Source: Promethearchaeota archaeon
GTDB lineage: Archaea; Asgardarchaeota; Lokiarchaeia; Sigyniarchaeales; SOKP01
DNA length: 64,000 nucleotides
Direction: 5' to 3'
Assembly: GCA_011364925.1 (NCBI GenBank)
Contig: RDOA01000013.1
Span: 1-64,000, forward strand
A program made the position numbers and the translations under genes. Positions 1-64,000 of this stretch are shown here, piece by piece. Positions within the stretch are counted from its first letter, which is position 1; each line of letters begins with the position of its first letter. Below the pieces are notes generated by a model. That model saw only the letters and a list, made by a program, of their open reading frames with translations, ran no database searches and had not been told where the DNA came from.

Positions 1-1
1 G

Positions 2-373
2 CTGTGTTTCTTCAATATCAGCGGTTGCACGAGATATTAGTTGCCCCGTTTCAGTCTTATCAAAATATGAAAAGGACTGCCTATATATCGCATTACTAAT
101 ATCTGTTCTTAAATGATATATTGCTTTAGAAGATACTACCGCACCTCTAAGTCTAGCACCTCGAGCTGTAAAATAAGCTAAGATTGCAAAAATCAAAATA
201 AATATGAAATTTATTAGTAAAGTACTTATGTTTATCAATCCTCCAATTAATCTTCCAATAAAAATCGGAGTTATAGTAGTGAATATGGTTGATAAAGATA
301 GAAGAATAACTTGAACGATAAAATCCTTTCGAGATTTTAACCAGTATTTTAGAATCATTTGAGCTGAGTTCAT
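2..373 (-). CDS. ABC exporter, N-terminal transmembrane domain (runs off the window start)
   Basis: Own translation from ATG 373: MNSAQMILKYWLKSRKDFIVQVILLSLSTIFTTITPIFIGRLI...YHLRTDISNAIYRQSFSYFDKTETGQLISRATADIEETQ; the 'SYFD...TGQLISRAT.D' motif is typical of ABC exporters. Confidence 0.85.
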   Translation of the reverse strand, partial: MNSAQMILKYWLKSRKDFIVQVILLSLSTIFTTITPIFIGRLIGGLINISTLLINFIFILIFAILAYFTARGARLRGAVVSSKAIYHLRTDISNAIYRQSFSYFDKTETGQLISRATADIEETQ

Positions 374-375
374 TA

Positions 376-912
376 TTAACCCTCTCTATTATTTATTTTA
401 TGTTGTAAACTTTTTTTCTCTTTTCTAATCTTTTGAAGTAAATTATTAATATCAGACTCCATTTCAGACAAGACTTCTAATTTTTCTTTATCTGGAATGT
501 CTTTACTCATTAAATACTCAAGAGGACTTGAACTACTTTTAAAAGTAGCATCTTCTAAGAATTTTTTATGATCAAAATTAGGTATATCTTCAGGAAATTT
601 TGATTTTAACAAGTCAAAAAGTTCACCCAAATTATTGCGAAGTTCAACTAATCTCGATTCACCCTGCTGTGATAAAAAATATAAATGTTTAGGACGTCCA
701 GTCTCCTTACTAATATCGTCTTCTCGGATTAAATCTCCTTTTTCTTCTAATAGTTTCATCATACGATATATCTTTGAATGTGGAATATCTCCGAACTTTT
801 TCAAATCATAATAAGTGAGACCTTCAGGATAACTCTTGATTGTATTAAATATAAATACGGTTCTCAAGTTTTCCATGAAGTCCCTAAAGAATTTAAAATC
901 TCTTGGCCACAT
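376..912 (-). CDS. PadR-like winged-helix transcriptional regulator (start may be MENLRT at 876)
   Basis: wHTH with 'KIYRMMKLLEEKGDL...GRPKHLYFLSQQGESRL'; 2 nt upstream of the ABC exporter. Confidence 0.8.
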   Translation of the reverse strand: MWPRDFKFFRDFMENLRTVFIFNTIKSYPEGLTYYDLKKFGDIPHSKIYRMMKLLEEKGDLIREDDISKETGRPKHLYFLSQQGESRLVELRNNLGELFDLLKSKFPEDIPNFDHKKFLEDATFKSSSSPLEYLMSKDIPDKEKLEVLSEMESDINNLLQKIRKEKKSLQHKINNREG

Positions 913-1081
913 CAGAAATATTTACATTAAAAAAAATAATTTTTTTCAAAATAAAATATTTTGGTATTGGAAAATTAAGCTAATTTATAATTTTTTTCAT
1001 TTTGAAATATTATTAATTTTTTAAAATCATTTTATAATTAATTTAGATTATAAAATCTAATACTATAGATAGATGACTTAA

Positions 1082-2419
1082 ATGACTGAAGTTTTTATCT
1101 CTGATACCAAAAAAGGTTTAACTAAGGCTGTAAACGAGATTTTTTCAAATCTTGAAGAAACAGGATCCATTTTAAAAGAGTCCAAAGAAGTTTACATTAA
1201 AGTGAATGGAATTGATTTTAAAAAGCATTCATACACCTCTCCAGAAGTATTAAAAGAAGTTATCAGATACTGTGTTGATAAGGGAGCAAAAATCTATGTT
1301 ATGGAAAATTCTACTCAAGCCAATATGACCAGAATTGTGTTTGAAATAACAGGGTATAGGCAGATATGCGAAGAGTTAGGTGCTAATATCATATATTTAG
1401 ATGAACAAGAAACTGAGAATTTTGAGTTTAACGGAAAACCTTCCATATCGGACGATCCAAAAGAGGGTTATATTCTGAAAAATTTCCGATTACCTAAGAC
1501 AATAGTGGATATAATAAAAAATCGTAATGCTGTTACTTACATTAACTTACCAAAACTCAAAACTCATTCAATGGCAAGAGTTACTCTTGGTATTAAAAAC
1601 CAATGGGGCTTTCCTCAACATGCTGATAGATCAATAGATCATAACTATAATTTACATTCAAAACTCGTTGATGTCTATGAATATATAAAACCTGATATTA
1701 CGATTATAGATGGAACTGAAGGTACAATCAATGGACATTATCCCCCTACGGCATGGGAGGATAAATTAGTGATTCCATTCAATATTTTAATCGCTGGAAG
1801 GGATACTCTTTCGGTTGATGTTGTGGGGGCGCGTATCTTTGGAATGGATATAGCTGAGGTTCCTCACTTAAAAATTGCTAGTCAAAGAGGATTAGGTGAG
1901 GGAGACATAAGCAAAATTAAGGTAATCGGCAAAAATTTAGAGGATTACAAAGAGAAATATGACTGGAATCTCCCTCAGATCTTTCCCGATAATGTAAAAA
2001 TTGTTAGGGGTAAGAAGCTTCTATGTATTGAAGGCTGTCAGAATAACACATTAGTCACATTACAGGTTTTCGCTAATGACTACAAAGAGAGATTTAAAGG
2101 TGGGTGGTTTCTAATTATAGGTAAAGGACATGATGATGATTTAGTAGAAAAATTAGAAACTGAAGGATATAAAAAAGGTCTAGTAGCTGGTTATTGCGCT
2201 ATCGAAGAAGTTGGAGAAAAACTAAGAGATGCTTTTGGAAAGAGGAAAGTCTTCTTTTCAGGAAATTGTAACAATTTAGCTGAAACTGTAAGAGCAATAC
2301 TTAAATTATCAGGAATGACTGTATTTGATCTTGTCGGAAATGCGCTAACAAATGAGAAACTAATGGATTTAATCGATCTAGCTAATAAAAACAATAGTAC
2401 AGCACTAACACCGCTGTGA
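1082..2419 (+). CDS. DUF362 domain (Fe-S-associated) protein
   Basis: 'VYIKVN', 'TSPEV', 'INLPKLKTH...TLGIKNQWG', 'IIDG...G..P' motifs; C-terminal Cys residues. Confidence 0.8.
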   Translation: MTEVFISDTKKGLTKAVNEIFSNLEETGSILKESKEVYIKVNGIDFKKHSYTSPEVLKEVIRYCVDKGAKIYVMENSTQANMTRIVFEITGYRQICEELGANIIYLDEQETENFEFNGKPSISDDPKEGYILKNFRLPKTIVDIIKNRNAVTYINLPKLKTHSMARVTLGIKNQWGFPQHADRSIDHNYNLHSKLVDVYEYIKPDITIIDGTEGTINGHYPPTAWEDKLVIPFNILIAGRDTLSVDVVGARIFGMDIAEVPHLKIASQRGLGEGDISKIKVIGKNLEDYKEKYDWNLPQIFPDNVKIVRGKKLLCIEGCQNNTLVTLQVFANDYKERFKGGWFLIIGKGHDDDLVEKLETEGYKKGLVAGYCAIEEVGEKLRDAFGKRKVFFSGNCNNLAETVRAILKLSGMTVFDLVGNALTNEKLMDLIDLANKNNSTALTPL

Positions 2420-2602
2420 TACTTTTACTTTTTCTTTCATTGAAAATAAATATGATCAGTATAAACAAATTGATAGTTGAGGATTCGTTCCTCAACAGAA
2501 GATTTCCATTGACAATATTAAAATCTATTAAATCACAGATAAGTAAATTATTAAATACAAATTTTGATATTATATTTAAAAAGACTTTATTTAACTCTCT
2601 AA

Positions 2603-4084
2603 GTGAGAATATTGGAAGAAAACGAAAAATCTTTAACTCCCGAAGAAATTGAAAAACAAAAGAAGATTGTTGAAGACCTCTATAAGAAAGAAAAAGAAGA
2701 AAGAGAGAACTATTTAAAAAGTTTCGAGGAAGAACGAAAAAGGTCGTTTGAAGAAAGCAAAGCTATGATTTCTTCTCTAATCTCTGAAAAAAGTTTCATG
2801 AGAGAAAAACAACGAGAACGGGATTTAGAAAGGATGGAAATAAAACCTGAATTAGAAAAAATCGGCGAAACTATTGAGAAATCTGTCAGTGAAAAAGCAT
2901 TTATGATTGAAAAACATAAAGAAGAAGAGCAGATAAGAAAAGATATAAAACCAGACATCAAAGGGGTAGGAGAAGTAATTAGTAAAATTATAGACGATAA
3001 AGCGTTCCTAATAGAGAAGAGAAAGGAATCAGATGCACAAAGATCAAAATTAAAACCAGATATTGAGAGTACGGGGCAAGCAATTAGTAATAACGTCAAT
3101 ACAAAAGCTTTCTTAATTGAAAAGAAGAAGGAAAGTACTTCAAGTTTACGTGAATTAAAACCAGAAATGCAAACTGCTAGTGAAGCGATTAGCAAATCAA
3201 TAGAGGAGAAATCCTTTTTAAGAGAAAAGCAACGACAAAGCGATCTCGAAAGAATGAAGATAAAACCAGATTTTATGAAAACAGGAGACGCAATCAAGAA
3301 TGTTGTTGCTGAAAAAGCATTTAGAATTGAGAAAAGAAAAGAATTAGAAGTGAAAAAATCACTATTACACCCTGACATAGCGGGAAGAGGCGAAGCTATT
3401 AAATCAGCTATTGACGAAAAAGCTTTTAGAATTGATTTACAAAAAGATAAAGAGAGACAGATAAAAGATTTACATCCAGATATTGAACAAGCAGGAGAAA
3501 GTATTTCAAAAGCTATAAGTGAAAAAGCATTCATGAGAGAAACACAAAGAGAAAAGGATTTCAAACGAATGGAAATGAAACCGGACTTTTCAACGACTAG
3601 CGATGCTATTAGCTCTACCGTTGCTGAAAAAGCATTTAGAATGGAAAAACAACGCGAAATTGACGAGAGAAAAAAGTATATAAAACCCGATTTTGAAAAA
3701 ACAGCCGAAGTAATTAATCCTTCAATACAAGAAAAATCTTTTCTCCGAGATCAGCAAAGAGATAGTGATTCTAAAAGAATGGAAATTAAGCCAGATTTAG
3801 AGAAAGCAAGCCAAGCGATAAAACCTTCTATTGATGAAAAAGCGTTCAGAATTGAAAAACAAAAGGAAATGGATAAACAAAGAATGGAGATTAAACCAGA
3901 AATCGAAAAATTTAGTGAAGCGATCGAAAAAACCATTGGAGAAAAGGCTTTCATGATGGAAAAGCAACGAGAAAGGGATTTGGAAAGAATGGAACTTAAG
4001 CCCGATATAAAAGGTATTGGTTCTAAAATCGAAAGAGATATTGAGAAAATTGAAAAAAAGAAGAAAGACGACTATTCTGAATAG
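2603..4084 (+). CDS. Uncharacterised charged protein made of about 12 tandem 35-aa helical repeats
   Basis: Consensus (K/H)P(D/E)hxxxxxAIxxxhxEK(A/S)FxxEKx(K/R)xxxxx(R)xxh repeats exactly every 35 aa from residue 81. Confidence 0.85.
   Translation: MRILEENEKSLTPEEIEKQKKIVEDLYKKEKEERENYLKSFEEERKRSFEESKAMISSLISEKSFMREKQRERDLERMEIKPELEKIGETIEKSVSEKAFMIEKHKEEEQIRKDIKPDIKGVGEVISKIIDDKAFLIEKRKESDAQRSKLKPDIESTGQAISNNVNTKAFLIEKKKESTSSLRELKPEMQTASEAISKSIEEKSFLREKQRQSDLERMKIKPDFMKTGDAIKNVVAEKAFRIEKRKELEVKKSLLHPDIAGRGEAIKSAIDEKAFRIDLQKDKERQIKDLHPDIEQAGESISKAISEKAFMRETQREKDFKRMEMKPDFSTTSDAISSTVAEKAFRMEKQREIDERKKYIKPDFEKTAEVINPSIQEKSFLRDQQRDSDSKRMEIKPDLEKASQAIKPSIDEKAFRIEKQKEMDKQRMEIKPEIEKFSEAIEKTIGEKAFMMEKQRERDLERMELKPDIKGIGSKIERDIEKIEKKKKDDYSE
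2738..4050 (+). repeat. 105-bp-period degenerate coding tandem repeat (11 complete units 2843-3997 plus partial flanking units)
   Basis: KP/HP codons recur at 2843+105n up to 3998; 'gaaaaagc' (EKA) recurs in register. Confidence 0.9.
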
Positions 4085-4097
4085 AGGTTAGAATCTT

Positions 4098-4652
4098 CTA
4101 AATGTAATTACTAAATTTGATTAACTCATTTAAATCTACATTTTCTAATCTTTTTTTATATTGTAAAAATGAAGGATCAATATTACCATTAAAGTTTTTG
4201 ATTGCTGGTTCAAATTTGTAATAGAAATCTTCCATAACTTGATGTAAAATTACTCTTTCCGCTTGTAGGTTTGTTTTCTTTGAGATGCCAATAACAGTGA
4301 GTCTTCCTTTTCTCTCGTACAAAATTCTGCTTTCTCTAAAATTTACTTCTTGGATTTCATCGTCTATAGAATCTGGCTTTATTTCGTTCATAAATAAATT
4401 AAATGCATTCAAGAATCCACTTATTAAATCTTCGTGAGTTGATAATTTCATGTTATTTGTGTATTTTTTACTTAATAGGAGAGAACCAGTTAAATTGTCT
4501 AAAAAATAAATTGCATGAAACCGATTATTACTGGTTTCAAATTCCCCTAGATTAAATCCATACCACTTCTTGTAATTATTCACAGACCACTTATATGACA
4601 TGTTCTTGCTTTTTATAAACCTAATTATACTACTATTAGAACATGAACTCAA
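4098..4652 (-). CDS. Longin-like domain protein (start probably MSYKW at about 4601)
   Basis: 'AIYFLD..TGSLLLSKKY...DLISGFLNAFNLFMNEI...IQEVNF...ILYE' and C-terminal 'FYYKF...IKNFNGNI', the Asgard longin-like pattern. Confidence 0.7.
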   Translation of the reverse strand: MSSCSNSSIIRFIKSKNMSYKWSVNNYKKWYGFNLGEFETSNNRFHAIYFLDNLTGSLLLSKKYTNNMKLSTHEDLISGFLNAFNLFMNEIKPDSIDDEIQEVNFRESRILYERKGRLTVIGISKKTNLQAERVILHQVMEDFYYKFEPAIKNFNGNIDPSFLQYKKRLENVDLNELIKFSNYI

Positions 4653-4781
4653 AATCGCTTTAAAATGTAAATATTATCTTAGTGACACAATGAAATTATA
4701 AGTTTTTACAACAACACAAAAAAAACTAAAAATTAAAAATAAAAACATTTTATTATTAGACATATCACAGTTTAATTTTAG

Positions 4782-5255
4782 ATGAACATGGCTATAAACA
4801 ATAACAACCTAAAACAAAAAAATAAAATTTCAATAGGCAAAATTCTTTCAAGAGCAGATTTTAAATCTACTATTTTCCCAGATGAAGTTAAAAACGAAAT
4901 CAACGATGCTCCCTACTATTTATTAATTTTCATCTCTCGTGAAGATTCCATTAAAATTAGCTGCTTTCCTGCCCATAATCGTAATATTAAGAAAATTTTA
5001 ATAAAGTTGATTGAATTTTCACCAGATCTCGTTAAGGGTATTTCCACTGTGTTAAACGATCTAAACTTAAGCAGAGATATCCTCCATACAACTGGAATCT
5101 GTTATGAGCTAGAAAATTGCTTCTATGAGACATATTTATTAGGAGATTCATTGAATTCTGGGGATCTATCATTAGAAGAGATTAAAAATAAATTTCTGGC
5201 AATCGAGAAAATCGTCAATGTAGTCATTGAAGACATCCCTGTCCACAAAAAATAA
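4782..5255 (+). CDS. Hypothetical protein with possible C-terminal ACT-like domain
   Basis: 'PDLVKGISTVLNDLNL..ILHTTGIC...FYETY' beta-alpha-beta-beta pattern. Confidence 0.5.
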   Translation: MNMAINNNNLKQKNKISIGKILSRADFKSTIFPDEVKNEINDAPYYLLIFISREDSIKISCFPAHNRNIKKILIKLIEFSPDLVKGISTVLNDLNLSRDILHTTGICYELENCFYETYLLGDSLNSGDLSLEEIKNKFLAIEKIVNVVIEDIPVHKK

Positions 5256-5407
5256 TCATATCATATTAAGAACGGGAAAAAATCGGCTCTACCTCTTATG
5301 CCACCACTAAGTTCCTCCAATTTAGATTTAGTCTTAAACTAACTTTTACTTAAAGTGAGCAAAATAAACCTGGTTTGAGAATAGTAATTGCGTCAAAGGA
5401 TATCATT

Positions 5408-5827
5408 TTAAGTAATTTCTTTTTTACCACCAGTCTTAATCGAGCTTAAACTACGCCATGCTTTCCAAAATACTAACCACAGAATGATAAATATAAAAAT
5501 AGTCGTTGCAAATGTATATCCCCCAATAAAGGGATCGTTCAAAATCATAAATGGGACCCCCGCAATCGCAAATCCTATTAAATAGCCGTACCCCCAATAC
5601 CTGTTAATTAAAGCAATAATTACACCTGGAATCATTGTAGTAAGGATAATTGAGAGAAATGCTAAGACTTCAATTGTTCGAGGTGCATCCAAAATAAATA
5701 TCATGTTAAGCCATGAAACCACGAAACCAACTCCCGCAAAAATAAACATCCAAAAATTAACTTTTAGCTCCTTTTCTGAATTCTTTCTCATTCTTGTTTG
5801 ATCCTCATCTTTTACTTTAATTTTCAT
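5408..5827 (-). CDS. Small membrane protein (about 4 TM)
   Basis: Four hydrophobic segments. Confidence 0.7.
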   Translation of the reverse strand: MKIKVKDEDQTRMRKNSEKELKVNFWMFIFAGVGFVVSWLNMIFILDAPRTIEVLAFLSIILTTMIPGVIIALINRYWGYGYLIGFAIAGVPFMILNDPFIGGYTFATTIFIFIILWLVFWKAWRSLSSIKTGGKKEIT

Positions 5828-6100
5828 TTCAAAATGTATCTTGTAGGTAATAATTCACCATAATCAAAAACAATTCTTATTGATCTCTATTACTGAAAAA
5901 TCTTTTGGTGGATAGATTTGTAGATATTTACGACAAAACTTTCAAACCATTAACAATTCTTTTAAATAGAACGCAAGCTATTAATATCATAAGATAAAAA
6001 TTTAAATGTGTACTCTATATAATAATCATTAAAGATAAAAATTTTAAAACAACAAATCACAATCTTAATAATAATAAAATAGGGAATTAAATAAAACCAT

Positions 6101-6215
6101 GACTCCTGCCCCGCCCTGGATTTTTGTCTTTTGGTAGTGTGTTCTACACACTCATTTCGCCCTCCTCCCCCTATTTTATTTTTGACCTTCTTATTAGGTC
6201 TTGGTGGCAGGAGTC
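6101..6215. ncRNA. Candidate structured RNA element (strand unknown)
   Basis: GC-rich island closed by a perfect 10-bp stem GACTCCTGCC(6101-6110)/GGCAGGAGTC(6206-6215); internal hairpins AGTGTG-ttcta-CACACT (6136-6152) and GACCT-7nt-AGGTC (6184-6200). Confidence 0.5.
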
Positions 6216-6450
6216 TCCCTTTACCCAATATTTAATCTTTTTGCTATGGGGAAGATGATCAACTATTTTCAAACTAAAAATTTTAAGTAGATGGAAATAA
6301 AGAATAAATAGTTGTTTTGGGAAGTAAATCATTATTTTTTATTCGATAATACTATAAATACTATTAATTTTCGTATAAAATTAAAATACAATAATATGTT
6401 ATTTAGTCAAATAATTATTTTAATAAAAAAAATCAAATTAAATATCAAAA

Positions 6451-8160
6451 TTGATACTTATGACGGAAGAAATTATTAGACGAACTACAAGCATTTGTCC
6501 TGAATGCTTACAACCTATCCCAGCAGAAATTTATGTAGATCCGGAAACGAATTGGGTCATGATGCGGAAAGACTGTGAAGAACATGGACATTTCAAAGAT
6601 AAACTTTCAATTGATCCAGAAGAGTATATATGGGGTGAAAGTTTTACAGACGAAATAGGATCTACCATAGGTCATACTACGCAACCGGAGTCTGTTAATT
6701 CTGGAATAAAAGAGTGTAACGAAGGTTGCCCATATGATTGTGGTCTCTGTGAAAATCATAAAAGTGCTCCCAATATATGTCTTATCGACATTACAAATCG
6801 ATGTAATTTAACCTGTCCAATTTGTTTCGCGAACGCAAGTGCAAAAGGGTATGTAGTTGAACCTACATTCGATCAGATTGTGCAAATAATGGAACACTTC
6901 AGATCAATGAAACCAGTTCCGGCTGTTATGCTTCAGATCTCTGGTGGGGAACCGACAGTGAGAGACGATCTCCCAGACATCGTTCGCAAAGGAAAAGAAC
7001 TCGGATTCACAGAAGTAATGGTCACAACTAATGGTGTAAGATTTGCTAAGTCGATTGACTTTTTAAAACAATGCATGGATGCAGGAATGGATGCTATATA
7101 TTTACAATTCGATTCGACTGATGATCCAGAAGTTTGGAAAAAAATACGTGGCGTTAATCTATGGCCTCTAAAGAAGCGGGTTATTGAAAATTGCCGGAAA
7201 ATCGGATTTTACGGGACCATGTTAGTTCCTGTTATTGCCAAGGGCGTTAATGATCAACAAGTCGGTAAAATAATGGATTATGCTAAGGATAATAGTGATG
7301 TGGTTTCCGGTGTAATTTTCCAACCAGTTTCTCTTTGTGGACGTATTAGCTTCGAAGAACTTATGGATTTAAGATATACTACTTCTGATTTGAAAGCCGC
7401 AATTAATAAACATACAAATAATGCCATTCATAGGTTCTATCCAATCGCAACAACTGCAAAAATGACTCGTTTGTTAGCATGGTTCGACGACATGCCAGAA
7501 TTTGGAATGACAAGTCATAAAGACTGTGGTTTTGCAACTATTATGATAATCAATAGTAAAGACGAGTGGGAATCAATCGAAGAATATTTTGATACAGAAG
7601 GGCTTATAAGATGGTCAAACAAAGTTTATGACATGGTACAGGGAAGAGAAATTCCAAAACCTACTGGCTTCTTAAAGGGTGTAAACTTAGAAGATTTTGG
7701 AGCAATCGCCAATACTGTTGGCAAATTCATTGACGAAATGACTGATTTAGGATACCGACAAATGATGAAAGCCTACTATTTTGCGGGAGCAGTTAAATAT
7801 GTAAAGCATCCAGAAAAAATCCTAACAAGTAAAACTTATCAAGGTTTCGCACGTCTTATTGCCTCTCCTAACTTAGCAAGCGCTGCTAACTTTTTACACA
7901 CAAAAAATTTAATGATTAGTGCAATGCACTTTCAAGACGCTTACAACTTCGATTTAGACAGAGTTTGTCGATGCTTGGTTCATTATGGGGTAGTAGATCC
8001 AGAGGATAACACGAAAACCTTGGAAGTTCCCTTCTGTGCTATGAACACGCTGCACAGGGAAAGGCTAGAACTAGCCAACGCAATCCGGGGACAGGAGGCA
8101 AAGAAAGCTGAAGTTATCCAAGCAGAAATTAAAGAACTGCTTGAAACTGTAAAAGAATAA
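6451..8160 (+). CDS. tes: Radical SAM tetraether lipid synthase (Tes/GDGT-MAS, MJ0619 family); start likely ATG 6460
   Basis: N-terminal 'TTSICPEC...C.EHG', 'GCPYDCGLCENH', radical SAM 'NRCNLTCPICFANA', 'SGGEPT', C-terminal 'FQD.YNFD..R..RC.VHY...PFCAMN'. Confidence 0.85.
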   Translation: MILMTEEIIRRTTSICPECLQPIPAEIYVDPETNWVMMRKDCEEHGHFKDKLSIDPEEYIWGESFTDEIGSTIGHTTQPESVNSGIKECNEGCPYDCGLCENHKSAPNICLIDITNRCNLTCPICFANASAKGYVVEPTFDQIVQIMEHFRSMKPVPAVMLQISGGEPTVRDDLPDIVRKGKELGFTEVMVTTNGVRFAKSIDFLKQCMDAGMDAIYLQFDSTDDPEVWKKIRGVNLWPLKKRVIENCRKIGFYGTMLVPVIAKGVNDQQVGKIMDYAKDNSDVVSGVIFQPVSLCGRISFEELMDLRYTTSDLKAAINKHTNNAIHRFYPIATTAKMTRLLAWFDDMPEFGMTSHKDCGFATIMIINSKDEWESIEEYFDTEGLIRWSNKVYDMVQGREIPKPTGFLKGVNLEDFGAIANTVGKFIDEMTDLGYRQMMKAYYFAGAVKYVKHPEKILTSKTYQGFARLIASPNLASAANFLHTKNLMISAMHFQDAYNFDLDRVCRCLVHYGVVDPEDNTKTLEVPFCAMNTLHRERLELANAIRGQEAKKAEVIQAEIKELLETVKE

Positions 8161-8306
8161 TTATTATTTTAAATAAAAATCTTGTTTTATTCCTTAATTT
8201 TCTTTAATTTTAACGAAATATAGGATATAATTCTAGCAGATAGTATTTAAATTCAGACTCCTATTTATTAGATATATAAAGAAGTAGAAAATAATCGGAT
8301 TGTATA

Positions 8307-8891
8307 GTGAACAATACGGATATCATAGGGGAATATCGGGGAACAGTTAAAAATAGAGTATTAACTGCGTTATTACAGTCCTACATGGATAACTTAGATT
8401 ACGATGGCATGAAATCGATATTAAAGGAGGCAGGACTGTTAGAACTTAAAGATATCCGTGGAGTAGATCCCGAGGGAGAAATAGACTTTTTTTCGTTTAA
8501 GAAAATTATATCCGCTCAAAATTGTTTATTATACGATTCTTCCCATTTATTATCAGAAATTGGAAAGAAGTTTTCATTTTACTTATTCCCTTTTGGAAAA
8601 GTATTTGAAGAAATTGTTGAAGAAATAAATAAGTTGATCGTGGCTGATTGGCGAGTTATAATTGTCGAAAACAGAGCAGAATCAGTTATCATTCGCGTTG
8701 ATAAATGCATTTTTTGTTCAGAAATTGGAGTTTCTTGCGAGTTGTTTAAAAGTTTTTTAATCCATTCGTTAGAAAAAAGTTTACCCTCTGATTTCTGTGT
8801 TGTCCCTTACGAAATAAAAGAGAATATTAATAATCCAGATCATAATTCTTTCGTTTTAAAATTACGTATTGAGAAAAAAAATTCATCTTAA
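8307..8891 (+). CDS. V4R-domain protein
   Basis: 'GMKSILKEAGL', 'EIGKKF', 'IRVDKCIFC...C..F..FL' V4R/H-NOX/Bet3-like pattern. Confidence 0.65.
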   Translation: MNNTDIIGEYRGTVKNRVLTALLQSYMDNLDYDGMKSILKEAGLLELKDIRGVDPEGEIDFFSFKKIISAQNCLLYDSSHLLSEIGKKFSFYLFPFGKVFEEIVEEINKLIVADWRVIIVENRAESVIIRVDKCIFCSEIGVSCELFKSFLIHSLEKSLPSDFCVVPYEIKENINNPDHNSFVLKLRIEKKNSS

Positions 8892-8973
8892 AATAGAGAA
8901 AGCTTAAATATACCAAAAATCAAAATACTTTTTGTCATAATAATTATAAAATCATAAAATATTTCTACCAAAA

Positions 8974-9537
8974 GTGCCAGCAGAAAGTATGTCTACTGAA
9001 GTAAAGGAATATGTTTTCAAAATAACTATTTTAGGTCAAAGTGCTGTTGGAAAAACTTCACTGATTAATCAGTTTGTAGAAAATTCGTTCCAAGAAGATT
9101 ATAAACCTACGCTAGGGGCTAATATAATCCGAAAAGATGTAAACATAGATAAGGTGAATGCTAAGGTGCGGTTAATAATGTGGGATCTTGCTGGTCAAGA
9201 AAAGTATAATGTCATTCGTAGTATGTACTTCCAAGGATGCGTTGGGAGTTTGCTGGTATATGATGTTACTCGTCATGAGAGTTTCTCAGCGATTGAATCT
9301 AAATGGTTAAAAGATTTTAAGAATTATGTGAAAAAAGAGGGAGCGTATATCTTAATTGGCAATAAAATCGATTTAGACTCGCAGCGAGTTGTCACCACAG
9401 TAGAAGGCGAGAAACTCGCGGAGCAAATCGGAGCAAGTGCTTTTATCGAGACGAGTGCTAAATTAGGAAAAAATGTTGAGGAAGCGTTTAAGAACCTAGT
9501 TTACCAAATTTTAAGAAATTATGGAGAAGAAGTTTAA
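8974..9537 (+). CDS. Ras/Rab-like small GTPase (start may be ATG 8989)
   Basis: G1 GQSAVGKTS, G3 WDLAGQ, G4 NKID, G5 TSAK. Confidence 0.95.
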   Translation: MPAESMSTEVKEYVFKITILGQSAVGKTSLINQFVENSFQEDYKPTLGANIIRKDVNIDKVNAKVRLIMWDLAGQEKYNVIRSMYFQGCVGSLLVYDVTRHESFSAIESKWLKDFKNYVKKEGAYILIGNKIDLDSQRVVTTVEGEKLAEQIGASAFIETSAKLGKNVEEAFKNLVYQILRNYGEEV

Positions 9538-9616
9538 AACTTGCTCAGATAAAAAATTAACCTCCTAATTAATCTCTTTTAAATTACCAATCACTAGTAT
9601 AAATTATTTAAGGTAA

Positions 9617-10777
9617 ATGATAAAAATGAAAGAATTATCAAAAAAGATAATAAATTCCCCAAAATCAAAAATCCGCGAATTGTTTGATCTTGCTGCTGGA
9701 AGATCCGATGTAATAAGTTTAGGTATCGGACAACCAGATTTCTCAACACCTCAACCGGCAATAGAAGGAGCCATCAACGCATTAAAAAAGAAAATTACTT
9801 ATTACGCACCAACAAAAGGTATCCCAGAATTGTTACAGCAGCTTGAAATTAAATTAAAGGATAAAAATAAAATTAACGCGAAGTGGGAAGAAAACATCCT
9901 ATTAAGCAACGGTGGATCTCAAGCTCTTAACCTTACATTTGCATCGATATTTAATCCTGGCGATGAGCTTGTTATTTCTTCTCCAAATTTCATTTCATAT
10001 TTCTACTTGAGTGCTTTTTTTGATGTAAAATTAGTTGAAATCGAGAGGAAAAGTGACTTTAGTCCCGATATCGAAAAACTTAAAGATTCAATCACACCTA
10101 AAACCAAAGCTATCTTAATTAACTCTCCTAATAATCCTACTGGATATTCGTTGAATAGGAATGAATTAGAAGAAATTGTTGATATAGTTAAAACTCACGA
10201 CTTGTATTTAATCTCTGATGAAGTATATGAAAATTACTTATATGATGGCTCTAAACATACCAGTCCCGCATCATTAAAAGACATGTTCGAGCGTACGATT
10301 ACTTTAAACGCTATGTCAAAACTATACTCTGCGACAGGATTTAGATTAGGTTATATTGCAGCAAATAAGGAAATAATTGAAACGATGGAGAAATATCATC
10401 AATACACTGTAGCAGGTACGAATCATCCTGCTCAATATGGCTTTTTAGAAGCATTAAAAATGGATAATGGCTTTTTTGATGAGATTTTAAGGAGTTTTGA
10501 CAAAAGACGTTTATTAGTGTACAATCGATTAAAGGAGATGAATTTTGAGGTGGTTAAACCTAAAGGTGCGTTCTATATAATGCCAAGAATTAAAGAATAT
10601 AATATAACAGGTGCCGAGTTTTCGGAAAGAATAATGAGAGATCAAGCTGTCGCAATTGTCCCCGGAAATATTTTTGGATCTTTTTCAGAATCTATGTTAC
10701 GAATGTCTTACGCGACAAAATTAGAAAAATTAGAAGAAGCTATGAATCGAATCGAGAAATTTGTAAGAAAACTATAA
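9617..10777 (+). CDS. PLP-dependent class I/II aminotransferase (aspartate aminotransferase-like)
   Basis: 'SLGIGQPDF', 'NSPNNPTG', 'SDEVY', 'SKLYSATGFRLGY'. Confidence 0.92.
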   Translation: MIKMKELSKKIINSPKSKIRELFDLAAGRSDVISLGIGQPDFSTPQPAIEGAINALKKKITYYAPTKGIPELLQQLEIKLKDKNKINAKWEENILLSNGGSQALNLTFASIFNPGDELVISSPNFISYFYLSAFFDVKLVEIERKSDFSPDIEKLKDSITPKTKAILINSPNNPTGYSLNRNELEEIVDIVKTHDLYLISDEVYENYLYDGSKHTSPASLKDMFERTITLNAMSKLYSATGFRLGYIAANKEIIETMEKYHQYTVAGTNHPAQYGFLEALKMDNGFFDEILRSFDKRRLLVYNRLKEMNFEVVKPKGAFYIMPRIKEYNITGAEFSERIMRDQAVAIVPGNIFGSFSESMLRMSYATKLEKLEEAMNRIEKFVRKL

Positions 10778-10786
10778 CTTAGGATG

Positions 10787-11917
10787 TTATAAAAAAGTAC
10801 GTAAAAGAGCTCGGGACAGATATTCTGTAGATTTAATAACATCTTCTATCACAATATACTCATTTGGTTTATGAACTATACTTGGATCACCGGGGCCATA
10901 GATTACAAAAGGGACGGGTTTCTTTTTTCGAACAAGAACCCCTGCGTCTGTGGCATAAGGAAGACCTATGAACTCCTTTCCGCTTATTTTTTTTAAATTT
11001 TGAATGAAAAGATTATCGATTTCAGTTTGAAGTGCCGGAAGTGTATAGATTATTTCTACCTCTACTTTACAAGGAGATCCATCTATTGCGCGTAAGTTCT
11101 TATTCAATTTTACGTAATCTTGTTCTGGGATATATCTATAATCAATAGACAAGACAGTTTTATCTGGAATTATATTATTTGCGATCCCTCCTGTTATCTT
11201 CCCAATATTTAGCGTGGATTTTCCCAAAATGTCATTCTCAACATTATCTAAACAATTATAAAGATGTGGAATAATGTTTAAGGCACCCTCAATAGAATTT
11301 ATTCCTAATTCAGGCGTTGAAGCATGCCCTGCCTTCCCATAGATATGGATATCCGCCCATAATAATCCTTTTTCGGCTATACCAATGTTCAAATTTGTTG
11401 GTTCCCCCACGATAACAAGAACTGAATCGTCCATGACACCCTTCTTGACAAAGTTATAGGCTCCAGTCATGCCTGATTCTTCATCTGCACTACATAGGAG
11501 GAAAATTGAGTACTCTTCTAGTAATTTAGGATAATCTTTTAAAGTTAAAAGGGTTCCAATAAGCATTGTTAGTCCCCCTTTCATATCACATGCCCCTCTA
11601 CCGTACAATTTCCCCTCAATTACTTTTCCAGAGAAAGGAGGATATTCCCATTGTGAATGTTCACCCGCTGGTACAACGTCTAAATGCCCAGAGAGTATTA
11701 TTTTTTTCTTACCGGTTCCAATCCTCGTTATTAAGTTATTTAATTCGACTCCTTTCTTAAGATACTTCATAATTTCGTTCTGAAAACCTTCAGACTCCTT
11801 AAAGACATTTAGAATCAGATACTCGATAATTTCTTCAGTTAAACCTGGTGGATTTTCTGTAGGAATTTGTACTAAGTTCTTTAGAATCTGTGGTAGATTA
11901 ACATTAATGGTAATCAA
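10787..11917 (-). CDS. M20 family metallo-deacylase (ArgE/DapE-like)
   Basis: 'SGHLDVVP', 'GRGACDMKGG', 'DEESG', 'GEPT', 'HKPNEY'. Confidence 0.92.
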   Translation of the reverse strand: MITINVNLPQILKNLVQIPTENPPGLTEEIIEYLILNVFKESEGFQNEIMKYLKKGVELNNLITRIGTGKKKIILSGHLDVVPAGEHSQWEYPPFSGKVIEGKLYGRGACDMKGGLTMLIGTLLTLKDYPKLLEEYSIFLLCSADEESGMTGAYNFVKKGVMDDSVLVIVGEPTNLNIGIAEKGLLWADIHIYGKAGHASTPELGINSIEGALNIIPHLYNCLDNVENDILGKSTLNIGKITGGIANNIIPDKTVLSIDYRYIPEQDYVKLNKNLRAIDGSPCKVEVEIIYTLPALQTEIDNLFIQNLKKISGKEFIGLPYATDAGVLVRKKKPVPFVIYGPGDPSIVHKPNEYIVIEDVIKSTEYLSRALLRTFL

Positions 11918-11965
11918 CTCTGTCGTTCATTTCATTAGGTCCTATTTTAAAATAAAAATAATTTG

Positions 11966-13168
11966 TTAAACATAATCGACTTCAAACGGAGTTTTTGGAA
12001 GCACTTCGGCTCCATTCTTGGTCACCAATGTTGGTGATTCTAATCTTAAACCTCCAAGCCCTGGACGGTTGAAAACGACAGCAGCTATTTCTACCATGTT
12101 TTCCTCGAACACCATAGACCCCCATTCTTTTCCAGGTACTACTACAGGCCAAGATTCGTTTCCGATTAGCCCGATTCCGTGTCCTAGCCCAAAGAATAAA
12201 TCATTAGCGTATCCTTCTTTGTCTGCCACTTTTCTAACTGCTTGATAGCAGTCTTCGAATGTATTTCCAGGATACATATTATCAATAAGACAGTAGCATA
12301 GTTGTTCATAGACATCATTAAACTTTTTTAACTCTGCTTGACACTTTCCTAACACATAATTGTGGCTCAAATCTCCGAGATAACACCCGATTTCACTGTG
12401 TAAGTCTACAAGTAAAGATTCCCCTTCTTTTACTATTTTATTTGTTGCTGGTGTACAGCCATTAAATGTCCAACTCGCACGATAACCCGAACCAATTTCT
12501 TGACTTCCTGTAAAGGTCCATTCATAATTACTTCCCGCTGTTCTCATAGCAAGCGTCCCTAGGCCAGCAATTTCGTTCTCTGTGAATATTTTTCCCTTAG
12601 GGCGTTCCTGTAGCGCGCTTTTAACTGCGGATTGTCCTATATCTGTAATCTCACTTGCTTTCCTCAACATTGCGATTTCTTCCGGTTCTTTGATGAATTG
12701 AATTCTCTCAGTTTTTTCGTTAAAATCGATTAATTCACAGCCTGGAAACACTTGTTTAAGTAATTGTGCTTCAGTATATGATAGCATCTGACCTGTGACA
12801 CATATATCTAAACCGAGCTCTACCCCAATTCTAGGCGGAGATCCTTTAGGATCGTACACTCCTGCCTTTTTTGCAGCAGATTGGATTTTTTTCTCCCAAA
12901 AGAATCCCTTCATCGGTCCCCAACCACTAATATTCTTCAAATAGCCTTCAGCTTTTACACGTTCCACATCCAACAATACTGTAAATAGAATAGGTTCACC
13001 CATCCCTTTTCTTGGCAAAAAAATTGCACTTTTCCAAGGAACGAAACATCCTGATAAATAGGTTATTGATTTTACTCTGGTAAGTATACAAAAATCAAGA
13101 TTAAGGTCTTCCATGGCGGCTTGATACTTATTTACATGTCCTTCCCAATTAATCTTAATATCACTCAT
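11966..13168 (-). CDS. M24 (Xaa-Pro peptidase/creatinase) fold protein with atypical active site
   Basis: 'IKEPEEIAMLRKA', 'VDL...YLGD', 'GHGIG', 'GGLRLE'. Confidence 0.8.
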   Translation of the reverse strand: MSDIKINWEGHVNKYQAAMEDLNLDFCILTRVKSITYLSGCFVPWKSAIFLPRKGMGEPILFTVLLDVERVKAEGYLKNISGWGPMKGFFWEKKIQSAAKKAGVYDPKGSPPRIGVELGLDICVTGQMLSYTEAQLLKQVFPGCELIDFNEKTERIQFIKEPEEIAMLRKASEITDIGQSAVKSALQERPKGKIFTENEIAGLGTLAMRTAGSNYEWTFTGSQEIGSGYRASWTFNGCTPATNKIVKEGESLLVDLHSEIGCYLGDLSHNYVLGKCQAELKKFNDVYEQLCYCLIDNMYPGNTFEDCYQAVRKVADKEGYANDLFFGLGHGIGLIGNESWPVVVPGKEWGSMVFEENMVEIAAVVFNRPGLGGLRLESPTLVTKNGAEVLPKTPFEVDYV

Positions 13169-13329
13169 CTTTCATTCCTAAAAATAATTATATCACTTTA
13201 ATTATCTGGTTATTTATTAATTTCATTATTTTAAAATTATTATTGTTTAAGAAAAAAGATATTAGGTTACAAAAAAGAGATATTTAGAGTAAGTTTAAAA
13301 AATTAATATAGATGCTCAAATATTGAAAA

Positions 13330-15609
13330 CTACTGATATAAGTTGGAATCTCTGTCTTTTAATTTTTGGTCTTGAGCCATTTGTTTTGCTAGATTTTCGT
13401 ATTTATCGATAGTCTCTTTATGCAATGTTGAGGTGACTTTCGAAAGGGCATACTCAAAATGCTTAAATTCCACAACATCAAAATCATCCTTTTTCTCTCT
13501 TAAAGCTTGCATCCCTGCTTCTCTACACAAATTTTCGATATCAGCACCGCTATAACCTTCTGTCATTAATGCTAAATTCTTAAGTGAAATACTCTCATCT
13601 AAAGGCATATATCTTGTATGAACTTCTAAAATTTTGATTCTTCCCTTGTAATCTGGAGCAACAACATAAAGCATCTTATCAATTCTTCCTGGACGCAAGA
13701 GTGCAGGATCGACTAAATCTGGACGATTTGTACTCGCCAATATAATAATATTAGAATTGCTCTCTATTCCATCCATTTCAGTCAGTAATTGGGTTATAAC
13801 AGTATCATGTAATGTAAGTGTTCCCCTATTTTCAGTAAGAGCTTCAACTTCATCAAAGTAAATTATTGATGGTGCTAATTCCCTAGCTTTTGAGAATATC
13901 CCTCTAATATTTTTCTCAGATTCACCAAACCACTTCGATAATAATTCGGGGCCCTTAACAGTAATAAAATTTGAGTTTGTTTCAGTAGCAATTGCCTCTG
14001 CTAAAAGTGTCTTGCCGCAACCAGGAGGTCCAAATAGTAAGATACCACTTACTGGTCGAATTCCTACTTTGTCGTAAAAGCTTGGATGAATTAATGGCCA
14101 TTCAACAGATTCAATCAATTCTTGTTTAATATCTTCTAATCCTCCGATGTCATCCCACGAAACTTCGGGAATTTCCCTTATGTATCCTCTTATGGCAGAT
14201 GGTTTTATTTCTCTATGAGCTTTTTGGAAGTTTTTATCCTTTACATATAAATTTTGAATAACTTCAATAGGGATAGGTTCATCAATATTGATTTCTGGCA
14301 ATATGTCCCTAATCGCGTCCATAGCTGCTTCTCTAACGAATGCCATTATATCAGCACCAACAAATCCATGAGTAATTTCAGCATAATAACTAATCTCTAC
14401 ATCCTCCGTTAAGGGCATTCCTCGAGTGTGAATTTTAAAAATTTCATTTCTAGCCTTTTTATTTGGGACTTTAAAGCTTATTTCAGTATCAAAACGTCCT
14501 GGTCTCCGTAAAGCTGGATCTACAGCGTCTATTCGATTTGTAGCACCAATAACTATAACACCTTCTCTACCCTTCATTCCATCAAGTAGGGTAAGTAACT
14601 GAGAAACAACGCGTTTTTCAACTTCTCCCGTAATTTCACTTCTTTTAGGGGCGATTGAGTCAAGTTCATCTATAAATATTATCGCAGGTGCTTCATTTTC
14701 TGCCCGATCAAAAATTCCTTTTAAATTTCTTTCACTATCACCGTAAAATTTACTCATAATCTCGGGACCATTAATCATGAAAAAACTAGCATTAGCTTCT
14801 TGCGAAACGGCCTTTGCTACTAATGTCTTCCCCGTTCCAGGGGGACCATGAAAGAGTACTCCTTTTGGAGGTTCAATATTCAATCTATGAAATAATTCAG
14901 GATGTCTAATAGGTAATTCAACTACTTCTCTAATTCTTTGGATTTCCTCAGTTAAACCTCCAACATCATCATAAGTAATAATTTCACCAGAAACATTTAA
15001 TAGGGCAACTTTTTTGTTTATTTTAATTCTGGTATCCCGAGTAAATCTAACTACCTCACCATGAGGTTTCGTATTTAAAACTATTAACTTTAACGGTCCT
15101 AGCGTTGGTCTCCTCGCTCCGACTCCTCCTCCAAACATTCTCATAAATCCATTCATAGGATTATTGTCCTCTTCAACTTGAATGTAAGCTCCAGGAACAT
15201 CAATGATGTCTCCGGCTGTAATAGGTTTATCTATTAGTTTTCCTTTTATGATATCTGCCTGTTTCTTGATATCATACAATGGTTTAGTTGGAGCTAGTTC
15301 TATTTCTCTGGCTGGTGAAGCAATAGTCGGAGAAATTGTCACTATTTCTCCAATAGCCGAACCCAAATTTTGTCTTTGAATTCCATCAATTCTTATAATA
15401 CCTTCGCCTTTATCTGCAAAACTTGCTACGACAATACCCGCAGTTCTTTTTCTGCCGATTATCTCTATTATATCACCAGTAGATAATCCAATTTTTTCCA
15501 GTACGTCTTGATCAATATAGCATAGACTTCTTCCACTACGACTCGATTCTAACCTTTCTATTCGAAGTTTTGCTGATCTGTTTTCACTTTCTATACTCAT
15601 TTTCGTCAA
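13330..15609 (-). CDS. cdc48: CDC48/VAT family AAA+ ATPase
   Basis: N-domain plus two AAA modules (GPPGTGKT/FIDELD; GPPGCGKT/YFDEVE), 'ALRRPGRFD', C-terminal HbYX-like 'LYQ'. Confidence 0.93.
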   Translation of the reverse strand: MTKMSIESENRSAKLRIERLESSRSGRSLCYIDQDVLEKIGLSTGDIIEIIGRKRTAGIVVASFADKGEGIIRIDGIQRQNLGSAIGEIVTISPTIASPAREIELAPTKPLYDIKKQADIIKGKLIDKPITAGDIIDVPGAYIQVEEDNNPMNGFMRMFGGGVGARRPTLGPLKLIVLNTKPHGEVVRFTRDTRIKINKKVALLNVSGEIITYDDVGGLTEEIQRIREVVELPIRHPELFHRLNIEPPKGVLFHGPPGTGKTLVAKAVSQEANASFFMINGPEIMSKFYGDSERNLKGIFDRAENEAPAIIFIDELDSIAPKRSEITGEVEKRVVSQLLTLLDGMKGREGVIVIGATNRIDAVDPALRRPGRFDTEISFKVPNKKARNEIFKIHTRGMPLTEDVEISYYAEITHGFVGADIMAFVREAAMDAIRDILPEINIDEPIPIEVIQNLYVKDKNFQKAHREIKPSAIRGYIREIPEVSWDDIGGLEDIKQELIESVEWPLIHPSFYDKVGIRPVSGILLFGPPGCGKTLLAEAIATETNSNFITVKGPELLSKWFGESEKNIRGIFSKARELAPSIIYFDEVEALTENRGTLTLHDTVITQLLTEMDGIESNSNIIILASTNRPDLVDPALLRPGRIDKMLYVVAPDYKGRIKILEVHTRYMPLDESISLKNLALMTEGYSGADIENLCREAGMQALREKKDDFDVVEFKHFEYALSKVTSTLHKETIDKYENLAKQMAQDQKLKDRDSNLYQ

Positions 15610-15832
15610 AAAAAATTTTTATTCCTCTATTTTACTAGAAATAATGGTGCTTTATTTTCTTTTGCATTATTTATTATAATACTTCTGATTCATCTATTAA
15701 TTCTTCTTGATAAGATGTAGCTCGTTAAGTATTGTTTAAAAACGATATTTGCTTATCACTCATTATAATTTATTTTCTAATGTGAAATAAATCGCTAGTT
15801 TAAGACAATTAATTTAAGACTAAACTTTAAAA

Positions 15833-17131
15833 ATGCTTGAATTCAGGATAAACGATTACATAACTTTAAGATTAGAACATAATCATACTACGATTTATGT
15901 GAATAACGAGATATTTGACCAGTGCAGAAAAATACTATTTATAAATCCTCATAACAATGAAAAACAAAAAATGCTTGACTCAATAGACGAAGCAATTGAA
16001 ATCTTAAGTGATCATCCTCCAGTGGATTATAGATCGAGTGATTTTTATATCACCCCTGAGATGGAATTTTGGGCTCATTGCTCAAACCTACAAGCGTGGG
16101 TTGAAAACGATTATGATACTCGAATACTACATAGTAATTTAGCGTTTCCACTCTTGAAAAAATTGGTAGAACTTGGAGATACGAAAGCTTTCCACGTATT
16201 TAAGGAAGAGATTGCCAGGAGGTTTTTATCTGGATTTCCTCCAGTTATTCAATTTCTTCTTAACCAAGGATATTTAGAATATCTTAATAAAGAAGAATTA
16301 GAAGTGTTATTAGATGAGTTTGAGAATATTTTAGATAATCCTATATCAGATCTTCATGATGTCAAAAATTCAGCTATTCTTACAAATTTAACAGATTATT
16401 ACTTAAAACGAGGTTTGTACTATAATTTTGTAAGGTCAATCAAACTTGCTGCAAAAGAAACTTCGTTAGATAAAAGAACATTAAACAAACTCGGTGAAGC
16501 TTACATTTTTTTAGAAAAATTCCATAAAGCAATTGATGTATTAAAAAAATGCATAGAACTCCCACCGTTTGACCCAAAACCATATTTGGAGCTCGCTTAT
16601 ATCTATGATGAGATTGGGGAATATGATAATGCTAAAGTTATGTGCAATACTGTTTTAAACTTTCACTATTATAATAAGATTGCCTGGATTAAACTAGGTG
16701 ATATCTATATTCATAACAACGAATATGATAAAGCTATCGAAGCTTGTAACATTGCTTTAAGCATTGATGATCAAAATCCAATTCCATGGTGTACACTTGG
16801 TTCTGCTTATTTCTATAAGGGAAAATATGAAAGAGCAATTGAATTGGTCAAAAATTCTATGGAAATCGATCCAAAATATGTAGATGGATGGAAAACTTTA
16901 GGAGATATTTACAGCACGATAAATGATCTTGACAATGCTATTGATGCCTATAGGACATTGACACTATTTCGCCCTACTCACATTGGCGCATGGTATGATC
17001 TAGCGGAGATATACTTTAAAATGGAATTATATAACGAATCAATGAAAGCATGTAAAAAATGTTTAGAACTTGATTCGAAATTCGAGAAGGCATCAATACT
17101 TTTACAGAAATTAAAAGCCTTGAACATCTAA
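15833..17131 (+). CDS. TPR-repeat protein with Lokiarchaeia-type N-terminal domain
   Basis: N-terminal 'EFWAHCSNLQAWVENDYDTRILHSNLAFPLLKKL..G...FKEEIARRF.SG'; about 6 C-terminal TPRs. Confidence 0.8.
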   Translation: MLEFRINDYITLRLEHNHTTIYVNNEIFDQCRKILFINPHNNEKQKMLDSIDEAIEILSDHPPVDYRSSDFYITPEMEFWAHCSNLQAWVENDYDTRILHSNLAFPLLKKLVELGDTKAFHVFKEEIARRFLSGFPPVIQFLLNQGYLEYLNKEELEVLLDEFENILDNPISDLHDVKNSAILTNLTDYYLKRGLYYNFVRSIKLAAKETSLDKRTLNKLGEAYIFLEKFHKAIDVLKKCIELPPFDPKPYLELAYIYDEIGEYDNAKVMCNTVLNFHYYNKIAWIKLGDIYIHNNEYDKAIEACNIALSIDDQNPIPWCTLGSAYFYKGKYERAIELVKNSMEIDPKYVDGWKTLGDIYSTINDLDNAIDAYRTLTLFRPTHIGAWYDLAEIYFKMELYNESMKACKKCLELDSKFEKASILLQKLKALNI

Positions 17132-17905
17132 ATTCTTTTTTAAAAACGCTTTAAAATCTTCCAGTATGATCTCTGAGTCAGAATTTTCGTATATTTTATT
17201 TTTTATAAATGATTTTCTATAATCTAATATTTTTTTTTTGGATTTACGATATTTTGGATTACTTAGAAGTTCACCAACATATTTTCGTGTGATCACATCT
17301 AACATCTCTCGAGTTGAGTTAGCGGTTTGGATTTGTAATGATTTATTACTTTTACTTTGTTTTTGAAGGATTGAAGCAATTTTATTGCTTAAATTCTCTG
17401 TAAATTGAATAATATCCTCTTTTTCAGTGAGTTCATAGGTATCGAAAGGAGTATCCCATTTGTACTTATTGAATGTGTCAAATTTTTTGTATACTTTCTT
17501 AATGACTTCATTTGGTATAGGTTTACCTCTTTCGTTGTTCCTTTTCAAACAAATGTCAAGAGGAGTTGAAATATGAATGATAAAGAATTTGATTTTTAAA
17601 TCATCAGCAATTGATTTTAAATCGTGTCGCATGCTTGAATAATAATTTAAATCGTCGCTAATAACGATATATCCTTTTAAAAGATTTTCTTTAACTAAGT
17701 CTATGTTTTTTTCTCGTATTTGAGGTTCATTTCTATAATCAAAACTTTTAGGGAATGCGATATCTCTGATAGCGTCTGGATCGATAATTTTTACTTGTTT
17801 TTGAAAAGTCGACTCCAGTATTTCTTTTAACTTAATAGCAAAAGTAGTTTTTCCCGATGCAGGTAATCCTACTAAAATAATTAGAAAATTAGAGTTACTA
17901 TTCAA
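17111..17905 (-). CDS. pstK: O-phosphoseryl-tRNA(Sec) kinase (PSTK/KTI12 family)
   Basis: 'LIILVGLPASGKTTF', 'D.IR', 'DDLNYYSSMRHDL', 'RNNERGKPIPNEVIKK.Y.KFD...KWD.P', C-terminal 'D.ITRK.V...RK.F' helices as in archaeal PSTK. Confidence 0.82.
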   Translation of the reverse strand: MNSNSNFLIILVGLPASGKTTFAIKLKEILESTFQKQVKIIDPDAIRDIAFPKSFDYRNEPQIREKNIDLVKENLLKGYIVISDDLNYYSSMRHDLKSIADDLKIKFFIIHISTPLDICLKRNNERGKPIPNEVIKKVYKKFDTFNKYKWDTPFDTYELTEKEDIIQFTENLSNKIASILQKQSKSNKSLQIQTANSTREMLDVITRKYVGELLSNPKYRKSKKKILDYRKSFIKNKIYENSDSEIILEDFKAFLKKNLDVQGF

Positions 17906-18179
17906 TTAGATCCTCTTTATTAAATGTTTTTATCAGTTGAATTTTTTGTTTTCTCGTAAAAGTTTTAATCTCCATCTCTCTTTTCATGGCATCGCTTCTT
18001 TCAGAAAAGGTCTCAAAATACTTAAGCGAAATATTTTTCTTGCCCCGACAAAATCTAGCACCAGTTCCATTTTTGTGCTCTTCTAATCTTCTAAGAAGGT
18101 TATTAGTATATCCTGTATAGAATCGTTTTTTATTATTTTTCGCTATTGTTTCTAAAATATAGACGTAAAAAAGTGACAT
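17898..18179 (-). CDS. GIY-YIG nuclease, UPF0213-like
   Basis: 'YVYIL...FYTGYTNNL.RR..EH..G.GARF...A.KRE..IK'. Confidence 0.9.
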   Translation of the reverse strand: MSLFYVYILETIAKNNKKRFYTGYTNNLLRRLEEHKNGTGARFCRGKKNISLKYFETFSERSDAMKREMEIKTFTRKQKIQLIKTFNKEDLIE

Positions 18180-18382
18180 GCCAGAATCACTATTAATTAG
18201 ATCTGTTTTCTTTTATTTATTTTTAATGGCAAATACTTAACCAAATACTTTCTACTGTTATATTTAGAGAGAAAAGTGTTCCTCTGAAATATATTATGTT
18301 TGTTATCTTAAACAATTAAAAATTAAATTTATTAATAAAAACTTTTATAATTTTTAAAGGAAGATTTAGGTTTTTCTGGTGA

Positions 18383-19027
18383 GTTACTTTTCCTCTCGGT
18401 ATATGTCTAATTAAGTGGGATGAGGTTCTTGGTGGAAACATCCACATGAAGTTTCCGGAAGATTTAGATGTTCCAGATAATGTCGTTCAACAAATACAAA
18501 TATCACACAATTTTGTTGAGTCGTATATTACTATCGAAGAAAAAGATTGGAACTCAATTTCTTACTATAATGAAAATAAAGAAATTATCATCGTTATGGT
18601 TTTAGATAAATATGACGATAGCTCTGATTACACAGGTATTTTAGATGAATTTAAGAAAAAACTTGAATTAGATTTAACCGATTCAAAACTTAAAGAGCAA
18701 CTGGAACAAATCTACAACCTTTCTTTACCTAAAGTATTTAGAACTCGAGACGAAGTAATAGGAAAACTAAGTAATGAAGTAGCTCAATTAAAGACATCAG
18801 ATTACGATTTAAAAAAAAGATTTGAGAAAATCTCAGAATCAGATCACCTTAAAGTTAAAAGTAAAATCCAATTCTTACTAGCTATTAATAATGAAATGGG
18901 GTACAAAGAGTTAAAAGATTCCATTAATACCAGTAAAAGCTGGTTAGATACTGTGTTAAAAACCCTTTCTGAAAATAAAATCATCAGTTATAATAGTAAA
19001 AACGATTCTTATTACCTTAATGTATAA
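18383..19027 (+). CDS. Longin/uDENN-like + coiled coil + C-terminal winged-helix protein (track start 18446 appears truncated)
   Basis: Frame open from 18383: VTFPLGICLIKWDEVLGGNIHMKFPE...; C-terminus 'MGYKELKDSINTSKSWLDTVLKTLSENKIISYNSKNDSYYL' is wHTH-like. Confidence 0.65.
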   Translation, partial: VTFPLGICLIKWDEVLGGNIHMKFPEDLDVPDNVVQQIQISHNFVESYITIEEKDWNSISYYNENKEIIIVMVLDKYDDSSDYTGILDEFKKKLELDLTDSKLKEQLEQIYNLSLPKVFRTRDEVIGKLSNEVAQLKTSDYDLKKRFEKISESDHLKVKSKIQFLLAINNEMGYKELKDSINTSKSWLDTVLKTLSENKIISYNSKNDSYYLNV

Positions 19028-19128
19028 ATATGTTGAAATGCCTTTTTATAAAGAATTAGATTATTAAAAAGGCTACTATTCTATCTATCATACCATAAAT
19101 TTACTTTTTCAAATAGTTTTAATCAATT

Positions 19129-20262
19129 ATGAATCTTTCAGACGAAGAAGAGCAAGAAGTTTTAAAAGTAATGAGATCTCAGATGTTAACATTACTCCAT
19201 GGAGAGTATGTTAAGAAGTTTGAGGAAGAATTCGCCCATTATATTGGAGTAAAACATGCCATTGCTGTGAATACTGGAACGGCAGCACTTCATATAGCAA
19301 TAGCAGCGTTAGATATCGGTCCAGGAGATGAAGTTATAGTTCCACCATTTACTTTTATCGCTTCTGCTAGTTCTATCCTGCATAATAACGCAATTCCTAT
19401 CTTTGCAGATATTGACGATAAATCCTACACTTTAGATCCAAATTCTGTCAGAGAAAAAATAACTGACAAAACTAAAGCAATAATTCCCGTCCATTTGGCT
19501 GGAATTGGAGCAGACACGAAAGCTCTTACTGAAATCGCTGAAAAAAAAGGGTTATTCATTATAGAGGATGCAGCACAATCTATAGGAACAAAATGTTATA
19601 ACAAAAAAGTTGGAGCTATGGGTCATCTTGGATGTTTTAGTTTTTATCCTTCAAAAAACATGACTACAGGAGAAGGGGGTATGATCACTACCAACGATGA
19701 TTTACTAGCTGAACAATGTCGATTAATAAGGCACCACGGTGAACCTGAATGGTATGTATATAATAGATTAGGTTATAACTATAGAATGACTGAAATCCAA
19801 GGGGCAATTGGGAGAGTACAGTTAAAAAAAATAAACGATTTCATTGAAGTAAGAAATCAAAATGCCCAGTATTTAACAAAAGCCACTTTAGATATCCCTG
19901 GAATCGAACCACCCTTTGTACCTGACTATTGTGAACCCGCGTTTAATTACTGGATTGGGCGCATCAATCCAGACATATTAGGTTTGACGAAACCTCAATT
20001 TCTAAAGGTTTTTCCTCGAAGTAAAGTGTTATATCCAAAACCTCTTTATGAAACCAAAATATTTCAAGAAAAAATAGCGTATTCAAAAGGTTGTCCTTGG
20101 TCGTGCCCTTACTATGGGAAAAAGATCGATTACACAAAAATAAAATTACCAGTCGTAGAAAAAGTTACACAAGAAATATTCGCTTTAGACATCCATCCAA
20201 AAGTTACGAAAGAGATTCTTGACGAAAATATTGAAATCATGAGAAATTTATCAAAAGAATAA
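19129..20262 (+). CDS. DegT/DnrJ/EryC1/StrS sugar aminotransferase
   Basis: 'NTGTAALH', 'GPGDEVIVP.FTF', 'EDAAQ', 'SFYPSKNMTTGEGG', 'GYNYRM'. Confidence 0.93.
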   Translation: MNLSDEEEQEVLKVMRSQMLTLLHGEYVKKFEEEFAHYIGVKHAIAVNTGTAALHIAIAALDIGPGDEVIVPPFTFIASASSILHNNAIPIFADIDDKSYTLDPNSVREKITDKTKAIIPVHLAGIGADTKALTEIAEKKGLFIIEDAAQSIGTKCYNKKVGAMGHLGCFSFYPSKNMTTGEGGMITTNDDLLAEQCRLIRHHGEPEWYVYNRLGYNYRMTEIQGAIGRVQLKKINDFIEVRNQNAQYLTKATLDIPGIEPPFVPDYCEPAFNYWIGRINPDILGLTKPQFLKVFPRSKVLYPKPLYETKIFQEKIAYSKGCPWSCPYYGKKIDYTKIKLPVVEKVTQEIFALDIHPKVTKEILDENIEIMRNLSKE

Positions 20263-20265
20263 TCA

Positions 20266-20547
20266 TTGGCATTTATGAAAAGAATTATTATCCATGTGTA
20301 TGGGCTTGTGCAAGGAGTATTTTTCCGATATACCACACGTAAAATTGCTCGGAACTTAGGAATAACGGGCATTGTTAAGAATTTACCCGATGGTAGTGTC
20401 TATATTGAAGCTGAAGGTCCAGAAGATAAGCTAATAGAATTAATAAGGTTCGCTAAGAAAGGTCCAAAAGCCGCTAATGTCGAATTAGTTGAATTTGAAT
20501 ACAAGGAACCTCAGTATAAATTCAAAGGTTTCGAATACTCTTTTTAG
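20266..20547 (+). CDS. acyP: Acylphosphatase (start likely ATG 20275)
   Basis: 'G.VQGVFFR', 'G.VKNLPDGSV.IEAEG', 'GP..A.V'. Confidence 0.92.
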   Translation: MAFMKRIIIHVYGLVQGVFFRYTTRKIARNLGITGIVKNLPDGSVYIEAEGPEDKLIELIRFAKKGPKAANVELVEFEYKEPQYKFKGFEYSF

Positions 20548-20598
20548 CTTTAGCGTTTTGGTATTGTGTATGCTCTAGGTATTATCTAAATATTATTC

Positions 20599-20985
20599 AT
20601 GATGATAAATAATATTCTAATATTAATGATTATGTCATTATCATTAAAGAGGAATAAATTCCTTCAATTATTTGAAACTATTAACAATAAGAGCGTTAAA
20701 TATCGAGGTCCTTTAATTTTAAGAATATTCGGCTTAATGAATGAACTAGAATTATCTAATGAGAATCGGTATATACTCTGTAATTTTATAGATCAAAATA
20801 GTGATACATTCAATCTTAAAAAAGATATATACGATATTAGTAACGATGTATCTTTAAATCAACTGTTTCTCTTCGCGTATAGCAAGGCTAGAATAAATAA
20901 CTTAATTCCGAACTTATATTCCGAATATATTAATAGTGTTAACGCGCTCTCGCAAAAAATAGAGATTCAGACTATACTTTCATAA
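20599..20985 (+). CDS. Hypothetical protein (start uncertain)
   Basis: Open frame with protein-like composition in an intergenic slot. Confidence 0.55.
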   Translation: MMINNILILMIMSLSLKRNKFLQLFETINNKSVKYRGPLILRIFGLMNELELSNENRYILCNFIDQNSDTFNLKKDIYDISNDVSLNQLFLFAYSKARINNLIPNLYSEYINSVNALSQKIEIQTILS

Positions 20986-21120
20986 GTCATAACTTTAGGA
21001 AGTGGGAATTCATTTTAAAAAAATTATTCAAAATTTATTCATAGTTTCGACATCAAAATGATTAATAAGGATAATTATTATTATGAAAATATAAAATATC
21101 ATTTTATATGGTGAATTGGT

Positions 21121-21645
21121 ATGACCGTTGATTCTAACTATATTATAAAAATTTGCCTTCTCGGAGAAGCAAATGTCGGAAAAACCTCTTTAGTGTATCG
21201 TTATATTGAAAACAAGTTTAGGGGGAATTATAAAAGTACCTTGGGGGTAAACTTATTAAAGAAAGATATGCACTTGGAGGAGTATGGAAACGTATCTGCG
21301 CAAATTTGGGATCTTGGAGGCCAAGAAAGTTTTCGAAGCCTTCGAAAGCTATATCTAGAAGGTGCAAATGGAGCTTTAATAATATATGATTGTACTAATA
21401 GAAGTAGTTTTGAGAAACTCGAGGACTGGATAAACGACTTCAAGGATGCAAGGGGAGATGAGCCTTTACTACTAATCGGAAACAAAACCGATTTGATAGA
21501 CACTATAAAAGTTCAAGAAAGCGAAGGTATCGACCTTGCGAAAAAATTTAACATGAAATTCGTTCCTACTTCCGCTAAGACGGGTTCAAATGTTGAAGAC
21601 GCTTTTATCGGAATCATTAAAAAAGTGTTGGAAAAGAAAGTATGA
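21121..21645 (+). CDS. Ras/Rab-like small GTPase
   Basis: GEANVGKTS, WDLGGQ, NKTD, TSAK; GGTGA SD upstream. Confidence 0.95.
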   Translation: MTVDSNYIIKICLLGEANVGKTSLVYRYIENKFRGNYKSTLGVNLLKKDMHLEEYGNVSAQIWDLGGQESFRSLRKLYLEGANGALIIYDCTNRSSFEKLEDWINDFKDARGDEPLLLIGNKTDLIDTIKVQESEGIDLAKKFNMKFVPTSAKTGSNVEDAFIGIIKKVLEKKV

Positions 21646-21676
21646 ATTAGCTTTCAATATTTCACCCCTTAAAAAG

Positions 21677-21758
21677 GTTATAAATGTGAAAATGTAAAAA
21701 ATAAAAATTAATGGCATTCATTTATAAATGCCTTTATAAATAAAAAATCATTTATAAA
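21677..21758 (+). promoter_or_regulatory. Cluster of TATA-box sequences upstream of tbp
   Basis: TTTATAAA at 21721, 21733 and 21751; TTATAAA at 21678; palindrome CATTTATAAATG at 21719-21730. Confidence 0.5.
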
Positions 21759-21829
21759 GAAATATCATTTTCACAAGAAATTAATTTTTCTTAATTAGTT
21801 CAAATCATATTTATTAAGATTGATGTAAG

Positions 21830-22489
21830 ATGGCAGAAGAAGAAGAAGATTTTGATGAAGATTTCGAAGAAGAGGAAGAAGAAGAAGGCGAGGAAGAAGA
21901 AGGATTAGACTACAAGATTGAAAATGTTGTAGCGACTGTTGTCGTCGAAATCACAGAAAAAATCGATTTAAATCAAATTGCTCGCAAGCACGCAGATGTT
22001 GAATATAATCCTGAAAGATTTCCAGGATTAGTTATGAGAATTGAGAAACCTAAAGCAACCATTTTAATTTTCTCAACAGGGAAGATGGTAGTTACTGGGT
22101 TACGAAAAGCTTCAGAAGCAGAAAGGGTCGTAGATAAAGTTGTGAAGAATATTAGAAAAGCGGGGATTAAAGTTTCCAATCCTGAAATCACTATTCAAAA
22201 TATCGTAGCTAGTGGTGATCTCCATACAAATATAGATTTAAACATGGCGGCTATAGTTATGGAATATGCTATGTATGAACCAGAAGTTTTTCCTGGATTG
22301 ATCTATAGAATGCAAGATCCTAAGACAGTATTTTTAATATTCAGTACGGGAAGGATAGTTTGTACTGGAGCAAAACAAAAAGAAATTGTTAAAGAGGCTG
22401 TAAGTAAATTAAATATACAAGTACGGGAATTAGGTGTCGCTAAAAAGGAACTTGGCGATACTGATTACCAAGATATTACTTTCATTTAA
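21830..22489 (+). CDS. tbp: TATA-box binding protein with acidic N-terminal extension
   Basis: Two repeats 'IENVVA...EYNPERFPGL...LIFSTGK.V.TG' and 'IQNIVAS...YEPEVFPGL...LIFSTGR.V.TG'. Confidence 0.97.
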   Translation: MAEEEEDFDEDFEEEEEEEGEEEEGLDYKIENVVATVVVEITEKIDLNQIARKHADVEYNPERFPGLVMRIEKPKATILIFSTGKMVVTGLRKASEAERVVDKVVKNIRKAGIKVSNPEITIQNIVASGDLHTNIDLNMAAIVMEYAMYEPEVFPGLIYRMQDPKTVFLIFSTGRIVCTGAKQKEIVKEAVSKLNIQVRELGVAKKELGDTDYQDITFI

Positions 22490-22629
22490 TTTATTTTATT
22501 TTTTTAAATTTACAGAATGATAGCATATTAAGGATTTATAAGTAAAAATTTAGTAGTTTTTGAATTTAGACTACCTATCAATTCAATTTAGCACAAATTT
22601 TCTTCGTTTAAGTGATATTTAATTTTTTA

Positions 22630-23118
22630 TTAATCTTGCTGAAATACAATCATAAACTCGCAATAACTCTTACCTGATTGTAAGCTACATTCTACTTCTT
22701 GTGCAAAACAATGTATGTTAGTCATTTTCTCGACTATACCTGCCAGAAGTCCCGCTTCGAAGGAACAAAAACTTCCTTCAGTTTTAATTCCTTTATTGAT
22801 AAGATCTTTTATTGAAGAATGGCCTTTAAGTCTCAACTGAACTATTTCTTCTGAACTCTCCGTTATTTCAACATCTCCAATGTTAAATTCAGCGATTTTC
22901 TCTTTAATCGCATTAGGTATCGTAGTAACATCACCAATCGGCTTAACATTCAAATGAGTCCCTAACTCGTGCCCTAAATAGTAAAATATAGCTTCCAACT
23001 GGTGACCGAGAGCTAATAAAGCTCCCACCTTCATATCTCCAATCTCTTTTCCCTCTTTTAAATGGTTTCTCATTTGTACTAAAATTTTTGATAGTAATTG
23101 TCGATCCATTTTTTTCAC
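22630..23118 (-). CDS. V4R-domain protein
   Basis: 'FYYLGHELG', 'FCSFEAGLLAGI...EVEC...G..YCEF' V4R signature. Confidence 0.85.
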   Translation of the reverse strand: MKKMDRQLLSKILVQMRNHLKEGKEIGDMKVGALLALGHQLEAIFYYLGHELGTHLNVKPIGDVTTIPNAIKEKIAEFNIGDVEITESSEEIVQLRLKGHSSIKDLINKGIKTEGSFCSFEAGLLAGIVEKMTNIHCFAQEVECSLQSGKSYCEFMIVFQQD

Positions 23119-23136
23119 TCTCTTATTTTAAATTTA

Positions 23137-23433
23137 CTAAATTTTTACGGAGGAAATAAACCCATATAAAATAGCGTCAATGATATCTTCCTCCTGAATA
23201 TTGACGCTTAATCTTCTATCCGCTACAATAATCGTTGGTAATGATGTAATTTTATATTCTTTTGTTAATTGGTAGTTTTTTTCTACATCTATTTTTTCAA
23301 CATATAATTTCTTTCCAAACATTGAAATATTTATTCTCTTTAGCATTTCTTCGATCGGTAAGCAAGGTCCACAATGAGACGATGAAAAGAATAAAACTTT
23401 CGGATAATCTTTCTGTAGCTTTTCGAACTTAAA
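23137..23433 (-). CDS. Thioredoxin-fold protein (CGPC); true start unresolved, track ORF lacks the active site
   Basis: Own translation: FKFEKLQKDYPKVLFFSSSHCGPCLPIEEMLKRIN...KIDVEKNYQLTKEYKITSLPTIIV; CxxC plus cis-Pro 'LPT'. Confidence 0.8.
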   Translation of the reverse strand, partial: FKFEKLQKDYPKVLFFSSSHCGPCLPIEEMLKRINISMFGKKLYVEKIDVEKNYQLTKEYKITSLPTIIVADRRLSVNIQEEDIIDAILYGFISSVKI

Positions 23434-23469
23434 TCACCATTAAATACTAAGAGATTAATTAATTATGTT

Positions 23470-24018
23470 TTATTGATCTTTATATTTCTCGTAAAGATTT
23501 TTAATGATAGCTTGGAATGCTTCATACACGCCGCTTCCCGTTTTTGCGCTAGTTTTATAGTACCCTAGAAAATGTCTTTTATCAACTATTTCCTTTATCT
23601 TTTCACTTTCGATGGAATGTTCGCTAATTAGATCGATCTTATTGCCGAATAATATAATAGGAATATTTCCACAATACTTTTTAATATCTTCGTGCCAATT
23701 CAAGATATGATTAAAACTCTTCTCAAGTTCATTTGGTGCGTGTGAAAAAACTATAATAGCAGCTTTACTACCCTTGTAAAATGTAGGTCTCATAAATGAA
23801 AATTCTGCTTGGCCAGCAATATCCCAAAAAAATAATTTGACTGTGTTTCCTTCAATTTTTTCGTCGTATTTAGAGAATTGTGCTCCTAACGTTTTAATAT
23901 ACTCCTTTTTAAAACTTCCTTTAGTATATTTTTTAATTAAGGATGTTTTACCTACACCACCGTCTCCAATTACAGTAATTTTGAATACAAAATCCTTCCG
24001 TTCGTCCTCATCACTCAT
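23470..24018 (-). CDS. Ras/Rab-like small GTPase
   Basis: GDGGVGKTS, WDIAGQ, NKID, TSAK. Confidence 0.95.
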   Translation of the reverse strand: MSDEDERKDFVFKITVIGDGGVGKTSLIKKYTKGSFKKEYIKTLGAQFSKYDEKIEGNTVKLFFWDIAGQAEFSFMRPTFYKGSKAAIIVFSHAPNELEKSFNHILNWHEDIKKYCGNIPIILFGNKIDLISEHSIESEKIKEIVDKRHFLGYYKTSAKTGSGVYEAFQAIIKNLYEKYKDQ

Positions 24019-24202
24019 AAAATCACATTATAGTTTTTATTCAATATCTATTTACGGTCTCTTATACATCTTTAAAATATAAATTATAAATATTATTTTT
24101 TATTTATATTGCTTTTTATTATTAAATAGTTTGCTTTAAATCTTCAAGATTTTTAGTATATTAACCAGATAAATGTAATTTCCATAGGGTAATAGAATCA
24201 TC

Positions 24203-24679
24203 ATGGACAGTTTAGATGTCATAGAAGAAATTATCGCGAAATTTACAAAGCATAAAATTACTTTAGCAGTTGCAGAATCTTGTACAGGAGGGTACATTTC
24301 GAGTATGATAACCAATGTTTCTGGTGCTTCTAATGTATTTGAACGTGGTATAGTTTGCTACAGTAATTCATCAAAAATGGACCTCTTGAATATTAATCCC
24401 GATTATTTGATCCAATTTGGAGCTGTATCGGAAATTGTCGCCAAACATCTGGCTAACAACATTCGAATCCTTTCAAATGTCAATATTGGAATTGGGGTTA
24501 CTGGAATAGCAGGACCTACTGGAGGTACACCCGAAAAACCAGTAGGGTTAGTTTATATAGGATTTTCAACAGAAAAAGAAACTATAGTAAAAAAATATCA
24601 ATTCCAAGCTGATCGGATTAACTTCAAAAAAGCGGTCTTAAATGAAGTCCTTGCATTTCTCCAAAATTTAGAATTTTAA
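24203..24679 (+). CDS. pncC: CinA C-terminal/PncC nicotinamide-nucleotide amidohydrolase
   Basis: 'AVAESCTGG', 'SGAS..F', 'GAVS', 'TGIAGPTGGTPEKPVGLVYIG'. Confidence 0.9.
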   Translation: MDSLDVIEEIIAKFTKHKITLAVAESCTGGYISSMITNVSGASNVFERGIVCYSNSSKMDLLNINPDYLIQFGAVSEIVAKHLANNIRILSNVNIGIGVTGIAGPTGGTPEKPVGLVYIGFSTEKETIVKKYQFQADRINFKKAVLNEVLAFLQNLEF

Positions 24680-24766
24680 TCTTAATTTGTTTTCATTTTC
24701 TATTATTTTCATATCTTTTTATAGATTGAGTCGAAAGAATTAATACAAACTAAGAATGTTGAGCTT

Positions 24767-25960
24767 TTGGATATGTATTTACTAAAATCAAATTATATTT
24801 CGTTCTTCGTTGTTTATTTCATTATAAGTCTTATTAATACGCTTGTAACGCTATACATCCCTATCTTCATGTTAATTACTTTAGATGTGAACAGAATTGA
24901 ATTAGCATACATTCAATTCCTCTCTTATTTATCGCTCTTCTTAGGACCAATCACTGGTTTTTTTTTTGATAAATTTACGCATAAGAAGAAACAAATAATT
25001 TTAATCTCAAGTGTGCTTCTTTTTTGCAGTTTCGCTTTTTTCAATTTAAATTTTGATAATTTATCATTTTTTGGAATATTTTTGGCTTTAAATTTTACCT
25101 GCGGTCTTCTAATCAAAGCTGGAATGAGCAAACTAATGTTGGAAGCTTCAGAACAAAAAAGCATTCAAAAAAACATAATTTTAATATCAAATGCTAGCGG
25201 TTCGTTTGGAAGTATTATTCCTATTATTGTGTTTAATGTGTTAATTTCGGATGTAGAATCTATTAATTTATGGACTCTATTTTTTAATATCTGCTGGATA
25301 TTATCTTCCCCTATTTTAACGAGTTATGCTCTAATTAAAGATAAACATCCGAAAATCAATATCAAAGTTAAGAGAATAACTTTAGATCAAAAAGATCCTA
25401 CTAAAATTAAAGAGCGAAAATATGGTTTAGTGCTTATGTTTTTAACTAACTTTTTTATTTGGGGTGATAAACTTCTTGAGTATCCTTTTACATCATGGAT
25501 TCTCTCTAAATATGGCGAGATTGGACTTTTAAACTATACCTATCTATTTTTTATTTTTTCGTATTTATATATGGGCGGGTGGTTTATTTCAAGACGCCTT
25601 ATAAACCAATATAGGTCAAGAGTGTATCTTTCGAGTTCAATTGTTTTATACGCTCTTTTAATGTTTCCTCTTATTTATTCTAATATAACATTATTCCTAT
25701 TACTTAATGCGATAAATAAAATAGTTTCAGGTGTTATGATGTCGCAACTTACTGAACGAAATGTTGATGTTTCAAAATCGAATAATAACAGTGCTCTGGC
25801 GTATGAAATCATAAGGAGTGCGAGTTTGCTAGCTAACTTTATATTTGTTCCCTTAGGAACTTTGTTAAGTTCCTTTGTGCCTACTGAAATTATAGTTATA
25901 ATTGTTGGATTTATGGCAATATTTTCAATAACGCCGATTTATGTAAGTAAAATTAATTAG
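24767..25960 (+). CDS. MFS transporter
   Basis: About 12 TM segments; motif A-like 'GFFFDKFTHKK'. Confidence 0.75.
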   Translation: MDMYLLKSNYISFFVVYFIISLINTLVTLYIPIFMLITLDVNRIELAYIQFLSYLSLFLGPITGFFFDKFTHKKKQIILISSVLLFCSFAFFNLNFDNLSFFGIFLALNFTCGLLIKAGMSKLMLEASEQKSIQKNIILISNASGSFGSIIPIIVFNVLISDVESINLWTLFFNICWILSSPILTSYALIKDKHPKINIKVKRITLDQKDPTKIKERKYGLVLMFLTNFFIWGDKLLEYPFTSWILSKYGEIGLLNYTYLFFIFSYLYMGGWFISRRLINQYRSRVYLSSSIVLYALLMFPLIYSNITLFLLLNAINKIVSGVMMSQLTERNVDVSKSNNNSALAYEIIRSASLLANFIFVPLGTLLSSFVPTEIIVIIVGFMAIFSITPIYVSKIN

Positions 25961-27137
25961 TTAAATTACCATTCTCCATTATCTGTTTTTTAGTTCCGTC
26001 CTTATATTCCACAGTAATGTTAGCTCGGGGTGCGGTGACGAAATCCCAATGAACCTGGGAAACTGAAGTGCCTCCCATCATTCTATTAGATCCAAATGCG
26101 ACATGGATACTTCCGTTGATTTTTTCGTCTGTAAGTATATAACCGATCGCCTTTGTTATTTCTGGATTGCATCCAATTCCTAATTCAGCAACATTATAAG
26201 TTCGTATTTCTGGTAAATTCTTATCTCTATCTATTTTTTCACCCTGCTTAAATGTATTAACTAAATCATTTAGATTCTCATCAGCAGTAACTTCATCAAG
26301 TAACAGTTTCCCATCTTTGAATTTCAGATCTATATTTTTGACAATTTTATTACTTAATCTATCTCTTGTTAATGGACAAAATAGAGATCCTTCTCCCATT
26401 TTCTCGTGCGGAGGAAAAAATACTTCACCAGCTGGTAAATTCCCACCTAATAAACCTATTGCTATTCTCTCATTAGTTAATAACCCGTTATCAAGAATTT
26501 TTGCTCGATCTTGGATGTTCACCCAAAAATTAGTTCCTAATTCGTCTGTGACGTAAACTTTCTTAGCGTTTATAAAGCGACTCCCTAAACTCTCCGTTAT
26601 TTCATTCATTTTCTCTTGTGGAACGCTTGTACCCCCTACAATGAACTTTTCTAATAATTCGTATTCGACGTTATAATAATTCGCAGCTTTTTTAGAAGGC
26701 CAACCTGCGTAGCACCATTTCTTTCCTGGTGCATACTCTTCTTTACCTCCATAAAGCACATCTCTAATTGGAGCTGCATATTTATTTCTTGCATTCAATT
26801 TTTCTCTTGGAGCCCTACTTCGAACTCCTGGATCTTCATTAGGTTCAATAACAATATAAGCGTCAATATTTTCAAGCAATTTCAAATAATGGAGAGGTGT
26901 AATCTCTAAAATGTTGCTACTGATTCTCGAGTCTTGAAACATAGTTTCATCGAAATAATCGCTATTAGATGTAATTACAGGTATTCCATCGTTTCGGTAG
27001 ACTTCCAGCGCTATTTCTTCCAATAGATCTTGACAATAAATTCCGCCCTTCACCAGGACATTTTCGCCAATATTTTGAATATTTATTGCGTTAACAATGT
27101 TTTTAGCACAAAGCATAATTTTTTCTTTGTCAACCAT
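25953..27137 (-). CDS. M29 family aminopeptidase
   Basis: 'NLPAGEVF', 'AELGIG.NP', 'DEKI.GSIH.AFG', 'S.VHWDF'. Confidence 0.9.
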   Translation of the reverse strand: MVDKEKIMLCAKNIVNAINIQNIGENVLVKGGIYCQDLLEEIALEVYRNDGIPVITSNSDYFDETMFQDSRISSNILEITPLHYLKLLENIDAYIVIEPNEDPGVRSRAPREKLNARNKYAAPIRDVLYGGKEEYAPGKKWCYAGWPSKKAANYYNVEYELLEKFIVGGTSVPQEKMNEITESLGSRFINAKKVYVTDELGTNFWVNIQDRAKILDNGLLTNERIAIGLLGGNLPAGEVFFPPHEKMGEGSLFCPLTRDRLSNKIVKNIDLKFKDGKLLLDEVTADENLNDLVNTFKQGEKIDRDKNLPEIRTYNVAELGIGCNPEITKAIGYILTDEKINGSIHVAFGSNRMMGGTSVSQVHWDFVTAPRANITVEYKDGTKKQIMENGNLTN

Positions 27138-27327
27138 AACTGAGAAAATTATTGTTCTTTAATATTAATTACTCTGAATTTAGTTTATCACTTTAAATAA
27201 GGTTTAAAAGTATCTTTAATCAACAGTAGATTTATTACATATAATTGTTAATATTAAAATATCAGTCGATTGAATTCTTAGTAAAATAAACTAAGACTAT
27301 TACTTTAATAACAAACACATCAGAAGT

Positions 27328-27792
27328 ATGGTTATACGAGAAGTAGGCTTATTATTTCGAGGTTTTACTCTAGTAAAGAAAAGCTTTCATAAAACTACTG
27401 TTGGAAAAATTGATGCTGATCTAAGAAGTGGATTACTCACCGCACTTTTAAATTTCGCAGAAACAGCATTTTCTACAGGATCAGTTGAATATTTTCAAGG
27501 AAATAGATTTACAATAGCGTTTATAAATTCGACAATCATTTCAGAAGATTCTATGGAGCCAGAATTGTTATTATCATATGCGATCATAGATAGGCAAAAA
27601 AAAATTGATAAATTCATCCGTAAAACCATTAATCCTTTATTACAAAAGGTTACTCAAGAATTCAAGTCGCAAAATGATGGGAAAAATCTATCAGAAGTCT
27701 CTCAATTTAAAAATTTTAAAACTTCACTTGATAAAATCTTTGGTTCAAGTACAAAAGTAGTAGATCAGAAGCTCGACGGCGTTTTTTTTTAA
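27328..27792 (+). CDS. Longin-like domain protein
   Basis: 'IREVGLL..G..L..K.F...DADLRSGLLTALLNFAE' longin-type pattern. Confidence 0.65.
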   Translation: MVIREVGLLFRGFTLVKKSFHKTTVGKIDADLRSGLLTALLNFAETAFSTGSVEYFQGNRFTIAFINSTIISEDSMEPELLLSYAIIDRQKKIDKFIRKTINPLLQKVTQEFKSQNDGKNLSEVSQFKNFKTSLDKIFGSSTKVVDQKLDGVFF

Positions 27793-27809
27793 TTTAACTT
27801 AAAATTAAC

Positions 27810-28763
27810 TTATTTAGTTGCTTTTTTCAAATACCATAATATTAAAGGTAATGCGATTGTAGCATCAGCAATAACCGTTGAATATTTAGCTTTTTCATTT
27901 ACCTTTCCCCAAGATACTGCTTCGGTCAATGTGGCACCAGATAAACCACCTTGTTCTGGACGGTCCATTGTTATCTGAATTGCATACGATGCTGAATTAG
28001 GACAAAATTGAAGCGATTGCATTATAAAATTTTTTGGTACTCCTCCTCCAACGATACACACTCCAGCTTTTTTTGCATCCCACGCTAAATCTACCATTTT
28101 TAACATGTCTATGAAATGATTAAAATTTAAATTCTGGTGATGAAATCCTAATTGCAATGCCAAACCTGAATCAGTAAACGCTGGACAAAAGATAGGAATA
28201 TTCTTTTCTGCGCAAATTTTTAAAATAGAATTATCGTTTTTTGGGAGTGTGTCTCCAAGGAACTTTAAAAATGAGCTTACAGGCATATTTGGATCAGGAA
28301 TTTCCAATTTTGATACAAATCCCTCAATGCCCTCGTACACATTATTAGGCAAAAACACATCATAAATCCGGTTTAAATCTTGGTTATGTAGCTCAGAATC
28401 GCTCATTTCTGTAACATTTAAATTCCCTTGTAAATGATGAAAACCTAGAGTTTCTGCGATATCATGAGTTAAAGAAGCTCCCGTAGTAACAAGAATATCA
28501 ATATATCCCTCTTCTATAAAATCGTGGATAATTTTTTGCATTCCTGCTGGAACTAACGCTCCTGCTAATCCAAAAAATTTTACGCAATCCTTATCCCGAA
28601 TCATTTGTTTATAAATTTCGCACGCAATAGCGAGGCGTTTCGCGTTAAATCCCGTACTTTTTAAAGAAGACATTAAATTAACAATATCATCATCATCTTC
28701 TATTTTAAACTGATTTACTTCCTTCATTAATTCTCTAATATTCTCTTTTGTTATAATTATCAC
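27810..28763 (-). CDS. dys: Deoxyhypusine synthase
   Basis: 'GF.A..L', 'AGALVPAG', 'TTGA..HD', 'CPAFTDS', 'GGGVPKN', 'GGLSGAT..EAVSWGK', 'DATIALP'. Confidence 0.93.
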   Translation of the reverse strand: MIIITKENIRELMKEVNQFKIEDDDDIVNLMSSLKSTGFNAKRLAIACEIYKQMIRDKDCVKFFGLAGALVPAGMQKIIHDFIEEGYIDILVTTGASLTHDIAETLGFHHLQGNLNVTEMSDSELHNQDLNRIYDVFLPNNVYEGIEGFVSKLEIPDPNMPVSSFLKFLGDTLPKNDNSILKICAEKNIPIFCPAFTDSGLALQLGFHHQNLNFNHFIDMLKMVDLAWDAKKAGVCIVGGGVPKNFIMQSLQFCPNSASYAIQITMDRPEQGGLSGATLTEAVSWGKVNEKAKYSTVIADATIALPLILWYLKKATK

Positions 28764-28764
28764 T

Positions 28765-29667
28765 TTATTTTGTTGTGGAAATAAAAGAAATTAATTCAAT
28801 TATTAATTTGGCTGCAAGGTTTGAAGTTACATTATTAGCGAGATCTAAATTAGGATATACTTCTACTAAATCAAAACCAATTATACTAATGCTTTTTGTG
28901 AGTTGTCTAAAAATTTGCCATAACTCACGATAGGAAAGTCCACCAGGGATAGCATATCCTGTTCCAGGTGCTATGGAGGGATCCAAAACATCGATATCTA
29001 TTGAGACATAAACGCTGTTTATTTGAGTTTTCTTAAAGAATTCAATGATTTTTTCGGCGAATGAGTCTACTCCGATGTCGTGAAGCAAATACGCGTTCAA
29101 ATGGGATATGTGTTCGTTTTTAGCGATATCTAACTCCGGGATGTCTATATCTCTCGTGCCAACAATAAGCAAATTGTTTTGGGAGATGAAATCTAAATCG
29201 TAAATACGATGTGAGACAGTTGCGTGAGAATATTCACCCTTATCGTAATTATCGTATAGATCGAGATGAGCATCGAAGATAAGGATTCCCACATTGTCTT
29301 TATCATCTATCAAATACTCAATTGTTTTTATAACGGGGTATGTGCAGAAATGATCACCTCCAACCATTATTGGGATCGCATTTTTATTTTGTTTAAATAT
29401 CGAGTTTATAAAACGGGAAATCTCTTTAATGTTGGTTTCTGTATTCAATGGGTCAATGCGTACGTCTCCAACATCTACAACTCTCAAATTTGGTATCTCT
29501 ATTCCCATTTCAGTTGTTAAAGCTAAATTTTTTGTTATTTCACGTATCTTTTGTGGAGCTTTTGAGGAATCTGCCCCTTCAAGAGTACTTAGAGAGTCCC
29601 AGGGGATTCCAAAAAACACAAATTCTGTAAAACTATCAATCATTTCGCCAAAATCAAAAAATGTCAT
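28765..29667 (-). CDS. speB: Agmatinase (ureohydrolase family)
   Basis: 'GGDH', 'FDAHLD', 'SIDIDVLDP..APGTG...PGGL'. Confidence 0.88.
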   Translation of the reverse strand: MTFFDFGEMIDSFTEFVFFGIPWDSLSTLEGADSSKAPQKIREITKNLALTTEMGIEIPNLRVVDVGDVRIDPLNTETNIKEISRFINSIFKQNKNAIPIMVGGDHFCTYPVIKTIEYLIDDKDNVGILIFDAHLDLYDNYDKGEYSHATVSHRIYDLDFISQNNLLIVGTRDIDIPELDIAKNEHISHLNAYLLHDIGVDSFAEKIIEFFKKTQINSVYVSIDIDVLDPSIAPGTGYAIPGGLSYRELWQIFRQLTKSISIIGFDLVEVYPNLDLANNVTSNLAAKLIIELISFISTTK

Positions 29668-29689
29668 GATAAAATCTCGTTTTTTTAAA

Positions 29690-31423
29690 TCACATTTGAT
29701 TTAATGTGTCTATGCCCATTATATCTAGTCCAATTTTGATGACAATTTGGACACACATAATAAGCAAGAGTCTTGCTTTTTCTAGTTCTTTATCATCAGA
29801 TAGCACTTGACACACAGAATAAAATGAATTAAAGGCTTGACATAAGGTAAGTAGATATTGAGGGATTAAATGAATAAGGTACGTTTTTTCCACAGTTTCA
29901 ATTATTTCAGGAAAATATGCGAGTTGTTTAATTAAAAATCGTTCCTTTTCATGGGTCAATAATTGCCAATTTATGTTCAAATCTATATCTTGATCAGTTT
30001 TTGAGATTATAGATGCGATTCTAGCGAAACAATACTGAATATAAGGACCTGTTTCACCCTCAAATGATATGCTCTCATCTGGTTTAAATATAAATCCTTT
30101 AGCATAATTATACTTCAATATATAGAATATGATTGCTGCCAAACTAATTTTTTCTGCTCTACTTTTCTTTTCACTATCAGATAACAATGGATACCTTTTA
30201 TTAACCTCTTCAAATGCGAGTTTTTCTACTTCTTCTATAACATCATCTGCATCAACAATCGTTCCTTCTCGGCTTTTCATTTTTCCGCTAGGTAAATCGA
30301 TCATTCCATACGATAAGTGGAAATTATCTTCCTTAAAACCCAGCATATCCAAAAGAGCAAAAAGCCACTTGAAGTGTTGTATTTGTTCATCAGCCACTAC
30401 ATAAATGGATTTGTCGTAATTGAAATCTTCCTTCTTCCTATAAGCTAAGTAAATATCTTGGGTTATGTAGATAGAAGTCCCATCACTTCTAATTAAGATT
30501 TTATCTTCAAGATTATATTTATCTTTTAACCTCGCAATAACGGCTCCATCATCAGTATATTCAAATATTCCTTCCTTAAGTCCATCTAGAATCTTCTCTT
30601 TGCCTGAAAGATACAACTCATGCTCATAATATTCTTTGTCAAATTTTATGTCAAATTTAGCAAATGTTTTCTTAAAACCATCTATAGCCCATTGATTCAT
30701 CTTATTCCATAAATCAAGTGTTTCTTTATCTCCAGCTTCCCAGGATATCAATAAATCTTGAGCTTCCTTGGCTAAGGATTCATCTTCTTTAGCCTTATTA
30801 TTATAAAGCACATAAAAATCTCCGACAAAATGATCGCTTTTTCTATCTGGTTCTATTCCATTTCCCCATTTTTTATAAGCAAGCATACTTTTACAGATAT
30901 GAATTCCACGGTCATTATATAAATTAACTTGAAAAACTTCATGCTTTTTGTATTGTAACAAATTGGACAAAGATTTTCCTAAAACAATATTTCTTACATG
31001 ACCAAAATGGAGTGGTTTATTAGTGTTTGGAGAAGGATACTCAATTACAATCCTTTGTTTATTTTTTTTTTCTGAGTCATATCTTCCTATTCCGTAATCA
31101 CTTTTTAACTCGAAAATATTTTGAAGTATAGACTTTGGATTAATTTTAAAATTTAAGTACGGACCAGTTGCTTCTATTTTTTCAATGAACTCTGGTTTAA
31201 CAATCTTACCTAATAATTCTTGAGCTATTTGATTTGGAGCTTTTTTGAGAAATTTTGAAAGTTTGAAACAAGGAAATGCGTAGGTGAAGTCAATTTCCGG
31301 AGGAGGAATTTCAATTGATGATTCTATTTCTTCTACGCTAAGCCCTGAAATATATTCTTTCAGAAGCTCTGCTATTGATCTTTTATCAATCAGTTTCATT
31401 TTCAGTTTCCTTTCGACTTCCAA
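29690..31423 (-). CDS. argS: Arginyl-tRNA synthetase
   Basis: 'EYPSPNTNKPLHFGHVRN', 'KMKSREG', 'FEGETGPYIQY', 'FNSFY'. Confidence 0.96.
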   Translation of the reverse strand: MEVERKLKMKLIDKRSIAELLKEYISGLSVEEIESSIEIPPPEIDFTYAFPCFKLSKFLKKAPNQIAQELLGKIVKPEFIEKIEATGPYLNFKINPKSILQNIFELKSDYGIGRYDSEKKNKQRIVIEYPSPNTNKPLHFGHVRNIVLGKSLSNLLQYKKHEVFQVNLYNDRGIHICKSMLAYKKWGNGIEPDRKSDHFVGDFYVLYNNKAKEDESLAKEAQDLLISWEAGDKETLDLWNKMNQWAIDGFKKTFAKFDIKFDKEYYEHELYLSGKEKILDGLKEGIFEYTDDGAVIARLKDKYNLEDKILIRSDGTSIYITQDIYLAYRKKEDFNYDKSIYVVADEQIQHFKWLFALLDMLGFKEDNFHLSYGMIDLPSGKMKSREGTIVDADDVIEEVEKLAFEEVNKRYPLLSDSEKKSRAEKISLAAIIFYILKYNYAKGFIFKPDESISFEGETGPYIQYCFARIASIISKTDQDIDLNINWQLLTHEKERFLIKQLAYFPEIIETVEKTYLIHLIPQYLLTLCQAFNSFYSVCQVLSDDKELEKARLLLIMCVQIVIKIGLDIMGIDTLNQM

Positions 31424-31499
31424 ACTTTATATTTCTCTATTGAATGAAACTTTTATCTGTTTTGTTAAATTTATTTAGAATAACTCATAAAATTTATGA

Positions 31500-32744
31500 T
31501 TGTCTATTAATAAAAGGGTTGATTTACTTATGCCGTTTGAACAAGAAGCGAGAAAAAATTTTCCTAAATGGCCTATTTACAACGATGAAGATATAGAAGC
31601 TCTAACAAATGTTATAAACTCGGGTAATTGGTGGTGTGGGGCTCCCGGTGCGCACCAAGGAAATAATGTTTGGGCGTTTCAGGAAGAATTTTCAAAGCTT
31701 CAAGGAGCAAAATACTGTGTAGCGGTTTGTAATGGCACTGTGGCGATAGAAGCTGCGCTAATGGGGTTAGATATCGGTCTGGGTGACGAGGTAATAGTTC
31801 CTGATTATACTTTCGTAGCCTCGGCCTCAGCAGTAATTGCAACGAATGCGATTCCAATATTTTGTGATATAGATCCCGAGACTCTCGTATTAGATGTTAA
31901 TAAGATTGAGAAATTAATCTCAAAAAGAACCAAAGCTATCGTACCCGTTCACTTAGGAGGGAATCCTACAGATATGGAACCTCTAATGGAAATTGCTACC
32001 AAACTTGATTTGTGCGTGGTCGAGGATTGTGCTCACGCGCATGGTTCAGTATATAAAGATAAAAAAGTGGGAAATTGGGGCAACGCGGGCGCCTTTAGTT
32101 TTCAAGCGTCAAAAGTTCTTACAAGTGGAGAAGGGGGAGCTATACTTTGTAATACTGAAGAATTAGCCGATAAAATTTATTCTTATATTGATTGTGGGAG
32201 GAAGAAGAATCAACACTTTTATAAGCATTTCTCTTATGGGACGAATTATAGAATGACAGAATACCAAGCAGCAGTTTTAAGAACTCAAATAAAGAAATTT
32301 CCCACGCAACATGAGCTTCGAAATGAAAATGCCCGTTACTTGATGAATAAATTAAACGAAATTGATGGTATAAAAACAATGAAACCTACTCTGGGAACTA
32401 CTAGTTTAGGATGGTATGTGTTTCCTATCGTGTTTGAGCCTGATAAATTTGGAGGAATGACCAAATTAGAATTTAAAAGAAAACTGAACAGAAATGGAAT
32501 CCCAACCGATGATAATTATCCTCCTCTTCACAGTTTAGATTGTTTTAAAGTTCCCAATTTAAAAAAAGGAATTGATTATTCTGATGCTAATTGGGGTGGA
32601 GAAAAAAGCAGCGATATAAATTTCCCTATTGTATCTGATATTTTCTCAAGAAGTATAGAATTCCCCCAACAAATGCTTTTAGCTAGTAAAGAAAAATTGG
32701 ATAATGTAGTAGACTTTGTTAAATCATTAAAACAAATGTCATAA
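31500..32744 (+). CDS. DegT-family aminotransferase, AHBA-synthase/aminocyclitol aminotransferase-like
   Basis: 'FP.WP.Y....L..V..SGNWW', 'NGT.A', 'EDCAHAHG', 'FSFQASK.LT.GEGG'. Confidence 0.88.
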   Translation: MSINKRVDLLMPFEQEARKNFPKWPIYNDEDIEALTNVINSGNWWCGAPGAHQGNNVWAFQEEFSKLQGAKYCVAVCNGTVAIEAALMGLDIGLGDEVIVPDYTFVASASAVIATNAIPIFCDIDPETLVLDVNKIEKLISKRTKAIVPVHLGGNPTDMEPLMEIATKLDLCVVEDCAHAHGSVYKDKKVGNWGNAGAFSFQASKVLTSGEGGAILCNTEELADKIYSYIDCGRKKNQHFYKHFSYGTNYRMTEYQAAVLRTQIKKFPTQHELRNENARYLMNKLNEIDGIKTMKPTLGTTSLGWYVFPIVFEPDKFGGMTKLEFKRKLNRNGIPTDDNYPPLHSLDCFKVPNLKKGIDYSDANWGGEKSSDINFPIVSDIFSRSIEFPQQMLLASKEKLDNVVDFVKSLKQMS

Positions 32745-32753
32745 AAGAAACAC

Positions 32754-33797
32754 TCAAACTACTTCTTCTAGCTTTTTTGATTTTGCACTCTTATACAGTG
32801 TTTCAACTATATTTAAAATTTTATAACCAAATTCGCTATTAGTAAGAGGTTTTTGATTCTTTAACATACAATCGATGAAGTAAGCAATCTCTTGAGGATA
32901 ACCAAAAGACCAAGCTTCAGAAGGCACTGGAAAGGTCCAACCCTTCGTAGTTTCAGCTTTTTCTACCGCGTAGCCGTATCCGTTTTTGCTATACACACTC
33001 ATTAAATTAGAGAAAGTAGGAGCCACTTTTATTTGACCCTCTGTCCCAAATAATTCAAATCTCATATCGTACCCTCCAGGAGCCGTCCAAGACTCTTCAA
33101 TTATTACCTGTGCGTCGTTTTCAAAATACATTACTCCGATTGCGTTGTCTTCCACTTCGCAAGCTCCAAAAATCCCTCGATCTGGTTGAATAGTCTTAAC
33201 TTGACAGAAAACTTCTCTAACATCACAATCAAGGTACCAAACTAAGCACGCAACATCGTGTATTCCTAAATCTAATAAAGCACCACCTCCAGAATCTTCC
33301 AGCTTGTAAAACCAGCTAGAGTGCGGTCCTGAATGTTGTTCTTTACCTCGCCCCATATAAATATTTCCTAAAGCACCCTCCTGAACAATTTCTTTAACTT
33401 TGCTGAACGAAGGAGCATACATATTGTTTTCGCAATAAAAAATCACTTTTTTCGATGATTTTTCCATGTCTAACATTTCACTTGCTTCTAAAGTGTTTTT
33501 AGCTAAAGGTTTTTCTACAAGTGCGTGTTTACCAGATTGCAAAATATCACAGGTAATATCCTTATGTAAGTTATTTGGAACACAAGCAGAGATGGCATCA
33601 CACTCCATTCGTAATAGTTCTCTATAATCTTTATAGTAGTTTTGGTCAATATTGTATTTCTTTAAAAGAATTTCGGCTTCTTTTTTGTTATTCGAGGCTA
33701 TTCCTACAATTTCTACATTTGGTAATAATGAATACGAATAGCAATGGTGATCAGCAATAAAACCAGAGCCAATTATTCCTACTTTAATTTTAGTCAT
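32754..33797 (-). CDS. Gfo/Idh/MocA family oxidoreductase
   Basis: 'GIIGSGFIA', 'VEKP', 'GGGALLDLGIH', 'VEDNA'. Confidence 0.92.
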   Translation of the reverse strand: MTKIKVGIIGSGFIADHHCYSYSLLPNVEIVGIASNNKKEAEILLKKYNIDQNYYKDYRELLRMECDAISACVPNNLHKDITCDILQSGKHALVEKPLAKNTLEASEMLDMEKSSKKVIFYCENNMYAPSFSKVKEIVQEGALGNIYMGRGKEQHSGPHSSWFYKLEDSGGGALLDLGIHDVACLVWYLDCDVREVFCQVKTIQPDRGIFGACEVEDNAIGVMYFENDAQVIIEESWTAPGGYDMRFELFGTEGQIKVAPTFSNLMSVYSKNGYGYAVEKAETTKGWTFPVPSEAWSFGYPQEIAYFIDCMLKNQKPLTNSEFGYKILNIVETLYKSAKSKKLEEVV

Positions 33798-33867
33798 AAG
33801 AAGAATCCCTATACAATTATAAATTAATTATAATTTAGGTTTTCAAATTTATAATTATAGCTGGAAT

Positions 33868-34980
33868 TTACTTCCAAAATTCAGAAGAAGTGCTGAAGCT
33901 TTGAATCTTAGAAAATGGACACGCTGCTATACAATTGCCACAATCTCCCGAATTTTCAATCCAAAAATCAAAACATTTCTCTACATCTACATAGTATTTT
34001 CTAACACATGAATTGTTGGAAATAGAAGCTGGTTCGAACGTAGGATCTATTTCTTTTGTAATAGCTCCAGTTTCACAAGCATCAGCGCACTTATAACATG
34101 TTCTACATACTTCTTTAACCTTTTCAATAAAGCTTAAGTTTATATCATCAGTTATTAAAGGCATATCTGTAAAAACTTTACAGATCCTAACTCTCGGACC
34201 ATATTCTGGTGTGAGTAATAATCCATTTCTCCCAAGTGCCCCTAAACCAGCATCAATCGCGAGTGGAATACTAAGTGCAGTGTCATTACCGCATTGGACT
34301 GCTCGATATCCTAAATTTCTAATGAATTCTCCAAGGCAAGCAATTGCGAAAGCCATTTTTGAATAGCCCACAGCAGCAGCTGCCGAAGCCGGTTGCGCAG
34401 GAGCTGTTGAAATTGCCACTTGATCCATTTCGATGGCCATTACTATTACTTTATCCATCCCTTCTGGTAATTCTATAGGAGTTTCTAATATTGAAACGGG
34501 TGCGTCCCCTTTTCTAATAGCTTCTTTTGAATCTGTTTCGCTAGTTGCTGCTGGCCTTATAAATCCTGATTTATAAATCCATTTCGTATCAACATTCGCA
34601 ACACCAACTAGAGATGCCCCGTAAAATTTGGCTGCTTTTTTCACTTTTGCGGTAAATGTTTTTAAATCACTTATACGATATTTTTTTCTCATCCAGTTTA
34701 CGCCATATCCAATGTCCATTAAATCCTCTCTACGCCAAGTGAAAGCAAATGGAAATTTTTCATATACGGTCCATCCTGCTGCAACCAATGCAAAATCTAT
34801 TCTTGAATATCCGTCCTCTCCTGAGTTAATATGTTTATCAATATTATATTCAAACATCTTTCCATACGTAGGTAAGGATTTATCCCATAATCTCCTATAA
34901 ATCATGTTAAATTTCTGCTCGAAACGATTGTAAGATGTTTCATCAATTTCATAGGGAAATACTTGCTTTTTTGCTTGCAT
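33868..34980 (-). CDS. Reductive dehalogenase-like cobalamin/2x[4Fe-4S] protein
   Basis: 'VKKAAKFYGASLVG', 'YSKM...L.EFIRNLGY.A', 'SIPLAIDAGLG.LGR.G.L.TPEYGPRVR..KVFTD.P', CxxCxxCxxxC and C...W...CxxCxxxCP. Confidence 0.85.
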   Translation of the reverse strand: MQAKKQVFPYEIDETSYNRFEQKFNMIYRRLWDKSLPTYGKMFEYNIDKHINSGEDGYSRIDFALVAAGWTVYEKFPFAFTWRREDLMDIGYGVNWMRKKYRISDLKTFTAKVKKAAKFYGASLVGVANVDTKWIYKSGFIRPAATSETDSKEAIRKGDAPVSILETPIELPEGMDKVIVMAIEMDQVAISTAPAQPASAAAAVGYSKMAFAIACLGEFIRNLGYRAVQCGNDTALSIPLAIDAGLGALGRNGLLLTPEYGPRVRICKVFTDMPLITDDINLSFIEKVKEVCRTCYKCADACETGAITKEIDPTFEPASISNNSCVRKYYVDVEKCFDFWIENSGDCGNCIAACPFSKIQSFSTSSEFWK

Positions 34981-35113
34981 CTCAATCCTTATTCTCTATT
35001 AAATTCTTTTTAACTACTTCTTAAAAGATAATCTTGTATTAAATATTATCTTAAAGCATGTAATATAAAATTTTGAGAAGAAATTTATAAGTAAAAGAAT
35101 CATCTATTTCTCT

Positions 35114-35407
35114 ATGCCGATATTTATTTTAGCAACTAAACTTCAAAACCCTAATTTAGTGAAAAATCGGAAGGAACACGGTGAAGAATTCTTAAGATTA
35201 GTTAAAGATAAGGTGCCTAGTGTTTCGTGGATCGCACATTACGCGATTCTTGGACCGTATGACTTTATAGATATTTTTAAAGCCGAAAACGAGCACCAAG
35301 CAGCGAAAGTGTCTTTACTTTCCCGTACTACTGGCGCTGCCTTTGCTGAAAGCTGGACAGCAATTAAATACCCCGAATTTCTCAAATTAGTAGAAGATTT
35401 AGAATAA
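35114..35407 (+). CDS. GYD-domain protein
   Basis: 'YAILGPYDFIDIF.A....AAK.SL.....G....E.WTA'. Confidence 0.8.
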   Translation: MPIFILATKLQNPNLVKNRKEHGEEFLRLVKDKVPSVSWIAHYAILGPYDFIDIFKAENEHQAAKVSLLSRTTGAAFAESWTAIKYPEFLKLVEDLE

Positions 35408-35425
35408 TAGAATTGTTGTTTTGCT

Positions 35426-35794
35426 ATGAAGAGGTTTCTAGTACAAATAGGGTCAGGTGTAGATCAACATGGACATAACGACGATTGCACTAATGCTGCG
35501 ATAAAGGCAATTAAAAACGCAATCTCAAATAATTGTTTGACAGGATTATCAGAAATCTGTGAAATAAAAGAACCAAAAGACCTGAATAAAATGTTTGTCC
35601 ATGTAAAAATTGGTGCTCCATATCCTGATAAAATCAAAAAGGAGAAAGTATTGAAAGCTATCCCATTTGGTACAAAATCAGTTGAAATAGAAAAGGGAGG
35701 TTTAGTCGCTGAGGGAATAATGATTAAAGAACTAGGAGATACTACTGATAAAATACTTGTTTGTAACGCAGCAGTCACAGTGTTAATTAACTAA
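35426..35794 (+). CDS. Lin0512 family protein
   Basis: 'G.GVDQHG...T.AA.KA..NAI..N', 'IPFG', 'GGL', 'NAAV.V'. Confidence 0.82.
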   Translation: MKRFLVQIGSGVDQHGHNDDCTNAAIKAIKNAISNNCLTGLSEICEIKEPKDLNKMFVHVKIGAPYPDKIKKEKVLKAIPFGTKSVEIEKGGLVAEGIMIKELGDTTDKILVCNAAVTVLIN

Positions 35795-35799
35795 AGTTT

Positions 35800-36384
35800 T
35801 TGGTGAATAAAGTGGTTGAAAGGTGCAAGTGGGCAGATTACGACGATCTAATGAAGGAATATCACGATAAAGAATGGGGAACTCCTCAACATGAAGATAA
35901 AATGCTCTACGAACTTTTGATCTTGGAAGGTATGCAAGCAGGACTGAGCTGGAACACCATACTTAAAAAAAGGGTTAATTTCAAAAACGCTTTTGATGAT
36001 TTTGATTATGAAAAAATCGTGAAGTACAGTGAGAAGAAAGTTGAAGAATTGATGCAGAATGAAGGGATTATCAGAAATAGACTCAAAATACAATCCATAA
36101 TCACGAATGCTAAAGCTTTTATAAAGGTTCAAGAAGAATTTGGCTCGTTCGATAATTATATTTGGGGTTTTGTTAATTATAAACAGATTCAAAATTCGTG
36201 GAAAAATCTTGAAGAATTACCATCAAGTACAGATCTTTCCAATAGTATTAGCAAAGATATGAAAAAAAGAGGATTTAAATTCATCGGGACTACGATTATT
36301 TACGCTTTTTTACAAGCAATTGGCGTTGTTAATGATCATACCACTAATTGCTTCCGTTATAAAGTACTGCTAAAATCACCTTAG
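35800..36384 (+). CDS. tag: DNA-3-methyladenine glycosylase I
   Basis: 'RC.W', 'YHD.EWG.P', 'LEG.QAGLSW.TIL.KR', 'IIRNRLKI', 'NDH...C'. Confidence 0.95.
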   Translation: MVNKVVERCKWADYDDLMKEYHDKEWGTPQHEDKMLYELLILEGMQAGLSWNTILKKRVNFKNAFDDFDYEKIVKYSEKKVEELMQNEGIIRNRLKIQSIITNAKAFIKVQEEFGSFDNYIWGFVNYKQIQNSWKNLEELPSSTDLSNSISKDMKKRGFKFIGTTIIYAFLQAIGVVNDHTTNCFRYKVLLKSP

Positions 36385-37688
36385 TTTGCCTTAAGATTCT
36401 CTAATCCGATTTCGTTCTCCGCGTAATTCTTCAAGGCAATCCATTGGGATTCACTCGTTCCATAGTACTTGAATACACCTATTCCTAATCCGAAATCAAA
36501 AGTTCTAATTTGTTTTAACATCTCTTGAGCATTACACTCGACCGAGTTCGTAACTGCTAATACCGGATTCTTGTATTCATGGATTCTTTTTTTCATATTT
36601 CTTTTGAAATACCAGTAGAAAAGATCGCCCACTTTACCCCAATACCACCCATCGTCTCGCGTCCCCATTAAGTAAGGATATTCCATAGGAATTGAGATGT
36701 CCAAGATAGACGATAATTTTCCCCAATCTTGTCCGTGTCTCTTTAAAGTGAATAATTTTTTTGGTCCAACCTGGCTGTACCATCCTGTTATACAGCTTTT
36801 GTCAATACTTTTTACAGCGTTCTGAACTTTCTGAGCATAACTAGCAATTGTATTCGTTTTAAAATCAATCCAATCGTTGCTTTTAATAATTCTTGCGTTT
36901 TCGCCGTATTCTATTTTGAACTTCTTTACACATCGTTCACATGCGCATAAATCCGTAAAGGAACCATCATATCTAATGTAATCAGCTGTAAAAGCTTTAA
37001 TCGGGTAATTTTTGACTATCTCTTTAATAAGTTCTACTAAATAATCGACATGAGTGCTATTAGGGCACATAAAACTTTCGGTAGGAATAAAGCCACTGCC
37101 TCTGGCATTCCTCTTCTTACCAATCTTTTCATCCTTTCTATTTGTTAGAAACGGAATCTTTTTCTGATATTCTTCCAACGAAGTTCCCTCGGGTAAATCT
37201 ATTCTCATTTCTCCCGCATCATGAGTAGAAATTTCTCCTTTGTAGTGTTTCCTGCCGAACTTTTCACCATTTTTACCATGGACGCTAACCCTTTCAGGAT
37301 GCAAATATCCTTGATAAGCATCGTTCATACTAGTAAAAGAAACCATAATACGAATATTTCTATCTTTACCAGCGTCACAGAATTCTCCTAAAAGATCTCG
37401 TTTAATTGGATTCCAACCTATTCTAGTATCCCAAGTACAAGCTCCGTCCGTGTCTTTTATCACTAAACCAAAAGTATTGAAATGACACTCTTCAAGTTTA
37501 TTCATAATTTTTACTACATCAAGTTTTTTCTCAGCAAACTCGTAATCTAGTTTTCTAAACCCTATTGGTCCCCTTACGGGCATTAATCCCATAGCGAATA
37601 CTTTACTGGCTCCTAAATCGTTGCGTATGACTTCAAGTTGATCACTTGTAAAAGTCATGTATTTCGACCAGTCTATTTTGTCGACCAT
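36381..37688 (-). CDS. Putative glycoside-hydrolase-like TIM-barrel protein
   Basis: 'RDLLGEF..A....I', 'CPNS....Y...IKEIV.NY', 'DYIRY', 'C.C..C', 'QDW', 'PM.Y' resemble GHL6/GHL10-like proteins. Confidence 0.6.
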   Translation of the reverse strand: MVDKIDWSKYMTFTSDQLEVIRNDLGASKVFAMGLMPVRGPIGFRKLDYEFAEKKLDVVKIMNKLEECHFNTFGLVIKDTDGACTWDTRIGWNPIKRDLLGEFCDAGKDRNIRIMVSFTSMNDAYQGYLHPERVSVHGKNGEKFGRKHYKGEISTHDAGEMRIDLPEGTSLEEYQKKIPFLTNRKDEKIGKKRNARGSGFIPTESFMCPNSTHVDYLVELIKEIVKNYPIKAFTADYIRYDGSFTDLCACERCVKKFKIEYGENARIIKSNDWIDFKTNTIASYAQKVQNAVKSIDKSCITGWYSQVGPKKLFTLKRHGQDWGKLSSILDISIPMEYPYLMGTRDDGWYWGKVGDLFYWYFKRNMKKRIHEYKNPVLAVTNSVECNAQEMLKQIRTFDFGLGIGVFKYYGTSESQWIALKNYAENEIGLENLKAN

Positions 37689-37972
37689 AGTATCACTTGA
37701 ATCTTTCGAATGTTGTATTAGTTAAATTCTAGGTTCAAAGTAATTATTTCATTATACATATTGAAATCGATAATTTTTTAAGAGAATTTTTTTAGTAAAT
37801 TTTTAAGAAGTTATAGAATTTTTAATAATTCATTCATTTAAACATTTATATATGTCAAAACGATTAATATATAATTGAAATCAAATTAAAATACATACTG
37901 AACCCATTATTTCATTAAAGAAGACGAAATAGAAGGACTTTAAATATGAGCTTGGAGGAATATTGAACTAAA

Positions 37973-38503
37973 ATGTACGACGCTACTTTTAAGATCATCA
38001 TTTTTGGAGATGCTGGTTGTGGAAAGACAACTCTAACTCAAAGATTTTTAACCAACTTATTTGTATCTGACCAAACAATGACAATTGGAGTCGATTTTGA
38101 AGTTAAAAGCCTTTCAGTTGACAACCAAAAAGTAAAGCTGCAAATTTGGGATTTTGGGGGAGAAGAAAGATTCAGATTTTTACTTCCGACTTACGTAAGG
38201 GGGGCGCGTGGTGGGTTATTTTTATACGATATTACAAACTATTCATCGATCGCTCATATAGACGATTGGTTAAGTGTTATAAGGAAAGAAATTAGAGCTG
38301 AAGATATTTTTCCTATAATCGTAGTTGGTGGTAAGGCAGATCTAGTAGAAAATAGAGAAGTATCCTCCGCGGATGGAATAAAAATAGCGAAATCGAGAAA
38401 TGTTAATGGATTTATTGAGACAAGCTCCAAAACTGGAGAGAATGTAGATAAAGCTTTTGAAGCATTAACAAAGCTCATGCTTGACCAATTCTCACCTCCA
38501 TAA
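37973..38503 (+). CDS. Ras/Rab-like small GTPase (variant G3/G4)
   Basis: GDAGCGKTT, TIGVDF, WDFGGEERF, GKAD, TSSK. Confidence 0.95.
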   Translation: MYDATFKIIIFGDAGCGKTTLTQRFLTNLFVSDQTMTIGVDFEVKSLSVDNQKVKLQIWDFGGEERFRFLLPTYVRGARGGLFLYDITNYSSIAHIDDWLSVIRKEIRAEDIFPIIVVGGKADLVENREVSSADGIKIAKSRNVNGFIETSSKTGENVDKAFEALTKLMLDQFSPP

Positions 38504-38574
38504 CAATTCTCACATCTGGGTGCGACTCTTCAGCAGAAGGGAAATTATTTAAATAAATAAAAATCCATTTATTT

Positions 38575-39420
38575 CTAAAATGAGCTTAATTGCTTATTAT
38601 CTCCGTTAATTTTTTCAGAAATACGAGTATTTATTCTTCGATTTAAAACCATTGTTTGAAATTCCATATCTTTCTTATATTGATTTGCTAAGCTAATTAA
38701 TTGTTCAACAATCTCAATTTCTTGATTACTCTCTTCAAACTGATATCCTCCGAAATTTGGAATTTCAGCGTATTTCTTGATCAAAATTTCTTGAAGTTCA
38801 CTCGGTAAAACATCCGTTCTATCCTTAATTGCAGAGTTAATTGCCTCTAAAAGATCAAAATATTTCTCTTGTTTACCAAATTGGCACAAAATACATTTTA
38901 AACTTCGATTTTTAAGAATGTATAAAATTATTACTCCTGTTAAGTATGTAAAACAATCAACGATTTCATCATAATTTCCCTTTTTCATATGTTTTTTAAC
39001 AATGACATCAGCTATAGAAAATAAGCTCGAAAAATATATTGCTCTATGGAAATAAGCAGGATCAACACAAAACAATCTTGTGAACCAAAATGGACTAAGT
39101 TCACACGGAGGATTCTCATAAAAAGTGTAATATACTAATCTACCATCTCTTTCCTTGGCTAAGGTTCCTTCCTTTTTCAGTACATTTAAGTAAGTTGAAA
39201 TTGTTGAACGTGCGATGTCTTTATAAAATTTCTTATATTCTAATTCTACATCTCTCGTAGTTACTTTCTTTCTACCTTCAAGGTAGAATTTCAACATTAT
39301 TCCTAAAATTCGATTTTCGTGAAGTTGTCCGGTTTTTATTTGTTGTTCTTCTGATTCGTCTTCTCTGATATTATAGACATTTAATAATTCCGGTGCTATT
39401 TCATGAATTACTTTTTCCAG
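38575..39420 (-). CDS. Winged-helix transcriptional regulator (track start 39297; frame open upstream, possible CTG start at 39420)
   Basis: 'HENRILGIMLKF...VTTRDVE...ARSTISTYLNVLKKEGTL..ERDGR.VYY' wHTH. Confidence 0.7.
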   Translation of the reverse strand: MEKVIHEIAPELLNVYNIREDESEEQQIKTGQLHENRILGIMLKFYLEGRKKVTTRDVELEYKKFYKDIARSTISTYLNVLKKEGTLAKERDGRLVYYTFYENPPCELSPFWFTRLFCVDPAYFHRAIYFSSLFSIADVIVKKHMKKGNYDEIVDCFTYLTGVIILYILKNRSLKCILCQFGKQEKYFDLLEAINSAIKDRTDVLPSELQEILIKKYAEIPNFGGYQFEESNQEIEIVEQLISLANQYKKDMEFQTMVLNRRINTRISEKINGDNKQLSSF

Positions 39421-39659
39421 AATATAGATGGTAAGTTCAGTAATTTTTAACTATCCTCAAAATTAATTAGCATTATCTTTATAAAAAAAATGTATATTTT
39501 TAATAATTTATATTCTAATCGAATAGAATTTTTAATCTACTATAATAAACCACAACAAAAATTAATTAAATTAATCAAAATTGTCTAAGTTCAATCTAAA
39601 AATGAAAATATAAAGAAAGTAAATAAAATTTGTATTGATAAAATGATTTATTTAAAATT

Positions 39660-41489
39660 TCAGCTGCCATATTTCTCTTTCCAAAGAGGATCGTTAATTT
39701 GAAGGATTCTACGCTGAACTTTTCCAAGAATATCTTTTGGAACGCTGGGAATAAATTCAATTATTGCAGGACATTTCCATTTTGTCATATTTTCTTGAGT
39801 CCAAGCGATTAGTCCTTCTTCCGTGATCTTTCCAACATAATCGGGTTTCAATTCAACCCACGCTTTTGTAACTTCTCCAACTTTTCCCGCTGGATCGGGT
39901 AACCCTGAGACAGCAGCTTCTGAAACCGCTTCGTGTTTCATCAACATCGATTCAACTTCTTTTGGGAATACTGAGTGCCCAGCTACTTTAATTAACTGTT
40001 TTTTGCGATCTCTTATCTCAATAGTTCCATCATCGTTCATAAAACCTATATCTCCAGTTAATAACCATAATTTACCGCCATAATTTTTAATCGTATCATC
40101 TGTTTCTTCAGATTGATTGAGGTATGCATACATAACTTGCGGGCCGTGAACACAAATCTCACCGGTATGTTCTTCTCCAAACTGAGTATCATCTGGGTTT
40201 CCTAAGCAAATAGGACCATCATCAAAATTTTCTGTTGGCCAAATTCCCCATTCTGTACCAGGAACTGGTAACCCAATAACTCCAATTGGACTTTCACCAA
40301 AAAGATTTCCAGCACTAACAAGAGGCGATGACTCTGTTAATCCATAACCTTCTACAATATTTCCACCCGTGTTCTTTACAAAAGCATCTCGTACAGGGCG
40401 ATGTAAAGGACCAGCTCCCGAAGCACATAACTTTAATTTGCCCATGACTCCCGGATACTTTTCTTTTATATCAGGAAATTCTGCTAAACGCTTAAACAAA
40501 ATTTCAGCACCTGCGTAAACTAAACCTTCAGGAGCAGGTAATTCTTCAATGTGTTCCAATAATTCTTCCGTGGGTGGAGGCGTTGGAAACATCATTATCC
40601 ATCCTCCAAATGCAATAGTTGCATTCATCACTATTGTATGAGCAAAACTGTGGAAAAAGGGAAGGACTGCAACATTCCCTATCCCTGGTTTTTCACCACC
40701 TAGCCAATACTTGGCTTGTTCTGCGTTAGAAACCGCGTTGAAATGTGTTAATACAGCGGCTTTTGGCAAACCCGTAGTTCCACCAGTCATAATATATGTA
40801 GCAGGATGTGTTTTAACATCTAGATCCACTTTAGGTACATTTGGTTCTGCTTCTATTAAATCCATAAAATTAACCGCTCCAGGAACTTTCACTTTCCCCG
40901 TGGGAATCACTCCTAACCTCTTTCCTAACGCCCTCTTGATTCCTAAACCATGGGCTAAATCAGCAAGATTAGTATAAATGACTTGTTTAACTGAACTTCT
41001 ACCGAGAATTTCTCCTATGTAAGGCAATCCCTTTTTTATACGAGATTTACTTTTTTCGTCGAAAAAAGCATCGTATGCTATTAAATATTTAGCGTTAGTC
41101 ACTTCTAATTGGTGAAGTATTTCAAGTGGTTTATAAGTCGGATTAATTCCAGATGCAATTGCTCCTAATCTCGTAATTGCGTAATAGGAAACAACGTATT
41201 GAATACAATTTCCCATAAGCATAGCTACAACATCCCCCTTTTTAACTCCAAGCTTGTGAAGAGCCGTAGTTAAACTTAAAACATAATCGTGGAATTGATG
41301 ATAAGTTACCCATGTCTCTAAAAACCAGATAAAATTCTGATCGCCATATTTTTCCACTTGCTCATCTAAAAATTGATTAAGCGTTTTATCTTTAAAAGCA
41401 ACATTTTTTGGAACGCTTTGTGGCCACCATTTTTTAAACCATATCTTATTTTCATTTACTTGGTACGTATCTTCTTTAATAATTGGCAT
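39660..41489 (-). CDS. Long-chain acyl-CoA synthetase (AMP-binding)
   Basis: 'MTGGTTGLPKAA.LTH', 'EGYGLTE', 'TGDIG', 'DRKKQLIK..G..V.P.EVE'. Confidence 0.93.
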   Translation of the reverse strand: MPIIKEDTYQVNENKIWFKKWWPQSVPKNVAFKDKTLNQFLDEQVEKYGDQNFIWFLETWVTYHQFHDYVLSLTTALHKLGVKKGDVVAMLMGNCIQYVVSYYAITRLGAIASGINPTYKPLEILHQLEVTNAKYLIAYDAFFDEKSKSRIKKGLPYIGEILGRSSVKQVIYTNLADLAHGLGIKRALGKRLGVIPTGKVKVPGAVNFMDLIEAEPNVPKVDLDVKTHPATYIMTGGTTGLPKAAVLTHFNAVSNAEQAKYWLGGEKPGIGNVAVLPFFHSFAHTIVMNATIAFGGWIMMFPTPPPTEELLEHIEELPAPEGLVYAGAEILFKRLAEFPDIKEKYPGVMGKLKLCASGAGPLHRPVRDAFVKNTGGNIVEGYGLTESSPLVSAGNLFGESPIGVIGLPVPGTEWGIWPTENFDDGPICLGNPDDTQFGEEHTGEICVHGPQVMYAYLNQSEETDDTIKNYGGKLWLLTGDIGFMNDDGTIEIRDRKKQLIKVAGHSVFPKEVESMLMKHEAVSEAAVSGLPDPAGKVGEVTKAWVELKPDYVGKITEEGLIAWTQENMTKWKCPAIIEFIPSVPKDILGKVQRRILQINDPLWKEKYGS

Positions 41490-41660
41490 TTTTACTAACT
41501 CTAGTTGTAATATAAATTGTTTTAATTGCTTTAATGCATCATACTATATTATTTTCGTTGTTTTAGATTTTGTTAATAAATTATCTTTTCTCGATTCACT
41601 AAGGAGAAAATCATCTCTAAAATCATTTAAGACTAAAACTTAACTACGAATAATAAGTAG

Positions 41661-43502
41661 TTAGGTTCTATCTCCATATTTCTCTTTCCAAATTGGATCG
41701 TTTATTTGAAGCGCTCTCCTCTGAACTTTCCCAACAATATTCTTCGGTAAATCTCCTACTATTGCAATGTGTTGGGGAACTTTGTAATGAGCCATGTTAT
41801 CCAAAGCCCACTCTTTGATTGATTTAGGAGACAAATCAGAATCCTCTCTAATTGAAACCCACGCTTTTATAACTTCTCCGTATTCATCGTTCGGTAAACC
41901 GGACACAGCTACTTCTAAAATATCAGGATGTTTCATTAGAAGTTCTTCAACTTCTTTTGGGAAGACTGAGAAACCTTTAAATTTAATGAGTTGTTTCTTA
42001 CGATCTCGTATTTCAATCGTACCATCCTCGTTCATAAATCCAATATCTCCCGTTAAAAGCCAAGTTTTTCCATCGTATTCAAGCAATGTATTCTTAGTTT
42101 CATCTAGCTGTTCTAAATACCCTTTCATTATCTGAGGACCGTGAACGCATATTTCTCCCGTATTTTCAACTCCAAACTTAGAATCATCAGGATTTCCTAG
42201 GCATATTGGACCCTTCGAAAAATCATCCGGATAAAAAATACCCCACTCAGTTCCTGGAAAAGGCATACCAATCACTCCTACCGGACTTTCACCAAACAAA
42301 TTACCAGCACTTACCGCGGGACTTGCTTCACTTAACCCGTACCCTTCGACAATCCTGCCCCCAGTATTCTCAATGAAAGCGTCTCGCACCTGTTTGTGTA
42401 AAGGACCCGCGCTTGATATACACAGTTTTAGTTTTCCCATAACTCCAGGGTATCTTCTATTTAAATGTCTCATTTCAGCAAACTTGATAAACAAGATCTC
42501 AGCACCCGCATAAATCAATCCTTCAGCACAAGGGAGTTTTTCTATAAGTTCGCATAACTCATCCTGAGACGGTGGAGTTGGAAACAGAATCATCCATCCT
42601 CCTACTGCTATAGAAGTGTTCATAACAACAGTATGAGCAAAACTGTGAAATAACGGAAGAATTCCAATGTTTCCCATACCTGGCACTTCACCACCCAACC
42701 ATAACCTGCATTGTTCAGCATTGGAAACAACATTAAAATGTGTTAGTACTGCCGCTTTAGGTAAACCCGTGGAACCTCCTGTCATTATATAAGTAGCAGC
42801 ATCATTTTTAACATCTATCTTCACATTGAGATCTGAATCTCTTGGTTCCGTTTTCATTAAGTCTTTAAATTTAACTGCCCCCTCATAATCGCATTTACCT
42901 GTAGGTATTTTTTTTAGGAATTTTCCGAGAATTCTTTTAGTGCTGAACATTTGCGCTAAATCAACAAGATTAGTATACACGACTTTTTCAATTTTTGTGT
43001 TGTCAATAATTGGTTTTATGCTTGATTCGTATAACGAATCTAATACAATCAGCACTTTTGGTTTTATAATTTCGATTTGATGAAGGATCTCCATAGGTTG
43101 ATAGTTTGGATTAATCCCGCTTGCGATCGCTCCTATTCTAGTTGTAGCGTAATATGCTACTACATATTGAATGCAATTTGGTAGGTGAATTGCGATAACA
43201 TCTCCCTTCTTTATACCTAGATCAACTAGCGCTGTGGCAAACCTCTTCACATAATCTTGAAACAATTTATATGTTACCCATGTTCCGAGAAACCAAATTA
43301 AATTATGATCTGGATATTTCTCAACTTGCTCGTCTAACATTTCATTTAACGATTTTTCTTCAAATTCTGCATTGTATGGTACATTTTCGGGCCACCATGT
43401 ATGAAACCAACGCTTTTTCTCGTTCACGCGGAACGAACTGTCTATTTTAGGATGCATTATGAAATCAACCTTTATTTTACAAAAGTGATTGTTAAAGATC
43501 AT
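41661..43502 (-). CDS. Long-chain acyl-CoA synthetase, tandem paralogue (start likely MHPK at 43457)
   Basis: Same motifs; long identical stretches shared with 39660-41489. Confidence 0.93.
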   Translation of the reverse strand: MIFNNHFCKIKVDFIMHPKIDSSFRVNEKKRWFHTWWPENVPYNAEFEEKSLNEMLDEQVEKYPDHNLIWFLGTWVTYKLFQDYVKRFATALVDLGIKKGDVIAIHLPNCIQYVVAYYATTRIGAIASGINPNYQPMEILHQIEIIKPKVLIVLDSLYESSIKPIIDNTKIEKVVYTNLVDLAQMFSTKRILGKFLKKIPTGKCDYEGAVKFKDLMKTEPRDSDLNVKIDVKNDAATYIMTGGSTGLPKAAVLTHFNVVSNAEQCRLWLGGEVPGMGNIGILPLFHSFAHTVVMNTSIAVGGWMILFPTPPSQDELCELIEKLPCAEGLIYAGAEILFIKFAEMRHLNRRYPGVMGKLKLCISSAGPLHKQVRDAFIENTGGRIVEGYGLSEASPAVSAGNLFGESPVGVIGMPFPGTEWGIFYPDDFSKGPICLGNPDDSKFGVENTGEICVHGPQIMKGYLEQLDETKNTLLEYDGKTWLLTGDIGFMNEDGTIEIRDRKKQLIKFKGFSVFPKEVEELLMKHPDILEVAVSGLPNDEYGEVIKAWVSIREDSDLSPKSIKEWALDNMAHYKVPQHIAIVGDLPKNIVGKVQRRALQINDPIWKEKYGDRT

Positions 43503-43596
43503 TTTGATAAGACTAAATATAAAATTATCCTAAAAGGTATAAACACTTGAAAAAATCGAAGGAAAAAAAAAATAAAATTAAATATATAGTTGAGAT

Positions 43597-45744
43597 TTAA
43601 AATCTCATATCTTTACGCCTTTTGATTAAAATGGTAGCAATACCAATTAAACCGACACCAGCGATTAAGAGGATCAAAGCCCAGAAACCTGTCGCTTCAA
43701 ACACCATGAAAACACTGAAAGTAGGATCGTGCCAAATTCCACTTCCATCTTCAAACATTGGGAAACATACAGCGTAAACCATTACGCTAAAAGAAATATT
43801 TAACCCAATATCTGCAGCGAAAGCTTCTACTTCACCAGGTGTTCCTTCAAAAGTCTCGTGCGCTTGGGTCTCAGCTTCAAACAAAGCGACTGGTAAAATG
43901 CTTGTGGAAGCAGGTGCACTCGTCGAAGTTCCTTCTGGGCCATAAAGATAATCAGGACCAGCGATATCAACAAATGGGAGTTTATCTCGTATATTTTGAG
44001 GTAGGTAATTTCCGATCTTAAGCGAATGGGTTGTCTCATCGTAGTCATCTGCAGGATTTAAGGGATCGACTGGATTATCACCAATAGTATCGATTTTAAG
44101 GTGAAAATGCAAAACTGTCGAAACATATATGATAGCAAGATCTAAACCTGCAATAGGATTATTCGCACCTGGAGCTGTAGGTCCATTCCAAGGAGCGAAA
44201 AATTGATCCAACTTTACAGCTCCATGTAAAACAGGTACAGTACCGCCATCTGTAGTTGCAAGGTTTTCTTCTTTTGGTTCGAAAGTGAAACCAAAATGGA
44301 TGTAAGCAAGAGATTCTGCAGTTGCTCCCAAATACGAATCTAACTCAACTCCAACTGGTACCGGAATTATTGTAGCGCGATCCAAAGTCAAACCCCATGA
44401 AATACTATTACCATTTTTAGCTGGTTTAGCGAAATTGAAATCATCTACGCTTCCTAGTATCAATCTATGGGTTAATTCTGAACTACGAGGTATTTCTACT
44501 GGATCTCCTTTATCATCATGCACAGGAACACCAAGATTGTCAGTCACTTGCGTATAATTAACAGATAACTTACCATCAGGAATAGGACCATTAGCAGTAT
44601 CATTGTACAAGAATGCTCCTGTTAAGTGATGTGTGAATAAGAAGAATTCAATATCTAAACCTTGGAAAATTGCGGCAGGATTAACTGAATCTCCTTCCAT
44701 TCCATAATTCACTAAGTTTAATATCTCACCGACGTCAATGTGAATTTCAAAATTTTTAACCCATAACTGAAATAGATCGAATGTAAAAGATGTAAATTCC
44801 TTCCTCACATTAGCATCGACATCAAGTTCGGTTAACAACCACTCCATATAGCTATCATTTTTCCGTTCAGCTGTTTGATTCCAATAGGCTAATATAGCAG
44901 TTCCATTTACCAATGAACTAACATCGAGGTCATTTCCATTAGCCATTTGCCAGTCGTTAGTTACCTTCCAGGTTTTGGATATAGAAAATCCGGCACTAGT
45001 TTTAATCTCTAACTTTTGCCAAGTAATAGGATTTAAAACAAACAATTCGTCCCCAGTGAAGATATCGTTGATATGAATTAAAAACCAAGTAATTAATTCA
45101 ACACCTTCTTGAATTAATTCTTCTGGAATTCCTCCAAATTCAGATGGAGATGAAGTAGATGGGCTTGAAGAAAGGGGTACATTAATATATAGAGCAATTT
45201 TATTGAAAAAATTTATAATCTTTTTCACTGCATTAACAAAAGTACCGTCATGATCCCAGATTACTAAAGTGACTCCAGCTCCTAAGGTAAAATTAAATGC
45301 GTATGAACCAGAAGTTGTCACCTCGCAATATGCGTATCCGTAGGTATTAGGATCATATACACCTTCATAATAATCATAAGGAAGCATATATGTATCTCTT
45401 TTAGGACTCGAGTAATCTTGCGTACCATTAATAGTTTTTTCGTAACTTGCACTTAAGGCATAAACACCAGGTAATATTTCCTTACCGCTAAAGTTAGTGA
45501 GTGTCTGCATAAACAACATTTCAAAAACGGTTGCTAAAACATTACCCCCGGGACCTAAACCCCTAAATATGCCTCCCATAATAGTTCCAAAACCCCCAAT
45601 AAGAGAACTAGGATCTACTCCTCCTAATTGGTCGTAGGTATAATCGTTGTTGTAATCGTAACCCGTCGCCATAATCGGCGCGGCTGTAAAAGAAGCTACC
45701 ATTAAAGTCATAACCATTAAGGCTTTAGTGCTTACTTTTTTCAT
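43597..45744 (-). CDS. Secreted, C-terminally membrane-anchored cell-surface protein
   Basis: Signal peptide MKKVSTKALMVMTLMVASFTAA; several N-x-S/T sequons; C-terminal TM helix followed by KRRK. Confidence 0.8.
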   Translation of the reverse strand: MKKVSTKALMVMTLMVASFTAAPIMATGYDYNNDYTYDQLGGVDPSSLIGGFGTIMGGIFRGLGPGGNVLATVFEMLFMQTLTNFSGKEILPGVYALSASYEKTINGTQDYSSPKRDTYMLPYDYYEGVYDPNTYGYAYCEVTTSGSYAFNFTLGAGVTLVIWDHDGTFVNAVKKIINFFNKIALYINVPLSSSPSTSSPSEFGGIPEELIQEGVELITWFLIHINDIFTGDELFVLNPITWQKLEIKTSAGFSISKTWKVTNDWQMANGNDLDVSSLVNGTAILAYWNQTAERKNDSYMEWLLTELDVDANVRKEFTSFTFDLFQLWVKNFEIHIDVGEILNLVNYGMEGDSVNPAAIFQGLDIEFFLFTHHLTGAFLYNDTANGPIPDGKLSVNYTQVTDNLGVPVHDDKGDPVEIPRSSELTHRLILGSVDDFNFAKPAKNGNSISWGLTLDRATIIPVPVGVELDSYLGATAESLAYIHFGFTFEPKEENLATTDGGTVPVLHGAVKLDQFFAPWNGPTAPGANNPIAGLDLAIIYVSTVLHFHLKIDTIGDNPVDPLNPADDYDETTHSLKIGNYLPQNIRDKLPFVDIAGPDYLYGPEGTSTSAPASTSILPVALFEAETQAHETFEGTPGEVEAFAADIGLNISFSVMVYAVCFPMFEDGSGIWHDPTFSVFMVFEATGFWALILLIAGVGLIGIATILIKRRKDMRF

Positions 45745-46051
45745 TATTTTTGTTCACTCTTTTTTTTTTTAAAAATTAGTGCTTAAATCACAAATAAATT
45801 TTTTGTTTTTAATTGTTTATATTCTATTTCACTAGAAATTTTAAAATTATAGAATTAAGTAGAATAAATATAAAAAAAGTTCTCTTATTTGTATCTACTT
45901 ATTTTTACTTTTATTATTTTTGATCTAGATTGATTGAGAATACTTATCTTAAGGATTATCTTTAATTTAATACTCTATTTATCTTATATAGTTTCATTTA
46001 ATCGTTGAACATAAAAAAGCTACGACATAATATTGGTTTTATTTGAAAAAA

Positions 46052-47059
46052 TTAGTCTTCAATCGTAATAAAGGTATAAAACAAAACGAAGATGTATAAC
46101 ATTGCTGAAATTAATAAACTCCATGATCGCAATATCAAAGAGAATTCACCCGCTAATATTACGTTTGAACCGATAAATACAGCTGCAATGAGATAACCTA
46201 CAAAATAACTTTTAAAATTACCATATTTAGATTTACCTCTAACCATATTAACGATAAATGTAAATACCACGATTATCAGACCCGCAGTGTAAATCAAGCT
46301 TATGATCGGAAAATTGTAAAAATCTAAGAGAAAAAAGATGACAAAAAGGAATACTTCCAGAACTTTAACTTGAACAAAACTTTTTTTTTGCGATGTATCT
46401 GTAAAGAGTTGTTCGTATTCGCTTATCCCTGAATTCGAAAATAGTATTATCAATGAACCTATTGCTAATGCTGTAAATAAAGAATAGGAAATCATGTAAA
46501 GATAATCAATTAACTTTAACCAAACATTATTCCATAGAAATAGGGGTAATTTTAAGAATTCGGGTATTATACTCACTGTGCAGAAAATGGGTACTATTGC
46601 TGCCACCACCATTGCTATCTTAGTCAACAGCGATATTCGCGAGTCATCTTCCCAACTTTCTTTTTTAAAAGTTGTCAATCGCCACGCAAAAGAAGCAAAA
46701 CTTAAAATAGAAATGAATGGTGTTATTAATGGAAATACGAAGATTAAGAGAATATATACCGCGTTAATGCCATAAAAGAATTTAAGCCTTGAAGGTACTA
46801 CGCTAATTTTTTCATCAAACGAGTCCATGGTGTTAGCGAAGCGATTGGCAAATAAAATTAAAAAAAACAACCAAGAGACGCTAAATACCGTAGGGCAGAG
46901 AATCTTAATAATCCAAAAAGTTAAGACAGTATCTTCTGGTGAATACCATAAAGTAAAATCCACTAAAGAAAAGATTAAGAAGATGCTTACGGGTACTAAT
47001 ATAATAGCAAGCAAGACAATTAAACGGGTAACTATAACGCCTTTAACTGTTTTTGACAT
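46052..47059 (-). CDS. Polytopic membrane protein of unknown function
   Basis: About 9-10 hydrophobic segments. Confidence 0.75.
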   Translation of the reverse strand: MSKTVKGVIVTRLIVLLAIILVPVSIFLIFSLVDFTLWYSPEDTVLTFWIIKILCPTVFSVSWLFFLILFANRFANTMDSFDEKISVVPSRLKFFYGINAVYILLIFVFPLITPFISILSFASFAWRLTTFKKESWEDDSRISLLTKIAMVVAAIVPIFCTVSIIPEFLKLPLFLWNNVWLKLIDYLYMISYSLFTALAIGSLIILFSNSGISEYEQLFTDTSQKKSFVQVKVLEVFLFVIFFLLDFYNFPIISLIYTAGLIIVVFTFIVNMVRGKSKYGNFKSYFVGYLIAAVFIGSNVILAGEFSLILRSWSLLISAMLYIFVLFYTFITIED

Positions 47060-47225
47060 TAGTTTGTTTTGGCTATAGGTTATTAATAATTATATATATA
47101 ATGATGATAAGGTATTTTAAAATCTCTGTTTTATGACTATTTTTTTTTAGATATTAAAAAAAATTTATAGATCTATATTATAAAAGAAAAAATAAAGATG
47201 TATAATCACAATTTTAATACTATTG

Positions 47226-47963
47226 TTATAACTTCATTCCACAATTAGTACAAAAATCATTACCTGGTACCAGTTTTGCTCCGCAATTAGTGCAATGGGC
47301 GCCATCTAGCGTAGGTTCTTCATCGTATTCAATCTTAGATTTCCCTTTCTTGGATTTCAGCTTACCACCCTCTCCTGTCGGTTTATATTTCAAAGCTCCT
47401 ATAAATCCTCCAAACACTGCGCCTACTAGGCAACCTTCTAAAATCGCTGTAGAAACTGCTAACACGTACGGTAAATCCGTTAAACCGGTTACAGCACCGT
47501 TAATTAATCCTCCCAAAAGAGGTCCAACCACTGGTATCATGGGGAGCACGAAATATAGCACAAGGGCTATAATTAAATATCCTATTCCAATTGCCAAACA
47601 TGTGCGAATGCCTTTTCCAGGGCTTTTCGCATTGATAGCGCATATTGCTGAACAAGCTATTATCCACGGTAAGGTTACTGATAAAAGCAACATTACATCA
47701 TCAGGGCGATACATCAAACACCAATGAATTGGGAACATTAGTACTAAGAGTAATCCCATAAAAGCTCCAATTAAGAACCCTAATACAGTTCCAATACCAG
47801 GTAAAAGTGTACCTAAACCTAGTAGTAATTCATTTATATCCTCTAATAAACCACCGGATACTCTTGATGGCAAATCAAATGGTTCAAACATCATAAGGAG
47901 GGATGCAAAAAACAGAAAGATCATTCCAACGATTCCCGTCCACACTACTCTTCCAAAACCCAA
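47226..47963 (-). CDS. Membrane protein with C-terminal zinc ribbon
   Basis: About 5 TM segments; CTNCG-x8-CTNCG at the C-terminus; GGAGG upstream of TTG. Confidence 0.8.
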   Translation of the reverse strand: MGFGRVVWTGIVGMIFLFFASLLMMFEPFDLPSRVSGGLLEDINELLLGLGTLLPGIGTVLGFLIGAFMGLLLVLMFPIHWCLMYRPDDVMLLLSVTLPWIIACSAICAINAKSPGKGIRTCLAIGIGYLIIALVLYFVLPMIPVVGPLLGGLINGAVTGLTDLPYVLAVSTAILEGCLVGAVFGGFIGALKYKPTGEGGKLKSKKGKSKIEYDEEPTLDGAHCTNCGAKLVPGNDFCTNCGMKL

Positions 47964-48210
47964 AAGAAATATCCTCCAGTTCTAATTAATAAAATTTTAA
48001 ACATTAAAATTATACTTATCTTACTAATTCAGACATGATTCATATATTTAAAATTATGTTTTTAACAATTCTTTAGATTCTCTCTTTAATAACTACAATA
48101 AAAAATGAGAGCGAGGAACGCTGTTTAAGGTTTTCTATGACTTCTATGTCTATAGCAATATAATTTCTTAGGATAATATAGAAATTTAAAGAAAAAAATT
48201 TGAAAAAAGA

Positions 48211-48906
48211 TTATTTTTGAATATTCGTAATTACTCCTTTATCCATTTTAATAATTTTACTAGCGTATGAAGATAAGGAACCTCTGTGGGTTACTACTAT
48301 TATTGTTGTTTCCATATCCTTATTGATTTTCTTAAGAAGGTCCATAACTTGTTTTTCTGATTCAGGATCAAGATTTCCCGTTGGTTCATCGGCTAAAATT
48401 ACTCTCGGACGATGGATGATAGCCCTTGCAAGACCACACCTTTGTTTTTCACCACCAGACATTTGCACTGGGTAATGATCTTTTCTTTCGAGTAAGTTCA
48501 CATCTCTCAGTGCCGCTATTGCTCTGTTTTCTATCTCTTTTTCTCTTAGAACGGTCGGCCATAACAAAGCCTCTATGTTCTCAATAGCAGTCAAAGTTGG
48601 AATTAGATTAAAATCTTGAAATACGAATCCTATTTTTTGTCTTCTCAGCTTACTCAATCTCGCTTCTTGAGCTCTGGCAATATTTTCTCCGTCAAATATT
48701 ATTTTCCCTGAATCTGGTAAGTCGATACCGCTAAGCACGTTAAGAAGGGTACTTTTTCCGCAACCTGTGGGACCTTGTACTAACACAAATTCTCCAGATT
48801 TAATCGTTAGGTTAATATCACCTAACGCTCGAATAATAGCACCTGCTCTTCTGTATTCCTTATTTACATCGATAGCCTCAATCATAGTATCTTTATCTAC
48901 TGGCAT
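48211..48906 (-). CDS. ABC ATP-binding protein, LolD/MacB type
   Basis: GPTGCGKST, 'IGFVFQDFNL', MSGGEKQR, 'LADEPTGNLD', 'VTH'. Confidence 0.93.
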   Translation of the reverse strand: MPVDKDTMIEAIDVNKEYRRAGAIIRALGDINLTIKSGEFVLVQGPTGCGKSTLLNVLSGIDLPDSGKIIFDGENIARAQEARLSKLRRQKIGFVFQDFNLIPTLTAIENIEALLWPTVLREKEIENRAIAALRDVNLLERKDHYPVQMSGGEKQRCGLARAIIHRPRVILADEPTGNLDPESEKQVMDLLKKINKDMETTIIVVTHRGSLSSYASKIIKMDKGVITNIQK

Positions 48907-48918
48907 ATTCTTCCCTTC

Positions 48919-49494
48919 TTATTCACCTACTCTTTTTAATGCAATAATTGGCCTGACTTTCAAAACTTTTCTATTTGCTAAAAGAATCGCAATAATTTGA
49001 AAGGTTAGAAAAATTAAAAAAGTCGCAAAAACCGGCAAAAGGCTGACTAAAGGTAATATCAACGGAGAGATCATATAACCGGGGTTGAGTTCAGCAGTTG
49101 CAGCTTCAAGATAACCCACAATAGCTGCGTAATGGAATAGAACTTCAATCACTATTATAAAACCAATTATAGTTGTGAACAAAATGAATCCAGAGATTAA
49201 GGAGTTAAGGTCTCTATTCGTCCATCCGATGCATTTCAATGTTGCAATTGTTTTAGAATTGCGTCTAACTATTATCCAAGAATATAATAATGACAAAAAT
49301 ATACCCACACCTAGAGCAATAAAAAAACTAGTGCTCGCAATACCAGAACCCGGTTGAGCCAAAACTAACTTAATTGAATAACTCGTCCAAAATATCAATA
49401 TAGTGTACATTAAACAAAATACAGTAAATTGCTTTTTCTCCCGTAATACCATTAAAATTGATTTCTTAAACAATCTAAAAGCCACAAAATTCAC
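48919..49494 (-). CDS. FtsX/MacB-type ABC permease (short)
   Basis: 'RRNSKTIATLKCIGWT', C-terminal 'RPIIALK'; adjacent to the LolD-type ATPase. Confidence 0.8.
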   Translation of the reverse strand: MNFVAFRLFKKSILMVLREKKQFTVFCLMYTILIFWTSYSIKLVLAQPGSGIASTSFFIALGVGIFLSLLYSWIIVRRNSKTIATLKCIGWTNRDLNSLISGFILFTTIIGFIIVIEVLFHYAAIVGYLEAATAELNPGYMISPLILPLVSLLPVFATFLIFLTFQIIAILLANRKVLKVRPIIALKRVGE

Positions 49495-49573
49495 CGTTTA
49501 ATAAAAATTAATTTTTTAAATAAATTCTTTTATAAGAAGATATAATAAAATCAGAATAAAAATTTTAGTAATA

Positions 49574-49978
49574 ATGTCAGCAGAAATTGAAGCTATTATT
49601 GATGAGTTGCTCTCTGAAGAACAAAATGTTTTTGGAGTTGCGATTATTAACAAATCTGGTTCTCTTCTTACACAAACTCAGAACTGGAACCTTAGCAACG
49701 ATTTAGACCAGATTAACAAATTACTTAATACTCAGCTCGCTCTAGGGCAAAAAGGTATGTCAAGCATAACAATTCAAGGAATTAAATTCATGATGGTTGA
49801 AAATACTGAAGAAAGAAAGATTGGCACGAATATTACGGGTAAAGGGCACATTATTATTGCCCCGATTCCTATAGGCGGTACTGGTGCGTTAGTTTGCTAC
49901 ATTAACCCCCAAGTCGGTCCCCGAGACGCTCTGTTTACCGTTCAATCTTACGCTTTAAAATTACAAAACTTAGTTTAA
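49574..49978 (+). CDS. Profilin (Loki-type)
   Basis: 'GVAII...G....QT.NW', 'SITIQGIKF..VENTEERKIGTNITGKGH....PIPIGG.GAL..Y.NP..GPRD' match my recollection of characterised Loki profilin. Confidence 0.92.
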   Translation: MSAEIEAIIDELLSEEQNVFGVAIINKSGSLLTQTQNWNLSNDLDQINKLLNTQLALGQKGMSSITIQGIKFMMVENTEERKIGTNITGKGHIIIAPIPIGGTGALVCYINPQVGPRDALFTVQSYALKLQNLV

Positions 49979-50101
49979 ATTTTTCTCCTTTTTTTAAATT
50001 GAATTAGTTAGTATCTTCATTAGCCTTTTAAAAATAAGATTTAAATAACAAAATATAATCCATAAATTAATAAAAATTTATTTCATAAAAGAGGGATTGA
50101 A

Positions 50102-50470
50102 ATGCTAAATCAGTTGACCGTTATAGGGTTTTTAATAACTTATTTACCAACTATAGCGTTTCTTACATTCGATATAATCATATTAGTCTTTGGAATTCTT
50201 ATATTCAAAAAAAATTCTTATAGATACGGAATTCTTCTTATGTTTTCCTCCATTCTATCAATAGTCTACTATATACTCTACTTTTCTATTCAATATCCAG
50301 TGTTAATTTATCTGTTAGTTGACGATTTAGGCTTATCTTATAGTCTTGCTAGCATGATAATGATGATTTGGGGCGTTGTATTTACGATTTTAAACCTAAC
50401 CAGTGCATTACTACTAGTCATTTCAGTTTATCTGATATACAAAACTCATAAAGTAGAAAGAAGTAGTTAA
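50102..50470 (+). CDS. Small membrane protein (3 TM)
   Basis: Three hydrophobic segments. Confidence 0.7.
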   Translation: MLNQLTVIGFLITYLPTIAFLTFDIIILVFGILIFKKNSYRYGILLMFSSILSIVYYILYFSIQYPVLIYLLVDDLGLSYSLASMIMMIWGVVFTILNLTSALLLVISVYLIYKTHKVERSS

Positions 50471-50527
50471 AATCAATAACTTCAACAAAATTAAAAAAAA
50501 TTTTTATTTTATTCTTTAATCAAATCG

Positions 50528-51625
50528 TTAAAAGCTTCCCCAATAAGGATTTAATAAGCTCTTAAGGATTGTCTTTATTTTTTCTAACTCGTTGCGCTTA
50601 GAATCATTTAGAAATGACAGATTGTCCTCAAATTCGGGAGGATCATAGCGTTCATTTAGTAAAGCCTTAATTATAGCTTCGATACAATAAGGTAAGCCAA
50701 TTATATCGTATCCTCCTTCTAAAATAAATGCAATTTTACCTTCACATAGGTTTTCAGCAATTCTCATAATCTTCTTTGCAAATTGGAAGTAAGTAATACT
50801 AGTTAACAAGCAATTACCGATAGGATCAGCATAATACATGTCAAATCCAGCAGCAACAATGATTAATGCGGGTTTGAATTTTTTAAGAATGGGATCGATT
50901 AATTCTAGACAATATAAAAAATCATCATTTGTAATTCCTTCTGGCACTGGAAAATTAATATTTTTTCCAATCCCTTCATCAATTCCAAGTTCATTCATCA
51001 AACCTAAATCTCCTTCAGTGAAATCGAACTCGTGGATAGAAAAGTAAAGAACGGTTGGATCATCGTAGAAATATTGAGCTAAACCATCACCAAAGTGGTT
51101 ATCAATGTCAATTATTGCTATATTTTCGTGAAAATCCAATTTTTCTCTTAAATAAAGAATGGAGTTAGCAATATTATTGAATATACAAAGACCAGAAGCT
51201 TTTTCTCTAATCGCGTGGTGCCCTGGAGGTCTAATCAAAGCAAGCGATTGTGAGTACTTATTCCCTATAACACCCTCAATAGCTTCTATAGCGCCACCGA
51301 TTGCTTTTTTTGCAAGATTGAAGGTGTCTTCCGTGAGAAATACCTCGTCATCGAGTAAACCACCACCCATTTTAGAAATTCGCTTAATCGTTTCGATATG
51401 GTATTTAGAATGAGCTAATTCTAAAGTTGCCTCTAAAATTTCTTTAGGTTTTACATTAACAATACGCTTATGAGAGAAAATTTGAATCCTTTCAAGGTGA
51501 TTTAGAATCGCTTTTATCCTCAGAGGATTTTCAAAGGAGATAAAAGATGGTTTTGGATACGGAGGGATATGTCCAGATGTGAAATCATCGTCCACGATTA
51601 TTCCGATTGGTTTTTCTACTATCAT
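50528..51625 (-). CDS. Histone deacetylase (Zn-dependent, class II-like) family protein
   Basis: 'ENP.R', 'RPPGHHA...GLCIFNN.A', 'DIDNHFGDG', 'GFD...DP.G', 'LEGGY'. Confidence 0.92.
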   Translation of the reverse strand: MIVEKPIGIIVDDDFTSGHIPPYPKPSFISFENPLRIKAILNHLERIQIFSHKRIVNVKPKEILEATLELAHSKYHIETIKRISKMGGGLLDDEVFLTEDTFNLAKKAIGGAIEAIEGVIGNKYSQSLALIRPPGHHAIREKASGLCIFNNIANSILYLREKLDFHENIAIIDIDNHFGDGLAQYFYDDPTVLYFSIHEFDFTEGDLGLMNELGIDEGIGKNINFPVPEGITNDDFLYCLELIDPILKKFKPALIIVAAGFDMYYADPIGNCLLTSITYFQFAKKIMRIAENLCEGKIAFILEGGYDIIGLPYCIEAIIKALLNERYDPPEFEDNLSFLNDSKRNELEKIKTILKSLLNPYWGSF

Positions 51626-51715
51626 ATCAAAAATTACACCATTAGAATAACTAGCTTCTTATAGTTATATTTGCATACTAATATTAAAAAATAATATCAA
51701 TTTACCCAAAAAGGT

Positions 51716-53947
51716 TTGAGTTTTGAAATGGATGTTATTGAAATTGTAGCATTATATTTACTAAACGCTCTCCCTATTATTTTATTAGGAATACCCTATT
51801 TTTTCATAAGAAAAAAACTTGCTGGAAAGATCTACTTAAGAGTAATGCTAGGAGTTATGGTGTTTTATGTTGTCTATTGGATCTTGCCAATAATATTTCA
51901 ACTGGGAAGCACTCCAATAGAATTAGAAATACAAGCTGGAGACGATATTGGATTAGGAATTGGTTACATTGTCGCTCATATTGGCTCGCTTCTCTCACTC
52001 TTTGCGTATTATCCACTCGTAACTCTACCATTTATCTTCTTTGTAGCACCTTTTATCGCTATCATTTATGTGCGAAATCGGCTTAGAAAAGAAATAGGGA
52101 CTAAAAGCGAAAAATTGAAGAGTTTAACTTATCATGTCGTTGATAGCCCCTACAAGCGCGTTAGGACCGATTTATTCAAAAATGATTGGTCTCGAGAAAA
52201 AGACATTATGAAATTGCTCATCGTGTTGTTGCCAATATCTCTCTACTTATTACAGGTAATCCTGAAGATACTTCAAATCAAATCAGTATCAATTACAACC
52301 GGAGAAACTGCCTTAGGATGGTTTATCGAAATCTTATTTGTTTACCTTGCGACGTTCATCTTTAGTTTGGAACTTCTTTTTAGCTCGCAAATCGCACTCA
52401 GAGGAAGGTATTTTGGAGAAAATATCAGACAACAGACGTACAAAAGTCTATACACAGTTGGGGCACCAATTTCAATCTTATCTATCATATTATTTCTTGT
52501 CGAGGATATTGGCTCTTTCAATTTAATCCTTTATTTCTTTGCTTATTTTATTATGGCTTCAATTATATTCGTGTTGTTTCTTAAAATTTTTGAACCAATT
52601 TCTTTGTTAATATTTATCAAAATTATTGATTGGTGGAAAAATAAGAAAGAAAAAAGGAAGAAAATGAATAGATCTAACATCTATTACGGAATTGTGTTTG
52701 CATGTTTGGCGGTTTTCGTATTTTTCATCATTAATAACTTCGTTTTTGGTCTAACTATCCAATCAATCTTTGCTGATCCTAATAGCATTACTAACTCAGC
52801 TAATTTTGCTGTGAGTGGAACAGTCTATTTATACGAAAGTCTTGGATTTGACCTTTTAAACATTTTAAGTTTTGTAGCTTTAGTGGTCGTATCTTTGTTC
52901 GTAGCTGTGCTTTTCTTAAACTTTAGCTTGAAATACATGAAAAGTACATTTCTAAGTATTACAACATACATGCCTATCCTAATCGTCTTGTCGGTAGTGT
53001 TTGTAACAATAGGTATAAACGCAATAATAAATTTTTCCCCTGAAATTTATTGGATTACAGGACAAACGAGTTTTACTCCTATTTTTGGTTTTAATTTTTA
53101 CACATTAAGGACTGCTGCATTCGATGCTGAGTTAACAGGAGTTTTATATATTCTAGCGATTCCTTATCAAACTACACAATATATTTTTAATATAATATTC
53201 TGGAGCTTAGTTATATTCTACATGAAAAAGAACTTCAAAGCCAAAAATATACCTATTGATGAAAAACACTTAGAAAAGGTCATTTTTTCTTCCGTCCCAG
53301 AATTCCCATCTTACGATGAATATGCGAAAATCAAAACGCGTTATTTAATCATACGAAGCGAGGATATAGATTTAAAGGACTTCGAACAAGAACGAGAAGA
53401 AGTGAAGGCCCTGGTAAAAGAATTAGAAACAGAGCAAATGCTAGATAAATTAAAACCAGATGAAGAAAAGGAAATGCAAAGATTTTACTTTACTCTTAAA
53501 TACTTGTACAATAACGGCTTGATCGATGTTTTAAAACAAGAATTTAGCTATATTTTCGAAAAAGCAGAAAAACAAGGATTATACATCATATACGACGATG
53601 GTCGAGGCATTTTTGATTACAACTTTTCTAAAGAATTTCAACACGATCCTGGAATCATATCTGGTATGTTTTCAGCAATTACTTCTTTCATAAAAGAAAC
53701 TACCAAATCTCAAGAACTCCTAAAAACCATAGACCACGGAGATATAACTATTCTTATAGAGTACGGAAAACGCATTTTTGGTGCGTTATTTATTAAAGGT
53801 AAACAGACTTCTGAGGTTCGATCTTCCTTAAAAGAACTTGTTACCAGATTTGAAGCTAAATATGAAGATGTTTTAGCTGATTGGAGCGGTGCTCTCATAT
53901 ATTTTAAAGAAGACAACAAGTTAGTTGAAAGTATATTTAAAGATTAA
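51716..53947 (+). CDS. Polytopic membrane protein with C-terminal cytoplasmic longin-like domain
   Basis: About 11-12 hydrophobic segments in the first ~500 aa; C-terminus 'LYIIYDDGR.IF.YNF...DPGIISGMFSAITSFIKET...LKTIDHGD..ILIEYG...F...Y...L.DWSG....F'. Confidence 0.8.
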   Translation: MSFEMDVIEIVALYLLNALPIILLGIPYFFIRKKLAGKIYLRVMLGVMVFYVVYWILPIIFQLGSTPIELEIQAGDDIGLGIGYIVAHIGSLLSLFAYYPLVTLPFIFFVAPFIAIIYVRNRLRKEIGTKSEKLKSLTYHVVDSPYKRVRTDLFKNDWSREKDIMKLLIVLLPISLYLLQVILKILQIKSVSITTGETALGWFIEILFVYLATFIFSLELLFSSQIALRGRYFGENIRQQTYKSLYTVGAPISILSIILFLVEDIGSFNLILYFFAYFIMASIIFVLFLKIFEPISLLIFIKIIDWWKNKKEKRKKMNRSNIYYGIVFACLAVFVFFIINNFVFGLTIQSIFADPNSITNSANFAVSGTVYLYESLGFDLLNILSFVALVVVSLFVAVLFLNFSLKYMKSTFLSITTYMPILIVLSVVFVTIGINAIINFSPEIYWITGQTSFTPIFGFNFYTLRTAAFDAELTGVLYILAIPYQTTQYIFNIIFWSLVIFYMKKNFKAKNIPIDEKHLEKVIFSSVPEFPSYDEYAKIKTRYLIIRSEDIDLKDFEQEREEVKALVKELETEQMLDKLKPDEEKEMQRFYFTLKYLYNNGLIDVLKQEFSYIFEKAEKQGLYIIYDDGRGIFDYNFSKEFQHDPGIISGMFSAITSFIKETTKSQELLKTIDHGDITILIEYGKRIFGALFIKGKQTSEVRSSLKELVTRFEAKYEDVLADWSGALIYFKEDNKLVESIFKD

Positions 53948-53950
53948 TTC

Positions 53951-53975
53951 AATTTTTTCTTTTTTCTTTTCTCTC
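53951..53975 (+). terminator. Oligo-pyrimidine (U-tract) terminator-like sequence
   Basis: TTTTTTCTTTTTTCTTTTCTCTC immediately after the stop at 53947. Confidence 0.45.
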
Positions 53976-54004
53976 AACATTCCCTAAGAAGGAGTAAATT
54001 TATT

Positions 54005-54601
54005 CTACTTTTTTCTTTCTTTATCCTTTTGAATCGCTTCCATTAAGCGTTTAACCTCGTAAGAATCAGGATATCTCTCAAAGATTTTTTCACAGCACTC
54101 AATTCCTAAATCATATTCTCCAAGTTCTTTATATGCAATCCCTAAATTGTACCAAGTTTCATATTTATCGGGTTTTATTTCCAGAGCTTTCTTCCAACAT
54201 TCAATAGCCTGTTCTATATCTCCCTTTCCATTATACGCATTAGCCATATTATTCCACACTTCGTGGTCATTTGGAGCCAGTTCCACCGCTTTTTTGTAAC
54301 TTTCAATTGCATTATCGTATTCCTTAAATTCTCTATAAGCGTTGCCCATGTTGTACAACACATCAACATCGTTTGGTTTAAGCTCCAATGCTTTCTTCCA
54401 ACAATCAATTGCTTTTTCAAGATTACCCTTCCCTAGGTGATAAACATTTCCCAAATTATACCACCCTTCAAAGTGGTTAGGGTTCAACTCCACTGTTTTT
54501 GTCCAACATTCAATTGCTCCATCAGCGTCACCCTCTTGACCGTAGTCTAAGCCCTTTTGATAAAATTCTTCTGCTTTCTTTGTTGTCTCTTTATCAACCA
54601 T
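54005..54601 (-). CDS. TPR-repeat protein
   Basis: Five canonical 34-aa TPRs (WYNLG...A..C..KA.EL.P). Confidence 0.92.
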   Translation of the reverse strand: MVDKETTKKAEEFYQKGLDYGQEGDADGAIECWTKTVELNPNHFEGWYNLGNVYHLGKGNLEKAIDCWKKALELKPNDVDVLYNMGNAYREFKEYDNAIESYKKAVELAPNDHEVWNNMANAYNGKGDIEQAIECWKKALEIKPDKYETWYNLGIAYKELGEYDLGIECCEKIFERYPDSYEVKRLMEAIQKDKERKK

Positions 54602-54733
54602 TCTTTTCGAACTTCATCTAATATTCCTAATAATTAATTATAGGTATTGATATTAGGACTTATAAAGGTTACATGAAAAAAATAAAGGAATCTCTATTGT
54701 CAGAACTTTTAGATTTGCAAATTTTCAGATTTT

Positions 54734-55033
54734 CTAATCCTGAGATTTTCGTTCTTCTCTCTTTTTCGAAAGGACTATTTTATAATAATTGAGGAAAGAA
54801 ACTACAATTAAACCTACACCAAAAAAAGCTAAGAGCATTAAGCCATTAAAAGATAAAAAGACCACGCTTTCACCACGATCGATCACTGACAAATCCGATC
54901 CTACTCCGTATCGTAAATAGTTGTAAAAACTGTTCCAAGCCAATATTGCCCACATTAAAATTGGTAATGAAATAGCACTCATTATTATCCCTATCCCGCC
55001 TATTTTCCAATCAAAATCAGTCCAAAAACTCAT
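54734..55033 (-). CDS. Small membrane protein (2 TM)
   Basis: Two hydrophobic segments and a basic tail. Confidence 0.6.
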   Translation of the reverse strand: MSFWTDFDWKIGGIGIIMSAISLPILMWAILAWNSFYNYLRYGVGSDLSVIDRGESVVFLSFNGLMLLAFFGVGLIVVSFLNYYKIVLSKKREERKSQD

Positions 55034-55102
55034 CCGATTTCATCTTTTCAGCGATTCAAATTCTATTAGTTTATAGAAGATAAGAAGGAAAAAAAAATAT
55101 TT

Positions 55103-55990
55103 CTAAATATATGCTTTATCAGTATTTTTAACTATTGCTCCTACGACCTGAGGCCAAGTCTCACGAGGTAAACTATGGCCCATGCCCTCAATGATTAACA
55201 ATTCTGCTTCAGGAATTGAAGCTGCTGTTTCCTTGCCACCTTCAACCGGAACTAAAGGATCATCACCTCCATGAATTACAAGCGTAGGAACTTTTATCGA
55301 GCTAAGTTTCGGCACGCGGTTTTCAGCACCTAATATTGCAAACAATTGACGCGACATACCTTGTGGATAAAATGAGCGGTCATACAAAGTAGCCGCTTGC
55401 TCCCGAAATTCTTCTTCAGGATAAGGAAAACCTGACCCATAAAGAATTCGCCAACGTTTTACTGATTCTTCAATATATGCATTACGTTCGGTTGGTGCAG
55501 GTTTTAATAGAGTCTGCATAGCTTCTGGCCTAGCTTGAGGCAGGTTAGGATTTCCAGTTGTACTCATAATTGAAGTTAAACTCAGAACACGGTCTGGATG
55601 GCGAAACGCAATTATTTGAACAATCATACCCCCCATTGACGCACCACAAATATGAGCCTTCTCTATATTTAGGGCATCTAAGAGACCAACTGCATCATCA
55701 GCCATATCCTCTACTGTGTATGGAGGGAATATTGGGTTTCCTCGCATGCGTGCCATATATTCTTTCATAATATCTGGTACACCAACCTCCTCGAATTTAG
55801 TAGATAAGCCTATATCTCGATTATCAAATCGAATAACGTAAAATCCCCTATCTACAAACATCTTACAAAGACCCTCGTGCCACCTAAGCATTTGAGCTCC
55901 TAAACCCATTACCAAAAGTAAGGGTTTTGCTGAGGGATCCCCGAATGTATCATACTCTAATTCAATATTGTTAGCTTTCGCTTTTGGCAT
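55103..55990 (-). CDS. Alpha/beta hydrolase
   Basis: 'LLLVMGLGAQ', 'FDNRD.G.S', nucleophile GASMGG, 'HG.DDPLVP', 'GMGH'. Confidence 0.93.
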   Translation of the reverse strand: MPKAKANNIELEYDTFGDPSAKPLLLVMGLGAQMLRWHEGLCKMFVDRGFYVIRFDNRDIGLSTKFEEVGVPDIMKEYMARMRGNPIFPPYTVEDMADDAVGLLDALNIEKAHICGASMGGMIVQIIAFRHPDRVLSLTSIMSTTGNPNLPQARPEAMQTLLKPAPTERNAYIEESVKRWRILYGSGFPYPEEEFREQAATLYDRSFYPQGMSRQLFAILGAENRVPKLSSIKVPTLVIHGGDDPLVPVEGGKETAASIPEAELLIIEGMGHSLPRETWPQVVGAIVKNTDKAYI

Positions 55991-56169
55991 TAATATTACC
56001 TTTATCGATTTTATTCTTATAATAAATTATATATAGATCAGTATTGCTTTCATCATTTTTAACAATTATTTTCTAAAAATTTTCTTCAGAAGAATGACTT
56101 CTGAGAAGAATAGAATTTAAAAAGAAGTTGAATAGATGAAATATGTTTTTGAATGTAATAATCAATAAC

Positions 56170-56280
56170 CTATTTCATACTTTCTTCGCAACAAAACTTA
56201 AGATACTGAAGTTCGTGTGAATTGAACTTTGATCGTGCTTTTAAAGCTTTAAATTCTGATTTTTCCATAAGATTTGCCAT
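56170..56280 (-). CDS. Possible 36-aa small protein
   Basis: Own translation MANLMEKSEFKALKARSKFNSHELQYLKFCCEESMK*; GGAGG at 56281-56285. Confidence 0.3.
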   Translation of the reverse strand: MANLMEKSEFKALKARSKFNSHELQYLKFCCEESMK

Positions 56281-56598
56281 CCTCCATTTATTTTTTTTTC
56301 ATATTTCTTTGTCCTTAATTAAATTAGGAGTAGAATACATATTTAGTTATCAAAACTAAACTAATAATGAACTCTTAAACAATTAGTAAAGTAAATTAAA
56401 AACAACCAAAATTGTTAGTAATTCAGAAAAATAGAAAGAAAAAAAAAATAACCAGAAGAGGAATTCATTTTTTCATTTTTGCTCAAACTTCTTAAATAGA
56501 AGCTCCTTCTTTCCGCAACAGTTCAAAAAGCTCCTCTTTTAAGCTCAGAAATGATGGAATGTTCCAAGATGCTATTTCTGGGTAAAAGGAAATAAAAT

Positions 56599-56988
56599 TT
56601 AAAACTTAAATTTAGTAAACTCTTCTTGTTTCTTCATCCATTTTTTAATTGAATTTATTGTCCTACTGCAATCAAAATAATTAAAATTATTATTGGATTT
56701 GTCCTTTCCTGAAACGAACTTAACATTATACATCCCTGGAATTTTTTGATAAGCAAACCGGCAACTGTTCCTTTCCGCTTCTTTCACAATTTCTAAAGCT
56801 AATTTATATATTCCTTCCGAAAAATAAAACTCACAGGGTACAACGGTTTCATTAAAGAGTTCAGCTGCTTGGACCCACGTAGGATCTTGGTACTCGTTCA
56901 TATTGGATTCTAACAAATGCCTTACTTTTTGTTCAATAAAGTTTTGGATACGACCTCTAGCATCAATTTTATGATCAGTTCCCGCCAT
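56599..56988 (-). CDS. Hypothetical protein
   Basis: 129-aa ORF with ATG start and ordinary composition. Confidence 0.65.
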   Translation of the reverse strand: MAGTDHKIDARGRIQNFIEQKVRHLLESNMNEYQDPTWVQAAELFNETVVPCEFYFSEGIYKLALEIVKEAERNSCRFAYQKIPGMYNVKFVSGKDKSNNNFNYFDCSRTINSIKKWMKKQEEFTKFKF

Positions 56989-57136
56989 TTTTAATTATTA
57001 CTTCTTTTAATTGTTTGATTTAATTACTATTTATTTCTTTATTTTTAAAGAGAAAAATCTCAAGATATTTATGATTTTAGAGATATAAAAATTTAAAAGA
57101 AAAATAGAAAGAAATAAAAAATAAAACTAATAGTTA

Positions 57137-58825
57137 TTAATACATATCGGGGGGCATTCCCATACCACCCATACCCGGACCACCCATACCACCCATCCCT
57201 GGTGGCATACCACCAGGAGGCATTCCAGGCGGGCCAGCACTTTTAGCTCCTGCAATAACATCGTCTATACGAAGAATCATAGAGGCTGCTTCAGTGGAGC
57301 TTTTAATTGCTTGCACTTTAACTATGGTAGGTTCGACTACACCAACGGACATCATGTTATCGATGACATCGCCCGTTTCGAGGTCGTGTCCTGCAAACTT
57401 GTTTCCTGCTTGGTGAGAGGCTCGTAATTTCATGAGCACTTCGATTTGGTCTAATCCAGCGTTTTCTGCGAGCGTTTTAGGGATAATGTCCAGGGTATCA
57501 GCGAAAACTTCGACAGCGAGTTGTTCGCGACCGCCTAGAGTCTGAGCAAATTTTCTCAACTGAATGGCAGTTTCAATCTCTGGAGCGCCACCGCCTCCAA
57601 CAACTTTTTGATCTTCTACGACATCTCTGACTACGCATAAAGCGTCGTGAATTGCTCTTTCCACTTCGTCAATGATGAGATCGGTTCCACCTCTGATAAG
57701 AATTACCACAGACTTAGGATCTTTACATTCTTCAATGAAAATCCAGCTATCGTTCATAATTTTGCGTTCTTCGACTAAACCAGCGTAGCCAAGCTTATCT
57801 TCGGTCACATCGTCAAGGTTGGTGAAAATCATTCCACCAGTGGCTTTTGAGAGTTTTTCCAAGTCAGATTTCTTAACGCGTCTGACGGCCATTACATTTG
57901 CTTTTGTGAGAAAGTGTTGCGCCATATCATCAATTCCCTTCTGACAGACTACAACATTAGCTCCCGAATTCACGATCTTTTCGACCATGGTTCTGAGCAT
58001 TCGTTCCTCTTCGTCGAGGAATTGTTGAATCTGATCTGGGCTGGTAATCTGAAGTTTCGCGTCAAATTCCGTTTTCTCAATTTCTAAAGCGCTTTGTAAT
58101 AAGAGAATCTTGGCGTCTTTAATGAGTTTAGGCATTCCAGGACTGACAACTTCTTTGTCCAAAATAATCCCTTTAATGAGGGAAGTTTCATCAATTGATT
58201 CTCCTTCCTTCTTTTGAATTTGGACTTTTTCAATGTCAGCGTCCCACTTACCATTCTCATCTTTTACGGCGATTGCTTTTATTGCGTCAATACAAATTTC
58301 AGCAAGCATTTCTTTTGACTCTGAAACGATTTTAGAGGACATACAAGTCATTGCAGAATTCTTTAATCCATCATTATCTTCAATTCCGCTTTTAATAGAC
58401 ATTTTATCTAAAATTTCAACGGATTTCTCAGCAGCTTTTCGAAAACCTTCGGTAATAACTGTTGGATGTATTTTTTGTTGTAAAAGTTTTTCAGCGCGTT
58501 TTAACAATTCACCGGCAAGGATTACGGAAGTAGTAGTGCCATCGCCTACTTCAGTATCTTGAGTTTTAGCGACTTCGACCATCATTTTTGCAGCTGGATG
58601 TTGAACATCGATTTCTTTTAGGATTGTAGCCCCATCGTTGGTAATAACTACGTCGCCAAATTGATCGACGAGCATCTTATCCATTCCTCGAGGTCCTAAA
58701 GAAGTTCGAACAGCTTCAGCAATAACTTTCGCAGCTGTGATGTTATTTTCCATAGCGTCTTTTCCACGGGTTCTTTCGGTCCCTTCCTTCATAATTAGGA
58801 TAGGTTGACCGCCTAATTGTGCCAT
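57137..58825 (-). CDS. ths: Thermosome (group II chaperonin) subunit
   Basis: 'SLGPRGMDKML', 'TNDGATIL', 'GDGTTT', 'GGGAPE', GGM-rich tail; higher GC typical of highly expressed genes. Confidence 0.96.
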   Translation of the reverse strand: MAQLGGQPILIMKEGTERTRGKDAMENNITAAKVIAEAVRTSLGPRGMDKMLVDQFGDVVITNDGATILKEIDVQHPAAKMMVEVAKTQDTEVGDGTTTSVILAGELLKRAEKLLQQKIHPTVITEGFRKAAEKSVEILDKMSIKSGIEDNDGLKNSAMTCMSSKIVSESKEMLAEICIDAIKAIAVKDENGKWDADIEKVQIQKKEGESIDETSLIKGIILDKEVVSPGMPKLIKDAKILLLQSALEIEKTEFDAKLQITSPDQIQQFLDEEERMLRTMVEKIVNSGANVVVCQKGIDDMAQHFLTKANVMAVRRVKKSDLEKLSKATGGMIFTNLDDVTEDKLGYAGLVEERKIMNDSWIFIEECKDPKSVVILIRGGTDLIIDEVERAIHDALCVVRDVVEDQKVVGGGGAPEIETAIQLRKFAQTLGGREQLAVEVFADTLDIIPKTLAENAGLDQIEVLMKLRASHQAGNKFAGHDLETGDVIDNMMSVGVVEPTIVKVQAIKSSTEAASMILRIDDVIAGAKSAGPPGMPPGGMPPGMGGMGGPGMGGMGMPPDMY

Positions 58826-59145
58826 TTTAAATTCACACTAATTTGTTTTTTTTTATAATTATTAATAGTTATATAATGATCTCTAAGTCATAAAATTAAA
58901 AAAGTTTACGAAAATTGTAATTTTTAAACCATGGCAGGGTGAGCTTTTAAAGTATTTCTTCAAGGGAATTTTTTTTCTATTTTTTCAATTGAATATTCAT
59001 CGAACTCAGACGCTGAATTTACTTTTCCATTCCGATTTCAAAGTAAATTGGGAGAAAATTTAAATTCAATATAAATTCTATATGCTAGGTGTAAATATTT
59101 TCAACATAGTACTATTTTATGATATTGCTCTGAGAATGGTTAGCT

Positions 59146-60057
59146 ATGAGTAAAATAAAATTTGGAGTAACAATAAATGGAGCGGTAGAAATGCAACATA
59201 GGTCAGATTACAATGCACTTAAAAAAATAGCAAAAGAATGTGAAAGTTTGGGTTATGATTCACTTTGGGCAATGGATCATCTTTTATGGGGAAATAGCAA
59301 TGAGGGGAATGTTTTCGAAGTATGGGTGCTACTTTCAGCACTTGCAATGGAAACCAAATCTATTAAACTCGGACCCTTGGTGGCTTGTAATTCTTTTAGA
59401 AATCCCGCTCTTACAGCTAAAATTACATCCACACTTGATGTTATCTCTAATGGAAGATTAATATTTGGTTATGGTGCTGGTTGGAAGGTAGAAGAATACG
59501 AAGCTTATGGTTTTCATTTTGAAGATTCAATCACAAGGGTGAACCAGATGAGGGAAGGAATAGTTTTAATAAAAAAGCTCTGGACTGAAGAAAAAACAAC
59601 TTTTAAAGGAAATTACTATGAAGCAAAAGACGCGATCTGTAATCCAAAGCCAATACAAAAACCACATCCTCCTATCATGATTGGTGGGGGAGGTGAAAAG
59701 TATACTCTAAAGGTTGCAGCCGAAATTGGAAATATTTGGAATGTATGGGGTCCTAACGCGGAAGATTATAAAAGAAAGGTGAATATTCTACAAAAGCATT
59801 GCGATACCATCGGAAGAAAAATGGAGGATATCTCTCTATCATGGACTGGTAATATTTTAATCGGGAAAAATGATAAAGATTTGAATGACAAAGTTAGAAA
59901 ATTTGGAAAAGATATTAGTTTTGTATGTACCTATAACAATTGCATAAATTTGCCACAAGATTATATAGATGTGGGATGTAATGAATTCATTTTTTCATTG
60001 TATACTTTTAATGAGGAAAAAGAGACCTTTATGGAAGAAATTGCTTCGTCATTTTAG
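59146..60057 (+). CDS. Luciferase-like (LLM) probable F420-dependent oxidoreductase
   Basis: 'GYDSLW.MDH', 'FRNPAL.AK...TLD.ISNGRL..G.GAGW...E', 'PKP.QKPHPPI.IGGGGEK'. Confidence 0.9.
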   Translation: MSKIKFGVTINGAVEMQHRSDYNALKKIAKECESLGYDSLWAMDHLLWGNSNEGNVFEVWVLLSALAMETKSIKLGPLVACNSFRNPALTAKITSTLDVISNGRLIFGYGAGWKVEEYEAYGFHFEDSITRVNQMREGIVLIKKLWTEEKTTFKGNYYEAKDAICNPKPIQKPHPPIMIGGGGEKYTLKVAAEIGNIWNVWGPNAEDYKRKVNILQKHCDTIGRKMEDISLSWTGNILIGKNDKDLNDKVRKFGKDISFVCTYNNCINLPQDYIDVGCNEFIFSLYTFNEEKETFMEEIASSF

Positions 60058-60121
60058 ATAGAATTTTATATAATATTGGGGATGCGGATTAGCGGAAGAT
60101 ATCAAGGAGAGTAATAAAAGA

Positions 60122-60628
60122 ATGAGGATTTTAGTATTTCTCCATGGAACCTGTATCATGCACAGGAATGCCTTAGGTCTATCAAGAATGCAAATAGTAC
60201 GGCAAGTTATTGAGAATACTGATGAATCAATCTCAGATTTTGCTTCCTATATTCCAATTGGTAGAGCTGTTAAGAAATTAACATCATGGCAAAATCAAGG
60301 GGCTGAGATTTCATATCTTAGTTCTCATTTAACTATTGAAAATATGAAAAAGGACGAAATGGTATTAAAAAAATATAATTTCCCTAATGGTACTATATTT
60401 TATCGGCAAAATGAAGAAGATTGGAATTTACAAATTGAAAAAGCAAAACCTGATCTAATAATTGAAGATGACTGCGAGAGTATTGGGGGAAAATATCAGA
60501 TGACATTCCCTAATCTTAAGCCGGAATTTCAATCTAATATAACTTCAATTGTTACAAAAGAATTTGCTGGAATTGACCATCTTCCTGATGATATAGATAA
60601 GCTAAAGGATTTTGCTGCTGAACTATGA
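60122..60628 (+). CDS. HAD-fold-like hypothetical protein lacking the canonical N-terminal Asp
   Basis: 'ILVFLHGT' in place of DxDGT, 'YLSS', 'IIEDD'. Confidence 0.55.
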   Translation: MRILVFLHGTCIMHRNALGLSRMQIVRQVIENTDESISDFASYIPIGRAVKKLTSWQNQGAEISYLSSHLTIENMKKDEMVLKKYNFPNGTIFYRQNEEDWNLQIEKAKPDLIIEDDCESIGGKYQMTFPNLKPEFQSNITSIVTKEFAGIDHLPDDIDKLKDFAAEL

Positions 60629-60794
60629 TATTATCCATAAGATTCTTCAAATGAATTTTCATTGAAATCAGACATTGAATGTCCCTTTCCCTTTTAAGAC
60701 AAAAGTTTTTGATAAATTTGTAAAAACTTTTATTGAATAGAATTATAACTAAACTTACCTTTGAATCCAAATATTAAAAATTAAAGTAAAAGAG

Positions 60795-61109
60795 GTGTGT
60801 TTCATGATTTTTATGGTAACGAATTGGTACCCATTTCATAAAGAAGAAGAAGTAGCCAAAATACAACTAAAAGTGCCTCAACAATTTCCACCTTATATTA
60901 AAAAATGGCAATTGTTTGGAACTGCTGACGGAAGAAGGGGTCTTAAAGGTTATGGTATTGTGTATACAGATCCCGAAAAAGTGGATGAAGCAGGAAGATA
61001 TATAACAAAAGTAATGAGTTTATTTAATGAAGTTGAAGGATATACCTGGAAAGTAGAACCGTTAATGGGTATGAAAGACTTTCAAAAAATGCAATCTCTG
61101 AAGCTGTGA
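60795..61109 (+). CDS. Small hypothetical protein (start likely MIFMV at 60804)
   Basis: Open frame; GAGGTG SD upstream. Confidence 0.7.
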   Translation: MCFMIFMVTNWYPFHKEEEVAKIQLKVPQQFPPYIKKWQLFGTADGRRGLKGYGIVYTDPEKVDEAGRYITKVMSLFNEVEGYTWKVEPLMGMKDFQKMQSLKL

Positions 61110-61381
61110 TTTTTTATCTGAAATATGCTATTTAGAAAACTAAATTTCTTTTTTTATTCTTTTTTTTGAAAATATAAGTTTTTAAACTTGAAGTAGTGCT
61201 TAATTTTCATTTTCAAAATAATCAAATATAAGAATAAAAAACCTATATGATGCTCTCTCGACGAAATTTCTGAAAGAGAAAAAAGGCACTGATATTAGGA
61301 TTCAGCTTAGGTTTTTATATTTCAAACGAATATTATAAATTAACATCTTGAAATGAAGAATCGAAATACTTACAATAGAGA

Positions 61382-62671
61382 ATGAAGAAATATAAACAAA
61401 TCCTATATCATTCAAATAGGTTAAGCACAGTTAAGAAGTGCTTAATTTCACTAATATCAGTCAACCTTTTTCTGGTAGTTCTATTTCAAGGACTACTTAT
61501 CTCCACAGATGTTTTACCTCTTAATAAAAAGATTGGTATTAAAGCATCAGTTCCACAATATTGGCCAACTAATGGCTGGCGCACCTCCCAACCTGAAATT
61601 CAAGGAATGAGTTCTGCAAAACTACAAGAATTGCATGCGTATATTCGTGATGCGGATTTACCGCTAGATTCAGTAATAGTGGTTCGGAATGGTTACATTG
61701 TTTATGAAGATTATCCTAACTCTCCTAGATATAGAGAACATACACTTCACATTCTCCATTCTGTAACAAAGAGTTTTACATCTGCTCTGACGGGAATTGC
61801 TATTCAGGAAGGTTACATCGGAAGCGTTCATGATACTGTTCTCTCTTACTTCCCTAACAGAACAATCGCCAATGTTGATGCATGGAAACAGAATATGACA
61901 CTGGAACATTTACTTAATATGATGGCAGGAATGGAATGGGATGAATGGACCTACCCATATTCAGATCCACGTAATGATCTTAACCAAATGGTTAACAGCG
62001 GTGATTGCATCCAATTTATGCTGGATAGAAATATGACGGCACCCCCAGGATCAGTCTGGCTTTACAATACCGGTGCTTCTCACCTTTTAGCAGGAATTAT
62101 TCGCCAAACTACGGGAAAAACACCACTTCAATACGGTTTTGAAGTCTTGTTTACCCCACTTGGTATAACAGATGTACAATGGACGAGTGATTCTCAAGGT
62201 CTCAATTTTGGGGGCAGCGAATTACGCCTTAAACCTCGTGATATGGCAAAGTTTGGATTCCTTTACCTTAATAATGGTACGTGGGATGGGCAACAGATTG
62301 TTCCAGAAGCTTGGGTTTCCCAATCACGCGAATCCGCAGTAATTCCTTGGAGTGGGACAGGGTATGGGTATCTATGGTGGAAATCTCAAAGCTTGGGTAC
62401 ATTTGAGGCTCGGGGACTTTATAATCAATGGATTATTGTAAATCCTGAAAACGATCTTGTAATTATTTTTACAGCAACTGATATCTACGGACATATTCCA
62501 ATTGTTTATCTAGTTAGAGATTTTATTATTTCAGCTATAGGGGTATTTCCCTTAGACGATGCGGTATTTCCGTGGGAAATGACATTAACTTTGTCTTTCA
62601 TTATTGGAGTTCCTAGTACAGTAATTATTATAGTAATGGTGCGAAAAAAAAAGCGGGTCAATAAAAATTGA
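61382..62671 (+). CDS. Membrane-anchored serine hydrolase (class C beta-lactamase-like)
   Basis: SxxK 'SVTKS', 'YNT', 'RDMAKFG.L.LN.G.W.G.QIVP..WV'; N- and C-terminal hydrophobic helices. Confidence 0.9.
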   Translation: MKKYKQILYHSNRLSTVKKCLISLISVNLFLVVLFQGLLISTDVLPLNKKIGIKASVPQYWPTNGWRTSQPEIQGMSSAKLQELHAYIRDADLPLDSVIVVRNGYIVYEDYPNSPRYREHTLHILHSVTKSFTSALTGIAIQEGYIGSVHDTVLSYFPNRTIANVDAWKQNMTLEHLLNMMAGMEWDEWTYPYSDPRNDLNQMVNSGDCIQFMLDRNMTAPPGSVWLYNTGASHLLAGIIRQTTGKTPLQYGFEVLFTPLGITDVQWTSDSQGLNFGGSELRLKPRDMAKFGFLYLNNGTWDGQQIVPEAWVSQSRESAVIPWSGTGYGYLWWKSQSLGTFEARGLYNQWIIVNPENDLVIIFTATDIYGHIPIVYLVRDFIISAIGVFPLDDAVFPWEMTLTLSFIIGVPSTVIIIVMVRKKKRVNKN

Positions 62672-62764
62672 AGTAGGCGTTTCGAATTTGGGAAGGAGAT
62701 TTCGAATAGTTTAATAATAGGATTAGAAGACTAAATCTTCAAAATTAAAAATGCAAAAATTTCT

Positions 62765-62926
62765 TTATTTTTGAAGTTCTCTTTTCTTTAAGCGTAAATC
62801 TTTAGATCTGCATCTACGACATTTTTTTGCTCTTAAGGGATTTAAAGCTCCGCATTTGCGACACACCGTTTTCATTAATAAGTGATGTCGCGCTATTTTT
62901 CTTTTATAAGGGTCATCGATCGGCAT
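62765..62926 (-). CDS. rpl40e: 50S ribosomal protein L40e (not in ORF track)
   Basis: Own translation [53 protein letters not shown]. Confidence 0.95.
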
Positions 62927-63167
62927 CTGATATTCACATTTATCTACTGATTTTTCTGTTCAATTTAATAATTTTTTAACTGTTATTCTTTTTGAAACTA
63001 TTATACTAAGCTTTTAATTTAGTTTCATTTAAAGAATAAATTGAAAAACATTGGAAAGCTAAAAAATTTTATGATATGATTACAGACTATAAAGAAATAA
63101 AGTAAAAATTAAAATTTTATAAATAATTTTAAGCTATAAGTTAGAGTCAAATTAATAACAAATTTAG

Positions 63168-63371
63168 TTGAAAAAGTTGCCAAGCGAGATATTTAACGAG
63201 GAAAAGTTTTTAGAATTAGCAAAGACTGCTGTCCATTGTCGGGTTAAACGAGTAAAAGATGTTGTGAAGTTGAAACTAAGGACCAAAAATCAGCTTTATA
63301 CATATAAGACGGATCCTGAGACTGCTGATCGACTTGTAAGAAATCTTACATGTGATATTTTAGAGATATAA
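63168..63371 (+). CDS. rpl38e: Ribosomal protein L38e (start likely TTG 63177)
   Basis: 'P.EI.....FL..A..A....VKR....VKLKLRT...LYT'. Confidence 0.85.
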   Translation: MKKLPSEIFNEEKFLELAKTAVHCRVKRVKDVVKLKLRTKNQLYTYKTDPETADRLVRNLTCDILEI

Positions 63372-63387
63372 GTGGAAAAGAAGCTAA

Positions 63388-63897
63388 ATGAAAAATCTTC
63401 CTGCGTGTAAAACATGTATAAATTCTGGATTTTTATGTACTAGTTGTCAAGATAAACTAGATACAGGAATTCTGACTCAATTTGAATTAGATTTAGCAAA
63501 AGATTTACTAGTTTTGGAAGATGAAGAACGTTTTGGATTTCTAAAAGAAATTTCTTTCTTCAAAGCAATTGACTTCGAAGACGTTGTTATATTCGTTATT
63601 GGAAAGAAAGATAAAATCAAAATCTCTCAAAACTTAATAAACTGGATAAAAGAAACGTACGAAATAGACGAGTTAATAATAGTCGAACAGACAAAAAATC
63701 CTCGAGTTGCTTTAGAAAGTATAATTGCTCCAAGCAAATTAATTTCACTTAACGAAATTTTTCTCGCTACTGGAGACATTGAATTTAAAGGAGTTCTCTC
63801 TAAAAAAGATCAAGATACTATCTTATTTACTAAGGAAGAACTTGAAGAATTAATTCTTGAACTCACCGGCAAAATTATTCGAATTGAATTTGAATAA
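63388..63897 (+). CDS. Archaeal NusA-like KH-type protein with N-terminal Cys4 motif
   Basis: 'PACKTC..SG.LC..C..K...G....E.D'; KH-like remainder. Confidence 0.7.
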   Translation: MKNLPACKTCINSGFLCTSCQDKLDTGILTQFELDLAKDLLVLEDEERFGFLKEISFFKAIDFEDVVIFVIGKKDKIKISQNLINWIKETYEIDELIIVEQTKNPRVALESIIAPSKLISLNEIFLATGDIEFKGVLSKKDQDTILFTKEELEELILELTGKIIRIEFE

Positions 63898-63957
63898 GAG
63901 TAATTGCTTTATTTCTCAATTTCTTAATTTCATATTATCGAATAGGTTTGATATATT

Positions 63958-64000
63958 GTGGATGAATATAAACAGATTATCTTAGTGCGGACTGATTTAA
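63958..64000 (+). CDS. pth2: Peptidyl-tRNA hydrolase Pth2 (5' fragment, runs off the window end)
   Basis: GTG start, MDEYKQIILVRTDL, matching the Pth2 N-terminal 'YKQ.IVVR.DL' motif; only 14 codons visible. Confidence 0.7.
   Translation, partial: MDEYKQIILVRTDL

Follow-up and report, generated by a model that had tools for sequence, protein, structure and literature searches.

A lineage-specific array of 35-residue helical repeats in Lokiarchaeia, tentatively proposed as a Lokiactin side-binder reached independently of nebulin

Near the start of the window – the whole 64,000-nucleotide stretch of lokiarchaeal DNA analysed here – lies a gene for a protein made largely of 35-residue repeats, which represents a genuine repeat family, not described before and retained by about 80% of the genomes of its taxonomic family. 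The chances that this protein binds some repeated protein partner multivalently are roughly even. Lokiactin is the likeliest single putative partner of the array, albeit a tentative one; that the protein is an independently evolved nebulin analogue, lining and stabilising Lokiactin filaments with one module per subunit, is a possibility held slightly more loosely still. The link of the family to actin, as drawn from sequence, is testable but unproven.

The open reading frame originally called at 2603–4084 on the forward strand (493 aa counted from its GTG) is a real gene, but its start probably lies elsewhere: orthologues carry TTG, ATG or GTG at the position of TTG 2612, with the same GTGAG before it, so that the TTG (giving 490 aa) is a likelier start than the GTG at 2603, and the GTGAG can be read as a putative ribosome-binding site. 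Further upstream, an AT-rich element that would act as a promoter can be aligned with hardly a gap across 11 of 13 upstream regions, drawn from several genera; as both it and the GTGAG are conserved, the repeat gene probably has a promoter of its own. A sigma-70 promoter scan is unsuited to archaea, and a codon-usage proxy put the gene at the 57th percentile, with a reference set of three genes, which makes the figure uninformative. An antisense open reading frame (2710–3564) was taken as a shadow of the repeat, because its limits differ between loci.

Table 1. Coordinates of the repeat gene, its parts and its immediate surroundings in the window
Feature	Position	Strand	Remarks
AT-rich promoter-like element, TATA-box-like core, purine-rich 5' flank	2538..2577	+	conserved upstream of gene
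GTGAG motif resembling a ribosome-binding site, with TTG 2612 as probable start	2603..2614	+	orthologue alignment
35-aa repeat protein gene	2612..4084	+	490 aa; 493 aa if from GTG 2603
N-terminal charged helix (head)	2612..2737	+	conserved, also in sister-family homologues; alignment gap-free
First repeat core, residues 46–80, without Pro	2738..2842	+	12 profile matches in genome
11 exact 35-residue units, residues 81–465	2843..3997	+	Pro, amphipathic helix (4–15), small residue 16, E-K-A-F, charged helix
C-terminal half unit (residues 466–493) and charged cap	3998..4084	+	sequence
Convergent neighbour, longin/roadblock-like by eye	4098..4652	-	no Pfam match; present also where repeat gene missing

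Within the protein, [KH]P[DE] recurs every 35 residues exactly from residue 81 to residue 466, the autocorrelation reaches 0.38 at lag 35 (among other lags only 70 tops 0.15), and the periodicity ranks second among all 20–50-residue periodicities in the genome's open reading frames. The 11 gap-free units and partial ends described in the original prediction are borne out, with the N-terminal piece now recognised as a Pro-less twelfth core bearing K-S-F and the C-terminal one as a half unit. Although the mean pairwise identity of the 11 full units is 43%, P2, I11, K18 and F20 occur in every one of them, with Ala or Ser at position 19. The Ile and the K(A/S)F picked out at the start therefore stand for the window, as does the Pro, but the last is present in only 89% of units family-wide and is absent from the 37-residue units of one distant homologue (G042). 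Across 496 distinct units, flanking positions drift while I11 (99%), K18 (98%), F20 (95%), R/K26 (100%), E27 (86%) and E17 (83%) stay fixed; position 16 is mostly G, S, A, E or D (S/T/G/A, 61%). Positions 4–16 form an amphipathic helix and positions 23–35 are almost wholly charged. The protein is a polyampholyte (E plus K, 33%) lacking Cys and Trp; no hydrophobic stretch was found in its sequence, and it has no significant Pfam match.

AlphaFold2 predicts helices of about 31–33 residues that are interrupted at Pro, as expected of the helical repeat first proposed, with no tertiary packing and no helix break at position 16; pTM is 0.18 for the full-length protein and, with a 90-row alignment, 0.24 for three units, and for the head pLDDT is about 79–88 across residues 11–70. 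Covariation over 678 two-unit segments gives local helical and same-position couplings only, and none at long range. Given these couplings and the lack of predicted packing, a self-contained solenoid – an outcome that would speak against a filament binder – is not supported. Foldseek against the PDB gave no fold match for the repeat protein, the ESM Atlas returned no usable match for the whole protein or a part, and a PDB sequence search produced a single match, to a designed coiled coil (E 6.7, not significant).

Among 400 genomes searched, the unit profile matches 109 of the 134 genomes of the window's Lokiarchaeia family (whose records include Loki_b31, Loki_b32, E44_bin85 and Hel_238_bin105), together with 1 of 14 and 2 of 4 genomes of sister families, which supply three divergent homologues; it matches none of the other Asgard classes or genomes in that set. 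A broader profile of head plus repeat yields an identical tally and one marginal extra match (E 0.003). There is one array per genome where examined, and the locus is syntenic. Two records titled Nanopelagicaceae bacterium and Hodarchaeota (L087 and L093) are contigs of G011 and G012, placed in this Loki genus, and their depositor labels look wrong. A profile search of 1.84 billion protein representatives returned 39 matches, of which 14 were inspected; 13 carry the family motif and one (P0037) is a leucine-rich-repeat-like false match. A word-index protein search, insensitive here, found one homologue only, and none was found on viral contigs. Every homologue found is lokiarchaeal, and the homologues occur in actin-bearing archaea only. 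In three g29 and two g23 genomes, which carry Lokiactin that is 98–99% identical, the flanking genes are adjacent and the repeat-gene site is empty, and profile searches did not find the gene in the three single-contig genomes of a sister family. The gene is thus specific to its lineage, and having actin does not require it.

The longin-like gene downstream is present at 75 of 83 loci. In the window it forms a divergent pair with a 157-aa gene (4098–5255, no Pfam matches), and the two stay together in most loci, apparently also in sister-family genomes. Immediately upstream of the repeat gene, 66 of 83 loci have a 249-aa gene without a Pfam match (L120:4778-5524); considered as an obligatory partner, it was rejected, having no tblastn match in the window's genome. 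The window holds two Rab-like small GTPases (PF00071; 8974–9537 and 21121–21645), and at some loci such a GTPase lies a few genes from the repeat gene. Of the recurrent neighbours within 6 kb, none was recognised as actin or as a regulator of actin, and the profilin cited in support of an actin connection is real (49574–49978, PF00235, E 1.9e-6) but 45 kb distant. Two homologues of a different make-up (family f4; L036:4254-5162 and L159:4987-5892) lie at an unrelated locus and join the same head to three cores of about 38 residues, after which comes a different repeat, rich in Ala and similar in length. Five of 93 homologues (L046, L050, L071, L133 and L001) have, after a flexible linker, an extra amphipathic tail helix that contains Trp and is EKWLxQxKK-like, which recalls ESCRT MIT-interacting motifs or the villin headpiece.

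Strict unit length had been read as the mark of a periodic partner, an argument that is weakened by what the family shows. Spacings of 35 residues dominate (803, against 11 of 32, 1 of 36 and 6 of 37), and the commonest odd unit is 3 residues short, near one helical turn; distant homologues, however, have periods of 33, 37 or about 38, the 37-residue form being the one without Pro. By a rough count, about four independent indel events occurred within the family, compared with about 15 expected from neighbouring genes. Yet the head, which is not repeated, is equally free of gaps (0 over 53 columns in 21 sequences of 34–72% identity), so that long helices here resist indels anyway and no periodic partner is needed. 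The survey of repeat number that had been suggested gives 2 to 13 cores in complete proteins, mostly 9 to 12, so no fixed ruler is indicated and the idea of a length ruler is not supported. Arrays grow via one-unit or three-unit duplications, and a higher-order pattern with a best lag of three units is seen in 30 of 50 proteins.

The comparison with nebulin, made with the Pfam model and published contact positions, separates layout from kinship. The nebulin repeat has Pro at position 5 and SDxxYK at 18–23, with Tyr22 fully conserved; it contacts actin through D3, K11, S18, D19, Y22, K23 and K30, and tolerates units of 31–38 residues, mostly 35 (cryo-ET, 10.1101/2021.10.06.463400). The Loki repeat falls within that spacing, and the tolerance resembles the 32–38-residue periods seen in Loki homologues. 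However, PF00880 (Nebulin) has no match at the locus at E up to 10, nor is it among the matches for 60 units or among the 25 families listed for 27 proteins, and none of the 496 units contains SDxxYK (Tyr is at 3%, the Lys after it at 2%, Ser at 17% and Asp at 8%). With Tyr22 set on Phe20, nebulin D3 falls on Lys/His, K11 on Glu (59%) and K30 on mixed residues, and the full eight-residue contact set scores no better than shuffled columns (p 0.15–0.68). For a relaxed five-feature layout (Pro, small, acidic, aromatic, basic) the best placement sets Y22 on F20, with a shuffle p of 0.045 exact and 0.0015 with a one-residue slip, for a subset chosen post hoc; the distance from Pro to the aromatic is 18 residues in Loki units and 17 in nebulin. 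The search of 1.84 billion proteins returned none of nebulin length, and publications on nebulin together with Asgard were off topic by title and abstract. Homology to nebulin thus fell away, and of the nebulin-like register in the original prediction the layout survives – Pro, kink residue and aromatic, in that post hoc comparison – but not the sequence or the contacts: judged by its sequence, the Loki repeat is no nebulin member and is similar in layout only.

For a rod that has no core of its own yet keeps a few near-invariant residues, the simplest reading would be a binding face, either for a constant partner or for its own copies. The mechanism favoured here envisages a soluble, extended rod of a conserved head helix, variable 35-residue modules and a short cap. 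Each module would consist of a Pro-capped amphipathic helix, a small kink residue, the near-invariant K-A-F and a charged single-helix spacer, and would dock the same Ile/Lys/Phe face on one site of a repeated, highly conserved partner, so that the array would bind by avidity. Were that partner the Lokiactin filament, one module would meet each subunit along a strand (about 5.3–5.6 nm), and the protein might serve as a lineage-specific side-binding stabiliser, reached independently of nebulin and setting no fixed length.

Several observations fit such a partner. Lokiactin is 97–100% identical across the family, a conservation that would fit a frozen binding core; its strand spacing is 2 x 27.9 A = 55.8 A, and the geometric fit first pointed out holds for a 35-residue helix with a short loop. 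A search for tubulin in 29 family genomes found none; four matches came from one single-contig sister-family genome. The net charge over the 496 units is +0.7 per unit, so nucleic acid is not favoured. Lokiactin identity, the spacing fit, the missing tubulin and the near-neutral charge together make actin the leading single candidate. Counting against it are the want of a match to known actin-binding repeats, a full nebulin contact set no better than shuffles, the lack of recognised actin genes near the locus, the g23 and g29 genomes with near-identical Lokiactin and an intact locus but no repeat gene, the three single-contig sister-family genomes in which the gene was not found, and a gap-free length that the non-repeat head shares. 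A second full-length Lokiactin-like gene (L076:1495-2640, G000:C32) is 82% identical to the conserved one, and G018, G035, G247 and most g29 genomes likewise have extra Lokiactin-like copies.

Actin is ranked ahead of self-assembly, another protein partner and a membrane or stress role, in that order. Self-assembly, only slightly less likely than actin, would give a parallel coiled coil or fibre, segmented and in register, that bends at Pro hinges; it might serve as a tether, a spacer or an element of cell shape, longer or shorter according to unit number. Thirty-five residues are exactly five heptads, with I4, I11, I15 and I22 on a/d positions, unit number varies freely between a fixed head and cap, and the commonest odd unit is short by close to one helical turn; in-register contacts would, moreover, escape covariation, and the sole PDB sequence match, however insignificant, is a coiled coil. 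Nevertheless, only 4 of 10 a/d positions are hydrophobic, all in the first three heptads, the second half of the unit is nearly devoid of a hydrophobic moment (0.44 vs 1.69), and helical-wheel reasoning puts the invariant K18 within the stripe and, on a straight helix, the invariant F20 on the face opposite to it.

Less likely again is binding to some other repeated surface – ESCRT-III, FtsZ/SepF filaments, chaperonin or proteasome rings, or small GTPase–longin complexes. The conserved-core argument applies to these as it does to actin, and the longin-like gene, the Rab-like GTPases near some loci and the Trp-containing tail helix, which recalls MIT-binding motifs, point the same way. On the other hand, the neighbours remain where the repeat gene is missing, the nearest of them being convergent, the 29 family genomes yielded no tubulin, and no candidate partner gave a positive result.

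Lower in likelihood stands a chain of amphipathic helices punctuated by Pro that would bind membranes or lipids, or else an LEA-like protectant against stress that would stay disordered until it reached a surface. The charged polyampholyte composition without Cys or Trp and the freely varying unit number would suit it, as would a hydrophobic moment with its maximum near 100 degrees over positions 4–16 and weak Pfam matches to amphipathic small-residue repeats (Entericidin in 18 of 27 members, Senescence, LTI65). Near-invariant K18, F20 and R/K26, by contrast, would suit a stereospecific contact better than a bulk surface, the narrow hydrophobic face takes up under half of each unit, and LEA and Apolipoprotein models are not among the matches listed. 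A true nebulin homologue or nebulin-type actin length ruler is very improbable, and the homology largely refuted: the period of 35, the Pro near the helix start, the small residue four before the aromatic and a three-unit pattern that loosely recalls a super-repeat are outweighed by the absence of PF00880 matches and of SDxxYK, the opposite charges at D3 and K11, the differing Pro-to-aromatic distance, the lack of any nebulin-length match, the failure to find the repeat in the other Asgard classes searched and unit numbers of 2–13.

Asgard actin regulation has been described as mainly a matter of gelsolins and profilins (PMC13716822). If the Lokiactin reading is true, the profilins and gelsolins known from Asgard archaea to date would be joined by a filament side-binding class, within the largest Lokiarchaeia family of this genome collection, and actin side-binding repeats would have arisen twice; found only in one order, the repeat would not be ancestral to nebulin. 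With another partner or self-assembly, it would still be an undescribed repeat family, and a modest finding. New here are the genera with an empty site, the range of 2–13 units, the control on the gap-free head and the scoring of the nebulin comparison.

Among known systems, PPR, TPR and related 34–35-residue solenoids have the period alone in common with the Loki repeat, which lacks their predicted helix-turn-helix packing and long-range couplings and has neither a Pfam nor a fold match. Beta-thymosin/WH2 and RPEL repeats are actin-binding tandem short amphipathic helices of similar period; the likeness lies in those helices and the difference in the profiles, as PF01290 (Thymosin), PF02205 (WH2) and PF02755 (RPEL) have no match at the locus at E up to 10, and the WH2 and RPEL comparison proposed at the outset, done via Pfam models, accordingly came out negative. 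Like nebulin, the Loki repeat has about 35 residues, a Pro near the helix start, a small residue four before a conserved aromatic, a charged character and no fold of its own; unlike nebulin, it has Phe for Tyr and no following Lys, reversed charges at D3 and K11, a Pro one residue further from the aromatic, no LIM or SH3 domain, no seven-unit super-repeat and only 2–13 units. The actin lysine that meets nebulin Tyr22 is presumably Met75 in this Lokiactin (rabbit numbering), a change that removes the nebulin contact and, speculatively, could suit a Phe. That convergent actin-stabilising repeats occur in prokaryotes is shown by the VopV repeat, which belongs to a secreted bacterial effector and serves as a precedent without implying a relationship to the Loki repeat: this Vibrio repeat is unstructured alone, yet binds and stabilises F-actin although it is not homologous to any known actin binder (PMC4650670).
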